Assembly: GCF_006345805.1 (NCBI RefSeq)
Contig: NC_043007.1
Coordinates: forward strand, 30,318,001-30,382,000
Direction: 5' to 3'
Origin: Octopus sinensis
Taxonomy: Eukaryota
Length of the DNA: 64,000 nucleotides
Position numbers and translations under genes: made by a program. The notes under the pieces are model-generated. The model made no database searches and was not told the DNA's origin. It was given only the letters and a program-made list of their open reading frames with translations. Shown piece after piece: positions 1 through 64,000 of this stretch. How positions within the stretch are numbered: position 1 is the stretch's first letter; each line of letters begins with the position of its first letter.

Positions 1-396
1 TCGGCCATTTCCAGTGTAAAAGACACGACAATACGCCTGATGCCTTTTCAATCCCGTCAGGGGAGAAGTATTCCATCCACCCAAAGAGAAACACTGGCAT
101 TTTTGCATCTCTGTGGAAATAACAACACATTGAATGATGTATATGTCGGAATAAAACGGCGAATGTTGACGAGAGGAACGCCTTCGGACATAATTCGGCT
201 GGATCAGAGTGATTAGGCGTTAAACAACGAAGTTGAAGAAAAACAGTCCTGAACAAAAGGTGTTACAATAAATACACAACAACAACAACGAGAATGACGA
301 GTAAACGATGGGGCCCCTATATGGTCGTTCAAACTGCTAGAAATAGCAGCCATATCTCTCTCAAACAAGACCCTCCCATCATGTAAATGACGCAGT

Positions 397-432
397 GGCG
401 GTACGCAGAGCTGCGGCGGTAAGCAGAGCTAC
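397..432. repeat. 18-bp tandem duplication
   Basis: ggcggtacgcagagctgc / ggcggtaagcagagctac, immediately before (TAG)n. Confidence 0.8.
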
Positions 433-435
433 GGC

Positions 436-436
436 T

Positions 437-489
<53 letters not shown>
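436..489. repeat. (TAG)n microsatellite
   Basis: Directly visible. Confidence 0.97.
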
Positions 490-490
<1 letters not shown>

Positions 491-845
491 ATGAAATATG
501 AAGAACAAAAAATGATTCGGTGAAGGAGAGAAAGCAGGTATCATGCAGTTGTTTAAAGAAATCGAATGACCAGAACGACAGAATGTAAAAATGACAGATT
601 GACAGAAAAGGATTAACACTGATAAAAGAACGGCAGAAGAATATTATTGCCAATAAATTCGTAAAAAACGATTGGATGAGCGAAATATTTTCTGGCTTTA
701 TTAGTTGTCAAAAGAATTCAGAAAGAAAAGGAATCGTGTTTATTTACAGCTGCTATGAAGGAGATTAATGGTGGCATTGAACTAACAACAAACAGTGACT
801 TTCAGAGAAATGAAAACCATAATTCTTTGATACAGTACAGTACAG

Positions 846-942
<97 letters not shown>

Positions 943-1020
943 GTGTTCGTGTGCTTGTTTGAGTCTGTGTCTATCTATTTATCTATCTATCTATCTATCT
1001 ATTCACTTAACTATCTACCT
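846..1020. repeat. (CTAT)n microsatellite, interrupted
   Basis: Directly visible. Confidence 0.95.
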
Positions 1021-1320
1021 CTGTATTTACATTAGTAGATTATACCAAAAGCCTATATATAAAACAAATCCATTCATATTGATTGAGCAGACACAACCCC
1101 CATCAGAAGTGCTCATACAACGCATAATCTATCTTATACGACAAGAACTTACTGCACCAAGTTATCGGACAGCACAAACAATTAATTAAAAAAAAAGTTA
1201 ATAAAGCAAAACACAATATGTATTGCACTTAAACAGAAACTCGCCGTTAGGATACAGAGGTGCCAGAAAGAAAATGATTCGCATAACGAGAAAACAGAAA
1301 GCTAACGAACTTCTAGCTGT

Positions 1321-1575
1321 GAATGTAATATAGAAATTGCAATTCAAACATGAAACTTATAAAGTTCACGAAAGAAACTGCTATACTGGGCATACGTATA
1401 CAACACTCTCCCGCCGTTTGACCATGCGTTTACAAGGAAATATCCCAGCACCGTACAAGAGGGCGAAGAATAATAACGACCATAAAGCGTTTTTGCTGGG
1501 ACTATTATGTCTTTGCTTCTAAACATATATCTTGGATAACGTTAAACGACTTGCCATTACATTTTTAGTGCTTTA
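1321..1575 (+). mobile_element. Penelope-like element GIY-YIG endonuclease remnant
   Basis: Frame reads NVI*K...CYTGHTYTTLSRRLTMRLQG and later DNVKRLAITFL; resembles the PLE consensus NVIYxF..YIGxTxTTLSRRLTMH...rL.ilE. Contains stops. Confidence 0.65.
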
Positions 1576-2139
1576 GGTGTTGTTCGAGAGGGGATTTCTG
1601 ATATTAGTAGCATTCAGAGATATGTAGTGGCTCTCACATTAGCTGGAATAACAATTAATTATACGATAATTCTTGGCTGGAGGAAACGTACGTTGTTAAA
1701 TCATTTCAATAGCGGAAATATTACTAAACTGGGATGTACAAACATAGCTTGATAGCATTGGTTTAGTGTTGGACATAAAACAGGGCTGAGCGCATTTGTT
1801 TGTAAAGAAACACACAAATGCATACAAAGAAACACGCATACATGTATATGAATAAGAGTATGTACTGTCTACGTATGTATGTACAACATAAAAGTATGTG
1901 CCATTCTGTGTGTGTCTTCCATTAAAGCCAAACGTAAATAAAAACGTTGTTTAATGCCACTTATTATGTAAAGGTAGAAAGATCTTCTCTGCGGGATTTC
2001 AAACCAACCAATAGCTGAAGGCTAACTTGTACACATATGGACAAAAATTGTGACACACACACGCACACATACAGACACACACCTGACTTGTCTGTGAGTG
2101 CTATTTCTCTATATGTGAGTATATGCACGTGAGTGCATG

Positions 2140-2231
<92 letters not shown>

Positions 2232-2382
2232 ATAGACATACACACATCTATAGTGAGATAGGTAGATAGATATATAGAATCATAATTGGACACATTGCAT
2301 ACACATTCCTTTTAACATACACACACACAAGCATGTTTGTACATATCTATATATATATTATATATACACATATCTACATACG

Positions 2383-2424
<42 letters not shown>

Positions 2425-2776
2425 CATATATATACATATATATAACTATGTACGTATGTGTGTGTGTGTGTGTATGGATATATAAACGCATACGGTTTTC
2501 ATAACTTCTACGTATGACATTTCTTAATTGAGCAACTTCAAGCATTTTCTTTAAAAAATATTTTTCTGTCGAAGCTTTTCTAATTCTTCCAGATTCCTAT
2601 GACGGTGATAAGGATGAAATTATTCCTGTTTATTCTTGTATCACAACAAGTTCCGAACGGGTCGAAAAGGCGGCGGCGAAATACGTAAAGCGAAACGGAA
2701 ACATAATTTTTTTTCCGTACAGCATTTGCGCGTTTCTATAGACACATACATACAGAGTGCAACACGCACGCACGCG

Positions 2777-2808
<32 letters not shown>

Positions 2809-3012
2809 CACACACACACATACATATATACATACATACATACATATATATATATACAGAGAGAGAGAGAGAGAGATATGCAGACGTATACATGTTTATC
2901 TATGTATCTACCCATCTATCTCTACGCACACACATGAGCGTATATGTTATTTGATGTTCGCTATGTTTTACGTTTTTAATTTCATCTACCACTTCCATAC
3001 ACATACCCCCCC

Positions 3013-3055
<43 letters not shown>

Positions 3056-3530
3056 TGTGCGTGTGTATACGTGTGTGGATGTCTTAATATCTGTTTGAGC
3101 ATTTTTGTTGAAAATATATCTGTAGACCTGACTGAATTGCATCAGGGTGCATATTACATGCATAGATACATACGTGTGTGTGCGTGTGCTTTGTGATAGA
3201 GACATGCGCAGCTGCATGCCTACACTGAAACTCACGTGAAAGCAATAAATGCTAAACGTAAAATGTACGGCATGTCTTACGTGAAGACATGACGTCAGCA
3301 AGTTCTCATATTCATGATATTGGGATTATTGTAAGCTAACTAAATCCTTCGCATATTTACTGACGGTGCCACCAATATCTAGAGGCCCGAAGCTGCGTAT
3401 CTACATCGTCATAGCACGTCCCTGGGACTTAATTCAGCGGTCTCTTTTGACGAGCTGCTAGCTTACGGGAACATTGATACACGAGCAACGGTTTTCAAAC
3501 AATGGTGGGCAACAAACAGACACACACACA

Positions 3531-3561
<31 letters not shown>

Positions 3562-3773
3562 CCAACACACACAAGAATTATATCCTGCAATCAACAGACA
3601 CAATTCCAGACAAAAGAAAAATCATCATTGTTCCCGTTACGACCTACATTCATGCTTCCATCACAAAAACATGCAGCTTCTTTGGTCCTCTTCTTTCTTT
3701 TTAAAATTGTCTCTTTCAAACATACGTTGAAATCAACGGGAGCGACCATCATATATATATATATATATTATAT

Positions 3774-3807
<34 letters not shown>

Positions 3808-3820
3808 CATACATATATAC

Positions 3821-4290
3821 ACATATAAAAGTAAATAAATGGTACAACGAAGTACCGATATTTACTGGAAAATAGCGATCGTAATAAATACGACGCTACT
3901 GTATAGCTTCAATGCGTATGTACTAGCAAAGACGTGTGTGTGCAACAAACATGAAAAAAATTTGTCTTACCTCTAGGAAGAACATCTGAAAAATGAAAAA
4001 CCTAGAAACGGATAATGCAGGACCGGTTTCAGACTCTTCAAATACGTTTGACAACGTAGATTTGATTTGTCTTCATCAGCTGCATATACCTAGACAAAAT
4101 TTCAAATGTTGCCACATCTATGCCAGTACACTCGTCTGAACGCCAAAACGTTAACAGAACGAGAACAGTGAAGAAGTTTCAATGAAAATAGTAAATCAAT
4201 ACGAAAGTATTGCTTTCCAGTAAAAGATAGCCCGTAAGGGTAAAATTATACATATAAAAGTAAATAAATGGTACAACGAAGTACCGATAT
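3821..4290 (-). mobile_element. Retrozyme-like / Penelope pLTR-like unit (429-bp period, 41-bp terminal direct repeat) carrying the hammerhead
   Basis: acatataaaagtaaataaatggtacaacgaagtaccgatat is identical at 3821-3861 and 4250-4290; no ORF; flanked by (TA)n and (TACA)n. Confidence 0.6.
4011..4090 (-). ncRNA. Type I hammerhead ribozyme (complete core, long stem II, palindromic minimal stem III, GUC cleavage site)
   Basis: Minus strand reads GGUAU AUGCAG CUGAUGA AGAC AAA UCAAA UC UACGUU GUCA AACGUA UUUGA AGA GUCU GAAAC CG GUC CUGCAU UAUC. Stem I AUGCAG/CUGCAU, core CUGAUGA...GAAA, stem II AGAC/GUCU + UCAAA/UUUGA + UACGUU/AACGUA, stem III ACCGGU. Confidence 0.88.
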
Positions 4291-4358
4291 ATACATACAT
4301 ACATACATACATACATACATACATACATACATACATACATACATACATACATACATAC
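4290..4358. repeat. (TACA)n microsatellite
   Basis: Directly visible. Confidence 0.97.
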
Positions 4359-4495
4359 AATGGGCTTCTTTCAGTTTCTGTCTATCAGATCCACTCACAA
4401 GGCTTTAGTTTGCTCCTGGCCATAGTAGAAGTAACTTGCCAAAAATACCACGGGTTTGGACGCAAAGTTCTGGCTCCACAGCCACTCCTGCGCCT
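4359..4495 (-). mobile_element. tRNA-derived SINE family B, 5' part
   Basis: Reverse complement aggcgcaggagtggctgtgg...gtgagtggatctgatagacagaaactgaaagaagccc matches the full copy at 33641. Confidence 0.85.
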
Positions 4496-6911
4496 ATTTG
4501 TCTAACAATGTCAGACTCTACTTAAATGCCCGTCAGAATAATCTAACAAATACCGTTGTTGTTATTGCTTAACCCTGGTTAATCCTGATTAATCCCGTAT
4601 AAGATCAACAACTTGCTTCAGTAATGACCGCTCCATCCTTATTTAGAAAACAAAAAGATCCATCTAGAACACGAGAATATAAAATTGTATTTCATTTTCT
4701 CAGGACGGAAAGTGGCGCTATTTGAGATTTAATTAAGGTTTACAACCGGTTGAAGTGCCATGGGCAGGACACCTTCACCTGGTCCAGTAAGAACCATGTT
4801 TAGATACTCCAAGACGAACAAATGGCAAGTGAAACCTCAATGTTCCTTCGTTTGAAGAAACACCAATCTCAGTAAATCATTGCATATCGGAAATAACCCT
4901 GTTTTGTGATCGATGGCTGTAATTATACAATATTGATTTAGTTGTAGGCTATAAGTAAATACCGATATAGGGAAGACTGTGTGTTTGACAAGTTGCTTCG
5001 TAAGCACGTGGTTTTGGAGTCAGTGCCATAGCGCGGCGCCTTGGGCTAGTGCTTTCAAATATAACCGCGACCTTATCAATTCCTTGTGAGTAAATAATTA
5101 ATAACTACAAAACCCGTCGCACACACACACATACATCTATATTTTTATATACCACTTTCGAAGTTGAGCAATTTTGATTCATAAAACTTTCATTGACAAC
5201 TTGTCTATTATTCCTGAGAAATCTCTCCGATGATCACAACATGGGAATCATTTATTGTTGAGAGTGAACATGAATTTGAATTAGAGGAAAGAGCAAATTA
5301 AAATCGATTTTATACATTTACAATTATTTTACATATGTGTCTGTGTCTGTCTGTCTATCTATCTATCTATCTATCTATCTATTATTTTATTCTCTTATCC
5401 GTTTTTGCCTGAAGGCTGCAGCCATGCTGTGCAGCTGTAGCATCGTCAGTGTGTACACATTTTCAATGGCCAATCTTATGTGATTGGCTTTTGTTGAAGG
5501 AGGGAGTTCGAAGCAGCTGCCCTCGTTTGAGTCTCCTCCCGTGATATAGATTAATGTGGGACCTTGGATAGCAGGGGGTCAAATTGTTTCTTAAAAATAA
5601 ATTCAACATGGAGCTTGTGTTAGAATCTAGAATATTACGCTATTTACCTTTAGAAAATCTCTCATAAGGACTCGTGGTGCAATAAAAGACATACGTAATT
5701 ATATGGCTGGCAGACGAGAATTTACTACGGCCGTTCCGACTGCCTGATCACATCATTTCACCTAGCTGTGGGATGCACAGTGACACTTGCCCAGCAGCGA
5801 GATTCTCGTTTGTCAACGATATAAATACGTGTGCTTTTATGCACAACGGAGATATTCTTTTAAGGGAAATAACGCAGTATTCTGTGTCCTATGTCACGAT
5901 GTTCTCTTATATATTTCATGAAATATTGATGATATTTACTGCTGTGACAGAACTTATTCAACACAGAAGACATTTAAATTGCGTGAAGCATCAATATTGT
6001 ATTACCTCTTGTAACTTAATAGTTTATTATCGCGAGTGTATATAAGCTAAGTATGTAATTGGGTAAATTTGAATTTCTCATATTTATTTTCTGGCTGACG
6101 CCGATCTCATTTGTGTCTTAAATAATGCAATAAGTTTGCAGAAATACCATTGTGTCCCATAAATATTTATTTTAATAGTAACAGATTGCATTGCTACTTT
6201 TAAAATTCGCTTAGTCTTGAGAATATTTTATTAATTGTGTATCGCTATGGATTCCGAGTGTATGAATAGAAGTAGTCGATTGTGTATACGCATACATGTA
6301 TGATATATATATATATATACATATATAAAGGATATATATTCACATATATATACACGTGTAAATGTAGAATTTATATTTATTACACACACACATGTATATA
6401 GTACATATGAACAAATTTTACATCTACGTGTGTATATGTGTGCATATATACCTTATATATATGTATATATATATATATATATATAGTGTGTGTGTGTGTG
6501 TGATGTGAATTTAGGGAAATGAATCCCATAAACCTCAACAAATTTGTTATAAATGGAGAAGAGAAAGTATTTAAAGTTTAAGAGAATTTTTATTCATGCA
6601 GACGATCATTCCGAACAGCGATATTAAAATCATGCAAATTCATGGTTGAATGGAAGTAATTAATTTAGTTTAATTTAATTTAATTATATATCAATGTTCT
6701 CCACAGTGCAAGAAGTATAAACAGAAAAATATTATAAAGGACTTGATAAAGGAAATAGCAGAGAATGATTTCGGATATTCACATTTTTGCTTATGAGAAA
6801 AGAAGAAATGTGAGTCTGGTTAGGTATAAACGAAAACTAAGGCAACTAACGGTTATTTGAAAATATAAGTGAAAAAGGTTTTAGGAAACGTTCCCTCTAT
6901 AGAAGATAAGT

Positions 6912-6956
<45 letters not shown>

Positions 6957-6996
6957 GTGGTACAACAAAGCACAAATGTTTACTGGAAATACCAGT

Positions 6997-7034
<38 letters not shown>

Positions 7035-7168
7035 GTACATGCATACATACATATCTATATCAATATTAAATTGCTTGTTTTTTAGTTCTTTTAGATATCA
7101 AAGAATATTGTGTGTATATGGTCACTCTCCAGACACGTATTTATACACACTTGCCCTCCGCCTCCGCA

Positions 7169-7264
<96 letters not shown>

Positions 7265-7453
7265 TGTATATATATAAATTATATTAGAGATAAAACCACC
7301 ATTAGGCAAATCAAACAGTGAAAAACATAAACCAATACATAAAAATATATATAATTAATATAATATACAAAATATATAAAATTTAAAATTTGAATTATTT
7401 TAATTTCCCTGTAATTTTGGATTTACTCCCTAATATTATTATCATTATTATTA

Positions 7454-7494
<41 letters not shown>

Positions 7495-7689
7495 ATATAT
7501 ATATATATGTAGCATCTATTGCCATTAATAGCCGACGAGAATGCATCGTACCTCTTCGCACCGAACTCAGAGTACTATAATGACAACTCAGTGCTTGTCC
7601 TAAATTGTACATATACAAATGATCCTCTATTTACCTAATATTGAGGTCTCATTCTTTTGTTGTCGCTTTTTATAATAATAATAATAATC

Positions 7690-7757
<68 letters not shown>

Positions 7758-9699
7758 GATATGCATACATTTTTATGCACATTCATTGAAAAATACGGAT
7801 ATAATTAATTGATTAGTTAATTAAGAGAAGCAGTTCACATAATCTGAATAGAAATTTCAGGAGAGCTTAGAAACATCGGTTTCTATAAAACTCCTGTTGT
7901 GTGTATTCCTGACACCAGACGATCTCTCGGTTAGCAGCGATTAAAGAGCTTGCGTATTCTCTACATACTGTGCGTTTACTTTGCATATCTAGTACACACT
8001 CTAAATAGCTGGTATATAATCTATACAGCTTGTGTATATTCTAAATAGAATGTATAAGCTCCTGTACTCTCGGAGTACAGAAAAGCAGTACCGGATTTGT
8101 GGTCAAACTAAATCGTTTAATATCTTTCTCTTTACTGTAAGAAAAGTTTGTGGTGTTTTCAGCTGTTAAAGATGGTTTTTTTTAATATTTTAATCGAGAG
8201 TAAGGATGACGGTAGTACTCATAGTTCGAAACTTGAGGTAGGAAAGTTGAAGGGATCCCCAAACTGGGGACCTGACCCCAGTTTCTGGTATAGAGTGGCT
8301 TCTATTAGACGCATCTATGGTTCCACTAGGTAAAAACCGGGTGGTGGATTAGATTTCATGTAGCTTAGGGTGACATTTGTACTCAGAGCGCAAACATCGC
8401 CGTAAAATACCACAAATTTTACAATCCACCATCCTGGATTGCTATTTGAACTCGGAACGCAGTGACAATGAACAAGTGCTGCAAGATATTCTATACAATC
8501 CTCCAAAGACCACATTCTTATAAGATTCTCTCTCTATCTCTTTACACACACACACACACACACACATACACACACAGATGTAAATGAATAGAATGTGGAT
8601 TCAGAGAATCGTGTCACAGCAAGCTCTTCTTAAGGACTCGGCTATCAGTCCACATAAAAATCAATTACAATGTAATATAAAGTGTCCTCGCAACTGACAA
8701 TCTAGAAGATACCAGCGATAGAATTATTTTGTGTGGATTATGTAAAATCAAAAAGTCAGGATCGATCTATGATAGGTGAATGTATGTTTATTCATGTTTG
8801 CACATTAATGCAAACATGTAAACATAATTTCTTGTACAATGATATTAATGCTACATGAAGCATCCTAAAGAAGTCACGTGGTTGAAGAAATATATATACC
8901 TCTCATACCTCCTGACTTTATATTTGCACACACACACACACGTATACACATATATACGCGCACATGCATTCCCCACATATATATCAAATTTCGAAGTCAC
9001 TATCGCTCCTCTTAACTAATCCTGCAGTTTGTTACTAAACTGTTTTCTTTTTTGTATATAACTTAGCATAAAGACAAACATGAATCTATTTATATATAAA
9101 TATGTATGCTCCATCATGGCCGCAGCCTGATGACTGAAACAAGTGAAATAAGATTATTTAATTCAAGTTAGTCACAATTTGTTCTAAGAATTTCCAGCTT
9201 TGCTTAAATATCAAGTTTTCAAAATTTGCATTCATAAAACTGTTGACTTCTTCTCGCGTCGCCATTCTATGATAAAAGTTCCGTTCGTTTTAATTAGGTG
9301 TTCGTCTTAGTAGACTTGAGTGCTTTTCGAGCGACTCTAAGTTCTAAAGTTAAACTTAAATTATGGAAAACGTAATTTCCTTCACGTGATTAAATGAACA
9401 CGTGATGACGTAATTCTTGGACCATAAACTAACCCAATTACAGAGTGTCGCTGCCCCTATTAATGTTGTTACTGCTAAGATCCTCGGAATCTGCTGATGG
9501 CGTGACCTAACGCTAATTCATTTCTATATATGTGTGACTTCGCAAGTTCTTTTTATAGCTTTTTGCTGTTCAAGTTGGACATATGTCGACAGTGAAAATT
9601 CCCAACATTGTTTGTTATTTATGGTGCATAGAAAAGATGCGCCAATGGGGAGATTGTGGCCTGCGTCACGTGTCTCAAATATATGAAGCATACAGACGA

Positions 9700-10430
9700 T
9701 AGGCAAAATAATGGAAACACCATTTTTTGTTTAACTGTTTTAGTCTGTATAGATGCGCTCATCTGCCTTGTATTCCATGATATAAATCTCTGCTTTACTA
9801 GTTTTTGAAGATATCCATATTTGAATAAGTTGGCTGGAGTATTGGTCACTAAAACTCCTGAATTATTTAATATTTCGAGAAGTATATTCTCTAAGATCAT
9901 GCTGGATTCCAAAACGAAGGTAAAATTATCTCAGATATGCATGATTCTGAATGGTACAGAAAACTCACAGACAGGAACGGCAGAAGAGTGAAACGGATTG
10001 CGTCTAAAAACCATTGAACCACGGCAGAAAAAGTGACAGAAGGGTTAAACCACCACATTGTTAATGCTGTGTCAAACAAAAACCGTTCGTCAGGAACTCC
10101 GCAAAGCTTGATATCACGAGAGGCTGCAATTGTTAAACCTTTGAAGTCTCCTATCAACATTAATAAGCGGAGAAATGATGTTTAGACAATAAGAAGTGGT
10201 CACGCTCCAATGGAAATAGGCCATCTTCTCTGATAAATCATCATTTCACAGTTAAGGGTGAGTTTATCCCTGGAGGCAGCTAAAGAAGCCTCAAGTTTGG
10301 CCTCAACTAAGAAGCAAGGAGATGACTTTATGATAATTTGAGCTGCAATATCATGTGGCAACAGAAAACAATCGAAAAATAACCAAACAGAAGAAGCTTT
10401 GCTTTTGACCTGGCGACTGATTGATTGCAT
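9700..10430 (+). mobile_element. Tc1/mariner transposase remnant
   Basis: Across frameshifts from 9958: RKLTDRNGRRVKRIASKNH*TTAEKVTEGLNHH..VS..TVRQELRKA..AAIVKPL..N..KRR..W..QWK*AIFSDKSSF..MIIxAAIS. This is the Tc1 HTH region and the first catalytic FSDESxF motif. Confidence 0.8.
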
Positions 10431-10715
10431 GGGGTTAAATATCTGATACTTAATTCCCTAATCATTTAGAAGCACATATGGGTATATATATGTATAAATA
10501 TATACGCATAAACTCATTAAATGTGTGTGCGAACGTGCGTGTGTGTGTGTGTGCGCACATATTGTCCGTATTAGCACTTTGATTTGAACTGAAGTGAAGA
10601 TATTTTTACTTCACCACTCGTATATTAATCACACTGATAACGTTTCTACTTGTGTGACGATAGTCTGACGTTAAGTAGGTATTCCATTAATTCAAGCTAT
10701 CCGTCTTAAGACACA

Positions 10716-10758
<43 letters not shown>

Positions 10759-11033
10759 CTCTCTTGGTATTCTTACTTGTCTCTTATACATAATAACTAC
10801 TTCTACGTCACTTCCCTAATGATACACTCCCCCCCATTTATATATATATATACACACACATACATATACATACGTGTGTGCGTGTGTAGTGTTTTTTTTT
10901 AGTCAGTCAGAAACTACATCTCCAACTTTGTCACATTTTCATTTTCCACACAACTCTCACTTTAACTTTTCCTCTGATTACACACACACACACACATGCA
11001 CAATCACATACACACACACATATTTGTGTGTGC

Positions 11034-11065
<32 letters not shown>

Positions 11066-11845
11066 TTCAACAATTGAGGGTAAAATTAATTAATTATTAA
11101 TCAATTTCACCAAGTATTCAGTATGCAAAGGGACCATTTAAGGCGAATTCAAATTATTACATTATATAAAAGGGCTTAGTAAAATAAATTCTGAGTTCTG
11201 AGCTGATGATAGAAATGTCGAGTTGACTAATCTTGAAACGTACGTTCTCAAATAACCTTTGCATTTGATTTTTTAATGTATTTACCCCCATACTTTCGTG
11301 AGTTGAATTGAGCAAACACTATATGAGAGAGGTTTTCTTTAAGTATTAGAAATAGTTTTAAAAAAGTTTTTTAGCTACTATTTCTAATGAGTTCAGTATG
11401 CGGCAAAGTAATTTATTTTACTAAGCCCTTTTATATAATGTAATATATATATATATATATATACACACACACGCATGTAACTGTTTGCTGACTGGGGTTA
11501 AGTGGTGTGCTGTTGCTAAAGTTTCACTTTTACACGCTGCTCGTTCAGACAGCAGTTTGACGGAGTGTGATGGAGTGATGTTCTCTTCCAAAATGTAAAC
11601 GCGAAAGCTAAATGTAGCAGACAGCTTTGACAGAATAAACGCGCCACATTATGTTATAAACAAACAACAATGTGTGTGTGTGTGTGTGTGCGTGTGTAGC
11701 TAAACGAAAGGACAAATGAATTCAGATAGATAGAGAGAGAGAGTGAACTTAGGTACATACATACATAAGCTGATAAATGACATTTTTGGAACTGCAGCCC
11801 ATAGAATAAGCTATAAATAGTTTATGTATTTTTGATCTTAGTAGC

Positions 11846-11847
11846 GC

Positions 11848-11882
<35 letters not shown>

Positions 11883-11893
11883 CTCTCTCTATC

Positions 11894-11939
<46 letters not shown>

Positions 11940-11957
11940 GCTCTCTCTCTCTCTCTT

Positions 11958-12000
<43 letters not shown>

Positions 12001-12078
12001 GCGTGTGAGTGGTATTTTCTGTCTGAGCTGCGCCCCACTCTATCTTTCTCTTTCTCTCACTCCCCTTCTTGTTCTCTT

Positions 12079-12109
<31 letters not shown>

Positions 12110-12133
12110 CCTTACATATACATATTCGTGTGT

Positions 12134-12192
<59 letters not shown>

Positions 12193-12403
12193 GTATGTAC
12201 ATATATATATATGTATATATAAATGTATGTACATCTATATATATGTATATATATATAAATGTATGTACATCTATATATATGTATATATATATATAAATGT
12301 ATGTACATCTATATATATGTATATATATATATAAATGTATGTACATATATATATATATGTATATATATATAAATGTATGTACATATATATAAATGTATGT
12401 ATG

Positions 12404-12420
<17 letters not shown>
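11846..12420. repeat. Compound (CTAT)/(CT)/(TA) microsatellites and ~24-28 bp TA-rich minisatellite (atataaatgtatgtacat)
   Basis: Directly visible tandem units. Confidence 0.9.
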
Positions 12421-12438
<18 letters not shown>

Positions 12439-15153
12439 TTGTCCTCTCATCAAATCTCTTATAAACTAGACCAATTGGTGAGTCTGTGACTGACTCCATC
12501 CCCCTCGCCAGCATCCTTCCCCGATAAGATCACCTCGCCGTATCTCTCTGCTTAAAGTCACTTCTTCTTATCTCCTCCTTTAAGTTTTCCGGTTGTGATG
12601 TGGCTCGGTTAAAATAAATTAGAATCGACGACCAACGACAGCAATCAGAGAACGGACTTATCAGCGGACCTTGTCAGGTTGTTGCCAGAATCGTATTATT
12701 AGGCATTGGGCTTGTGGTCAATCATACTTTGTGCGTTTCGATAAATATCTGGCCCGGAAAAGAAACTGGAAAATAAATGCCCTTGGCATAAAAATTAAAA
12801 TTAAAAATTGAAAAAGAAAATAAATATATAAATGAATAAAACATAAAAAGAAAAAATAGACAAATTTATAAGTTCCTTTTGCAAAGTGGAAGAAGAGGAG
12901 CGCCCATGGCCGTTTTGAGGGTATTCAAGACCGGCAGGAGTGAAGGAAGGGAATGCCACATTCGAATTCTTGTCAGAGAATGGACTTTTGCCTGAAGCAA
13001 TCAAGGGCTACGTGGTGAATTCAAACCGCATTTCACATTAAGTTTGTCAAACAAGGAAGCATCAGTAGAGTTCATTCTATGGGATTCACAATAGTTTCCT
13101 TCTTTTAAATTCCAACCAGTCTGTGCCATTTTGCAAAAGTGCTCTATCGATCCTACCAATTATTAATGCTATTGTTTTCCAGAATATATAATCGACAAAA
13201 TGTCCCATTCCGTCTTGTTAGAAGATGCGAGGCAGTGTGTTTAGTTAAGAGAAATCACTTTTGGCAAAATGGTTTATATAGGACAAGAGACAGAAGAACA
13301 AAATATGAGCTGATCAGTTAAGCCATTCAAAGGACAATTGAAGCACAAAGGAAAACCTTTGTTAGGAATCGAAACCATGTCGATGTTTGCGGACAAAGCT
13401 TGCCTTGACGGAGTATTGTTATTGCGCAGTCGAGATTCTCAGTTGAAATGCAGAAACAGTCTCTCTTATTTCGATAATGCCGTGCTATGCAATTATTATA
13501 ATCAGCCCTACAGTGGTAAATAACAGAACATGGGACGCAAGTTCGATTCTCATCTACGTCATTTTTCTATTTCATATTCGGCCTCACTTTATATGGATGC
13601 ATTTGACACCTGGTACAGGAATCGTTGGTTTTGACCTCAACAAACTAAAGTTTGGTAAAGCTTGCATCGGTGCCGAAATTAAGTTTCAGATCAGCACTTG
13701 GAACATCATTAAACTCGTTATCCAACTCCTTCTTGTATTGAGTTCTCTGAACTAAACACGGCTTCTGATTCTTCGTTCCTTTCATCCTTTTTGGACTTAT
13801 TTACAATTCACTTTAGTCAGCCTTTAATTCTATTACCCTTTAGCAACCTGACTTTCATCTATAAATCTCTTCTTTTAATTTTTAATTTAATTCCATTCAG
13901 CTTCAGATTTTATCTTTAGATTCCTTCAAGTTTACAATTTCTTTGCCTCTTCCTTATACTTAATCATTCTTTGAATCTTTGTTTTACCCATAATTATTAT
14001 TTTTCATTTTAGTTCAGTCTCGCTAAATTAACCCTTAAACATTCACAAAAATCTTCTACCGTAACATTCTTACAATCCTTACTTAAAAAAAAAAAAAAAC
14101 GAATATTCCTTTATCTGCAGAACCCTTTCTGTGTTACTTCATATTAAAAGATTAAAGAACAAAGGAATTATTCAATTACAACAACCATGGAATTAGAAAA
14201 AATTCCCGAGATTATTGTGAAATAATTCTTAGAATTGTGTATGGTTGTTTAGGAGCTTTGAAAACAGAACTTCTTTCATTAACAGGTATTTAGCACGGAA
14301 TTATAACTCGTTGCAACATTAACTTAAGTTTTTTTCTCCCCCTCTCTCTCTCTTTCTCAATATATATATATATATTCTGTTGTGTCTGAGGAGAGTCACT
14401 CTCTTTTAGTGCCTTATTAATTAAGACATTTACCAGTAAAATTTAAACTCATTTATTTTTCTAAAATGTTTGTTGCATCTTGCAACCTCTTCAATAGTTG
14501 TTGACTCTGTCCGTTACCCGAGCTGCGTTCTTTTTGTTTGTGCGCATGTGTGGGGGTCAATGTGTGTGCACATATGTATGTATGTAAGTATGTGTGCGCG
14601 TTTGTATATATGTGCTTGTATGTATGTATTCTGCATATTCCTGTGTTTGTGTTTGTGCGTTTTCATGTGTGTGTGGGTGGGTGTACCACTGCTGAGTGTG
14701 CATGTCTGTATGTGTGTATGGGTTTTTGTGACTATGTACAGTGTCTGTATGTATGGTTGTGTGTCCGCACATGTGCCCTTGTGTGAAGTGAAGTGTGTGT
14801 GTATATGATCATGTGTTTCAGTCTTCATTTGGGTATGTGTGTGTATGTGTGTTTGTCTGTCCATATTAACGATTTACCTATCCGTATCTATGTCTATCTG
14901 TTTATATTCATATCCATTCGCTAACATACATGTATATATACTTATACACACTCGCAAACACATCTGTATAACAGCCCACTAACTATTCTACCCGTGTATA
15001 AATATAAACTGTGGGTATGGGGTATAATTACCTACTACGTGTGTTTGTTATTTAGTAGTGGGGATGTTTCATTTATGAGAACAAACCCTGTACTTGTCTG
15101 AGGGTTGGGTCCTTTGGGTGCTTGGATAAAAATCCAAAAACGAAATATATATT

Positions 15154-15205
<52 letters not shown>

Positions 15206-15359
15206 AGTGTATCTATCTACCTATCTCTCTCTCTCTCTATATATATATATAAGTATATATATGTGTGTGTAGATATTTGGCTATTTATATTCCATCTTAT
15301 TTCTCTCTTCTTCTGCGTTTCTATCACCAGATCTATTCGATACCACAATAAAAAAAAAA

Positions 15360-15440
15360 ACACTTGGCCAAAGTGACGTGAAGTGGGATAGAACCCAAAA
15401 CATCGTGGTTGCGAAGCAAGCGTCTCAACCACACTGCGTT
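15360..15440 (-). mobile_element. Degenerate SINE family B head
   Basis: cacttggccaaagtgacgtgaagtgggatagaacccaaaacatcgtggttgc resembles the reverse complement of the family B head. Confidence 0.6.
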
Positions 15441-16652
15441 GACTTTGTGTATTTCAGGCTTATATAAAACGGTGTTATGACGCAGTGAAGCGATTGGTCT
15501 TCGATTATTTGTGTGAGTAGCGGTTGACCTCTTTATCTTCGTATTTACTGGTTGACCGTAAAAGTGAATTGCTTTGAGGAAATGCGCTCCAATATATCGA
15601 GGTTTACTTACCGCCATCGGCTATTGACTCTATTAACAACATCATTGAAGTTAAAACTGGTATAAATGGAATGGCCATTAATGGAACAATAGTGTCTTTG
15701 ATTACTGAAGATAATTCTTCATTAATGGTAGTTTCTATTCAATTATTTCATTGCAGTTTGGTGTTTGGAATTGGCTGAAGATGTCCGTCTCTCAGTCGAT
15801 ACCTTTGGCTTGAATTTTTGTTGTTTAGCCCCAGGTCAGTCCTGATCCTGATGACCTGTAATCAAAAGCGTTCTAGCCATATCTGTCCCAACGGATAATG
15901 TATAAGGGTCGTTCCGCATATTCTTATTTTATTTTCATCCTCAATAACTTATTGAAGTGGAGTATATTGTTACTGAATATGTCTGTATTGAATCTAGATC
16001 CATTATTGCCTTTCTGCTGTTATTTGCTAGCTTGATGCACAATTGACGTTGGATGGGTTAAAGTTTTAATTTATTTTAACTATATCTTTAGTTGCGTTTG
16101 CATAAGGTTATGATTTGCTTGTAGTTAAGGCTAGTGTGATATTTAAAATAATTGGATCTTGAGATGACGATGTCCAGGTCAACATAGTATGAACAATCTT
16201 TGAGCGAAAGAATGCTTAATACTCTCGGTTGTTACGTATTATTTAAGCCTATATAATCCATTAATCCGTGACGGTAGTCTCAATCCATCGTACGCAGTTG
16301 ATCCTACGAAAACTTTGGTAGAGTTCTGAATTGTAAAAAAATTGGGGCCAAATTCTCGACCTGTCAGTAAGGCTGGTGGCATTGAAAAGGGTGGGGTACT
16401 TTTTTACCTGATAAAGCTATCAGAAGTTACAAAAGTAAAACTAACGGATGCACTTTATACATGCTGGAAGTCTTAGTTGTAGATGAGATGCAAAGATTGA
16501 AAACGTTAGGTTTTCTCACCCCTTATAGCAATTGGAATTACTAAACGCTTCTAAGAAGTCTCCCAGTTCACAGATTATTACTGACGCTGACCATCCCTGG
16601 TTTCTTTGTGCTTTGGGTGTTTGACTGAGTTACGAGGGGAGCCGGTAACTAA

Positions 16653-17175
16653 TGTAAACGTTGACTCCAACGAGATGAATGAAGGCACAACTCCCAAACT
16701 AAGCAGTTCAACAAAACTTTTATTCGCAAAATGTCAACTTTAATTTCAACCTTCTCCAAACTTCTGTCCTCATCAGCCAACCTTGTGGGTAGAAGATTTA
16801 ATCCGTCTCATGGTTTCAACTGCCACTTGGCCCTTATATGTCCCCAGCTAACTCACATTCCCTACAACCAATTTGCTGCGTCTTCATGTTCCAGACAGCT
16901 TACTCTCGTATACGAAAGCGCTTTTCGATTCAGCCATTAATGCTGTCGTCTACAAGCGGCGACTCACGGATATCAAAGCTGAAATAAACCGTATCGATAG
17001 CCCAAAGCACAGAAAGGTCGTGGCATAAAAAGAAATCCATGGGCAACGACACCCTCCTTCTGACTAATCCAGAGATCGAAACCAACGAAGAGACGAAACA
17101 CAGATAGATTCTAATAGTTTTGCCAGAAACCCAGCTCAAGTCTTTCTACTACTGCTATGGTAGTTACTACTTACA
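16653..17175 (-). mobile_element. Possible solo LTR
   Basis: TGTAA...TTACA termini; on the minus strand TATAAG precedes AATAAA about 65 bp before the terminal CA. No matching TSD found. Confidence 0.35.
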
Positions 17176-17429
17176 TACAATCTATATTACAATTTATATA
17201 TACACATATATACAGTTTGTATCTACACATATTATGTATGGGCTACAGCTTAGTATTTCGTCTTTCAATTAGTCTCTCTTCATGTTTATTTATTAATATT
17301 CCTTTATTTTGCACATTTCTTTAATATTCTATTGTTATCCAAACTAATTACTTCATATTTTCACAGTTTGTTTCCATCAAAATAATGGACTATTAGAACT
17401 TTTGTTTGATTTCAATACTGGAGCGAATA

Positions 17430-17476
<47 letters not shown>

Positions 17477-17729
17477 AGCACGCATACACTCAGAGAAGTA
17501 TATGCATACAGGTGTATTTATGAATGTATGTCTTTTGCTGAAGTGTTGGAATGTTGAAAATAATTTGAAAATATTTTTGTTTAAATCTATTCGACCACAG
17601 ACATAATACTTATAAGATGTCTAAAGAAATATAGTTATGTAAGCAATAGTAATAATAATAATAAAAATAATAATAATAATAATCGTTTCCACTAAAGGCT
17701 CAGGGACTGAAACTTGTGGAGAGAAGTCT

Positions 17730-17886
17730 AATCGATTACATCATGCCTAGTGGTACTTAATTTATCGACCCCGAAAGGATGAGACACAAAGCCAACCTCG
17801 ACAGAATTTGAACTCAGAACGCAAAGAAGGACGAAATTACGCCATGCATTTTGCCCGGTGTGCTAACGATTCTGCCAACTCGCTGC
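17730..17886 (-). mobile_element. tRNA-derived SINE family A
   Basis: tatcgaccccgaaaggatg...gaatttgaactcagaacg...gctaacgattctgccaactcgctgc. Confidence 0.88.
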
Positions 17887-18259
17887 ATTAACAAGAATAA
17901 CAACAACAAAAATAACAATCCGATCTTCTTCGCCCGCATAATCCTGGGAGGGGCGCAGCGTCTTTAATGAATCCTTCCATCGGGTGCTTTCAAAGCAATC
18001 ACCCCCAATTCATCCTGCTGGTTTTCCAAGCGAACAAGCGAGTCTAAACGAGCTCATTAACGTTTGTTATCTAACCATCTTGCTTTTGATCTGCACCTGG
18101 GTTCCCTGCCGGTTGGTCTTGCCCTTAAAACCTGTCCAATGATTCTTTACCGAAACATTCTTCTCCCATCCCCATAGTATCGGAGATACATTCTCTCACT
18201 TCGCTTTATTAGCTTTGATTTCTTCTTCTCCTTCTTCTTCTTCTTATTATTATTATTAT

Positions 18260-20457
18260 ATGAAAACTCACAGTTTATTGTGCTGTGTATGATGGTAAGT
18301 GTCAGCTGTCCACAGCCAGTAGACTAAGGGGACACTTGTTTACTAGTCATGTTTCAAGAACACTGCGAAGAATTCAATGCTCATTTTTCTAAGTGTTCTA
18401 CCTTCACACTTGCACCAATCTTTTTCAGCCATGTTGGTAGTTGAGTGCTGATACTTCTAATTGCACCAATTACTATTGGTATCACGTCTAATCTCCCCAT
18501 TCACCACAACCTTCGTATTTCCCTCTTTAAATGTTCATAGTTGTTTATTTCTTCTTCTTTCACATTGATTCTGTTATCACCGGGGTATGCTCTGTCGATT
18601 ATCATATAAGTTCTTTCTTTTTTTATTCACCACAACAATGTCCGGTTTCCGATGTCAGATCAGGTGTAAGCACCAGATCATTACATTCCACAGGATTTTG
18701 CAATTCTCATTCTCGGTGACTCCTTCTGGGGGGTTTTCTCATAACACATCTTTGCTCTTTGTAGGTCGTGATTTCCTCACAATTCCCAGTGGATCATTCT
18801 TGTCACATTGTCATGCGTCGTTTGTTTTTGCATTGCGCCAACTTCGGTCATTCGATAACGATATGCCATACCGTGTCACTCTTCTCTCCACATTTGTGAC
18901 TATCGGTCGTGTTGTCTATTCTGCACGACCTTTACTGTCCTCGTGCTCTAAATTCTTCCTATTTCAACTTTCAAGGGATTCTATTCTTTTTATTTCTTGT
19001 CCTCTTTCTTTACGATCCTGGAATCAAACGGGTCGAATAGAAAGCAAATTCGCTTTTACTTATTTATAATTGTTATGTCCGGTCTAATATTTTCTAACTC
19101 TTTATCTGAACAGAAAAGTCCTACAAAATTTCTCCGACTCCAGTACTCTTTCGGCGTGTTGCTTGTACCATGTGTTTCCAGCATCAAATCCCCATTTCTG
19201 GCACAGTTTCCTGTGTAAAAACATTTACAACCTGGTCGTGCCTCTATTTCTTATATTCTTCCTGTGCCAGGTTGGGGCATTCTGTCACAATGTGTGCCAC
19301 TGTCTCGTTCCATGTTTCACAGGCTCTACTTTTTTCTGACACTTACTCTCTCTCTCTATAGCTTTTCTCAAATTATGTTTGTATCACTTGATCTTGGACT
19401 GCTACAATTAGATTCTCTGTTTCTTTTTGTAATTGTCCCTTTTTTAAGCAAGCCCAGGATATTGTTCCACCTACATCTTCAGTGACTCTCCAAAATTGGC
19501 CATGCAGCAGTTTTTCTTCAACCTGTCTGATGTGCTCTCCTTGTATTTCATTCTTGTTATTTTATCTTATTTCGCGCTTCATCACCTGTTCTTTCTTAAC
19601 TACCTTTAATAGTTTTTCTGTGTTGTTTTGTAAATACTCTACTAGGCTTTTTCTTTCTACCTGTACACATTCTTCTATTTCTGTTAAACCTCTTCGACCC
19701 TGGTCTCTCCTCAAGTACAGCCAGTTGATATCAGCTTTCAGATGGTGGGCTCCGTATATTGTTAAAAACTTTCTAGTTTTTCTGTCAAGTTCCTTTGCAT
19801 CGTTTTTGGTCCAGTCTATAATTCCAGCTCCAAATCTGATTAAGGGTACTGCTCTTATTGCTTCAATGAGAGCTTTTAATTCAGCTTTGACTGCAATAAT
19901 TTTCTCTTTGTGTACTCCCTAGTGGGGATTTGTTTCATTTCTTCACTTTTTATTTTGTCTGCTTCCAGTTTTCCCAAGTACTTACACCACCGTCCTTTCC
20001 CAACTGCGCTCCGCTCTCATTGTTTGCCCTTTTGGTATTTCACTTCCCTGGTTTCTTTCGAATCTTCCTCGTTCATTTTCAATATAGTGCACCTTTCTAT
20101 GTCAAATTCGATACCTACGTCATTTAAGAAAATGCGGATATGTTCAGGATTTTCAAACTGTTTCTCATTTTTCCCATAAACCTTTATATCATCCTTAAAA
20201 AGGAGATGATTTATCTAAATATTTCCTTTTCCCAAATCGTAATTTTAACTTTTCGTAGTATCATAGTGAGTGGTGCCATGACCAGTACGAACTGGAATGG
20301 AGATAAGCTATCACCTTGGAATATTCCATGTCTCATGTTCACACTTCCGAGGTTTTGGTTTCCTCTAATCAATTCAGTATTCCAATGTTTCGTACTTTCA
20401 TTAAACATTTCCTCCATGTTTTTGCTATTCCAAACATGCTCATTGTCTTATTTATCC
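18260..20457 (-). mobile_element. 5'-truncated R4/Dong-clade non-LTR retrotransposon (RT C-half plus restriction-like endonuclease), degraded
   Basis: Minus strand: GIFQGDSLSP; INHLLFKDDIKVY (YxDD equivalent); AVPLIRFGAGIIDWT; KILWN..HRKPDIVVVNKKERTYMIIDxAYPGDNR..KEEE..YEHLKREIRRLW. Flanked by TAA repeats on both sides. Confidence 0.88.

Positions 20458-20514
<57 letters not shown>
20458..20514. repeat. (TTA)n microsatellite
   Basis: Directly visible. Confidence 0.97.
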
Positions 20515-20516
<2 letters not shown>

Positions 20517-22062
20517 CATGTCATTGATAATTGTGTCTTTTTTAACCCGTGAATGAAACTTTACTCCCGAGAATGGGCTTTGTGTATGGAGGGGGCCCAA
20601 ACTCCTTATTTGAGGGATTAAATTAATAATTCATTTTCTTAGTGACAAGGCCAGCGTAAAAAGAAAAAACCAAGATAGCTGTGCCTTGTGTCATTTCTGT
20701 TAGGGGTGTTACCATGGCGAGAAATAGTGGAATGTAAGGTGTTGGAAGGAAATTGGATTCTCTTCAAAATGGTGTAAATATGAATTCCAGTGATGACGTT
20801 GAGGAATATAAAGTTGGTGACAACACAGAGTGGTGCAACTGCAATGACTGCACTTCAGCAGAAGAAGAACATGACGAGAACACGAGCAGAAACAATAACA
20901 CCAATACCATCAAGAAATTAGCAAGAGAGCACTTGTGCCCTCTCAGACTGCGAGAAATAGCAGTCAAATCTACTGCATGTGATACCAATTACCTTGAAAA
21001 AGAAAGAACATATTGGGTAATGAAGCTGCATTTTATATAGTAAGCTTATTAGTTCCCGACTCTTTAGGTTTTCAGTTGAGATCCCGACGCTGTTGACTTT
21101 GCTCTCGCTCTTCGGAGCTCGATGGAATCGACTTCCCACAAAACCTTCTTCCCACAAAACTGCCGTCATCGATACAAAATTTGAAACCATGGTTATATCT
21201 TGAGAACAAAAAACACCTGATGGTCATGGCAGGAGTATTCGACCAAGACTTATGTGGAACTAAGCAGCAACAGAAACAACAGTAAGGACAAGCGCCGAAA
21301 CCATATACAAAAAGACGAGATGGTCAAGCTTGGACTGTCTTCAACCTTAGGCTGCGTTAAATAAAGGCAGATTTGTGAGTTAACAACAATAAATATGGAG
21401 ACAGCGGTAAGTAAATGGATCTCCGTCGGTTTCGACGATGAGGATTCAGTTGTTCGATCATCTGAATGACTTGTTCATTAAATTAACTCATAAAAGGCTG
21501 AGTATTCCACAGGCACGGGCACCGTTAATATGATCCTCAAATAGAATCAGAGTGACACAGTGTGTGACACGGCTGTGCCTTTTGAATTAAACAGCGACGG
21601 GCTTCTTTACAGGACTCAGAACGTAAAGACGGAGGAAACTTCGCAGAGAGTGCTAATCATTGCGTCATTTGGACATCTTAATAATAATAATAACGATAAT
21701 GATACTGTAATTCTACGTACATTATATCTATCTATATATCTGCTGAAACACAGGAGGGTCGGTCATTCTGGAATGGCATTGGGCTTAGTTCATATTGGTT
21801 CAGGACAGAGCTAAAACCAGGCATTGTAAGTGAGAAGGGTAGCCTATATCATTCGGGCAAGTTGTAAGCCAAACCAAGTGAATATTATATATTATTTGTA
21901 TATATCTTAACAATGTAGAAGGCTTATCGGCAAGAGTCAAGCCTCAGGGCATTGAAGGTGTTTATGGGATCGGTTCCACATTAAACCAGTCATTTCTGGC
22001 ATAGGGGGGACACAGTAAATTTTTACATCGTACCCACTTCAATGTTTATTATAAAATAAAGC

Positions 22063-22106
<44 letters not shown>

Positions 22107-22329
22107 TTATCCATCTTCAATATATATATATAAATGTTTATATATTATAAATATTTTTTTTTAGATATTCATATTTTTATGTCGTATTTATAACTGTATG
22201 AGTACGATTGCCTAATTTGAATTTCTATCTTAATTCTTATCTTTGGTCTCGGGTTCAGGCCGAGCACTTCTTAAGCAGTTCTCTATTTTTCCTAAGAAAG
22301 AACAATAACAATATATGTTTATGCATGTA

Positions 22330-22330
22330 C

Positions 22331-22379
<49 letters not shown>

Positions 22380-22489
22380 CATCTATCTATCCATCCATCT
22401 ATTTGTTGCCCGATTTTCTCTCTCTTCCCATCTATCTGATTGTCCATCCGTACCTCTGTCAATCTTATTTATCTGTCTGTAAGTGTGCG

Positions 22490-22553
<64 letters not shown>
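22330..22553. repeat. (CTAT)n and (TG)n microsatellites
   Basis: Directly visible. Confidence 0.93.
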
Positions 22554-23091
22554 CTGCGTTTCTGTGTGCGTGCATACACATTCACGCTCACAGACACATG
22601 CACGGACAGACACACCGACGCAGCTTGAGGCACTGAAATTTGCGACCGCAGCACAGATGTTGCGAGCATTGATCATAATTTGAGAGAAGCGGTTTGTGAG
22701 AAAAGCGCTGAAATATCCATCGTCCAGCAGATGTGCAGAGGAGGGCGGCAGATTAAGTTTAGATGTAAACACAATATAGATATTTACTTTAATGAGATGG
22801 CAGAGTTATAACATACACACGCATACACTCTACAAACAGTATTATATATATATATATTGCACCATATATACATACATATATACATGTATGTGTCTCGGTT
22901 CAATATCGATAGTGAATAATAAGGATATCAACTAACATGGCAGTTGTGTCTATTTATTGTAATATTACTCGCAGACTCGGATGTCGTAGACACTCGATAT
23001 GTGTGTACGTATTTATATACATACACACAATATATATATATACATAGATACACACGCACACACATATATATATGTGCATACGTATGTATAT

Positions 23092-23153
<62 letters not shown>

Positions 23154-23322
23154 ATGATGTACATATTATATGATATTATAGATACAATCATATATATATA
23201 TATCTATATATATATATTTGTATACACATAACTATATAACTATATATTTATAAATGTATAAGTCTGCTTATATAATGTATATGCAATCATACACATGGAT
23301 ATAAACATACATACTTACATAA

Positions 23323-23402
<80 letters not shown>

Positions 23403-24108
23403 CATGCAGAAAACACACACACATATGCATAAATGTAAATTCATATATAGATGCACACTCATATTTATAGATTATATACAGACACACTAACGAATAGAAA
23501 AATATATATTTGTGTATATGTATATGTGTGTGTGCGTATCTGTGTGTATCTATAACAAGTTTAGTGAAAATGCTACGTAAAAAAAAATAAATGTCTGTTA
23601 CGTATATTAAAATAAACACCCATAAAATATATATTTCTTGTGTGGACATTGATCAATGTACCTTGAGTAAATGCAAGCGAGAAAATAACACGCGTTTAAC
23701 CATTATCATCATGAATATAGATAGTGTGGATATTATTAAACGTACAGGCTATTAATGTATACACGCCGGCGTAACAGACTGCCAGTTTCTAAACGAAGGA
23801 GGAAATGGCCCTAATCAGCCAAAAATATTTCGTTTATCGCTAATAAGACCAATATATTTGTGAAAATGCCATGCAAACGAACAGCCCATTTAATCGATCA
23901 GTGAATGGTGAACGGCGCATTAAACTATTAGTTACAGGAAGAATATATATTTGGTAAATATGAGGAAATATTTTTGTCAATAAACCGACTTGAATAAAGA
24001 AACAGAGGCTGATGTTTTTGTGTTTGTTCTTCGACTTTTTGGATTTACTATATATAATATTATATATATAGATGTATATATATATATATATATATAGATA
24101 TATATATA

Positions 24109-24149
<41 letters not shown>

Positions 24150-24164
24150 CATACACACACGTAT

Positions 24165-24350
24165 ATATAGTTGAAATTTACAAAAAAAAAAGCAAAAGAC
24201 GAGGACGGGTGTATAATCAATAAACAAGTGTATTAGTTTAACGCTCGGGAAAGTGAGAAAGTCTTTTACGTTTCGAGCCTACGCTCTTCAACAGAAAGGA
24301 ACACGAGGAAATAAAGAGAGAGAGAGAATAAAAAAAATCTTTGTGAGCTA
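24165..24350 (-). mobile_element. Short non-autonomous Penelope-terminus-like repeat with variant hammerhead-like motif
   Basis: Homologous to 36801-36999, 40309-40506 and 56880-57025; minus-strand CTTTCTGTTGAAGAGCGTAGGCTCGAAACGTAAAAG. Confidence 0.65.
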
Positions 24351-24362
24351 GAGGTCAATCAT

Positions 24363-24431
<69 letters not shown>

Positions 24432-24899
24432 GTGTGTACATGTGGGTGTAGGTGCGCACGCGTAATATATTTGTTTGGACTTGTATTTAGGGTCCGCTTA
24501 GCCCTTTAGCCAACAAACTGTGCGATGAAACCCAGTCCTTCGTGAAGACAAATTTATTAGAAATTCGGTTCTACTTTCAGAGTTTATCACCTCGTTAGCA
24601 AATATTCTTTTGTTAAGTTTAAACTTGCTTTAAATAAATAACCATAAATTAACACCCACACACAGAGAACCACAGGAAACACACATGCGCGCACACACAC
24701 GCACACACACACACACAAACACACACACGCATGTATGGATTGATTTTAAGTAGGTCTACGTTTACGTTTTCTTATAAAAAGTAGTCTCAACAACGATGTC
24801 ATTTATGGATTCGCCTTCTTAGATTTAATGTCCCATTATATTCTTTTCTACTCTAGGCACAAGGCCCGAACTTTTTGGGGAGGTGGGGGGGAGGCGATC

Positions 24900-25060
24900 G
24901 ATTAGATCGTCCCTAGTACGCAACTGGTACTTAACCTATCGACTCCGGAAGGATGAAAGGCAAAGTCGACCTCGGCGGAATTTGAACACAACGTAAAGAC
25001 AGACAAAATAGCGCTATGCATTTCGTCCGGCGTGCTACCATTTCTGCCAGCTCGCCGCCT
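24900..25060 (-). mobile_element. tRNA-derived SINE family A
   Basis: ctggtacttaacctatcgac...cggcggaatttgaac...ctgccagctcgccgcct. Confidence 0.9.
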
Positions 25061-25496
25061 TTCACGTCCCATAATATTGTCATTACAAGGACAACTCTGG
25101 CCAAATGGTATTCGACAAAACTGTCTCGATTCTGTTCCAATTCCTGTTCATCTTGTTTAAAGTCTATGAACCAGAAATATTCCTAATATATTAAAATGAA
25201 TGTTATTTTAGTTTTCATGGAAGAAAATTTCTGCATTTTCACAGATTTTCTCCTCATCCTTTTCATGTGTGTCTATGTATGTATGTATGTATGTTTGTAT
25301 GTATGTACCTACCTATCTATCCCTATCTATTTATTTGTCTGTCTGTCTGTCTCTCTCCCCATCTATATAACGCACACACTCACACAATATATATACGTTT
25401 GAACTCTTCCGGATGGGATGATTTTTGAAAATTTTTACATTACTATTTCTTGTAGGCATAGTCATACTTAGAACCTAGTGTTGGAACTCAACACAC

Positions 25497-26008
25497 ATGC
25501 GCTTCAGAGAAAGCATTGGTCGTGTACAGAGCGTAATAAGAGATTATACAAATGGCAAAGAAACAAGAAACCACGTAATGAACTTCACTAGCTTACAGCT
25601 GTTTCAGCGAAGACTTCAACCAATGTCCCTCTGCATACGCATATATGCCCAAATTTATCCAAGTCTTCATATTTCTGGAGTGGCTTTTCCCCTTCAAACT
25701 CGATACTAAATTTTGTTGATGGTTTCCATCTATAGAAATGCTGTCCTAAATAAATTTGCTCTTCATTTTGAAAGCTATAACGAAGCTATGACAAAATGTA
25801 GTATCGAGTCTGAAGGGGAAAAGCCACTCCAGAAATATGTAGACTTGGATAAATTTGTGCATAATATACTTATACAGTGGAACATAGGTTGAAGTCTTAG
25901 CAGAAACAGCTGTAAGCTAGTGAAGCTAGCTACGTGGTTTCTTGTTTCCTTGTCATGTGTATAATCTCTTACTACGCTCTGTACACAAGCACTCAGTTGT
26001 GAGTGCAT
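25497..26008. repeat. Long inverted repeat / fold-back (MITE-like), ~195-bp arms, ~75-bp spacer
   Basis: 25522-25716 is the reverse complement of 25791-25986; the ORF track shows homologous translations on opposite strands (VQSVIRDYT.GKETRNHV vs VQSVVRDYTHDKETRNHV). Confidence 0.9.
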
Positions 26009-26165
26009 TGCAGCCTATTGCAGAACCAGCTGTAAAGCTAATAATGTTCAGAACACAGATGTTTATTCTTTATGAATTATATAATTTGTTATATGATATA
26101 TATGTGTGTGTATCTATCTATCTATCACACATAAATACATAAACACACACACACACACACACACA

Positions 26166-26200
<35 letters not shown>

Positions 26201-26214
26201 GAGAGACAGATTAT

Positions 26215-26436
26215 GGCGGCGAGCTGGCAGAATCGTCAGCACGCCGGGCGAAATGCTTAGCCGTATTTCGTCTGCCGCTACGTTCTGAGTTCACATTCCG
26301 CCGAGGTAGACTTTGCTTTTCATCCTTTCGGGGTCGATTAAATAAGTGCCAGTTATACACTGGGGTCGATGTAATCAACTTAATCCCTTGGTCTGTCTTT
26401 GTTTGTCCCCTCTGTGTTTAGCCACCTGTGGGCAAG
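26215..26436 (+). mobile_element. tRNA-derived SINE family A, near full length
   Basis: ggcggcgagctggcagaatcgtcagcacgccgggcg...ctgagttcacattccgccgagg (B-box-like)...ggggtcgatgtaatc. Confidence 0.92.
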
Positions 26437-26449
26437 ACATATATCCATG

Positions 26450-26900
26450 TATATATTATATATAAGTATATATGTATGTATATAAGTATACATATCTATG
26501 TATATAAGTATAGATAAGTATATATGTGTGTATATATATATGTATGTAAATATATATAAGTATATATATATATGTATGTACATATATATAATATATATAT
26601 ATGTATGTACATATATATAAGTATATATATATGTATGTACATATATATAAGTATATATATATGTATGTACATATATATAAGTATATATATGTATGTACAT
26701 ATATATAAGTATATATATATATATGTATGTACATATATATAAGTATATATATATATATATATATATGTATATAAATATATAAGTATATATGTATATGTAT
26801 ATGTATATATATATAAGTATATATGTACAAATGTATATAAGTATATATATATATGCACGTATATATGTATATATGTATTATATATATATAATATATATAC
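26450..26900. repeat. TA-rich minisatellite (tatatataagtatatatatatgtatgtaca-like unit)
   Basis: Directly visible tandem units. Confidence 0.9.
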
Positions 26901-26981
26901 ATACACATATATACACATATTTATACATACACACACACGTACGTATATATGTATGTATGTATGCATTCATGTGTGTATGTA

Positions 26982-27025
<44 letters not shown>

Positions 27026-27047
27026 ATATATATATATATATAGATAC

Positions 27048-27078
<31 letters not shown>

Positions 27079-27733
27079 AAGAGAGAGGGAGATGATGTTG
27101 GTGCATTAAATCATTGAATAAGAAATTCAGCAAAAACGACGCCGTGTTACGAACCCCCTTGCCCCCCCCCCACACCGTAGGAAACCGAATACCTTCATTT
27201 TGAAGTTAGTTTCTCTGACGCAAACAACAGTTCAGTATTGACTCTGCGATTCAGTTCGCTGATGCACTGAACTGTAAGTGTCATGTCTCATAACTGGCGG
27301 TGAGATATCAGTTGTTTCATCGTTTAGTGTTTATTACAGAGACAGATGCTGGCAGAAGGAATAAAACATGAACTACAACGAAGTAGATGGAAGGATAAAC
27401 AGAGGGAGATGGAAGAAGAGAGATATGAAATGAAATGTTAAAACTTTAAAAAAAATGCAACACAAAACGAAATATTTCTAGACTATTCGGTAAATATAAT
27501 GGCGGTAAGAAATATGTTGATTTTTTTTAAAGATATACTCGAGGTTAGATTAAGTTTTGGAAAGGTGTGTGGATGATCGGATCAATAGGTTTTTTACCCG
27601 ATATTTGGGTGGGGTCAATTTCCCTTCTCTTTGAAATTATGAAGGGCAATGGAATTCGATTGTTATCCACCACCACGGACAACGGGAACGACATCAATGA
27701 CTACACGAATAATAGCAATAATAAAACTCCTTC

Positions 27734-27903
27734 AGGTAGCGAGCAAGCGGAATCGTTTGCAGGCCGGAAAAAATGCTTGGCGGCATTTTCATCTCTCTTC
27801 ACGTTCTGAGTTCAATTTCCGCCGAGGTTGACTTTACCTTTCATCCTTTGAAGGTCGATAAAATAAATACCAGCTGAGCACTGGGGTCGATGTAATCGAC
27901 TTA
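27734..27903 (+). mobile_element. tRNA-derived SINE family A
   Basis: cgttctgagttcaatttccgccgaggttgactttacctttcatcc...ggggtcgatgtaatcgactta. Confidence 0.85.
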
Positions 27904-28004
27904 TTCTCTCCCTTTAAATTGCTGGCCTGGTGCCAAAATTTGAAATTAGTTATAATAATCATTTTTATTATAGGCACGAGAAGTGGATATTTGGGAGAGG
28001 GGGC

Positions 28005-28150
28005 GAGTGGATTACATTTTCCCCAGTATCTGACTGGTACTTATTTTATCGACTCTAAAAGGATGAAAGACAAAGTTGTTCCTGGAGGAATATGAACTCA
28101 AAGCAGAAGGCAGAAAGAAATAACATTAACCATTTTGTCCTGCGCCACAA
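28005..28150 (-). mobile_element. Degenerate SINE family A
   Basis: ctggtacttattttatcgactctaaaaggatgaaagacaaag...ctgccagctcac. Confidence 0.75.
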
Positions 28151-28294
28151 CTATTCTGCCAGCTCACTGCATCAATTAAAATACTGATTTCAAATTTTGG
28201 CACAAGGCCAGCAATATCGGGGCAGGGGTGTAAATCGATGATGATGATGATGATGATGGCGACGATGACAGAGGCAGTGAATAAAAAAGAGGTG

Positions 28295-29185
28295 ATCATG
28301 GAATAGGGGAAAAGACAAGAAGGAAATTCAAAGAGAGCAAGTAGATTGAAGAGAATCTTTGCTTGATCACTTTCTGAAAGTCACTGAGGATGTGTGTGTA
28401 ACAAAACCCTGGGTTTGATTGAAAATGAGGCAATTAAAAAAAAAGAAACAAACGAATAGCCTTATTATAGCGATTCAAGGTCAAACGTTAAAAACAAACG
28501 ACTTCTGAGAATCGAGAGATGTCAGCAAAATGTAGTGTATGTGAAATTTAGGATGAAACAATGGCACATATCGTTGCAGGATTTCTCAAGTTGGCTCAGG
28601 GAGGATATAGGAAATGGAGGCATGGCCAAGTTGTGAAAAGTTTGCACTGGAAGCTTTGTCAGAATGGAGGATTTGAAGCTGAAAGCAAATGGTTTGATCG
28701 TCAGGTCGAAAGAGCGTTTTGATTCGAAGAAATGCAAGATTTTATGGGATTTCCCTATTCAAACGGATAAGAAGCTAGAAAATAATAAACCAGGCATAAC
28801 AATAATAGGCAAGAAAACGTGGAGTTGCTTACTAAACGATCCACCATGTCCGTTTGATTCCAGGATTTTAAAGAAAGTTGAAGAAAAGAAAAAAAACAAC
28901 TCAAACCTTTAAAACTTGCAATAGCGAGAATTTGGATTATTAAAATGGTAAAGGTTGTCTTGTAATAACCGGTGCATTAGGGACTGTGAATAGTGGTTTG
29001 GACAAATGATTGAAGGAGGCAGGAATAGAATGTTCTGTAGAGCTTCTGAAGAAAGTTTGTCTTTTCGAGACAGGAAGGATTATCAGGAGGTTTTTAAGCA
29101 CTTGAAAGATTATTTAAAGCCAGTGGACATCTATAGGTTACACGTAATAACCCGCCACCCACATTAATTCTAGCAGGAATGAGAA
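28295..29185 (+). mobile_element. R4/Dong-clade LINE 3' fragment (CCHC region plus restriction-like endonuclease), degraded
   Basis: TNSLIIAIQGQTLKTN; CSVCEI*DETMAHIVAG..LAQGGYRKWRHGQVVKSLHWKLC; KCKILWDFPIQTDKKLENNKP..TII..C.L.D..CPFD. Confidence 0.88.
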
Positions 29186-29504
29186 TAAACCTCATTGTGT
29201 CACCCTTAATATAGTGTATTGCTTTAATTATCGACCCCGATTAATGACAGACAAGATTTTTTGCTAATTCGTCTCAACCTGTTTATTCGACCTGCTACAA
29301 GTAGCAGTCAGATCTGTTACTAATCACACTATGACAAGGAAAAAAGAACTATGGACAACGTAGTTGTACATATACATTTATAAAAATATGGGATGGAGAG
29401 AAATTTTTTATCATTGTGTCTCCATAATCAAAAAATTGATCGATAATAGCGTAGTGGATTATATTGAACTCGAAGAGCTGAAATACAAATTGAACCTCGA
29501 CAGA

Positions 29505-29575
29505 ATTTGAACTCAAAACGTAATAAGTTGGAAGAAATATCTGCAGGAATTTTGTCCAGCGATCTAACGATTCCA
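29505..29575 (-). mobile_element. SINE family A fragment
   Basis: acctcgacagaatttgaactcaaaacgtaa...ctaacgattccacc. Confidence 0.65.
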
Positions 29576-31564
29576 CCATCACACCATTTTCATCAGAAGC
29601 TCCAACCATTAATAACTAATCTAACCTAACCTTACTTAACGTATCTTATCTGTCCATGCATGCTGTAACTACTTCTCCGTGGCATTCTGTATCGATAATG
29701 GCGAAAAAGTGAATGGTGAACGACGGGAAGCCTGGGGAAGAAATTGTGGGTGACGTGTGGTTGGACGGTAGGCATGGAATGATGGAGAGTTTGTGGACGA
29801 ATGGTGGCGATGTGCATTGGTGGTGGTGGTGGTCGTGGTGTAATGGAGAGCTGACGACGGAACGGTGGACGGCAAAGAGGCGGCTATTTTCCAGCTCGTT
29901 TGCTGGTTGTCATTCCATTGAACAAGAAAATTAATGGACATATGTAAAGTGTCTGCAAGAAACGTTTCTAATACTGCAGTGGGTTTGTAGACACAGTCGC
30001 TGCGCTTGTTTACTGATGTCTATGTACTTTTGGTCTCTACTCTGATATATCAGCGCTTCAGACTTAATATCTCGGTATGTATCGGCCAGACATTGTAACA
30101 GCCTTTTATTTTTCGTATTTTTAATGCATCCTCCACAAATGTGTATACTTTTATATGTGCTTAGCCATGTGTATTGGTATTTATCTAAAATTAAAAACTG
30201 TAGTTTTACTCATACAAATACGTGTACTTGCACACATAGACACACATATATGTATCCAAACACCTACACACTCGTACATAAATATAAATAGATAAATGAA
30301 TATATATACACACATATATATATACATGCATATGCATGTAATATATATACATATATTTATATAATATATATGTATATATATATTATACGCATATGCATGT
30401 ATATATATATAATTGCATGTATATATATATATATATATTATATATATATATATATATGTATATGTATATATATAATCAAGAGTTTCAAGTAAAATGTGCG
30501 TATATGTGTTAGTTGTATGTCCCATGCGGACGAGAATATATACATACAGTATAAATTAGGAACTTAGGAATTCAGGTCTTCACCAAAATATGTGCGTATA
30601 CGTACGTGTGTATGTATATGCATGTATGTATAATTGTATGTATTCATATATTTATGTGATTATCTTTGAATGGTCTCGATCACTTTTCATGAGAGTATGT
30701 AGGATATAACGGCGCTGGTGTATATAGCATTTGTTGAAATCTATGACCTTATGCTTCGACCATGGAATATCTGATTTAAAGAATTTCTTGTGATTAAGAG
30801 GAATTTGCGAAAAAAAAAAGAGAGTTACCGATCTGACTGTGTAACTACACAGTAATGCCGTATCAGATGGCACTGTTTAAATATGTAAACCTGTGTACAC
30901 ATACTCCAAACATCTCATCATATCTCTTTCTCTCGAACTCTTTCCACACACACACATACACACACACACACACACACGGTCATGCTACCGTAGGCTTAAT
31001 CTTTGTATGTATATATAATACACATGCATACCCATATATATATACATATGCACATATACATATATATACATATTCATACATATAAATATGTATACGTACA
31101 CACGTATATATATATATACACACACATACATATATATATATATGTATATTAGATATATGTACGCATACACATAATATATTTGCACATGCGTACATTGGTG
31201 CGCATGCGCGTGTATCTGTTTGGCGATTTTAAATATAACTGCATATAACAGTGAATATTTATATATATTTATTCATCTCTCTTCTCTCTATGTGTCCTTC
31301 CTAATTGTGAGTTCAAACCCACCCGAGATCAAATACATTTTTTCATTTTTCAAAGGACAATGAATAGAGTAGGAGACGACTCTTGTACTGTGGTCGAGTC
31401 TTCACTTTCTTTTTCCGTGGGTTTATCTGCTTTTCTACAAGAACTGGGCGGTGTTCAGACATAGCGAAGAATCGTTCCTGTAAGACCTACAAAGGGCCAA
31501 CGCTTTCTGTATATTACCATGGTTCTCCTACCACACCATCTAGAATTGAGGGTCCAAGGCAAGG

Positions 31565-31596
<32 letters not shown>

Positions 31597-31821
31597 CACA
31601 CACACACACACAGAGAAGGGGGTGGGAGTGAGAGAGTCAACAGATGAGATTCGGAGATTCTCTTTGTACACTTGCGCTCAAATGATTTCAACTTATACTC
31701 CGAGGTCTTCACCAGATACCACGTCCGCGGGGTGAAGACTGGCTACAAGAAGGACCTAGGTGAGCAGATATGGAGACAGTTACGAGAATAAACGAATAAA
31801 ACTGCTTGTGTTAGATATACA

Positions 31822-31880
31822 AAGTACATAGGGTATGGGTACAAGTACATAGGGTATGGGTACGAGTACATAGGGTATGG
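31822..31880. repeat. 21-bp tandem repeat (aagtacatagggtatgggtac) x~2.8
   Basis: Directly visible; runs into the left arm of the fold-back. Confidence 0.9.
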
Positions 31881-32234
31881 TGTTACAAGTCCGATAGCTG
31901 TTTCTGGGGATTCGGAGATCCTTCATAATGGTCGCAGATGTAATCCACCAGAATATGCAACCAGTAATGGAAGCAAATAAATGCTGGAGGAATCCAACCT
32001 TCTTCTTCGGGTAGAAAAAGACATTTCAGATCAAGATGGAGGGAAGTTTAAAACTTCTTCCCATCATGATCTAAAATGTCTGAGATTCTTTCTACCGTAG
32101 AGACGGAGGCTGGATTCATCTAATGTTTATTTGCTTCCATTACTGGATGCATATTCTGGTAAGCTACATCTACCAAACACTATAGCAGATTTTCGAAGTC
32201 CCAGAAAAAGCTGTCGGACTTATAACACCATACC
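31874..32234. repeat. Long spacer-less palindrome / fold-back (~180-bp arms)
   Basis: ggtatggtgttacaagtccgatagc...gaagttt | aaaacttc...gctgtcggacttataacaccatacc; arms align throughout with mostly transition mismatches. Confidence 0.9.
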
Positions 32235-32457
32235 TTCTCTCCTTTAAATTTATCGTTTATACTCTTGTGTAAGTTTGCTCTCTAAATGTATAAATATCTA
32301 TCTGTATTCATATTTGAATTTTCATCGCCTGAAAAATTTCAGTCTTTGTTTTTTCTCTATTTACATGCAAACATTTTAAAATCTTTTATACTTTTCAGCC
32401 CTAAGGCTATCAAACACAGGTAGTTTTATTTGTTTACCCACGTAAATCTCTCTCTGC

Positions 32458-32544
<87 letters not shown>

Positions 32545-32684
32545 ACGTGTGTGTGTGTGTGTACATATGTATACGCATATGCATATATATATATGTACAT
32601 ATGTATATATATATGTGTGTGTGATAAACTTCATTAGCTTACAGGTGTTTCTAGTCACAGTGCCAGCAAGTTTGGAGGAGGTAT

Positions 32685-33045
32685 AAGTCGATTAGATCAA
32701 CCGCAGTACACAACTGGTACTTATCTTATCGACCCCAAAAGGATGAAATGCAAAGTTGGCCTCTGCGGAATTTGAATTCAGAGCGTAAAGACTGACGAAA
32801 TGAGACTAAGTATTAATATATTGTCCGGCGTTCTACCGATTCTGAAATGGTTCTAAATTTTGGCAGAAGGCCAGAAACTTAGAAGGAGGGAATAAGTTGA
32901 TTACATCGACTTGTACTTATTTCATTGACCCAGAAAGGATGAAAGGCGAAGTTGACCTCGGTGGAATTTGAACGCGGAACGTAAAGGCGGACGAAATGCT
33001 GCTACTTTGACCGGCGTGGTAGCGTTTCTACCAGCTTGTCACCTC
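32685..33045 (-). mobile_element. Two tandem SINE family A copies (32685-32845 and 32895-33045)
   Basis: Both carry tatc/ttgacccc..aaaggatgaaa.gc.aagt...ggaatttgaa. Confidence 0.82.
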
Positions 33046-33067
33046 AATAATAATAATAAGAAGAAGA

Positions 33068-33191
33068 ATTATCAAAAGTGTTCTAAACACTTGAAAGACT
33101 ACTGAAAACTTGAGGATACCTAAGATTACAGTTTGTAACCGTCCACCCACATAAACCATACCAGGAACAAGACCGAAGCTGGGCCTAACCA
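33068..33191 (+). mobile_element. Very short R4/Dong 3'-end fragment within a TAA repeat
   Basis: attatcaaaagtgttctaaacacttgaaagact...ccacccacat aligns with the 3' end of the 28295-29185 copy (attatcaggaggtttttaagcacttgaaagatt...ccacccacat); AAT repeats on both sides. Confidence 0.7.
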
Positions 33192-33640
33192 AAATAATAA
33201 TAACAATAACAATATATGACTGTGTGGGTGTATGAATATATGTATACACACTCACACATGCTCAGAAGTAGTGTTAAAGCGATAAATCCATAAATACACC
33301 CCACCCCACCCTATTTCACACACTAATTGCCACGTCTTTGAATATAACAGTTTCATTTAAAATCATTTATGAAACCAGAATACTAACAAATTAGAAACAA
33401 TGGTATCACTGCAACTTCAGAAATATTGCGAATAACTTTCTGGTCTTCAGTCCGAAGTTTAATCAATTCCTGACCTACGAAACCCACGCTTCTATTAGCA
33501 ACACAGTAATTTGTTAAATATGGTTTATTAATTTCAATGAATAGGAAATGGAATGTTGTATGTATTTAAATATGTTCTGACTCTCTGCATGGCTATGGCG
33601 ACAGTCATCAATCTATGCTCAAATCGAAAGCAATGTATAT

Positions 33641-34058
33641 AGGCGCAGGAGTGGCTGTGTGGTAAGTAGCTTGCTAACCAACCACATGGTTCCGGGTTCA
33701 GTCCCACTGCGTGGCATCTTGGGCAAGTGTCTTCTGCTATAGTTCCGGGCCGACCAATGCCTCGTGAGTGGATTTGGTAGACGGAAACTGAAAGAAGCCT
33801 GTCGTATATATGTATATGCATATATATGCATGTGTGTGTTTGTGTGTCTGTGTTTGTCCCCCTAGCATTACTTGACAACCGATGCTGGTGTGTTTACGTC
33901 CCCGTCACTTAGCGGTTCGGCAAAAGAGACCGATAGAATAAGTACTGGGCTTACAAAAAAATAAGTCCCGGGGTCGATTTGCTCGACTAAAGGCGGTGCT
34001 CCAGCATGACCGCAGTCAAATGCCTGAAACAAGTAAAAGAGTAAAAGAGTAAAGAGAG
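33641..34058 (+). mobile_element. tRNA-derived SINE family B, full length
   Basis: A-box tggctgtgtgg, B-box ggttcagtccc, internal TA/TG tract, 3' cagcatgaccgcagtcaaatgcctgaaacaagtaaaagag tail. Confidence 0.93.
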
Positions 34059-34195
34059 AGTTTATATAACCATCGAGGATATATTAAACATAAATATATC
34101 GTTAGTTTGTTGTACCAATATATGTTGCTCTCCTTGTGGTTGTTCCATTCATTGTTGTTAACGTCGTTGCTGTCTTTATAGTTGTGTATCATAAG

Positions 34196-34305
34196 GTGGC
34201 CTCCTGGCGGCAGAGTTGTTAGCACGCCGGACAAAATGTTCAGGGGTATTCCTCCTGGTTTTATGTTCTTAGTTCAAATTCCGCCGTGGCCGACTTTGCC
34301 TTTTG
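34196..34305 (+). mobile_element. SINE family A head
   Basis: ctggcggcagagttgttagcacgccggac...agttcaaattccgccgtggccgactttgcc. Confidence 0.8.
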
Positions 34306-35639
34306 AGCAATTTCTAACCATCCCCACCCACGGAAAATTTCAGGTCTTGTACCTACAATAGAAAGGATTTAGTTTTGATCTTGGTGTTTAACCACAGGCC
34401 AGCACAAGTTGCATAGAATTTTGACGCAGGTGCTCCAGACATGACCATTTGGTCGTTCTGTGTATTAAAAAATTCTTTGTCTAACGTTATTCCTGTTTAC
34501 TTAAGACGTTATGGTAAAGTTCGAAAGAGATTAGGCTGGTATTTCAAACAGGTCACTGTATTGGCTACCGAAGTTTCAGATAAACAGTGCCAGAATATAA
34601 ATCGGTTTTGTTATGATTAAAATCTGTTTGATCAAAGTTAAGCTGGTTCAGTGCTGACTCGGGGCTAAATAATAACCCAAAACTTAACTAGAATTAAACA
34701 GGATATACACTTCCAGCTCCGATAGGTATTTATTTCCCGGGTAATCGCCTCTGGATATAGTAGGGTTTTATATAGCAGTTTATATTCGTTTCTGTCCACA
34801 TTTAAACTAGGAATCATCAGATCCCTGCCAACGAAAGGAGCAAGATCTCTCCTTTGATTAAATTCAATTCACTGAATTTTCTATCCAATAACGGCGAGAA
34901 TTTTCTGATGGTAGATCGGCTTGGCACTAAGAAGTGTGCAATTATGGCTTCATGCCCTGGATTTTAATACGGTACTCACCAAAATAATCATTTCAATAGG
35001 AAATCATAAATAAAGTTGTTTTCATTTGTTTCATTCTTTTTATTTTCCCAAGTCCCATTTTGTTCCAAACGAAACCTTTCTCTTCCACTATTGTACTACC
35101 TTCGAAAATGGCAACATTCCAAGCGTTGCTACTCAATTCTGTCAACGTTCAACGATGCTATGTTTGTGGTATGGCAAGATTACGACGATGGAACTAGAAA
35201 ACAAAATAGAATAAAGTAAAAAATATTAAAATACTACTACAGATGTCATTAAAATATGTGAAGTTTGGCTGTTTTACCAATTCCAGTCCTCTAGATCAAA
35301 GCTGAAAGCATTGTTCAGCACTTAAAAGGAAATATTTATCCGAAAGCGAGTCATAATCAGTTTTTTTTTCATAGACTCAATACCCTTTCTTAAATTTATT
35401 GCCTATTTTAAATTTATTACGATTTCTATATTATCATTATTATTATTATTATTATTATTGTTATTGTTATTGTTGTTGTTGTTGTTGTTTAGCTCCAGGT
35501 TAGTCTTGATTATCCAGACCTTAGATCAAAGAAGTTCCAACCGTTTATAACCAGTTTTCTAAGAGCATATGCACGACATTTGTTTAATGTGTTCTTCGCT
35601 AATCTAAGTACATCAAGAGACCGCGTAGATGCCTCCTCA

Positions 35640-35966
35640 TTGGATATACATACGTACATACATATATATATGTGCATGTATATATATGTGCATGTATATA
35701 TATGTGCATATATATATATACGTGCATATATATATATATACGTGCATATATATATATACACGTGCATATATATATATATACATGCACATATATATATATA
35801 TACATGCACATATATATATATATACATGCACATATATATATATATATTATATATATATATATATATATACATGCATATATATATATACATGCATATATAT
35901 ATATATACAAGCATGCATACATACATACATGAATACGCACATGACTACATACATACATAAATACAC

Positions 35967-36037
<71 letters not shown>

Positions 36038-36045
36038 ATAACGAT
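35640..36045. repeat. TA-rich minisatellite plus (CT)n/(TA)n
   Basis: Directly visible; source of the many low-complexity ORFs here. Confidence 0.92.
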
Positions 36046-36339
36046 ATATACATATACATATATTGGACGGCTGAATTCTATTTTTTTTTCATTCTCTCTG
36101 TTTATTTCATTTTATTTCTTTCTGTTGAAGAGCGCACGATAGAAAAGCAAAAAAAAAGTGTTTCGTACCCTAATGAATATTGTTTTATGAAACTCAGCTT
36201 GTTTCTCAATTCGTCGGGAGAGGTTCAATTTGCAGAGAACGTTAATCCGTACCTTGCTTTATGTTGCAGAGAAAATGTATGTATTACGTATTATAGCTTA
36301 AAAAATATCGATAGGTTTCCGGTGTTATTGGTCCTGGAC

Positions 36340-36475
36340 ATGTCTAACTGTATTAAGGAGTTTTTTCTTGACCGAGGTGTATCTATTTATCGTTGGTCTG
36401 TCTGGTATTTTGGGAAGGAATTTGTCCTAGGCACCATTTGAATGTTTTGGGGCCATTTTCATTTTTGGTTTCTCT
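36340..36475 (-). mobile_element. CR1/L2-group LINE ORF2 C-terminal remnant
   Basis: Minus strand TFKWCL / [12 protein letters not shown] matches FKxxLDxFLxxIPDxP. Confidence 0.55.
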
Positions 36476-36561
36476 CAGAATAATTAATTTTTACGAACGC
36501 ACAACCTGTAAAACAGTTCAGCTAAAAAGAAAAACTGTACCACAATATTGTATGATGTGTG

Positions 36562-36594
<33 letters not shown>

Positions 36595-36757
36595 ATATAA
36601 TATATATAAGTAGACAAATGAATTATCTTATTACGGATAATTCGAAAGATAACCGATACCTGGGTAGCAATTAGGGACTTTGCAGACTTCGAAACATATG
36701 TCGAAAATAAAAGAAAGGAATTTTGTTAAATCTTCGTTCAGCTTCATTCTTTCCTAT

Positions 36758-36800
<43 letters not shown>

Positions 36801-36803
<3 letters not shown>

Positions 36804-36997
36804 AACGAGAAGCTTTATGAAAATAAACAAAAGACGAAGGCAGGTGGAAAACAAACGAACAATTGTATTAGTATGGCGCCCAGGAAATATAAATAAAACA
36901 AGTCTTTAACGTTTCGAGCCTACGCTCTTCAACAGAAAGATACACAGAGAGAGAAAAACACAGAAAGAAGGAGAGAAAAAAAAATGCGTGCAGTAGC

Positions 36998-36999
<2 letters not shown>
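36801..36999 (-). mobile_element. Short Penelope-terminus-like repeat with variant hammerhead-like motif (young copy)
   Basis: Differs from 40309-40506 by 2 substitutions and 1 poly-A indel; motif at 36903-36940. Confidence 0.75.
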
Positions 37000-37034
<35 letters not shown>

Positions 37035-37055
<21 letters not shown>

Positions 37056-37380
37056 GATAATATTAGGGAATAAATCCAAACTTACAGGGAAAAATTAGAT
37101 TTAGGATTAAATCCAATTTTATAGTATAAATATATTATATTATATTATATTAAATTAGAGATAAAATTAGAGATAAAATCAAACAGTGAAAAACATAAGC
37201 CAATACATAAAATTAATTTAAAAATATAAAAGTTAAAAATTAAAAAATTATTAAAATAATTTAAATAAAGGCCAGTTTATGGTATTACCTTACGTTTCTC
37301 ATCCATAAAGGGTTTAGCTTTATAGCGTGTGGTCGGATCCCCAAAACCTGTTGGCCCATGACCTCTTAAAATATATATAT
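37035..37380. mobile_element. AT-rich dispersed repeat (attagagataaaa...aatcaaacagtgaaaaacataa family)
   Basis: Same motif at ~7275-7345 and, inverted, at ~42255-42290. Confidence 0.6.
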
Positions 37381-38352
37381 ATATATTTGTGTGTGTACGT
37401 ATTATATCCGACATAAACTGAATAATCAAAATCCTATATAAGAAATATATATATCTATATTATCATGTGAAGAAGATGTTTTGATATTCATGAGTCTCTA
37501 AACAAGTGTATGTTAACAAAGACCATATTCTCTATAAAAATATTTTGCCAATTTTTCAATAAAATTGGATTTGTAAAATATTGCAGATGTAAATCAAATC
37601 GCAAGATTTAAATTTTGTACATGAAATCTTTTGGCAAAAGCTTTTAGATAAAACCTCTTGCCAAAACCATTGTGATTTGAGTATAGCGGAGAGGGACGTT
37701 TAAAATGGAAGGTCATACTAAGTAATAATTCATAGCTAAATTGACATCTTTATGGATATTTTGGCTGAAATAATGTAGCAGAAATATGATTATATATTCT
37801 CTGAAATATGAAGTGATCACAACATTACATTGAAAGAAAAAAAAAACACACCAGAAAAACGATTAGAAATGGCTAGTATTTTCTATGGGAACAGGTTCAA
37901 ACTTAAGTTGGATCTAAGTTTTTAAGAAACTATTAGCTGTAAACATCGATTTCAACTTTTTTCTCTTATTTCTGAAAACAGTTACCATCGTATTCTCCAA
38001 TTGCCATTAGGTGTCCTTCTCAACTAAATTTCACATTTTTACATGGCTATAAATTTAATAGGGCATACTACAAAAGATGTTAAGTTTTAAAATCTCCATT
38101 TTCTCAAAACAAAAATTAGTTTTCCTGCAGTTTGAATCTACTGTAAAGAAAATCTCACATGTTTGAAATTCTTTGACTATTTTTCTCTCTTTGAAATCTT
38201 AACTAATAAAATGAATGGCGAAGTTTTCAAATAGATCACAATCAGTCTTGTGAAGCTCCCAAAGTCTTATCGCTTTCTAGTCATACAAAAGCTTTGTTCT
38301 GTTACTTTTACTTGTCTACAGAAATGCAAAACCCTATGTGTGTGTGTTAGTT

Positions 38353-38402
<50 letters not shown>

Positions 38403-38866
38403 GTGTGTGTATGTTTGTGACCGATGTAGATCAGTTAAAGATCTAAACATCAGCGAGAGCCCGCACCCACCAAAAACAAAAAAAAATCACCTTTGAACGA
38501 AGTACTGTGCCGTATTAGTTCTGCACCTGGTTGCAGACTCTCCCTGTACAATCTCATGAATACGTTGAAATGGTGATTGTCTCCATAAGATCCGGAGCCA
38601 ATATCATTACAGATACTTCCGTCAATCACGTTATGTTTTTTACAATTACATTATCTAATGTGTCCTTTTCCTGTCACTTTAAACGCCCGTGTTGTATTAC
38701 GTGAAGATATTTCGCTACTGTCCCTGCCACTTCCCCTCCTCAATCTTTCAGTCATACTGTAACATCTTTTATCCTTCACTCGCCTTAGGACGCTGGGTGT
38801 GTCTCAGCAAGTGATTTTAACAAATATGCAGATTAACAGTAAATATAATAATAATGATAATATACA

Positions 38867-38954
<88 letters not shown>

Positions 38955-40308
38955 ACATGTATATATGTATACACACATATAGATATATATATATGTGTTG
39001 TGTGTGTGTGTGTATACATGTATATATGTATACATGTATATATGTATACACACATACATATAAAAATGAAAAGAATATTGAATATGTGCGTGTATAAAAC
39101 GACCTTCGCAATGTCACATTTCCAACACTGAACACCACTTCTCTGAAAATAAGAGTTTCATCTGAAATGTTATTTGCTTAATATTTACTTAACTAAGTAC
39201 ATGGTTTGCACGCGAGAGAGGGTGATGTGGAAAAACAAACGTTTTCAACCACTTAGAGAGAATTTTAAGGAATGGCAAACCGCAATCAAAATGAACTTTT
39301 AAGTGGTCAAATATGTCCTAAACTTATTTAAGCTTATCGAAAGCATTTTTATTTTACAAGATTGCTTCGCGTGCGTAGCATATAGTTAGTTCTGGTCTGG
39401 CAACTAGAGCACGTCGTCCGTGAGTAATTCCTAAAATTTCTAATAAGAAACCGAAAACTGTTAGTCATTTCGTAGTTTTCCGTTTGGCATCTGGTTCTGA
39501 TGAGAGCATAAAGAGCTCGAAATGTATATATTGTGCATTGGTGGTGCTCCAGAATAGCTTTGGTGTTTTACACGTTTGCTTAAAGCGAGAAAGTTTTTCA
39601 CCGTGGCAAACCGCAGTGAAAAGGGCATTTTTGCTGCTCAAATATTTCCCAAGCACATTGAAACGGAACGAAAAGTCAGTTTAATCAGCTAATTTTAATT
39701 ATTTGATACATTGATTTGTATTTAGATTTTCCAATAAATCTCACATTATTAGCACACTTTCTTCGAAAATTTTCTCATCACCTGGTTTTCGTTTTCATTC
39801 TTCAACGCTTCGGTCAACTACATACCTCACTCAACCATAATACTAATCAGCTACCTTTTCAAAATTCTTATCATTTCCTTCCCTGTACATGAATTTTACA
39901 GAGACCCTTCTCCTTCCTCATGTCAGTTGTTTTCTCTCAGTTTTTTCCTTCTCTATTCCCACATATCCTACCTTTTCTACAAACATTCTCTCGACTCTCG
40001 GAACATTAAAAGTTCAACGAAATATTAAAAGTGCGTCAGTAAAGGGCGGTGGGCTCATCTATTTTAGCCTTCAGTATTTATAGATTCCTCGGTGATATAC
40101 GTTTATCGTTGAACAATGGCGAATGTTTTTGTTGTTAAGTTCACTGCTATCCCGCTGGTTTATTTGCAGCTAACTTCCATATCTATATAGAAGCTATATT
40201 ACTATCTGCCAATTACGAACACCCTCTGGAGCTGTAAAATTCTCGCTCCTCCTTTTCTTTCTTTCTTTGTGTGAGTATACCTCTTTCTGTCTGTTGTATG
40301 TATGTATA

Positions 40309-40506
40309 TATAACGGGAAGCTTTATGAAAATAAACAAAAGACGAAGGCAGGTGGAAAACAAACGAACAATTGTATTAGTATGGCGCTCAGGAAATATAA
40401 ATAAAACAAGTCTTTAACGTTTCGAGCCTACGCTCTTCAACAGAAAGATACACAGAGAGAGAAAAACACAGAAAGAAGGAGAGAAAAAAAATGCGTGCAG
40501 TAGCTA
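40309..40506 (-). mobile_element. Short Penelope-terminus-like repeat with variant hammerhead-like motif (young copy)
   Basis: Near-identical to 36801-36999; motif at 40411-40448. Confidence 0.75.
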
Positions 40507-41276
40507 ACGAATCAACATGGCGATCTCATATATATATTTGTGTGTATATGAATGTATGTATATATATATTTGTGTGTATATGAATGTGTGCATGTATGTA
40601 TATATGTACATATATGTGTGTGTATATGAATGTGTGCATGTATGTATATATGTATTTATATATGTGTGTGTGTGTGTTTGTATGGTGTTCTAGATATGTT
40701 TGATTAATGGCCAAATTTCTGTTGATATACTTCAGACGTCCAAGTGGAAGCCATTCAGTGTCTCTTGAGATGTTCTTACCACCTTGCACAGCGTAAATAT
40801 TGTACATCATTCGTAGCGCATCACCGTCGGATTAGCAATATCCTCGGCAACTACAAAAGCACGTCACCAGAACGAAGAGTTCACAACTTGCATTTCACTA
40901 GCAAGTCTAATCAGTGGATAAACACAGTCTCTCTCTTCTCTTCTCTCCCACACTTACTCTTTCTCTTCTCCCTCTCTGTTGGTTTCTTCCTTCATTCTTT
41001 CCTTCCCTCCTTTCTTTCTTTCTCATTTAAACCGTTATTTCATACTTCACGAAACAGTGAACACATTAGCGAATTATTACCAGTTTGTTGAGATTAAAAT
41101 AGTCGAGAGAGCGTTCGATACAGTGATTGACGCTGTTGACGTTTTTGTTGTCGTTTACCTCCCCACTGTCTGGTGGAGCTTGAAGAAAGATCAAAGCCAT
41201 TCCAACCAGGCCTATTCCATCGTTTTAAGGAAACATAGGTCAACAGTAGACTTCATTCGTCCAGTTATCCTGAAAC

Positions 41277-41477
41277 ATTATTATTATTATTATCACCATT
41301 ATAATTCTAATTATTATTATTATTATCATTATCATTATTATAGTTATAATAATAATTATTATTATTATAATTACTATAATTATAATTATTATTATAATTA
41401 TTATTATAATTATTATTATTATTATTACTATAATAATTATTATTATTATTATTATTACTATTATTATAATTATTATT
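41277..41477. repeat. Long (TTA)n microsatellite
   Basis: Directly visible. Confidence 0.97.
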
Positions 41478-41544
41478 GAGAGAGCAGTGTATGCCACCAA
41501 AGTGACACTGGGTACAATTATTATTGTTGTTTTTATAGTTTCCT

Positions 41545-42245
41545 TTCATTATAAATTTATTTCATCTGCCTTAGTACCGGGCATCCTCTGGAGGCCAAGA
41601 GTAGCAAGGGCACTTTCGTTTTGCTATGCATGCTAACGATATCACCGCATTTATTCCATTTTAGATGGAGAGTGCTTTCCGTAGTATTATGGGCTGGACT
41701 CATCAAGGTTATCTTTTGTAGTTGACGGAGATCGGAGTTACCAGGGAGTTGCTTAATATACTTCTCAGCTCCCTTCTTTATCATTTCCAACACACAAATT
41801 ATTACTGGTGTTATCGTAGCATTAAGCTTCCTCATTTTTGTGATTTCAATTTGCAGATCTTTATAGTGAGAAAACTTTTCGTATTCTTTTCTTGAGACTT
41901 TTTGATCTTGTGGGACAGACATATCCATTAACAGACAAGTTCCTCTGTTGTGTTCCTTGATCACAATGTCTGATCGATTGGAATCAATTTTTTTGTCTGT
42001 ATTGGGAAGTTCCAAAGGATGGTGACACCCTCACCATTTACTCCATCCTCTGGATGGTACCTGTACCACTTATCATGGGATTTAATTTTGTAGTATTTAC
42101 AAGCATTCCAGTGGATGTACTGCTCTAGTCTGTCATGTCTTATGAGGTACTCCTTTTCAGCGAGGACTGAGCAGCCAGAAACAACAGGATCAATTGTCTC
42201 TGTGAATTTTCCGCACGATGGGTCGGATCCACCTTTAAGGACGTT
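41545..42245 (-). mobile_element. R4/Dong-clade LINE 3' fragment (CCHC-like region plus RLE)
   Basis: ETIDPVVSGCSVLAEKEYLIRHDRLEQYIHWNACKYY..KWYRYHPE..TILWNFP / TDKKIDSNRSDIVIKEH..CLLMDMSVPQDQKVSRKEYEKFSHYKDLQIEI; AAT-rich tail follows. Confidence 0.9.
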
Positions 42246-42284
42246 TGCATGGTAGTTGCCTAATAGTGGTTTTATCTCTAATTC

Positions 42285-42321
<37 letters not shown>

Positions 42322-42323
42322 TA

Positions 42324-42494
42324 TTTTACTTGTTTCAGTCATTTGACTGTGGCCATGCTGGATCACCGCCTTTAGTCGAGCAAATCGATCCCAGGACTTA
42401 TTCTTTGTAAACCTCGTACTTATTCTATCGGTCTCTTTTGCCGAACCGCTAAGTTACGGGGACGTAAACACACCAGGATCGGTTGTCAAGCGAT
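42324..42494 (-). mobile_element. SINE family B, 3' half
   Basis: ttttacttgtttcagtcatttgactgtggccatgctgg...cggttgtcaagcgat. Confidence 0.9.
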
Positions 42495-42502
42495 ATATTG
42501 TG

Positions 42503-42545
<43 letters not shown>

Positions 42546-42584
42546 TATATATATGCATGTACATATATATGTATATATATAATT

Positions 42585-42792
42585 TTAAGTTTCTTTATTA
42601 CCGACAAGGGGCTAAACATAAAGGGGACTAACAAGGACAGACAAACGAATTAAGTGCGTACTTAGTTTATCGACCCCGAAAGGATGAAAATCAAAGTCGA
42701 TCTGGCGGAATTTGAACTCAGAATGTACCGGCAGACGAAATACGGCTAAGCATTTCGGCCGGCGTGCTAACGGTTTTGCCAGCTCGCCGCCT
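42585..42792 (-). mobile_element. SINE family A, near full length
   Basis: tatcgaccccgaaaggatg...ggcggaatttgaactcagaa...gccagctcgccgcc. Confidence 0.9.
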
Positions 42793-43769
42793 TGATATGT
42801 GTATATATAAATATCAGGCTAAGATTGAAACCACAGCAGTACTAATCATGTTCTATGCCGTACAATCCTCCTGAGTCATACAATTCTCGTTGTCAATTGC
42901 TACACAGTGGAAGTGAATAAACAATATCAACGTGACACTGGTTATGATAGAGCGGCTGTCCTACAATGATGTGATATCTAGCTCTACCTGCGGCCATGTT
43001 GAATATTAATCATCTATTGTTCACTTCTTGAATCATGAAGTTTATAGTTTATATTCTTATATATTTTGTTTACATTAATGTTGCAGCGAATTCAATGATA
43101 TATATATATACACACCAACACACACACACACGTGTCTATTTATCTATCTGTACATATGGATGTATGTAATTATGTGTATGTATATACACATATGTATACA
43201 TATGTATATATGTATATTAGTGTTTATTTATTTATGTATACGCATATGTATACGCATGTGTGTGTAAGGATATATGTGCGTTTGTGTGTGCACGCGTGCG
43301 TCTTTGTGTGTACACATGTATGTATAGATTCATAAGTGCCCGTATTTATTCATAGTTCCCGTTCTGTCTTCTTCAAAAATTTAAATTATTCCGATTTTTG
43401 GATTTTCATTTGATTTTTTTCTATTAAATATAATTTTCCATTTGTCAAACATACATGCACAAACACACACACACACGCATGCGCACGCATGCAAGCACAT
43501 GTAGTCTCAGACGCAGACGCAAACACACACCACACAATCCCACTCACACATACACTCGCTCGCACACATATTTGATCTAGTGAAAGAAATCCTCCCTAGT
43601 CTCTCGACCTAACAGAAATGACAGTCAAATCGCTTTGCATACACGTACAGGAACACTAGGATACGCCGTTGGTGCAGTCAAACTGTGGCGCGTAAGCAAC
43701 TGAGATTCCAACAGTCTCCATGAACTGGACGCTTGACTGTTGCAGGGTTAATTTTTCCTGCTTTCGCTG

Positions 43770-43910
43770 GAATTCCTTTACAGCTGAGGGAACTGGAGCA
43801 ACGTGATATGAAGCATTTTGCAGAACACAACGCTGTTCGGTCAGGGAATCGAAACCCTGTGCTTACGATCATGGTCTAGTGCTTACAGCCTAAGCACTCG
43901 ACCATGCGCC
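43770..43910 (-). mobile_element. tRNA-derived SINE family C
   Basis: Reverse complement ggcgcatggtcgagtgcttagg...gggtttcgattccctg...tcacgttgctccagttccctcagctg. Confidence 0.72.
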
Positions 43911-45725
43911 TATGCTTCTTCATATACCGGGTAATCTTTACTCCGACACTAGAGAAATAATCGACATTATAAGCTCACCAAATATGGTAATACAAGCGAA
44001 CTGGTAGTTCAGATTTGCATAATTTCAGTGAGCTCGCTGGGAGGTAATTGCATTAGAGACGTTTAATAGGAGCTGCTTACCTGAGATATAGAATAATCAG
44101 ATAAATGTGCCGTGATACAATAGTTAACAGAAGCAATTTAAATGAGTAAATAAATGCATTGTAAAAATGTAAATATGTATTACAACACACGTCTACATTG
44201 GCTTGTGTATATTTACACATTTATATAGGTTCCGTAAAAAAAAAATCTATATTAGTGCACATATGTAATGAGCCTCCATCACAACTGCATAAGGAACAGT
44301 TCCTATCTAGATTAATAACCCTTCTAAGAAGTGTTGTACATATGTGTTCCATTACATATTTATTTTTATCAAGTCTACTATGTCAAATAATGATGTCCGA
44401 TGAGGAGAATGAGCAATAATAGTTATATAATTTTATTTTATTTTCTTCGTATTACATGTAGCTATAGAATAAAAACAAAATGATCGTTCACAGAAACGAT
44501 CGTAACATCAGTATCATCAAGTGAGAACCATCCGTTCAACAAGAGAATGAGTCCACCAGTTAATTGGATAACCTTTTGTACTTGGTATAGGAATGTATGA
44601 CTCACGAAAGTTACGCCAGGATTCTGAGCGTTGTACAAGAATCCACCCAAAGAGTCTAGTTAAGATGCAGTTCTTGACAAACTGTTTCCTCTGTTTTGCC
44701 AAGCGGAGTGTCTTCCAAGCGTTCCACAAAATCTGGCCCCATCTTATCATTAGGAAGCAGATTTCTCCTTCCATCTTTCTCCCGCAGATAATTTAGATAC
44801 TCCATCATCTCTCCTTGTTTGGTATAATCGACAAAATATTACTAAAGGCAGTATCTCAGCATGGCCGGTGTCTTGTGTCTTGGAATTAATAAAAGAACAA
44901 CGAAACTGAGAGTATAACCACGATACTCTTTTATGATTTGGTCAGAAGTGAAAGAACGAGTTCTGTGAGCATGTAAAAAAAATCCTCAGGCTGTGGGGAG
45001 GAAGTCCTCGTCAAGCAGAGGAACTAACCTTGATAATTTTCAGAGATTATACCTCACCAAAGACATCCAAAGAGCCATGAGATTGTGTTAAACTAATCGA
45101 AGGGTAAATTCTAGCAGCGTAGTGGATTTCATTAAAAGCGCCCAAGGGCCAGGTGAAAACTATGATGTAACACCAAGAGAATGTCCCTCTGAAATGGATT
45201 TAGGACATTCCTTACAGTTTCTGTTTCCAAAAGGCTTTGATCGACGGGTCTCTATAACAACATAATTATCTGAGGTGCTGTGCAGGGTAATCGAACTGAA
45301 AACCAGTTGATTTACTAGTTAGCTACATTATCAAACGTCATGTATACACGCATAACGTAATACAAGAATAATAATCTGGAAAAAAATTCTTGTAGAGGAG
45401 ATAAATCAGAAACATGATATTAATTAGATTTTGGTTTGTATGTGTGAGAACGACTGTGTACATGAGTGCTTGTGTGTACGTGAATGTGTATGAGTGCGTG
45501 TGTACAAGTGTGTATATAGGTGCTTATGTGAACGTGTGTGCGTGCGTGTATGTGTGTGTGTTATTTTATTTATATCAGCAATTTTCTTTTCTCTGACATT
45601 CCCGATTGTGGGATTGGGTCATTGTTTTCGTAAATAGTACACATACATTTTTTATATTGTAAATTACGCAATGAAACATATACGTGCATATATAAGTATA
45701 TGTATATTTGTTATATATATATTTG

Positions 45726-45761
<36 letters not shown>

Positions 45762-46054
45762 GCGCTTGCGTGTATATATATATAGATATATATATGAATG
45801 TTGATTTGTTTCGTGTATGCGTGCGTTTGTGTGCAATTCGTAATGCGTGTCGGTTTCTCTGGTGTCTTTCTAGAGTAACATATCTCAACTGCAAATGTCT
45901 GCACAGGCAAATACATGCACCTGTATCATACATAAACACAGACTTACATACACAAGCGTATATCTAGCACTGGCTTCTTTCTTTTTCTTTGCTCTTTCTT
46001 CCTTTCTTTCTTTATGTAGGTATGAATATACGTGCGTATATGCATGTATAGCGG

Positions 46055-46190
46055 AGGAGCGTGGATTAGCGGTAAAGATGTTGCATTCATGACCATAGGA
46101 TCATCGTTTCGACTCCTGCACCGCGCGATGCGATATGTTCTTGAACAAAACACTTAATTTCACGTTGTTCCATTCCACTCAGGTGGCCTC
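46055..46190 (+). mobile_element. tRNA-derived SINE family C
   Basis: gcgtggattagcggtaaag...gtttcgactcc...gttcttgaacaaaacacttaatttcacgttgttccattccactcag. Confidence 0.72.
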
Positions 46191-46649
46191 CCACCCGGCC
46201 AGCGAATATACATACGACTCAGAATCTGGAAAACCGTCATTACGAACCTACGTCTCGCAAAGGACCTTTCATCTCTTCATACGTATACGTGCGTTTCTTT
46301 AATCTATCGCTCCCATACGTACATTCATATGCATGTACACACACACGCACATACACACACATTATACACATACACTAATACATACATAATTCTTACAACT
46401 ATAAGGGAGTCAAATGGAATGTCTGACTATTTGTTCAAAATCTTGCGCTCTGTGTTCAAATCCAGCGGCAGTCAAGTTTTGATATTTTCGAGGTTGTGAA
46501 ACAAAGTATCTGCTGAATGCTACAGACTTTGATGGCATGTCATGTGGGATCTGTTTCGGCTCTCGGATTTTCGGGTTCAAATATCTCTTTTTCTAAATGA
46601 AAAAACGAGAACCCGCTCCAACATAAAGACTAAAGGTGATAAAAACCCC

Positions 46650-46828
46650 GTTTGACAACTGGTGTTGGTGTGTTTACGTTCCTTGGATGTAGCGGTTCGG
46701 CAAAGAAACCGATAAATAAGTACTAGGCTTTAAACAAATTAGTCACGGGGTCAGTTTGTTCGACTGAAACCGTTCAAGGCGTTTCTCCGGCATGGCTGCA
46801 GTCAGATGACTGAAACGAATAAAAGAAT
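46650..46828 (+). mobile_element. SINE family B, 3' half
   Basis: ttgacaactggtgttggtgtgtttacg...cggttcggcaaag...gcatggctgcagtcagatgactgaaac. Confidence 0.85.
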
Positions 46829-47653
46829 ATGTGTGTGTGACCTACGAACACCTTAACTAACATCAGTAAAGCGTAACACACATGCGTGCTAGGAACCAAA
46901 CATCGGATGACCAACGTGATCTATTAATTAGACCGTTTCTCCAAAAGTTGCAAACTTCAGGAAACCAACTGTTACATTGGATGAACCAGTAAAACACTCT
47001 GACATAGGCTCGTCCTTCACTTGCAACACCTCACGCCACAAGATGATACATACATTATAAAATTCCACACAAAAACAGAAGAGAAATTAGGGAAAAAGTA
47101 GTCCATATCGAAATCCCATAATTATTACGCAAATTCACACATCGCAAAGATTAAAACACGGCTACTGATGTTTAAAAAAAAGCGTTTTTGAAAAATCTAA
47201 TGATCAAAATTTGGCCGCGACTAGCAGATCACTTGCTGCATGTCAATGATACTGATGCCCTAAAAAACCATTTGTGGGACAGTCTTCAGGTTTTCACTCT
47301 GTATATGAGTCGCAGTATAGAAACTAAACATAATAAAATTCTTGAAAATGATAATGCGTAAGTCTTGCAACTTCGCATATTTGTCTAAGAATTCTATTGT
47401 TTCAAACCATCTGCAAAAAGCTAATACGAAAATATAAAAAAATCTAAGATAAGACGATAAATGTTAACCAGTCGTGTATTCGTGTATTTAATGAAATTTA
47501 CATGAAAGAAAATGCTGTTTTCTCTCTCTCTCCCCATCTATCTATCTATCTATCTATCTATATGTTTGTATGTATAAAGATAGACAAATATACAGACATA
47601 GTTATATATAAATATATAGAGATATATGTACATGCATACATACATATTCATAA

Positions 47654-47693
<40 letters not shown>

Positions 47694-48860
47694 CTATATT
47701 TATATTACATATGAATGAATATGTATGCATATGTATGGCTATATACATATGTTTATGTGTATATATATATGCGTACACTCGTATGCAAAAACATATTCAA
47801 ATCATGTATACGCCATTATATTTCTCTTTGTATCCGTAAAAAATATATCTGCTGACACACCTATATACACGCTGACACAGTCCTGCATATATAAAGCCAG
47901 GAGTTTACGCAAATATGTATGTGTGTAGAGTGTGCGTGTGTTGGTATAGTTAGGTTTGTGAATTTCGATGACAAGGCATTATTTCGTTCATGTGTGTTTT
48001 TACACACACACACACACACACACACATATACGTAGATACACACAGGTATACATATATTCCCATAGACTCAGATTCTTTAAAGAAAAAACACGAATTTGGA
48101 GAAAGAATAGAAGTTGTTATTGAAACAAATCTTATAACATGGAGATAATTCTGGTCTGTTTCTTATCGATAGCTTCATATTACTAACCAATTCTTTCGTT
48201 GTGATTATCATATTCTTTCATTCTTTGTTGTTTATTGTTAGGGGGGGGTGGTGGTGGCGAAGGTGTAGGTGATGTCGTTCTTCTTTTGTTCTCTTATCGC
48301 ACTATTCTATTATTTTCTTCTCAAAGTCGACTAACCATGTATACACAGGTATATTTCCTGCGTGGGGAGCCATTTTGTTTTTGTTTATATCGATGGAAAT
48401 GTCTGATAGAAAATCTCACCACCACCCCACAAATATTGTCTCTCTCTCTCCTCCCTCTCTCTCACCCTGTATCCACCCTCTCCACAGGTCAGTGTTGGGG
48501 ACAGCATTGTAATTAGTTTCCATCCTATAGAAACCACCCCACCGATCGGACCACGCTACCCCTTTACATCAACACCTCTTCCATCTGAAAATAACATCAC
48601 AGTTGTTTCTCAATACAGAAAATAACTCTGCAACTAATAAACATTTATTAAAAGGTGAAGGTTGTGTGTATATTCGAAAGATATTTTGGCTAAAATATGG
48701 AATCTTGGTGAGGCTGATGAGGGTGTGCATCCACAAGAACGGTTCTAGAATCGAGGAATGCAACAGTTTGGTCGTTGGGAGAAGTGAATGGAATATCCCG
48801 TTTTAGACAGATGGTGTTATAGAGGTGGCTATGAGATGGCACAGATGCCTGTGTACCATC

Positions 48861-49245
48861 TCAGTGTGCCACCTAGGTAGATATAAGGCCGCTCCAAACC
48901 CGTTATGACCCACGATAGACATAACAGAACTCTGCAGTCAGTGTGCCACCTCTGTAGATATAATGCATCTCTTAGTGTGCCACTCAGGTAAATATGAGGC
49001 AGCGCTCAAAATTAATGCGTCACAGAGACAGATAAGAGAACATTCTAAACAATGTCCAAATGAAGTAGATATGAGCTACTTTTGCACAGATATTAATGAG
49101 ACATCTACTCAGATAGGACAACACTGTACGCAATGAGTCACACATAAATATAACGCAACACATTGTGTGAGTGTGGTATATCTACATATCTGCCAGTGTG
49201 TCACGGAGGTCAAGAGAAAAGCACGGACCTCAATGTGTCACCACA
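48861..49245. repeat. Diverged minisatellite (~111-bp period, 29-bp submotif tcagtgtgccacc..gtagatata.ggc)
   Basis: Submotif at 48861-48889, 48938-48966 and 48972-49000; decayed copies to ~49245. Confidence 0.7.
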
Positions 49246-49705
49246 TTCCTCTTCGAGTTTCATTTTACATTCGCCACTTTATTTTTGGCACCGATGTATT
49301 TCTTGACCTCCCTCTAAGCAATCACGACAACGGATGAAGTTCTACGTTCGCCAACTCAACCGATTAGAAATAACAGACTCATAAAGAAAAAAAAAATTAT
49401 TAAATCACATTCTGACCAATAGAAAACTATAATTTGTTCGTTTGCATAGTTACAGGTTGGTTCTGCAATCGCATCGTAGGCGTAATCAGTTTTTCAATTT
49501 TACTTTCATTATAAAATTTTACTTACATTATAAAATTTGTCGTCTATATTTAAATGAGTTCAGACAGATGATAGAATACAAGGGTCTGGTTCATTGCGCG
49601 AGTCTTTCATATAAGATATTGATCGTAAAATTTTATTTCAAAGCCGTCTCGGACGAATGAACTGTTACAATAATAATGGTTCCCCTATTTTACCGTTTAT
49701 CATTA

Positions 49706-50092
49706 ACTTGTTTCAGTCATCAAACTGCGCCCATGCTGGAGTACCTCCTTGAAGAATTTTAGTCGCTCGAATCGACTCCATTTCTTATTGATTTTTGTAA
49801 AGCCTGGTATTTATTCTATCGGTTTCATTTTGTCGAACTGCTGAGTTGTGGTGACGTAAGCACACCAACACCTGTGGAGGACAAACACTGACACAAATGC
49901 ACACAAACAAACACACACACATTATATGTATACGACGGGCTTCTTTTAGTTTCCGTCTACTAAATCCACTCACTAGGCTTTGGTAGGCCTGAAGCTATAA
50001 TAGAAAACACGTGCCCAAGGTAGCATGCAGTGGGACTGAACCCGGAACCATGTGGTTGGTGAACTTCTTTTCACACAGCCATGTCTGCGCTT
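49706..50092 (-). mobile_element. SINE family B, full length
   Basis: Reverse complement of the 33641-34058 consensus along its length. Confidence 0.9.
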
Positions 50093-50416
50093 ATATATTA
50101 CACATTTATTACAAAAATCTTCAGCAAACTGGTTTTTATGGCGTTTCATTTGTTTCTAGATTTTTATGACGTTCCCTTTGTTTCCATACACATTCAGCCT
50201 CCAAAATGTCGTGCATAAAATCGATATCCTACATTTTACGTATTTTGTCCTGTGTATCGTTTCGCACTATATTACAAACACTGTGCATATTTTATTTCAA
50301 TATATGACTCAACTATATTTCCGAATGTCTCTTACACTTAGACAAACGCACTTACGTTTATGGGATACGGCTATGTGTATGAGTGTGTGTGTGTATTATT
50401 ATGTATGTATGTATAT

Positions 50417-50604
50417 TCTTTTATTTGATTCAGTCATTTGACTACGGTATTGCTGGAGCACCGCCTTTAGTCGATCAAATCGATCCCAGGATGAATTCTT
50501 TGTAAGCCTTGTACTTTTTCTACGATCTCTTTTTCCAAACCACTAACTTACAGGGACCTAAACACACCAACATCGGTTGGCAAGTGACAGTGGGATATAA
50601 ACAC

Positions 50605-50650
<46 letters not shown>

Positions 50651-50812
50651 GACGGGCTCCTTTCAGTTTTTGTCTACCAAATCCACTCACAAGGCTGTAA
50701 TAGGCACGAGGCTATAGTAGAAGACACTTACCCAAGGTGCCACGTAACAGGACTGAACCCAGAACCATGTGGTGAGAAGCATGTTTCTCACCACATAGCC
50801 GCTCCTGCACCT
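50417..50812 (-). mobile_element. SINE family B, full length
   Basis: Reverse complement of the 33641-34058 consensus along its length. Confidence 0.9.
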
Positions 50813-50815
50813 ATA

Positions 50816-50878
<63 letters not shown>

Positions 50879-51082
50879 GCAGTACTGTTTTGTTGATCTT
50901 ATCTTCACGGAACAAAATAATATAATAAAATATACTAAATGTATATATATATATACACATACACACACATATTTACATATATATATATTTATATATATAC
51001 ATATATATAATATATATATATGTTGTTTAATATGGATTAATGCTTTGTTAATCTTATCTTCGCGGAACAATATAATCTAATA

Positions 51083-51127
<45 letters not shown>

Positions 51128-52229
51128 TACACATATACACATTCACACATAACAGCATGCTAGTATGTATGTATGTATATACATACGTATATACATGTAT
51201 GTAAATCAACTGATGAAATCGATAACCAAATAAGTGAGTTTGAGTCTGGTTCACCTGTGCGGCATTTGCTTTAAAATATTAGATTGATTTTTATGTCAAA
51301 ATAAAATAAAATAAAATATGTTACATACCTCCTTGTCTCCCCACCTCTCTCACTTTCACACACACACACATATCACAAACGCAACCTATATGACACATAC
51401 GCACATATCTGTTTCGACTCCCCACAGACATGCATACACAACATACATGCAGATATCTACTCACGCACAATCTCAGATACACACATGTGTAGCCTACATG
51501 TGTACATTTAGTTCTGAATATGTACATATGTATGTGTATGCACCTGTAAACTGATATTATGTACGCAGATATTCGTGTACATGTAGGTATATAATTAAAT
51601 GATACGTATCTAGCCTGTAAATATTGATAATATGTGGCATTCCTTACTCTCTCTCTCTCTAAGAAATCACTACCTTTGGTTGGTTATAAGATTCTTAGAA
51701 TTGCTGCTTTAAACGTTCAACATTTCATATTTCATTTATTGTATATTATATAACTTGTAGAGGAGAACAGAGTCAAAGAGAAGAGAGAATAGGAAATAAA
51801 GAACGAAGATATCGCATGGGGATAATTATATTTATTAGAAATGTGGAAAGCTTTTACAAGAAACTGTTTGGAATTGAGGATTTAGGAAAGAGAATAAAAA
51901 AGAGGATGGAAAAGGAGAAAAATGAAAAAAAACGAAAATAGCAATTTGTTGCTTTTGTTGTTCAGTGTTTTTTTAATCTTAGTTGTACCTATGTACATTA
52001 TTCCATATTCAATATGTCCTTCCTTTTATCAGACTTAGGTGTGTGATTTTAGAGAGCTCGGTTGCTTTTTCCGTAAGCTGAGGGAACACGGAGAAAAACC
52101 TTCATTGGAGTGCAAAAACAAAGTTAGTTACAAATGTGGCGACTCTCACCCATTAAATAAGTCAGCTCTCACCCATTCAGTAAGGTTCAGCTCCCAAAGG
52201 CATGGATGTTCTCCCCGATTCTCAGTGGG

Positions 52230-52660
52230 TGTTTTCCTATTTTAATTTCTTCCAACAGTTCTCCTCTCTGCTCTGCTCAAGACTTCCATACTCTCCTCAG
52301 CCTTTGTCCACTAATCGTGGTCTGCCAGGCGAAATCCATTCACCGTTTTGACGTTTTGCAGTAGCTGAGATTTGCTTCACAAAGGATTTACTCATTTGTA
52401 ATCCATTCTCTGAAAGCGACTTCGAATATTTTCCGTGGACATCGTTGGTGGAACATATCCAGCGTTTCGAGACACAGTTGTCTACATCTTCTATATTTCA
52501 CTGGCATAGATAACTTGTCCCTCCGTTACCAGCAACATTCCTTCGCTCTCATTCCCCAATACTCCACCTTCACCGATAATCAGCATTCCTTGACATCTTT
52601 CGATTTTTTGTGTGTTCGAAATTTACTCACCCCAAAGTTTGAGTTTAGCCTTTGAGAGTT
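52230..52660 (-). mobile_element. RTE-clade LINE RT C-terminal remnant
   Basis: Minus strand VIYASEI* ... LDMFHQRCPRKIFEVAFREWITNE*IL matches RTE LxxFHxRCLRxIxxxxxxDxITNEEIL. Confidence 0.72.
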
Positions 52661-52689
52661 TCTGCACATTCTTTCCTTTGTTTCTTACC

Positions 52690-52862
52690 TTTTAAAAAAG
52701 ACACAGACATGGTTGTGGAACTGAGAATCTTGATTCTCAGCCATGTGGTCTTGGGTACAGTTGCACAACAAGGCACTTCGGGCCAGCATCTTCACCATTA
52801 ACCTCCGACGGACCAAAGCTTGTTGAGTGAATTTGGTTGGTGAAAACCGAAACAATCTCGCT
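52690..52862 (-). mobile_element. Degenerate SINE family B head
   Basis: agccatgtggtcttgggtacagttgcacaacaaggcacttcggg...aaagcttgttgagtgaatttggt. Confidence 0.65.
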
Positions 52863-53097
52863 GACATATCCATGTGTATATGTATGTAAATGTATGCATG
52901 CATGTATGTATGCATATATGTATGTATGAGTGTATATATGTATGTATGTATGTATGCATGCATATATGTACGCGTGCATGCATGCATGTATGTATGTCAT
53001 TCAGTTTTATTTCAAGATCTGTGACCAATAGAGAAAGAGCCGGTTTCTAACCTAGATCCAAGGTTCCTTCATTAGAATTCCAACATCTGCAACATAT

Positions 53098-53260
53098 ACG
53101 ACGGGCTTCTTTGTTTCCATGCACCAAATCTGCTCACAAGGGTTTGGTCGGCCCGACGCCATAGTAGGAGATAACTGCCCAAGGTGCCACGCAGTGGGAC
53201 TGAACACAGGACCATATCGCTGGGAAGCAAATTTCTTACCACAAAGCCACGCCTGCGCCT
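53098..53260 (-). mobile_element. SINE family B, 5' half
   Basis: cgacgggcttc...ccaaggtgccacgcagtgggactgaac...agccacgcctgcgcct. Confidence 0.9.
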
Positions 53261-54624
53261 ATGTGTAATTATGTCATTTAATCCTTGTGTAATTATTTCA
53301 TTAATTTCCTCCAAGAATATCAAATTGATAATTCTGGTTTCATTAATAAAAGTAACTTTAATCTTATTATTTCTTCATTTCTATTCTTTTGATTTTGGCA
53401 ACTTTGGTTCTTATTCTCTACTTAGGTCGTCCACTCACTAGTTCAAACCCGTCTTTATTTATGCGATACACTTTCTCTAATCAACCTTTATCTCCTTTAT
53501 TTAATTTACTTTACTCCCTCTGGATGTTCCATTCCTAACTCCACTAATCCTCATCAGTAGCCGTCTTTAACGCACGACTGCCTTCTCGTTCTTTTTAACC
53601 GCGAAACATTTCGGTAACATTGCAAATGGTATCAGCACACGTTGCAGAAACATGGACGCGTATCACGGTTAGAACAGTCGAGACAGGAGTCGTCTTGTCT
53701 GTTGTACAATGGATTAGTTGAGGTTGTTGTCGTTGCCGATGTTGCTATTCTTGAGTAGTTTCAATCAGTTTTGTACCGTCTGATAAAGCTAAAAAAACTG
53801 GCAAATATAGTAACGCACAACGCGCGCGCGCACACACATGCGCGTGAGCATTCGCGCACACGAACATGTCTAACATATAGGAGATGATATCTAAAGTTGA
53901 GGGCTATCATGTGAATAGAACATTTTTCTCTCTATAGTTTGTTTGTACTGCGTCGACGGAGATATAAGGATAGATAGGCAAACAAAGACAGATAGAGAGA
54001 CAGACAAACAGGTAGATACATAGACAGACAGGAAAACAGATAGACAGACATATATATATATATATAGGTGGATGGATAGATACATGCATACACGTATTAA
54101 GAGAGTGTGTGTGAGGGAGAGGGAGACGGAAGTGTATGGTAAAAATGATGCAGAGCTAATATCGGAGACTTAAACCGGAAGCTAGACTGAAATGGGTGTC
54201 GGAAGACAGTAAGCAAAGGTATCTCTGCTTGATATATAAATTTAGTTCTTTGTTGTGAATCTTCATTTCATAATCTGCAGTTCGGATATCCCACTGAAAG
54301 CGAAGCGAGAAGGCCAAGCGTATATTTACTGGTTAACTCAGACAGGCAGATGTTCTGTTATGCAAATAGATATTTTCGGATCAGAGAGTCTGACCTAATT
54401 CATGTCGGGTCACCAAAGACTCGCACAGAATTCTATATCTTCCCTTCTCTCTCTATCCGTCTGTTTATTTCTATCTCTGTAATATTTCTACACATATACA
54501 CTTAAAACTTAAATATTCGCAGCATATACATACTTCAATGAATCCTGAAAGACATGTGCAGCCATGCGAAACACACGTAGATATTGGTTTCAAAGTAGAA
54601 ATTATGGGAGGAAGTGGTAAGTCG

Positions 54625-54778
54625 ATGTATCGAATCCAGATTCCACTGGTACTAAATCTATCTACTTCCGAAAATATAAAGTCGATTTCTGCAGAATTTG
54701 AACTCAGTGCGCAAAGACGGATGAAATGCCGCTAAGCAGTTTGTTCGGAGTGCTAACGACCCTCTCAGGTCGCCGCCT
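54625..54778 (-). mobile_element. SINE family A
   Basis: ctggtact...gcagaatttgaactcag...gtgctaacgacc...tcgccgcc. Confidence 0.78.
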
Positions 54779-54938
54779 CAATGGACACGGAGATATTACA
54801 TACATAACATTTTGGCCAAAATGACAAATGGTTCTAGAATTGAGCATACATTTCTATATAACCATCGAATACAGTACCATAATGCTAACTGTTTTTCAGA
54901 ATTAGAAGCAAAAGTTTGTTGACTCTTGTAGGCACCCT

Positions 54939-55489
54939 AATAAGTTAAGTTAAGTTAAGTTTATTTTTTGGCTCAAAAAGCAAAAAGCAAGGCCATGTAG
55001 GGGAGCATGGAGTTATGTACAGGGTGGTGTTCATGCAAAGAGTTCAGGCCATTTGTGGTCAAGGGAGACTTTGAACCGAGCGGTCGTCGGCATCTTCACT
55101 ATCTCGTCCGGCAGCTTATTCCACGGATCCGCAACCCGGACGGAGAAAGCCCCTCTCCTTCGATTGAGATGAAATCGTCACAGATAGAGCTTTTCGGAGT
55201 GACCCCGCAGCCGACGCTCTGGAGCAGGAGTGAAGAACAGCTCTTTCGAGAGGTTACACTTTCCGCTTATGATGTTGTGAGCGAGAATGAGATCACCACG
55301 GTGTCGTCGTTTTTCTAGAGAATAAAGGTCGAGCGTCTTCAGCCTTTCTTCATAGGACAAATGCTTGATACCAAGAACCATGCGGGTGGCCAGCTTCTGG
55401 ACTCTTTCGAGATGATGTATGTCTTTGAGGAGATAAGGAGAAGAGGCTTGAATCCCGTACTCCAATATGGGTCTCACCAGCGTGACATA
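54939..55489 (-). mobile_element. 5'-truncated CR1/L2-group LINE 3' end with (AACTT)n tail
   Basis: YVTLVRPILEYGIQASSPYLLKDIHHLERVQKLATRMVLGIKHLSYEERLKTLDLYSLEKRRHRGDLILAHNII; tail taagttaagttaagttaag on the + strand. Confidence 0.92.
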
Positions 55490-55842
55490 AGAAGAAACAA
55501 AGATATAAAGCAAGAACGAAAAATCAAAGAAATACTTTTACATAGACTGACCAAGTATTTCTACCCCGGCTGAATCTATGTGGCCCCTCCAGGCACAGAA
55601 ACATGCAACACCCAATTCTAGTAGATTCGAGCAGCTCATAATGAAAGGCTTCAGCGCAAGGGCAAAACGTTCGGCTTTGTCCAGGAATTGAACGCAAGAT
55701 ATTTAAGATCGCGAACTTAGTAACCATAACAAAAGACCACGTCCCATTATGCACATGTACGCGCATATATATATATATATATAAATAAATATATATATAT
55801 GTCTTTCTCTCTCTCTCTTTCCGCCCTTCTCTCTCCCCCTCA

Positions 55843-55884
<42 letters not shown>

Positions 55885-56359
55885 GTGTGTGTGTGTGTGT
55901 ATGTATACTTAATTTGTGAAAAAAAGTTTTAATCAAAACATTGATAACTAGAATCTCCATTTCCACGTGTTATCTTCACACCATATAGAGGAGAGTGATA
56001 TCAACTTCGTGGCAGAATGTAAACATAAAACAATAAAGACGCTGAATAAGGACGGCCATGAAAGCGATATCGGTTAATAATGAAAAAGATGAAAAAAAAA
56101 GAGAAATGAATTAACGGAATGTGTGGGAGATAAAAATTGAGATAGAAGAGATACTTGAAAAAAGAATAGATTTAAATACGGAGGGTGGTCGGCCGTTGAA
56201 GAAGCGATTTAATGTAATTGCGCGAAGTGGGGTATAGAAACGATAAAACGGGAGATGGGGAGAGCACAATAGATCTGAGAATGTTTAGACAAATATACAC
56301 AAACACACACACACATACACAGTATACTACACACATATATACGTACACTATATTATTTG

Positions 56360-56468
56360 TTTTACTCATTTGACTGCGGCCACTCTGGAGCACCGCTAAG
56401 TTACCGGGACGTAGACACACCAACATCGTTTGTTAAGCAATGGTGGTAGGGGAGCGCAGACACAAATG

Positions 56469-56504
<36 letters not shown>

Positions 56505-56654
56505 CACAACAGGCTTCTTTCAGTTTCCGTCTACCAAATCCACTCACAAGGCTTTGGTCGGCCCGAGGCTATAGTAGAAGACACCTGCCCAAGGTGCCAC
56601 GCAGTGGGACTGAACCCGGAACCATGTGGTCGGTAAGCAAGCTACTTACCACAC
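56360..56654 (-). mobile_element. SINE family B
   Basis: Clear head and body match (ccaaatccactcacaaggctttggtcggcccgaggc...). Confidence 0.92.
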
Positions 56655-56664
56655 ATTACATATT

Positions 56665-56806
56665 GGCGCAGGTGTGGCTGTGTGGTAAGACGCTTGCCAC
56701 ATGGTTCCGAGTTCAGTCCCACTGCGTGACACGTTAGGCAACACTCTCCTACTGGCCAAATCATTGAGAGTGGATCTGATAGTTGGAAACTGAAAGAAGC
56801 CCGTCG
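56665..56806 (+). mobile_element. SINE family B, 5' half (head-to-head with the previous copy)
   Basis: ggcgcaggtgtggctgtgtggtaag...gttcagtcccactgcgtg...gaaactgaaagaagcccgtcg. Confidence 0.88.
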
Positions 56807-56879
56807 CAGATATGTAGAATTTTGTACCACGGAACAGTGCTTTATATGATAGATCGCTAGCCACTACACATTGTTTATT

Positions 56880-57023
56880 TTCTCTCCTTGTTTTGAGTTG
56901 TGGAAGAGCGTAGGCTCGAAACGATAAAGACTTTTTCACTTCCCGAGTGTTATACTAATACATCTCTTTGTTGTCTACAGCACCTGCCTTCGTCTTTTGT
57001 TTTATTTGTGTGAATTCTCCCTC

Positions 57024-57025
<2 letters not shown>
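56880..57025 (+). mobile_element. Diverged copy of the Penelope-terminus-like repeat
   Basis: gttgtggaagagcgtaggctcgaaacgataaagac...cacctgccttcgtcttttgtttattt. Confidence 0.7.
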
Positions 57026-57053
<28 letters not shown>

Positions 57054-57054
<1 letters not shown>

Positions 57055-57175
57055 AGAATAAGTACCTGGCTTTTAAAAGAATAGTTTTGGGGTCGATCCG
57101 CACGAGTAACACTTTTCAACCCTGTGCCCCAGCATTGGCGCAGTCTTATGAATGAAACAAGTAAAAATAAAATGA
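57054..57175 (+). mobile_element. Degenerate SINE family B 3' end
   Basis: aataagtacctggc...ggggtcgat...ccagcattggcgcagtc...tgaaacaagtaaaa. Confidence 0.7.
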
Positions 57176-57179
57176 TAAA

Positions 57180-57214
<35 letters not shown>

Positions 57215-57589
57215 TCATGATATTATGGGAGGGTCAATAAAGAATACACACACTGGTTGTTCACTTAGTTAACTAACCAACAATCTCATCAGTTAATAGC
57301 TTAATTAGTCTGTTGATAAATGAACTAGTTTTGTCATAGTACTTTTGTCGCCATCCACGACCTCGTCAATGGTGTCCGCTATCTCTCCCGGATCTAATTT
57401 AAATCTTCCAGTCATCTCTTTAATATAGATGTTATTGGGATGGGAAGAGGAGGGAAACGGTGTGTGTTTGTGTCTATTTGTGTGGTGTGTGTATGTGCGT
57501 GTATGTGTGTTTGAGTGTGTTTATATGTATTTGCGTGTGTTCGTGTGTGTGTTGTGTAGAAGATAATATTCAAATCAGACCATGTTAAC

Positions 57590-58036
57590 ACCAAAAATTA
57601 TTTACATAAAAAGGTGCTTTTTTTCTATGAAAATCCCCATTTTTTACGGGTCTTTTTTATTGCTGTGTCGCCATTTTTCGGTGTATTTCAACCAGAAAAA
57701 AATGTTGACTTAAACCTTTAGTATTTAAACCGGCCATATCCGGCCAAAATATTTAATCTGTTTTATGTTCAAACTGACCAGATCCAGGCCCTCACTCCTA
57801 CCCTACAATGTTATTCTACATTAAGTAATTACACCATCAAGATCTTGAAGATATGAGATAATGCATGATTAATTCAAATCAATGTGAATCAATAGGCATT
57901 ATGTTTGATAGAATAATCTGAACGCTAAAGGGTTAAAGAGAATAACAAGCTACATAATGCAAAAGTTTTACTTTTCAAAAATTCCAATTCTAAAGGGTCG
58001 AAACAAACCCGAGCAACGCCGGGCGATACTCCTAGT
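57590..58036 (+). mobile_element. Non-autonomous Helitron 3' portion
   Basis: 3' signature: hairpin CCCG-agcaacgc-CGGG (58008-58023) followed by CTAG/T (58032-58036). 5' boundary approximate. Confidence 0.65.
57710..57936. mobile_element. piggyBac-type MITE (TTAA target site, CCCTTTAG-like TIR)
   Basis: TTAA-acctttagtattta ... aacgctaaaggg-TTAA. Confidence 0.72.
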
Positions 58037-58484
58037 AAACTATTACACACAACTTCCATTGTCTGTTTTATCATTTCTTCTCGTCTGCTACTAAACCATT
58101 AAGGAGTCTTCAGAAGAAGGCAAAAGAATTTCAAAGCCAACGAAACATGGCACTCAGTTTTCGAGGAGAAAACTCTTTTGCATTGCAGAAAAATTAGAAC
58201 ATGTCCCTGTGATGTTCAAAATAAACCCAAAAGGGGCAACATTGTACTACAAACAAAAATTCACGCTAGGAAATGTTTCATTATTTTTTGCATATTTATG
58301 TTTTTATATGATTTCCTCTTCCTATGTATAAATGTATGCGTATGTGTGTGTGTTGTGTATCTACTTTTTACATCAGTTGTGTTTGCATTTGTTTCCTTAT
58401 AAGGAGAGTCAGTTTGGTGATAACAATTTGTGTCGGAACACAAACCACATCGTACACACGAAAAGTATTTTCCTAAGAAATATA

Positions 58485-58563
<79 letters not shown>

Positions 58564-59244
58564 TATTTACTACTTTATTTATTTAATTGTCTATCTATAA
58601 ATATATATGTCTGTGTATGTATGTAAAGTTCAGTTTATAACCAAGTCATTCCGGTTTCGATCGATTTGCGCGGTGCCTGGAGCAAGTGTCTATAGCCTTG
58701 GGTTGAGATACAAATTGTGAATGGAATTTTGTGGACGAATTTTGTGTGCTTCCCAAGTCTGCTTCTGTTAATATTTATATTTACCATTATTGTAAACCGA
58801 TGCAACAATGTGTGACTTTTTGTGTTAAAGCCTAACTTAGCGATAAAATAAGAAACAGAATGCTAGAAGTAGTTAGATCTATATTATCGACAAGAACACT
58901 TGACGGCGGTGCCCCGGAATCGCAGCATTCAATGACTGAATCCAATAAAAAAAATATAAGAATAAAAATATATATGAAAAAAAAATAATAACAAGAATAT
59001 TAACAACAATAGTTACATAATAACGACAACAAGATTAATAGCAATGATTAATAACATTAACAACACCGGCAGCACAAATGATGCATAAGGATCGATATGG
59101 AAGGACGTTTGTTCGAGGAAATGTCTGTGTAGCGAGAGGAGAGCAATCCACAGCACAATTAAATAAACCAACACAGATCACCAGTCAAACGCCATTGTCT
59201 TCACCAACCATATTACTAAACTATCTATATAGCTTTCTTGCTAA

Positions 59245-59254
59245 ACAACGTCTG

Positions 59255-59285
<31 letters not shown>

Positions 59286-59366
59286 CTGTATCTATCTATC
59301 TATCTATCTATCTATCTCTGTATCTATCTATCTACCTATATCTCTGTCTATCTATCTATATCTCTG

Positions 59367-59421
<55 letters not shown>

Positions 59422-59516
59422 GTCTATCTCTCTATCTATCCGTCTCTTTCTCTATCTATCCGTCGCTCTCTCTCTATCTGCCTGTCTGTCTATCTAGCAA
59501 TCTGTCTGTACGTCTG

Positions 59517-59553
<37 letters not shown>

Positions 59554-59559
59554 TGTCTG

Positions 59560-59592
<33 letters not shown>

Positions 59593-59660
59593 GTAGCAAT
59601 CTGTCTGACCGTCTGTCTATCTCCCTGTCTGTCTGTCTGTCTATGTTCCCCTCTATCTAG
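59245..59660. repeat. Long compound (CTAT)/(CTGT) microsatellite
   Basis: Directly visible. Confidence 0.96.
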
Positions 59661-60827
59661 CATGCAACCCCCCACCTACCCATTCTCCACAAAACAGCCT
59701 CATAGTTATCATTCATTATTCAATACTGCTTACGCTTTGAACAGAAGCCAAGAAAAGCCGGCAGGTATTCTGTGTAGAACCGCAACTAACGATTGATTGA
59801 CAAAGACATGACTACACAGTGGCATCGCAGACTGATGTTGTGTGTGGGGTGGGTGTGTACGAGTTAAGAAACTAATATCTCATTCAAGAAATACTTTGGC
59901 AAATTATAGTGAAGAGTGTTTCCGATAAAGCATGAAAAATCTCTCACAATAACATTGACTAGTTTGATCAGGCTGTCTTTACAAAAAGGTTTCGAAAACT
60001 AAAATCGATATTTTCAAAATCTGTACAGGAATTTTATCACCAATTCCACTTGGCTGCCATTTTTGGTTAGTATTTTGTATTACACTTCAAATTTTCACGG
60101 TATTAACTTCAATTCTAGTATTATTTGCCGCTAGTTGATTCCTGATGGGAATTAATTGTAAACGCTTAGACAAAGAATAGAAAATTAACAAAGCAAAACA
60201 ACACAAACAACAGAAGTAAATGATAAATACATGAAGATTAGTTGGGAAATAAACAAAATTAAAAAAACATACTAAACAACAAGTTACTTTTTTTTCTGTT
60301 AGCAGGGGATTTGTTACGAGTTCACGTGTTGAAACTGAGGGAATTACAAGTTCTTAGAATCATCTTGGCCATTTCAAACAAATTCTATTATATTTAGTAT
60401 GATGATGTTTTTTAATATGACATATATCATACAGTCTCACACACACGCATAAATACATCTGTCTGTATGTATGTATATGTGTGTGAGTGTGTGCACGTTT
60501 GTGTATCAGTGTGTATTTTTAAGATGTTTATCTATCAAAACCCTATCTGTCTATCTATCTATCGATCGATCGATCGATGTGTGTATCTCTTTGTCACGCA
60601 AGCTAGCTTTATGTGTGTGTATATATGTTTGTATACATTCATAGAAATTTATATGTCGTGAACTCTGTTTCAGACCATTAAATACAATTTTTCTAGGCAG
60701 TTAAGTTACTAAAATAATAAAAGACTACCATGTGTACTACTACTTCACAATCAATGTCTTTAAAACTGCTTTCCATGTGTGTGTAGATAGGAAAATAGAT
60801 AAATTGAGAGATATGTGTGTATATACG

Positions 60828-60858
<31 letters not shown>

Positions 60859-63631
60859 ATTTGCATGTGTGTATATATATAATATATAAACATATATATG
60901 TATATATAAATACACACACATACATGTTTGTATGTATGTATGTATGTATATATGTACTTATATATGTCTATATATGTTTGTGTATTAAATATCGGTCTCT
61001 TTTTTCCCATTCACAAAATGCTCACCAATATTGTATTTCATTTCAGAACGACAAAAATCACCCAGAGAAATAATTAAATTTGTTTGTTTCAATTTATGTC
61101 AGTTTTAAATGGTAGATGTAATTATATTTTTCAATGTTGTCACTTCCCTGATCACACATTAGCTCGAGCAATAACCACAAACACCACCACCGGAACCACG
61201 GAAATGAAGGGGGCATACTATAATGTCGTCAGTGATACAGTTTACACAAATAAAAACAAAAAACTAATGACTTGTTGCTACGTGGTATTTTGTTATGCAA
61301 CCGTAATATACTATGTTCAGGTTATACAATATCTGTAGAAGTAATCTTTACAAATAAAAAGTATATCTTCGATAATAGCTATACTACATTAAAACTGACT
61401 GCGTGGGATTCGATATTATCAATAACCACAGCATATAAGACACTGAATCAAAATTTGTATGAATAAAAATGGTTTTGGTCATAGCTAGCCTGTTTTGGGG
61501 TTTAATCACATTGGACCTGGGTGTTGATAACAAAATATGATCTAAAGAATCTTTCCTAATAGAGAATGCAATGCATTCGTAGAGAACTCTCTGGAAATTA
61601 CGTGGTAGTAGAATTAACTTAATGTCTGAACAAATCGGTGATTGGAATGCTGTTATATTAAAAGACAAATTTAATTACTGATGACTTTTATCACACAGCT
61701 ATTGAGACATCAATTACACAGATGGTTAAGAGAAAAGTTAATCATCACACAGCATTTAACCAACGCAAGTAGAACCGTCACAGCTTCACTTAATGTGAGT
61801 AGTCTTACGGTTCTCGGCAAGTCTGAGAGTCCATTCTCATTCACTCAGACAGTCCTTTGGCTATGCACTATTGAAACTTCGATCACTGAACTCTCCTTGT
61901 CGTCAATTGCACTAAGTAGACCACTCGACATTAAGAACCGCACCGCATCTTACTTTCCTCTGCAAACTCGTGGCAGCTGGAGCGTCACACAGAAGTGTTG
62001 TCTCTTCTATACGGACGCGTCGCTCTCAGACTTGCTTTGTGCGTCTTCATGCTCTTTCTATACACACATATATGTATGCATTCTCATGTAGATATACAGA
62101 CTCACTTGTAGGTACGCACACGAATTTGCACACACACACACACACAAACACACTCACGCACGCACAGACATACACAGACATACACAAACACTGTGGAACA
62201 CTTATCGAATGACATTTCTTGTCACCGAAACTGAAAAACTTTTATATTAACAATAACTTTATCTTAATCTTTCCAAACTGACTTGTCACAACGAACAAAC
62301 TTACCATTGGCAAGTTGACAGTATTTCTTCTTCCACTGAATTTATTAAAGAATAAAACGCTCTACACAATTTATTCGGCATTTCACGTTTATTCGAATCG
62401 ATAGTTTCTAGAAGGAAGGAAGGACATATAATAAGAAAATGTAGTCCTACGCAGAGCTTGTGTAGAAACTGTCTTTAACCATAGCACAGCTGGATCAAGA
62501 CGTGTTTGGAGTTAACCAGCAACAAATTGGCACCGGTGAAACATCTTTGCTCCTAGACTTGTTGGATCAGAGGTGACGCGGAGTTAAACAACAATAATAA
62601 AACCAAACAACGCTTTCAATTATGTATTTCTCGATGCCCCATGCCTGAATATGTAATTGAATGACCATAAATAAAACACACTTGACTAAAGATCCGTCTG
62701 CTATAACAAATTGTTTTAAAACTAAACAGGAGCATTTAAGTACCGCTTGGTCTTCTAAGCCCTCGGTAAATCACACTGTATTATCTTTAGAAATTAGGCA
62801 CACATTTGATGATGCGGTCCTAGACAACCTTGGTTTGGCGAAAAGCAAGAAGGTAATAACCAAAATGCCGTGGAAGGTAAATAACTTAATCAGAAATAAG
62901 CATGGACCAAGCAACAACAGTAGTAACAACAGCAGCAGCACGCATTTTTACAAAGTACCGAAGTTAATAAGGATGTTTTCTATTATTAGAAGAACATACA
63001 CAGCAGAGGAGGAGGGGGTACAGGTGACAAAATCAACACCAGATTCACTTTTATTTTCGTACATTGTATCTTCAGGATGAAGCCATACTCGAAAGAGAGT
63101 GCTCAGAGCAAGGGATGTAATATTGCTGGATCTAAGGGCCATTTGCGATTGAGGTATGACAGATGAAAATACTGCAATGGCTATCTGTGTGTTTGCAGTG
63201 AGTGTGCTGTATCATCTGTGTGTGTGTGTGTGTGTGTTGAGTCACCGCTAGTAGCGATTAGGTATGCCTATTAACATAGCAGCGTACTAATAATCGCTAA
63301 TTTATTGAGAATTCAATTAAATGGATTCGGCTGCCGAATATGAACCTAGTGGTGAGTATGCATCGCTGATGCGTTCTAAGTTTAGTTTTATAATTTATCA
63401 GGAGACATTCACCGCATCGATTTTGTTGTTTAATATCAAATCAGCCTTAACCTCGCAGAAATATTGTTAAAAATGTCTAACCATGACCACGATCGGCTTT
63501 ACGCTGTCAGTATTTCGACAAGTTCTCTAGTGTTTCCTTTTTGGCAACTTTTGGTAAGTTTCCATTATCAAAAACATCGACTTCTTTCATTCAACCATAG
63601 TGTATTTCTAAGGATATTATTAAGAGCGACT

Positions 63632-64000
63632 AGGCGGAGGCGTGGCTGTGTGGTAAGAAGCTTGCTTCTCGATCACATGGTTCCGGGTTCAGTCTCACCG
63701 TAAGGCATCTGGGGCATGTGACTTATAAGATATTTTTGGGTCGACCAGTGCCTTGTGGGTGAATTTGGTAGACGGAAACTGAAGGAAGCACGTCGTATAC
63801 AGACACACACACACACACGCACACACACACACACGCATATATGTATGTATGTATATATGTGTGTATGTGTGTCTGTGTTTGTCTCCCAATAGCGCTTGAC
63901 AACTGGTGTTGGAGTGTTTCCATCCTTGTAACTTAGTGGTTCGGCAAAAGCGAACCGATTGAATAAGTCCCAGTTGACTACTGGAGTCAATACGATCGAC
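63632..64000 (+). mobile_element. SINE family B, runs off the window end
   Basis: aggcggaggcgtggctgtgtggtaagaagc...ggttcagtc...gacggaaactgaagg...cttgacaactgg. Confidence 0.9.

What the first reader, a model, noticed from the sequence alone, without database searches (positions are those of the whole stretch)
4011..4090. Complete type I hammerhead ribozyme with an unusually long stem II and a dimer-type stem III
Seen: all conserved core residues are present on the minus strand (CUGAUGA, GAAA, A15.1-U16.1, GUC cleavage triplet). Stem I is 6 perfect bp and extends past a bulged U (GGUA/UAUC) and a 6-nt bulge (CUA/UAG). Stem II is a three-segment 15-bp hairpin capped by GUCA. Stem III is only AC-CG-GU, the palindrome ACCGGU. 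Known: minimal type I hammerheads with diminished palindromic stem III occur in Penelope-like elements and metazoan non-LTR retrozymes and cleave as dimers (Cervera and de la Pena 2014, 2020; Lunse et al. 2017). Inference: a probably functional self-cleaving RNA cutting between 4021 and 4020 on the minus strand. The long stem II is atypical. I cannot check whether this family has already been described in octopus.
Basis: partly seen in the sequence, partly recalled or inferred. Interest (0 to 1): 0.9.

Follow-up and report, generated by a model that had tools for sequence, protein, structure and literature searches.

The report
Hammerhead ribozyme in octopus retrozyme-like repeat
An octopus genome window holds a genuine-looking self-cleaving hammerhead RNA motif at the tip of a strongly folded 429-base repeat unit, which looks like a single-copy relic of the ribozyme-carrying mobile elements (retrozymes) already known in many animals, so it is real but fairly ordinary.

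Summary
The described motif is on the minus strand at 4093-4002. It has the core CUGAUGA, GAAA with A15.1-U16.1, and C17 at 4021. Stem I is 6 bp, stem II is 15 bp in three segments (42 nt), and helix III is 1 bp closing the palindromic loop CCGG. A permissive descriptor finds only this site in 64 kb, against 0.007 per shuffled window. Rfam HH9 aligns end to end at 27 bits, below its gathering score of 52, mainly because of a 31-nt insertion in stem II. Two copies cofold into the classical double hammerhead with a 6-bp ACCGGU:ACCGGU helix III.

New context: the ribozyme caps a 35-bp rod inside a 429-nt, 35% GC, non-coding unit. The unit folds far better than shuffles (z -7.5, and -9.0 with the ribozyme removed). 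It is present as 1.11 copies (48-bp terminal redundancy) inserted in the microsatellite tail of an octopus SINE.

This fits a monomeric non-LTR retrozyme or Penelope-pLTR derivative. Caveats:
- Only one ribozyme copy is present in cis.
- The 10.1-11.1 pair is A-U instead of the usual G-C.
- No homologues could be retrieved, so covariation was not tested.
- Cleavage is untested.

Verdict: new member of a known kind, with an unusual stem II extension. Interest is modest.

The parts
4002..4093 (-).
   Evidence: Sequence read. Only descriptor hit in the window. Rfam HH9 full-length alignment over 4001-4093, 27.2 bits. RNAfold z=-2.66.
4080..4085 (-). Stem I, 5' strand AUGCAG. Pairs with 4015-4020.
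   Evidence: Relative to the HH9 consensus, the distal pair is A-U instead of C-G, changed on both sides.
4073..4079 (-). Catalytic core C3-A9, CUGAUGA
4031..4072 (-). Stem II, 42 nt. AGAC/GUCU (4 bp; 10.1-11.1 is A-U), internal loop AAA/AGA, UCAAA/UUUGA (5 bp), UC bulge, UACGUU/AACGUA (6 bp), loop GUCA.
   Evidence: Treated by the HH9 model as a 31-nt insertion in loop 2.
4021..4030 (-). GAAA (G12-A15.1, 4030-4027), palindromic loop 3 CCGG (4026-4023), U16.1 (4022), C17 (4021). Predicted cleavage between 4021 and 4020.
   Evidence: ACCGGU forms a 6-bp intermolecular helix III in the cofold minimum-energy structure.
4015..4020 (-). Stem I, 3' strand CUGCAU
4092..4130 (-). Left arm of the rod that extends stem I. 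Pairs with 3919-3967 in helices of 10+7+6+5+7 = 35 bp.
   Evidence: Minimum-energy helices listed. The rod without the ribozyme has z=-7.8.
3919..3967 (-). Right arm of the rod
3970..4008 (-). Side hairpin at the three-way junction next to the ribozyme (UUUCUAGG/CCUAGAGG plus a CAUUU/AGAUG tip)
3866..4294 (-). One 429-nt repeat unit: 35% GC, no ORF longer than 63 codons without a stop, very strongly self-paired
   Evidence: Period from the direct repeat. Fold z=-7.48 on the minus strand and -5.92 on the plus strand. Circular fold z=-8.43 against -1.6 to +1.4 for 8 control windows. z=-8.97 with the ribozyme deleted. ORFs.
4247..4294 (-). Direct repeat copy 1, the start of the unit. Contains the hairpin GGUAC-UUCGUU-GUACC.
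   Evidence: 46/48 identical to 3818-3865. Sequence.
3818..3865 (-). Direct repeat copy 2, the first 48 nt of a second unit. This is the terminal redundancy or 'tail'.
4295..4359 (-). (GUAU)n microsatellite. It is the 3' tail of the upstream SINE and forms the upstream insertion flank.
3751..3817 (-). (UAUG)2(UA)n microsatellite, the downstream insertion flank
4360..4510 (-). Octopus SINE copy whose microsatellite tail received the insertion (context only, not part of the element)
   Evidence: Seven further partial copies (40-92 nt aligned) in the window at 73-87% identity. The three copies whose flank I read in translation carry a variable microsatellite on the same side.
6958..7007 (-). Short second fragment of the same element family, embedded in (TA)n. 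It matches across the junction between unit end and direct repeat (28 of 34 in the core).
   Evidence: Local alignment score 23 exceeds all 200 shuffles, whose maximum is 21.

Best explanation
This is a bona fide hammerhead ribozyme of the canonical metazoan type I kind. It is carried by a roughly 429-nt non-coding, rod-like repeat unit. I read the unit as a monomeric (1.11-unit) copy of a non-LTR retrozyme or Penelope-pLTR-derived non-autonomous retroelement in an octopod genome.

Inferred life cycle, by analogy with coral, mussel and axolotl retrozymes (none of these steps is shown here):
1. At tandem loci of the family, read-through transcripts fold so that two ribozyme copies swap stem I strands and join their ACCGGU palindromes into a 6-bp helix III.
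2. Each copy cuts after GUC (here C17 at 4021), leaving a 5'-OH and a 2',3'-cyclic phosphate.
3. The released 429-nt rod is circularised by a host RtcB-type ligase.
4. The circle is copied by a Penelope-like reverse transcriptase.
5. The copy is inserted at microsatellites, with a slightly more than unit-length product giving the 48-bp terminal redundancy.

The copy in this window sits in the (GTAT)n/(TA)n tail of a SINE and has a single ribozyme. By itself it can at most cut a read-through transcript once, and probably inefficiently. It is most likely a dead-end daughter insertion.

Shown: motif, stems, dimer-compatible fold, unit boundaries, strong structure, microsatellite flanks, octopod origin. 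Inferred: catalysis, circular RNA, mobilising enzyme, family copy number.
For: Motif and significance:
- Sequence and sole descriptor hit.
- HH9 alignment over the full model. It shares UGCAG-CUGAUGA and GAAACC..GGUC-CUGCA with the vertebrate consensus and has a both-sides change in the last stem I pair.

Dimer:
- The cofold minimum-energy structure of two copies is the double hammerhead, -49.9 against 2 x -23.4 kcal/mol. The core is unpaired, whereas the monomer fold sequesters C3-G5.

Unit:
- 48-bp direct repeat with a 429-bp period.
- A separate fragment at 7007-6958 inside (TA)n matches across the junction between unit end and repeat. The repeat is therefore internal to the element and not a target duplication.

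Structure:
- z=-7.5 linear and -8.4 circular, -9.0 without the ribozyme. Controls range from -1.6 to +1.4.
- The ribozyme strand is 16 kcal/mol more stable than its complement and has 9 G-U pairs against 3.

Other features:
- 35% GC and no coding capacity.
- No Penelope RT or endonuclease ORF was apparent by eye in the stop-free fragments listed for 1-31 kb; no domain search succeeded.
- Octopod origin: the best hits of a LINE fragment are Octopus bimaculoides proteins at 70-76% identity.

Literature match:
- Canonical metazoan hammerheads have a 6-bp helix I, a 4-bp helix II and a 1-2-bp helix III with a 2-4-nt palindromic loop, and act as dimers (PMC4209133).
- Retrozymes are repeats of 150-450 bp (RNAs of about 170-400 nt), with GC below 50% and highly self-paired, and are present in molluscs (PMC7229834).
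- Monomer derivatives are common, and retrozymes derive from Penelope pLTRs (bioRxiv 10.64898/2026.07.22.740005).
- Penelope-like elements show partial tandems, a 30-40-bp 'tail' and a microsatellite insertion bias (PMC8557442, PMC11167929).
- Hammerhead_1 hits and Penelope elements are reported in a cephalopod genome (PMC6962438).
Against: - No Rfam hammerhead model reaches its gathering score.
- Only one full unit and one ribozyme are present in 64 kb, with no second full copy.
- No related sequence was found in any searchable collection, so there is no covariation test and no copy-number estimate.
- The 10.1-11.1 pair is A-U, although this is the most conserved pair of the motif after 15.1-16.1 (PMC3088659).
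- A 42-nt stem II is not a described feature of retrozyme hammerheads. It could misplace any loop 1-loop 2 contact.
- No Penelope-like ORF was seen in the window, so the mobilising partner is unidentified.
- Strong structure on both strands is also what any DNA inverted repeat would give.
Confidence: 0.72

Rival explanations
1. This is a solo pseudo-LTR or a heavily truncated autonomous Penelope-like element. On this reading the ribozyme belongs to the terminal repeat of a coding element whose RT-endonuclease ORF has been lost or lies outside the unit.
For: - Penelope-like elements carry hammerheads in their pLTRs and form partial tandems with a 30-40-bp tail (PMC4209133, PMC8557442, PMC11167929).
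- They insert in microsatellites, especially (TA)n (PMC8557442).
- Most such hammerheads occur as single motifs from truncated copies (PMC4209133).
- The locus has a 48-bp terminal redundancy and microsatellite flanks.
Against: - No RT or GIY-YIG reading frame was apparent by eye near the ribozyme in the stop-free fragments, and no domain search ran. The microsatellite flanks bound the element at 477 bp.
- Penelope hammerheads are usually minimal, with a 4-5-bp helix I, no helix III and no loop contacts. This one has the canonical 6-bp/4-bp/1-bp layout (PMC4209133).
- The whole unit is a compact rod like retrozyme RNAs.
- The distinction is partly semantic, since retrozymes are proposed to derive from pLTRs.
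Confidence: 0.15
2. This is a domesticated, host-function hammerhead, like the amniote intronic HH9 and HH10. On this reading a single conserved copy in an intron or UTR processes a host transcript.
For: - The best Rfam match is HH9.
- The ribozyme is solitary at this locus.
- Isolated, non-tandem hammerheads exist in mammals (PMC7229834).
Against: - The score is far below the HH9 gathering threshold (27 against 52 bits).
- Helix III lacks the stable HH9 hairpin, so the monomer should be a poor cleaver.
- The locus has the hallmarks of a recent mobile insertion: a 96%-identical terminal redundancy, a position inside a SINE tail, and a second fragment 3 kb away.
- I recognised no host exon in the window. 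What I could identify was microsatellites, SINE copies and LINE fragments.
Confidence: 0.04
3. This is a chance hammerhead-like motif inside an unrelated foldback or inverted-repeat DNA element (for example a MITE-like hairpin) and has no RNA-level function.
For: - The consensus is simple, and chance matches are expected in large genomes (PMC3088659). My descriptor rate of 0.0067 per 64 kb implies a few hundred per 2-3 Gb.
- Both strands of the unit fold strongly.
- No Rfam gathering hit.
- A relaxed descriptor already gives chance hits elsewhere, at 29046.
Against: - The match goes beyond the descriptor. Stem I and the helix III flanks are sequence-identical to the vertebrate HH9 consensus, with E=1.5e-4 locally.
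- All 10 pairs of stems I and II nearest the core are Watson-Crick.
- Loop 3 is palindromic, giving an exact double-hammerhead minimum-energy structure.
- The motif sits precisely at the apex of the rod, with stem I continuing into it.
- Unit size, GC content, partial tandem and microsatellite target all match retrozymes independently of how the site was picked.
- The ribozyme strand is the more stable one and is richer in G-U pairs.
Confidence: 0.07

Closest known systems
Metazoan non-LTR retrozymes (Cervera and de la Pena 2020, PMC7229834), for example the Mytilus galloprovincialis 350-390-bp repeats and the axolotl HHR_Amex1 330-bp repeats
   Same: - Type I hammerhead.
- Unit of a few hundred bp (429 here).
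- Low GC (35%) and no ORF.
- Highly self-paired predicted RNA.
- Helix III of one base pair closed by a palindromic tetraloop, exactly as described for HHR_Amex1, implying dimeric cleavage.
- Mollusc host.
   Different: - Only 1.11 units and a single ribozyme at this locus, so it is a monomer derivative and not an array.
- Stem II carries a 28-nt extra hairpin beyond the canonical 4-bp helix.
- The 10.1-11.1 pair is A-U.
- At 429 bp, the unit is a little above the ~170-400 nt given for retrozyme RNAs, though inside the 150-450-bp range given for the genomic repeats.
- Expression and circularity are unknown.
Penelope-like element pLTR hammerheads (Cervera and de la Pena 2014, PMC4209133; Craig et al. 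2021, PMC8557442; Frangieh et al. 2024, PMC11167929)
   Same: - Palindromic, diminished helix III suited to dimers.
- Longer-than-canonical helix II.
- Partial-tandem insertion with a short terminal 'tail'.
- Insertion into microsatellites.
   Different: - No RT or GIY-YIG ORF.
- Helix I is 6 bp and continues into a rod. It is not the 4-5 bp with an ill-defined loop 1 of the Penelope hammerheads.
- One helix III pair and a 4-nt loop are retained.
- The tail is 48 bp, against 30-40 bp.
Rfam RF02275 Hammerhead_HH9 (amniote intronic hammerhead) and the related Xenopus and Schistosoma type I hammerheads
   Same: - Identical UGCAG-CUGAUGA and GAAACC...GGUC-CUGCA segments.
- 6-bp stem I followed by a U/A-rich internal loop.
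- 4-bp proximal stem II followed by A-rich loop nucleotides.
   Different: - 27.2 bits against a gathering score of 52.
- A 31-nt insertion in loop 2.
- The helix III hairpin loop is deleted.
- The distal stem I helix is much shorter.
- It lies in a mobile repeat and not at a conserved intronic position.
Newt satellite 2 and avocado sunblotch viroid double hammerheads (Forster et al. 1988; Epstein and Gall 1987, as reviewed in PMC6155905)
   Same: - Weak helix III.
- Predicted to reach the active fold only when two copies pair.
   Different: - Those are shown biochemically. Here there is only a thermodynamic prediction.
- No second copy is present in cis at this locus.

Membership tests
Hammerhead ribozyme, type I | Unpaired core C3-U4-G5-A6-N7-G8-A9 and G12-A13-A14 | tested here: met
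   CUGAUGA at 4079-4073 and GAA at 4030-4028.
Hammerhead ribozyme, type I | A15.1-U16.1 pair followed by a non-G nucleotide at position 17 (cleavage site) | tested here: met
   A 4027, U 4022, C17 4021, giving the GUC triplet.
Hammerhead ribozyme, type I | Three helices around the core, with helix I open and helices II and III closed | tested here: met
   Helix I is 6 bp, helix II is 4 bp proximal (15 bp in total), and helix III is 1 bp with the CCGG loop. Helix III is marginal in the monomer and 6 bp in the dimer.
Hammerhead ribozyme, type I | Watson-Crick pair at 10.1-11.1, G-C in nearly all natural examples | tested here: inconclusive
   A pair is present, but it is A 4072 with U 4031. PMC3088659 calls this the most conserved pair after 15.1-16.1. 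Natural compensatory variants are reported (PMC2837043). The effect on rate is unknown here.
Hammerhead ribozyme, type I | Score at or above the curated Rfam threshold for a hammerhead model (clan CL00010) | tested here: not met
   No gathering-level hit in the window. The best is HH9 at 27.2 bits against 52. The shortfall is largely the penalties for the stem II insertion and the loop 3 deletion.
Hammerhead ribozyme, type I | Conservation of the core and covariation of the stems among homologues | not testable with these tools
   No homologue was retrievable: metagenome, viral and prokaryotic genome scans gave only chance hits or none, and protein-route searches were negative or spurious. The only comparison available is one both-sides change against the HH9 consensus.
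Hammerhead ribozyme, type I | Site-specific self-cleavage | not testable with these tools
   Requires transcription and cleavage assays.
Metazoan non-LTR retrozyme | Tandem array (two or more units) of a 150-450-bp repeat, each unit with a type I hammerhead | tested here: not met
   There are 1.11 units and one ribozyme. This corresponds to the 'monomer derivative' class of bioRxiv 10.64898/2026.07.22.740005 and is not an active array.
Metazoan non-LTR retrozyme | Low GC (below about 45-50%), no ORF, no LTR/PBS/PPT | tested here: met
   GC is 0.354. The longest stop-free stretch is 63 codons and is mostly microsatellite. I did not look specifically for PBS or PPT motifs.
Metazoan non-LTR retrozyme | Unit RNA predicted to be highly self-paired | tested here: met
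   z=-7.48 linear and -8.43 circular with 62% of bases paired. z=-8.97 without the ribozyme.
Metazoan non-LTR retrozyme | Multicopy family in the host genome, expressed as linear and circular RNA | not testable with these tools
   Only one extra 50-nt fragment lies in the window. No octopus assembly or transcriptome is accessible.
Penelope-like element (autonomous) | ORF with a telomerase-like RT and a GIY-YIG endonuclease between pLTRs | tested here: inconclusive
   No such frame was apparent by eye among the stop-free fragments of at least 70 codons that were shown; the listing was cut for about 31-35 kb.
Penelope-like element (autonomous) | Partial-tandem insertion with a 30-40-bp 'tail', and a microsatellite target | tested here: inconclusive
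   There is a 48-bp terminal redundancy between (GTAT)n and (TA)n. This is compatible with the Penelope signature but not specific to it.
Rfam Hammerhead_HH9 | Gathering score, a stable helix III hairpin, and a conserved intronic location in amniotes | tested here: not met
   27.2 bits against 52, the helix III loop is deleted, and the host is an octopod.

The most novel reading that the evidence does not exclude
The unit represents a so far undescribed cephalopod retrozyme family that is transcriptionally active and accumulates as circular RNA of about 429 nt. On this reading its hammerhead has turned loop 2 into an internal loop carrying an extra 11-bp hairpin, a peripheral module that tunes the loop 1-loop 2 contact or binds a host or retroelement protein. 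The family is invisible to standard Rfam annotation because it scores below every gathering threshold.
Probability: 0.3. Interest if true: 0.45.

Novelty: new member of a known kind. Interest (0 to 1): 0.3.

Why it matters
If confirmed, it would add cephalopods to the animals that carry retrozyme-type hammerhead elements. It would also give a natural example of a canonical type I hammerhead that tolerates a large hairpin grafted onto loop 2 and an A-U pair at 10.1-11.1. Both are useful data points for how peripheral elements tune hammerhead folding. It would show that Rfam gathering thresholds miss such variants.

It would not change the general picture. Type I hammerheads with palindromic helix III in AT-rich repeats are known in many metazoan phyla, including molluscs. 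Hammerhead_1 hits and Penelope elements have already been reported in a cephalopod genome (PMC6962438).

Tried and rejected
1. Rfam at gathering thresholds over the whole window gave nothing. Rfam in E-value mode over the whole window was swamped by about 275 microsatellite-driven miRNA matches, so the hammerhead hit fell below the listed 150.
2. Looked for other copies in the window. Exact and 3-mismatch pattern searches and blastn found only the site itself. The first gapped pattern allowed too short a stem II (36 nt against 42).
3. Scanned public collections for relatives.
   - Metagenome contigs gave 7 hits, all in 59-68% GC bacterial contigs without stems, so they are chance hits.
   - Viral contigs gave 0 hits, then 4 chance hits.
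   - Prokaryotic genome contigs gave 0 hits.
4. Tried the protein route to paralogues through spurious ORFs over the ribozyme.
   - Exact look-up found nothing on record.
   - The word-indexed homology search found no candidate.
   - The exhaustive phmmer search returned two unrelated tandem-repeat proteins that score through additive repeats, which I rejected.
5. Fetched two ENA contigs that carry relatives of the window's LINE fragment, hoping for cephalopod DNA with more ribozymes. They contained no convincing hammerhead.
I replaced it with a visual check of stop-free fragments.
7. Considered the 48-bp repeat as a target-site duplication. I rejected this because a separate fragment is contiguous across the junction between unit end and repeat, and because microsatellite continues on both outer sides.
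8. It is possible for the isolated 92-mer, but other pairings out-compete it in the full unit.
9. Literature searches for hammerheads in octopus or cephalopods found no dedicated description. The only mention was the automated count in the giant squid genome paper.
Full report
**1.

On the minus strand, 4093-4002 reads CUA GGUA U AUGCAG CUGAUGA [AGAC AAA UCAAA UC UACGUU GUCA AACGUA UUUGA AGA GUCU] GAAA CCGG U C / CUGCAU UAUC CGUUUC UAG.

- Stem I is AUGCAG 4085-4080 with CUGCAU 4020-4015, six Watson-Crick pairs.
- The core CUGAUGA is 4079-4073. GAAA is 4030-4027.
- A15.1 (4027) and U16.1 (4022) enclose CCGG. C17 is 4021.
- RNAfold recovers stems I and II, with stem II as 4+5+6 bp closed by GUCA. 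The z-score is -2.66.

**2. It is more than chance at the scale of the window**

- A deliberately permissive type I descriptor finds this site and nothing else in 64 kb on both strands. It gives 2 hits in 300 dinucleotide-preserving shuffles, or 0.0067 per window.
- Loosening the descriptor further yields obvious chance hits elsewhere, for example at 29046 with 4-bp stems. This shows where the noise floor lies.
- No Rfam family reaches its gathering score.
- In E-value mode, Hammerhead_HH9 (RF02275) aligns over its whole length to 4093-4001 at 27.2 bits, E=1.5e-4 for the 701 nt searched. By linear scaling this is about 0.014 for the full window. The same scaling is seen for a neighbouring hit.
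- The alignment shows why the score is low: a 31-nt insertion in loop 2 and deletion of the helix III loop.
- It also shows similarity beyond the core. UGCAG-CUGAUGA and GAAACC..GGUC-CUGCA are identical to the vertebrate consensus. The last stem I pair is changed on both sides, from C-G to A-U.
- At genome scale the bare descriptor would give a few hundred chance hits, a point also made by Perreault et al. (PMC3088659). Context is therefore needed.

**3.

The pair that closes stem II (10.1-11.1) is A-U (4072/4031), not G-C. PMC3088659 describes this as the most conserved pair of the motif after 15.1-16.1. Natural compensatory variants at these positions exist in cave-cricket satellite hammerheads (PMC2837043). 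From my own knowledge, G10.1 contributes to a divalent-metal site together with the A9 phosphate, so a rate penalty is plausible. This was not tested.

**4. Helix III is of the dimer type**

- In the monomer, only A15.1-U16.1 can close the CCGG tetraloop. Adding that pair costs energy: -11.4 against -17.4 kcal/mol for the hand-built hammerhead fold.
- The monomer minimum-energy structure instead pairs C3-U4-G5 (4079-4077) with CGG (4025-4023), which sequesters part of the core.
- Cofolding two copies gives -49.9 kcal/mol against 2 x -23.4. The minimum-energy structure is exactly the double hammerhead: stem I strands exchanged between molecules, ACCGGU:ACCGGU as a 6-bp helix III, stems II intramolecular, and both cores unpaired.
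- This is the architecture described for canonical metazoan type I hammerheads: a 6-bp helix I, a 4-bp helix II, and a 1-2-bp helix III with a 2-4-nt palindromic loop (PMC4209133). It is also the one described for axolotl HHR_Amex1 (PMC7229834).
- The ribozyme is therefore canonical and not 'minimal'. Its peculiarity is that loop 2 has become an internal loop (AAA/AGA) carrying an extra 11-bp bulged hairpin.

**5. Surroundings**

The window is from an octopod.

- It is 35% GC and crowded with microsatellites.
- It carries LINE reverse-transcriptase fragments. One of them has its best database matches in Octopus bimaculoides proteins at 70-76% identity.
- It contains several copies of a SINE with variable microsatellite tails.

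On the minus strand the order is:

1. SINE, 4510-4360.
2. Its (GUAU)n tail, 4359-4295.
3. A 48-nt segment, 4294-4247.
4. 381 nt that include the ribozyme.
5. The same 48-nt segment again, 3865-3818 (46 of 48 identical).
6. (UAUG)2(UA)n, 3817-3751.

The period is 429 bp, so the locus holds 1.11 units. The repeat is not a target-site duplication, for two reasons. First, a 50-nt fragment 3 kb away (7007-6958, same strand, embedded in (TA)n) matches continuously across the junction between the end of the unit and the repeat. The core matches at 28 of 34 positions, and the local score of 23 exceeds all 200 shuffles, whose maximum is 21. Second, microsatellite continues on both outer sides. The simplest reading is a 477-bp insertion of slightly more than one unit into the SINE's microsatellite tail.

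**6. The unit is a strongly structured RNA**

| Fold tested | Energy (kcal/mol) | Shuffles | z |
|---|---|---|---|
| Minus strand, linear | -123.4 | -85.5 +/- 5.1 | -7.48 |
| Complement, linear | -107.5 | -76.3 +/- 5.3 | -5.92 |
| Circle opened at the cleavage site | -121.3 | -80.9 +/- 4.8 | -8.43 |
| Unit with the ribozyme removed | -102.9 | -62.5 +/- 4.5 | -8.97 |

- The complement has 3 G-U pairs against 9 on the ribozyme strand.
- In the circular fold, 62% of bases are paired. Eight other 429-nt windows nearby gave z between -1.6 and +1.4.
- The fold is a rod. Arms 4130-4092 and 3967-3919 form 35 bp, capped by a three-way junction with the hammerhead and a side hairpin at 4008-3970. Stem I of the ribozyme continues into the rod.
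- The unit has no coding capacity.
- By eye, no Penelope-type RT or endonuclease frame was apparent near the site among the stop-free fragments listed (the listing was cut for about 31-35 kb). No domain search could be run.

**7. Interpretation**

Every property matches metazoan non-LTR retrozymes as defined by Cervera and de la Pena (PMC7229834):

- a type I hammerhead,
- a unit of a few hundred bp,
- low GC,
- no ORF,
- a highly self-paired RNA,
- a mollusc host.

The exception is that this locus is not an array. It fits the 'monomer derivative' class, proposed to be non-transposing offspring of active retrozymes, in the recent vertebrate survey. That survey also argues that retrozymes derive from Penelope pLTRs (bioRxiv 10.64898/2026.07.22.740005).

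The partial tandem, the short terminal redundancy and the microsatellite target recall the Penelope insertion signature (PMC8557442, PMC11167929). At 48 bp, the redundancy is longer than the 30-40-bp tail described there, so I treat this as compatible but not diagnostic.

The mechanism I propose rests wholly on analogy: double-hammerhead cleavage of multimeric transcripts at array loci, ligation by a host RtcB-type ligase, then reverse transcription and integration by a Penelope-type enzyme. At this locus, the single ribozyme could only cut a read-through transcript once, and probably poorly.

**8. Rivals**

- **Solo pLTR of a coding Penelope element (0.15).** This overlaps with the favoured view. 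It is disfavoured by the canonical hammerhead layout, the tight microsatellite boundaries and the absence of an ORF.
- **Chance motif in a foldback DNA element (0.07).** This is disfavoured by the sequence-level match to HH9, the exact dimer fold, the position at the apex of the rod and the strand asymmetry.
- **Domesticated HH9-like host ribozyme (0.04).** This is disfavoured by the weak helix III and the signs of recent insertion.

**9. What could not be done**

No cephalopod genome or transcriptome is reachable with the tools.

- Pattern scans of metagenomic, viral and prokaryotic collections returned only chance matches or nothing.
- Protein-route tricks failed or gave spurious repeat proteins.
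- Two ENA contigs with related LINEs held no hammerhead.

Conservation, covariation, copy number, expression and cleavage therefore remain untested.

**10. Novelty and score**

- I found no description of hammerheads or retrozymes in octopus.
- However, 235 Hammerhead_1 matches and Penelope elements are reported for the giant squid genome (PMC6962438). Retrozymes are described as widespread 'from molluscs to arthropods' (PMC7229834).
- This is a new member of a known kind, with an unusual stem II extension and a non-consensus 10.1-11.1 pair.
- A specialist would find it unsurprising, so interest is about 0.3.

Noticed in passing
window 4360-4510 (-); also 56512-56601, 50654-50744, 33710-33799, 49937-50018, 53103-53191, 56758-56802, 63750-63789: There are multiple copies (73-87% identical) of a SINE. 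In the copies I read, a variable microsatellite follows as the 3' tail: (GTAT)n, (TA)n or (CA)n(TA)n. From memory it looks like the abundant tRNA-derived octopus SINE. One of these tails is the insertion site of the hammerhead unit.
   Followed up: partly
window 6958-7007 (-): A 50-nt fragment embedded in a (TA)n tract matches the junction region of the hammerhead unit (TTTCCAGTAAA...GTTGTACCA). It includes a small hairpin, GGUAC/GUACC in the main copy and GUGC/GUAC here, which is kept through a one-sided change to a G-U pair. It may be an extremely truncated insertion of the same family.
   Followed up: partly
window 19565-20447 (-), 41560-42287 (-), 55181-55537 (-): These are degenerate non-LTR (LINE-type) reverse-transcriptase fragments. 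The 41.5-kb fragment matches Octopus bimaculoides uncharacterised proteins at 70-76% identity, which fixes the window as octopod. None looks like a Penelope-type RT, but they were not classified.
   Followed up: partly
window about 25480-26015, centre 25674-25833: This is a large inverted duplication. Similar peptides are read on opposite strands at 25479-25706 (+) and 25778-26014 (-). The central 160-nt hairpin gives sub-threshold matches to plant miRNA models (MIR530 at 57.8 bits against a gathering score of 85). It is probably a foldback repeat and not a miRNA.
   Followed up: no
whole window, e.g. 35660-35960, 38920-39065, 26500-27000, 63797-63885: Dense (TA)n, (CA)n and (TATG)n-type microsatellites produce about 275 sub-threshold Rfam matches to mir-297, mir-3149, mir-466 and mir-1277 models. 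These are composition artefacts, and they bury real weak hits in E-value mode.
   Followed up: yes
L008 and L009 (ENA ERZ25072740 contigs): These are low-coverage (3-4x) 34% GC contigs from a metagenome assembly. They carry LINE fragments 51-53% identical to the octopus one, so they are presumably host (invertebrate) DNA in a metagenome. A patatin-domain ORF sits beside RT fragments on L009.
   Followed up: no
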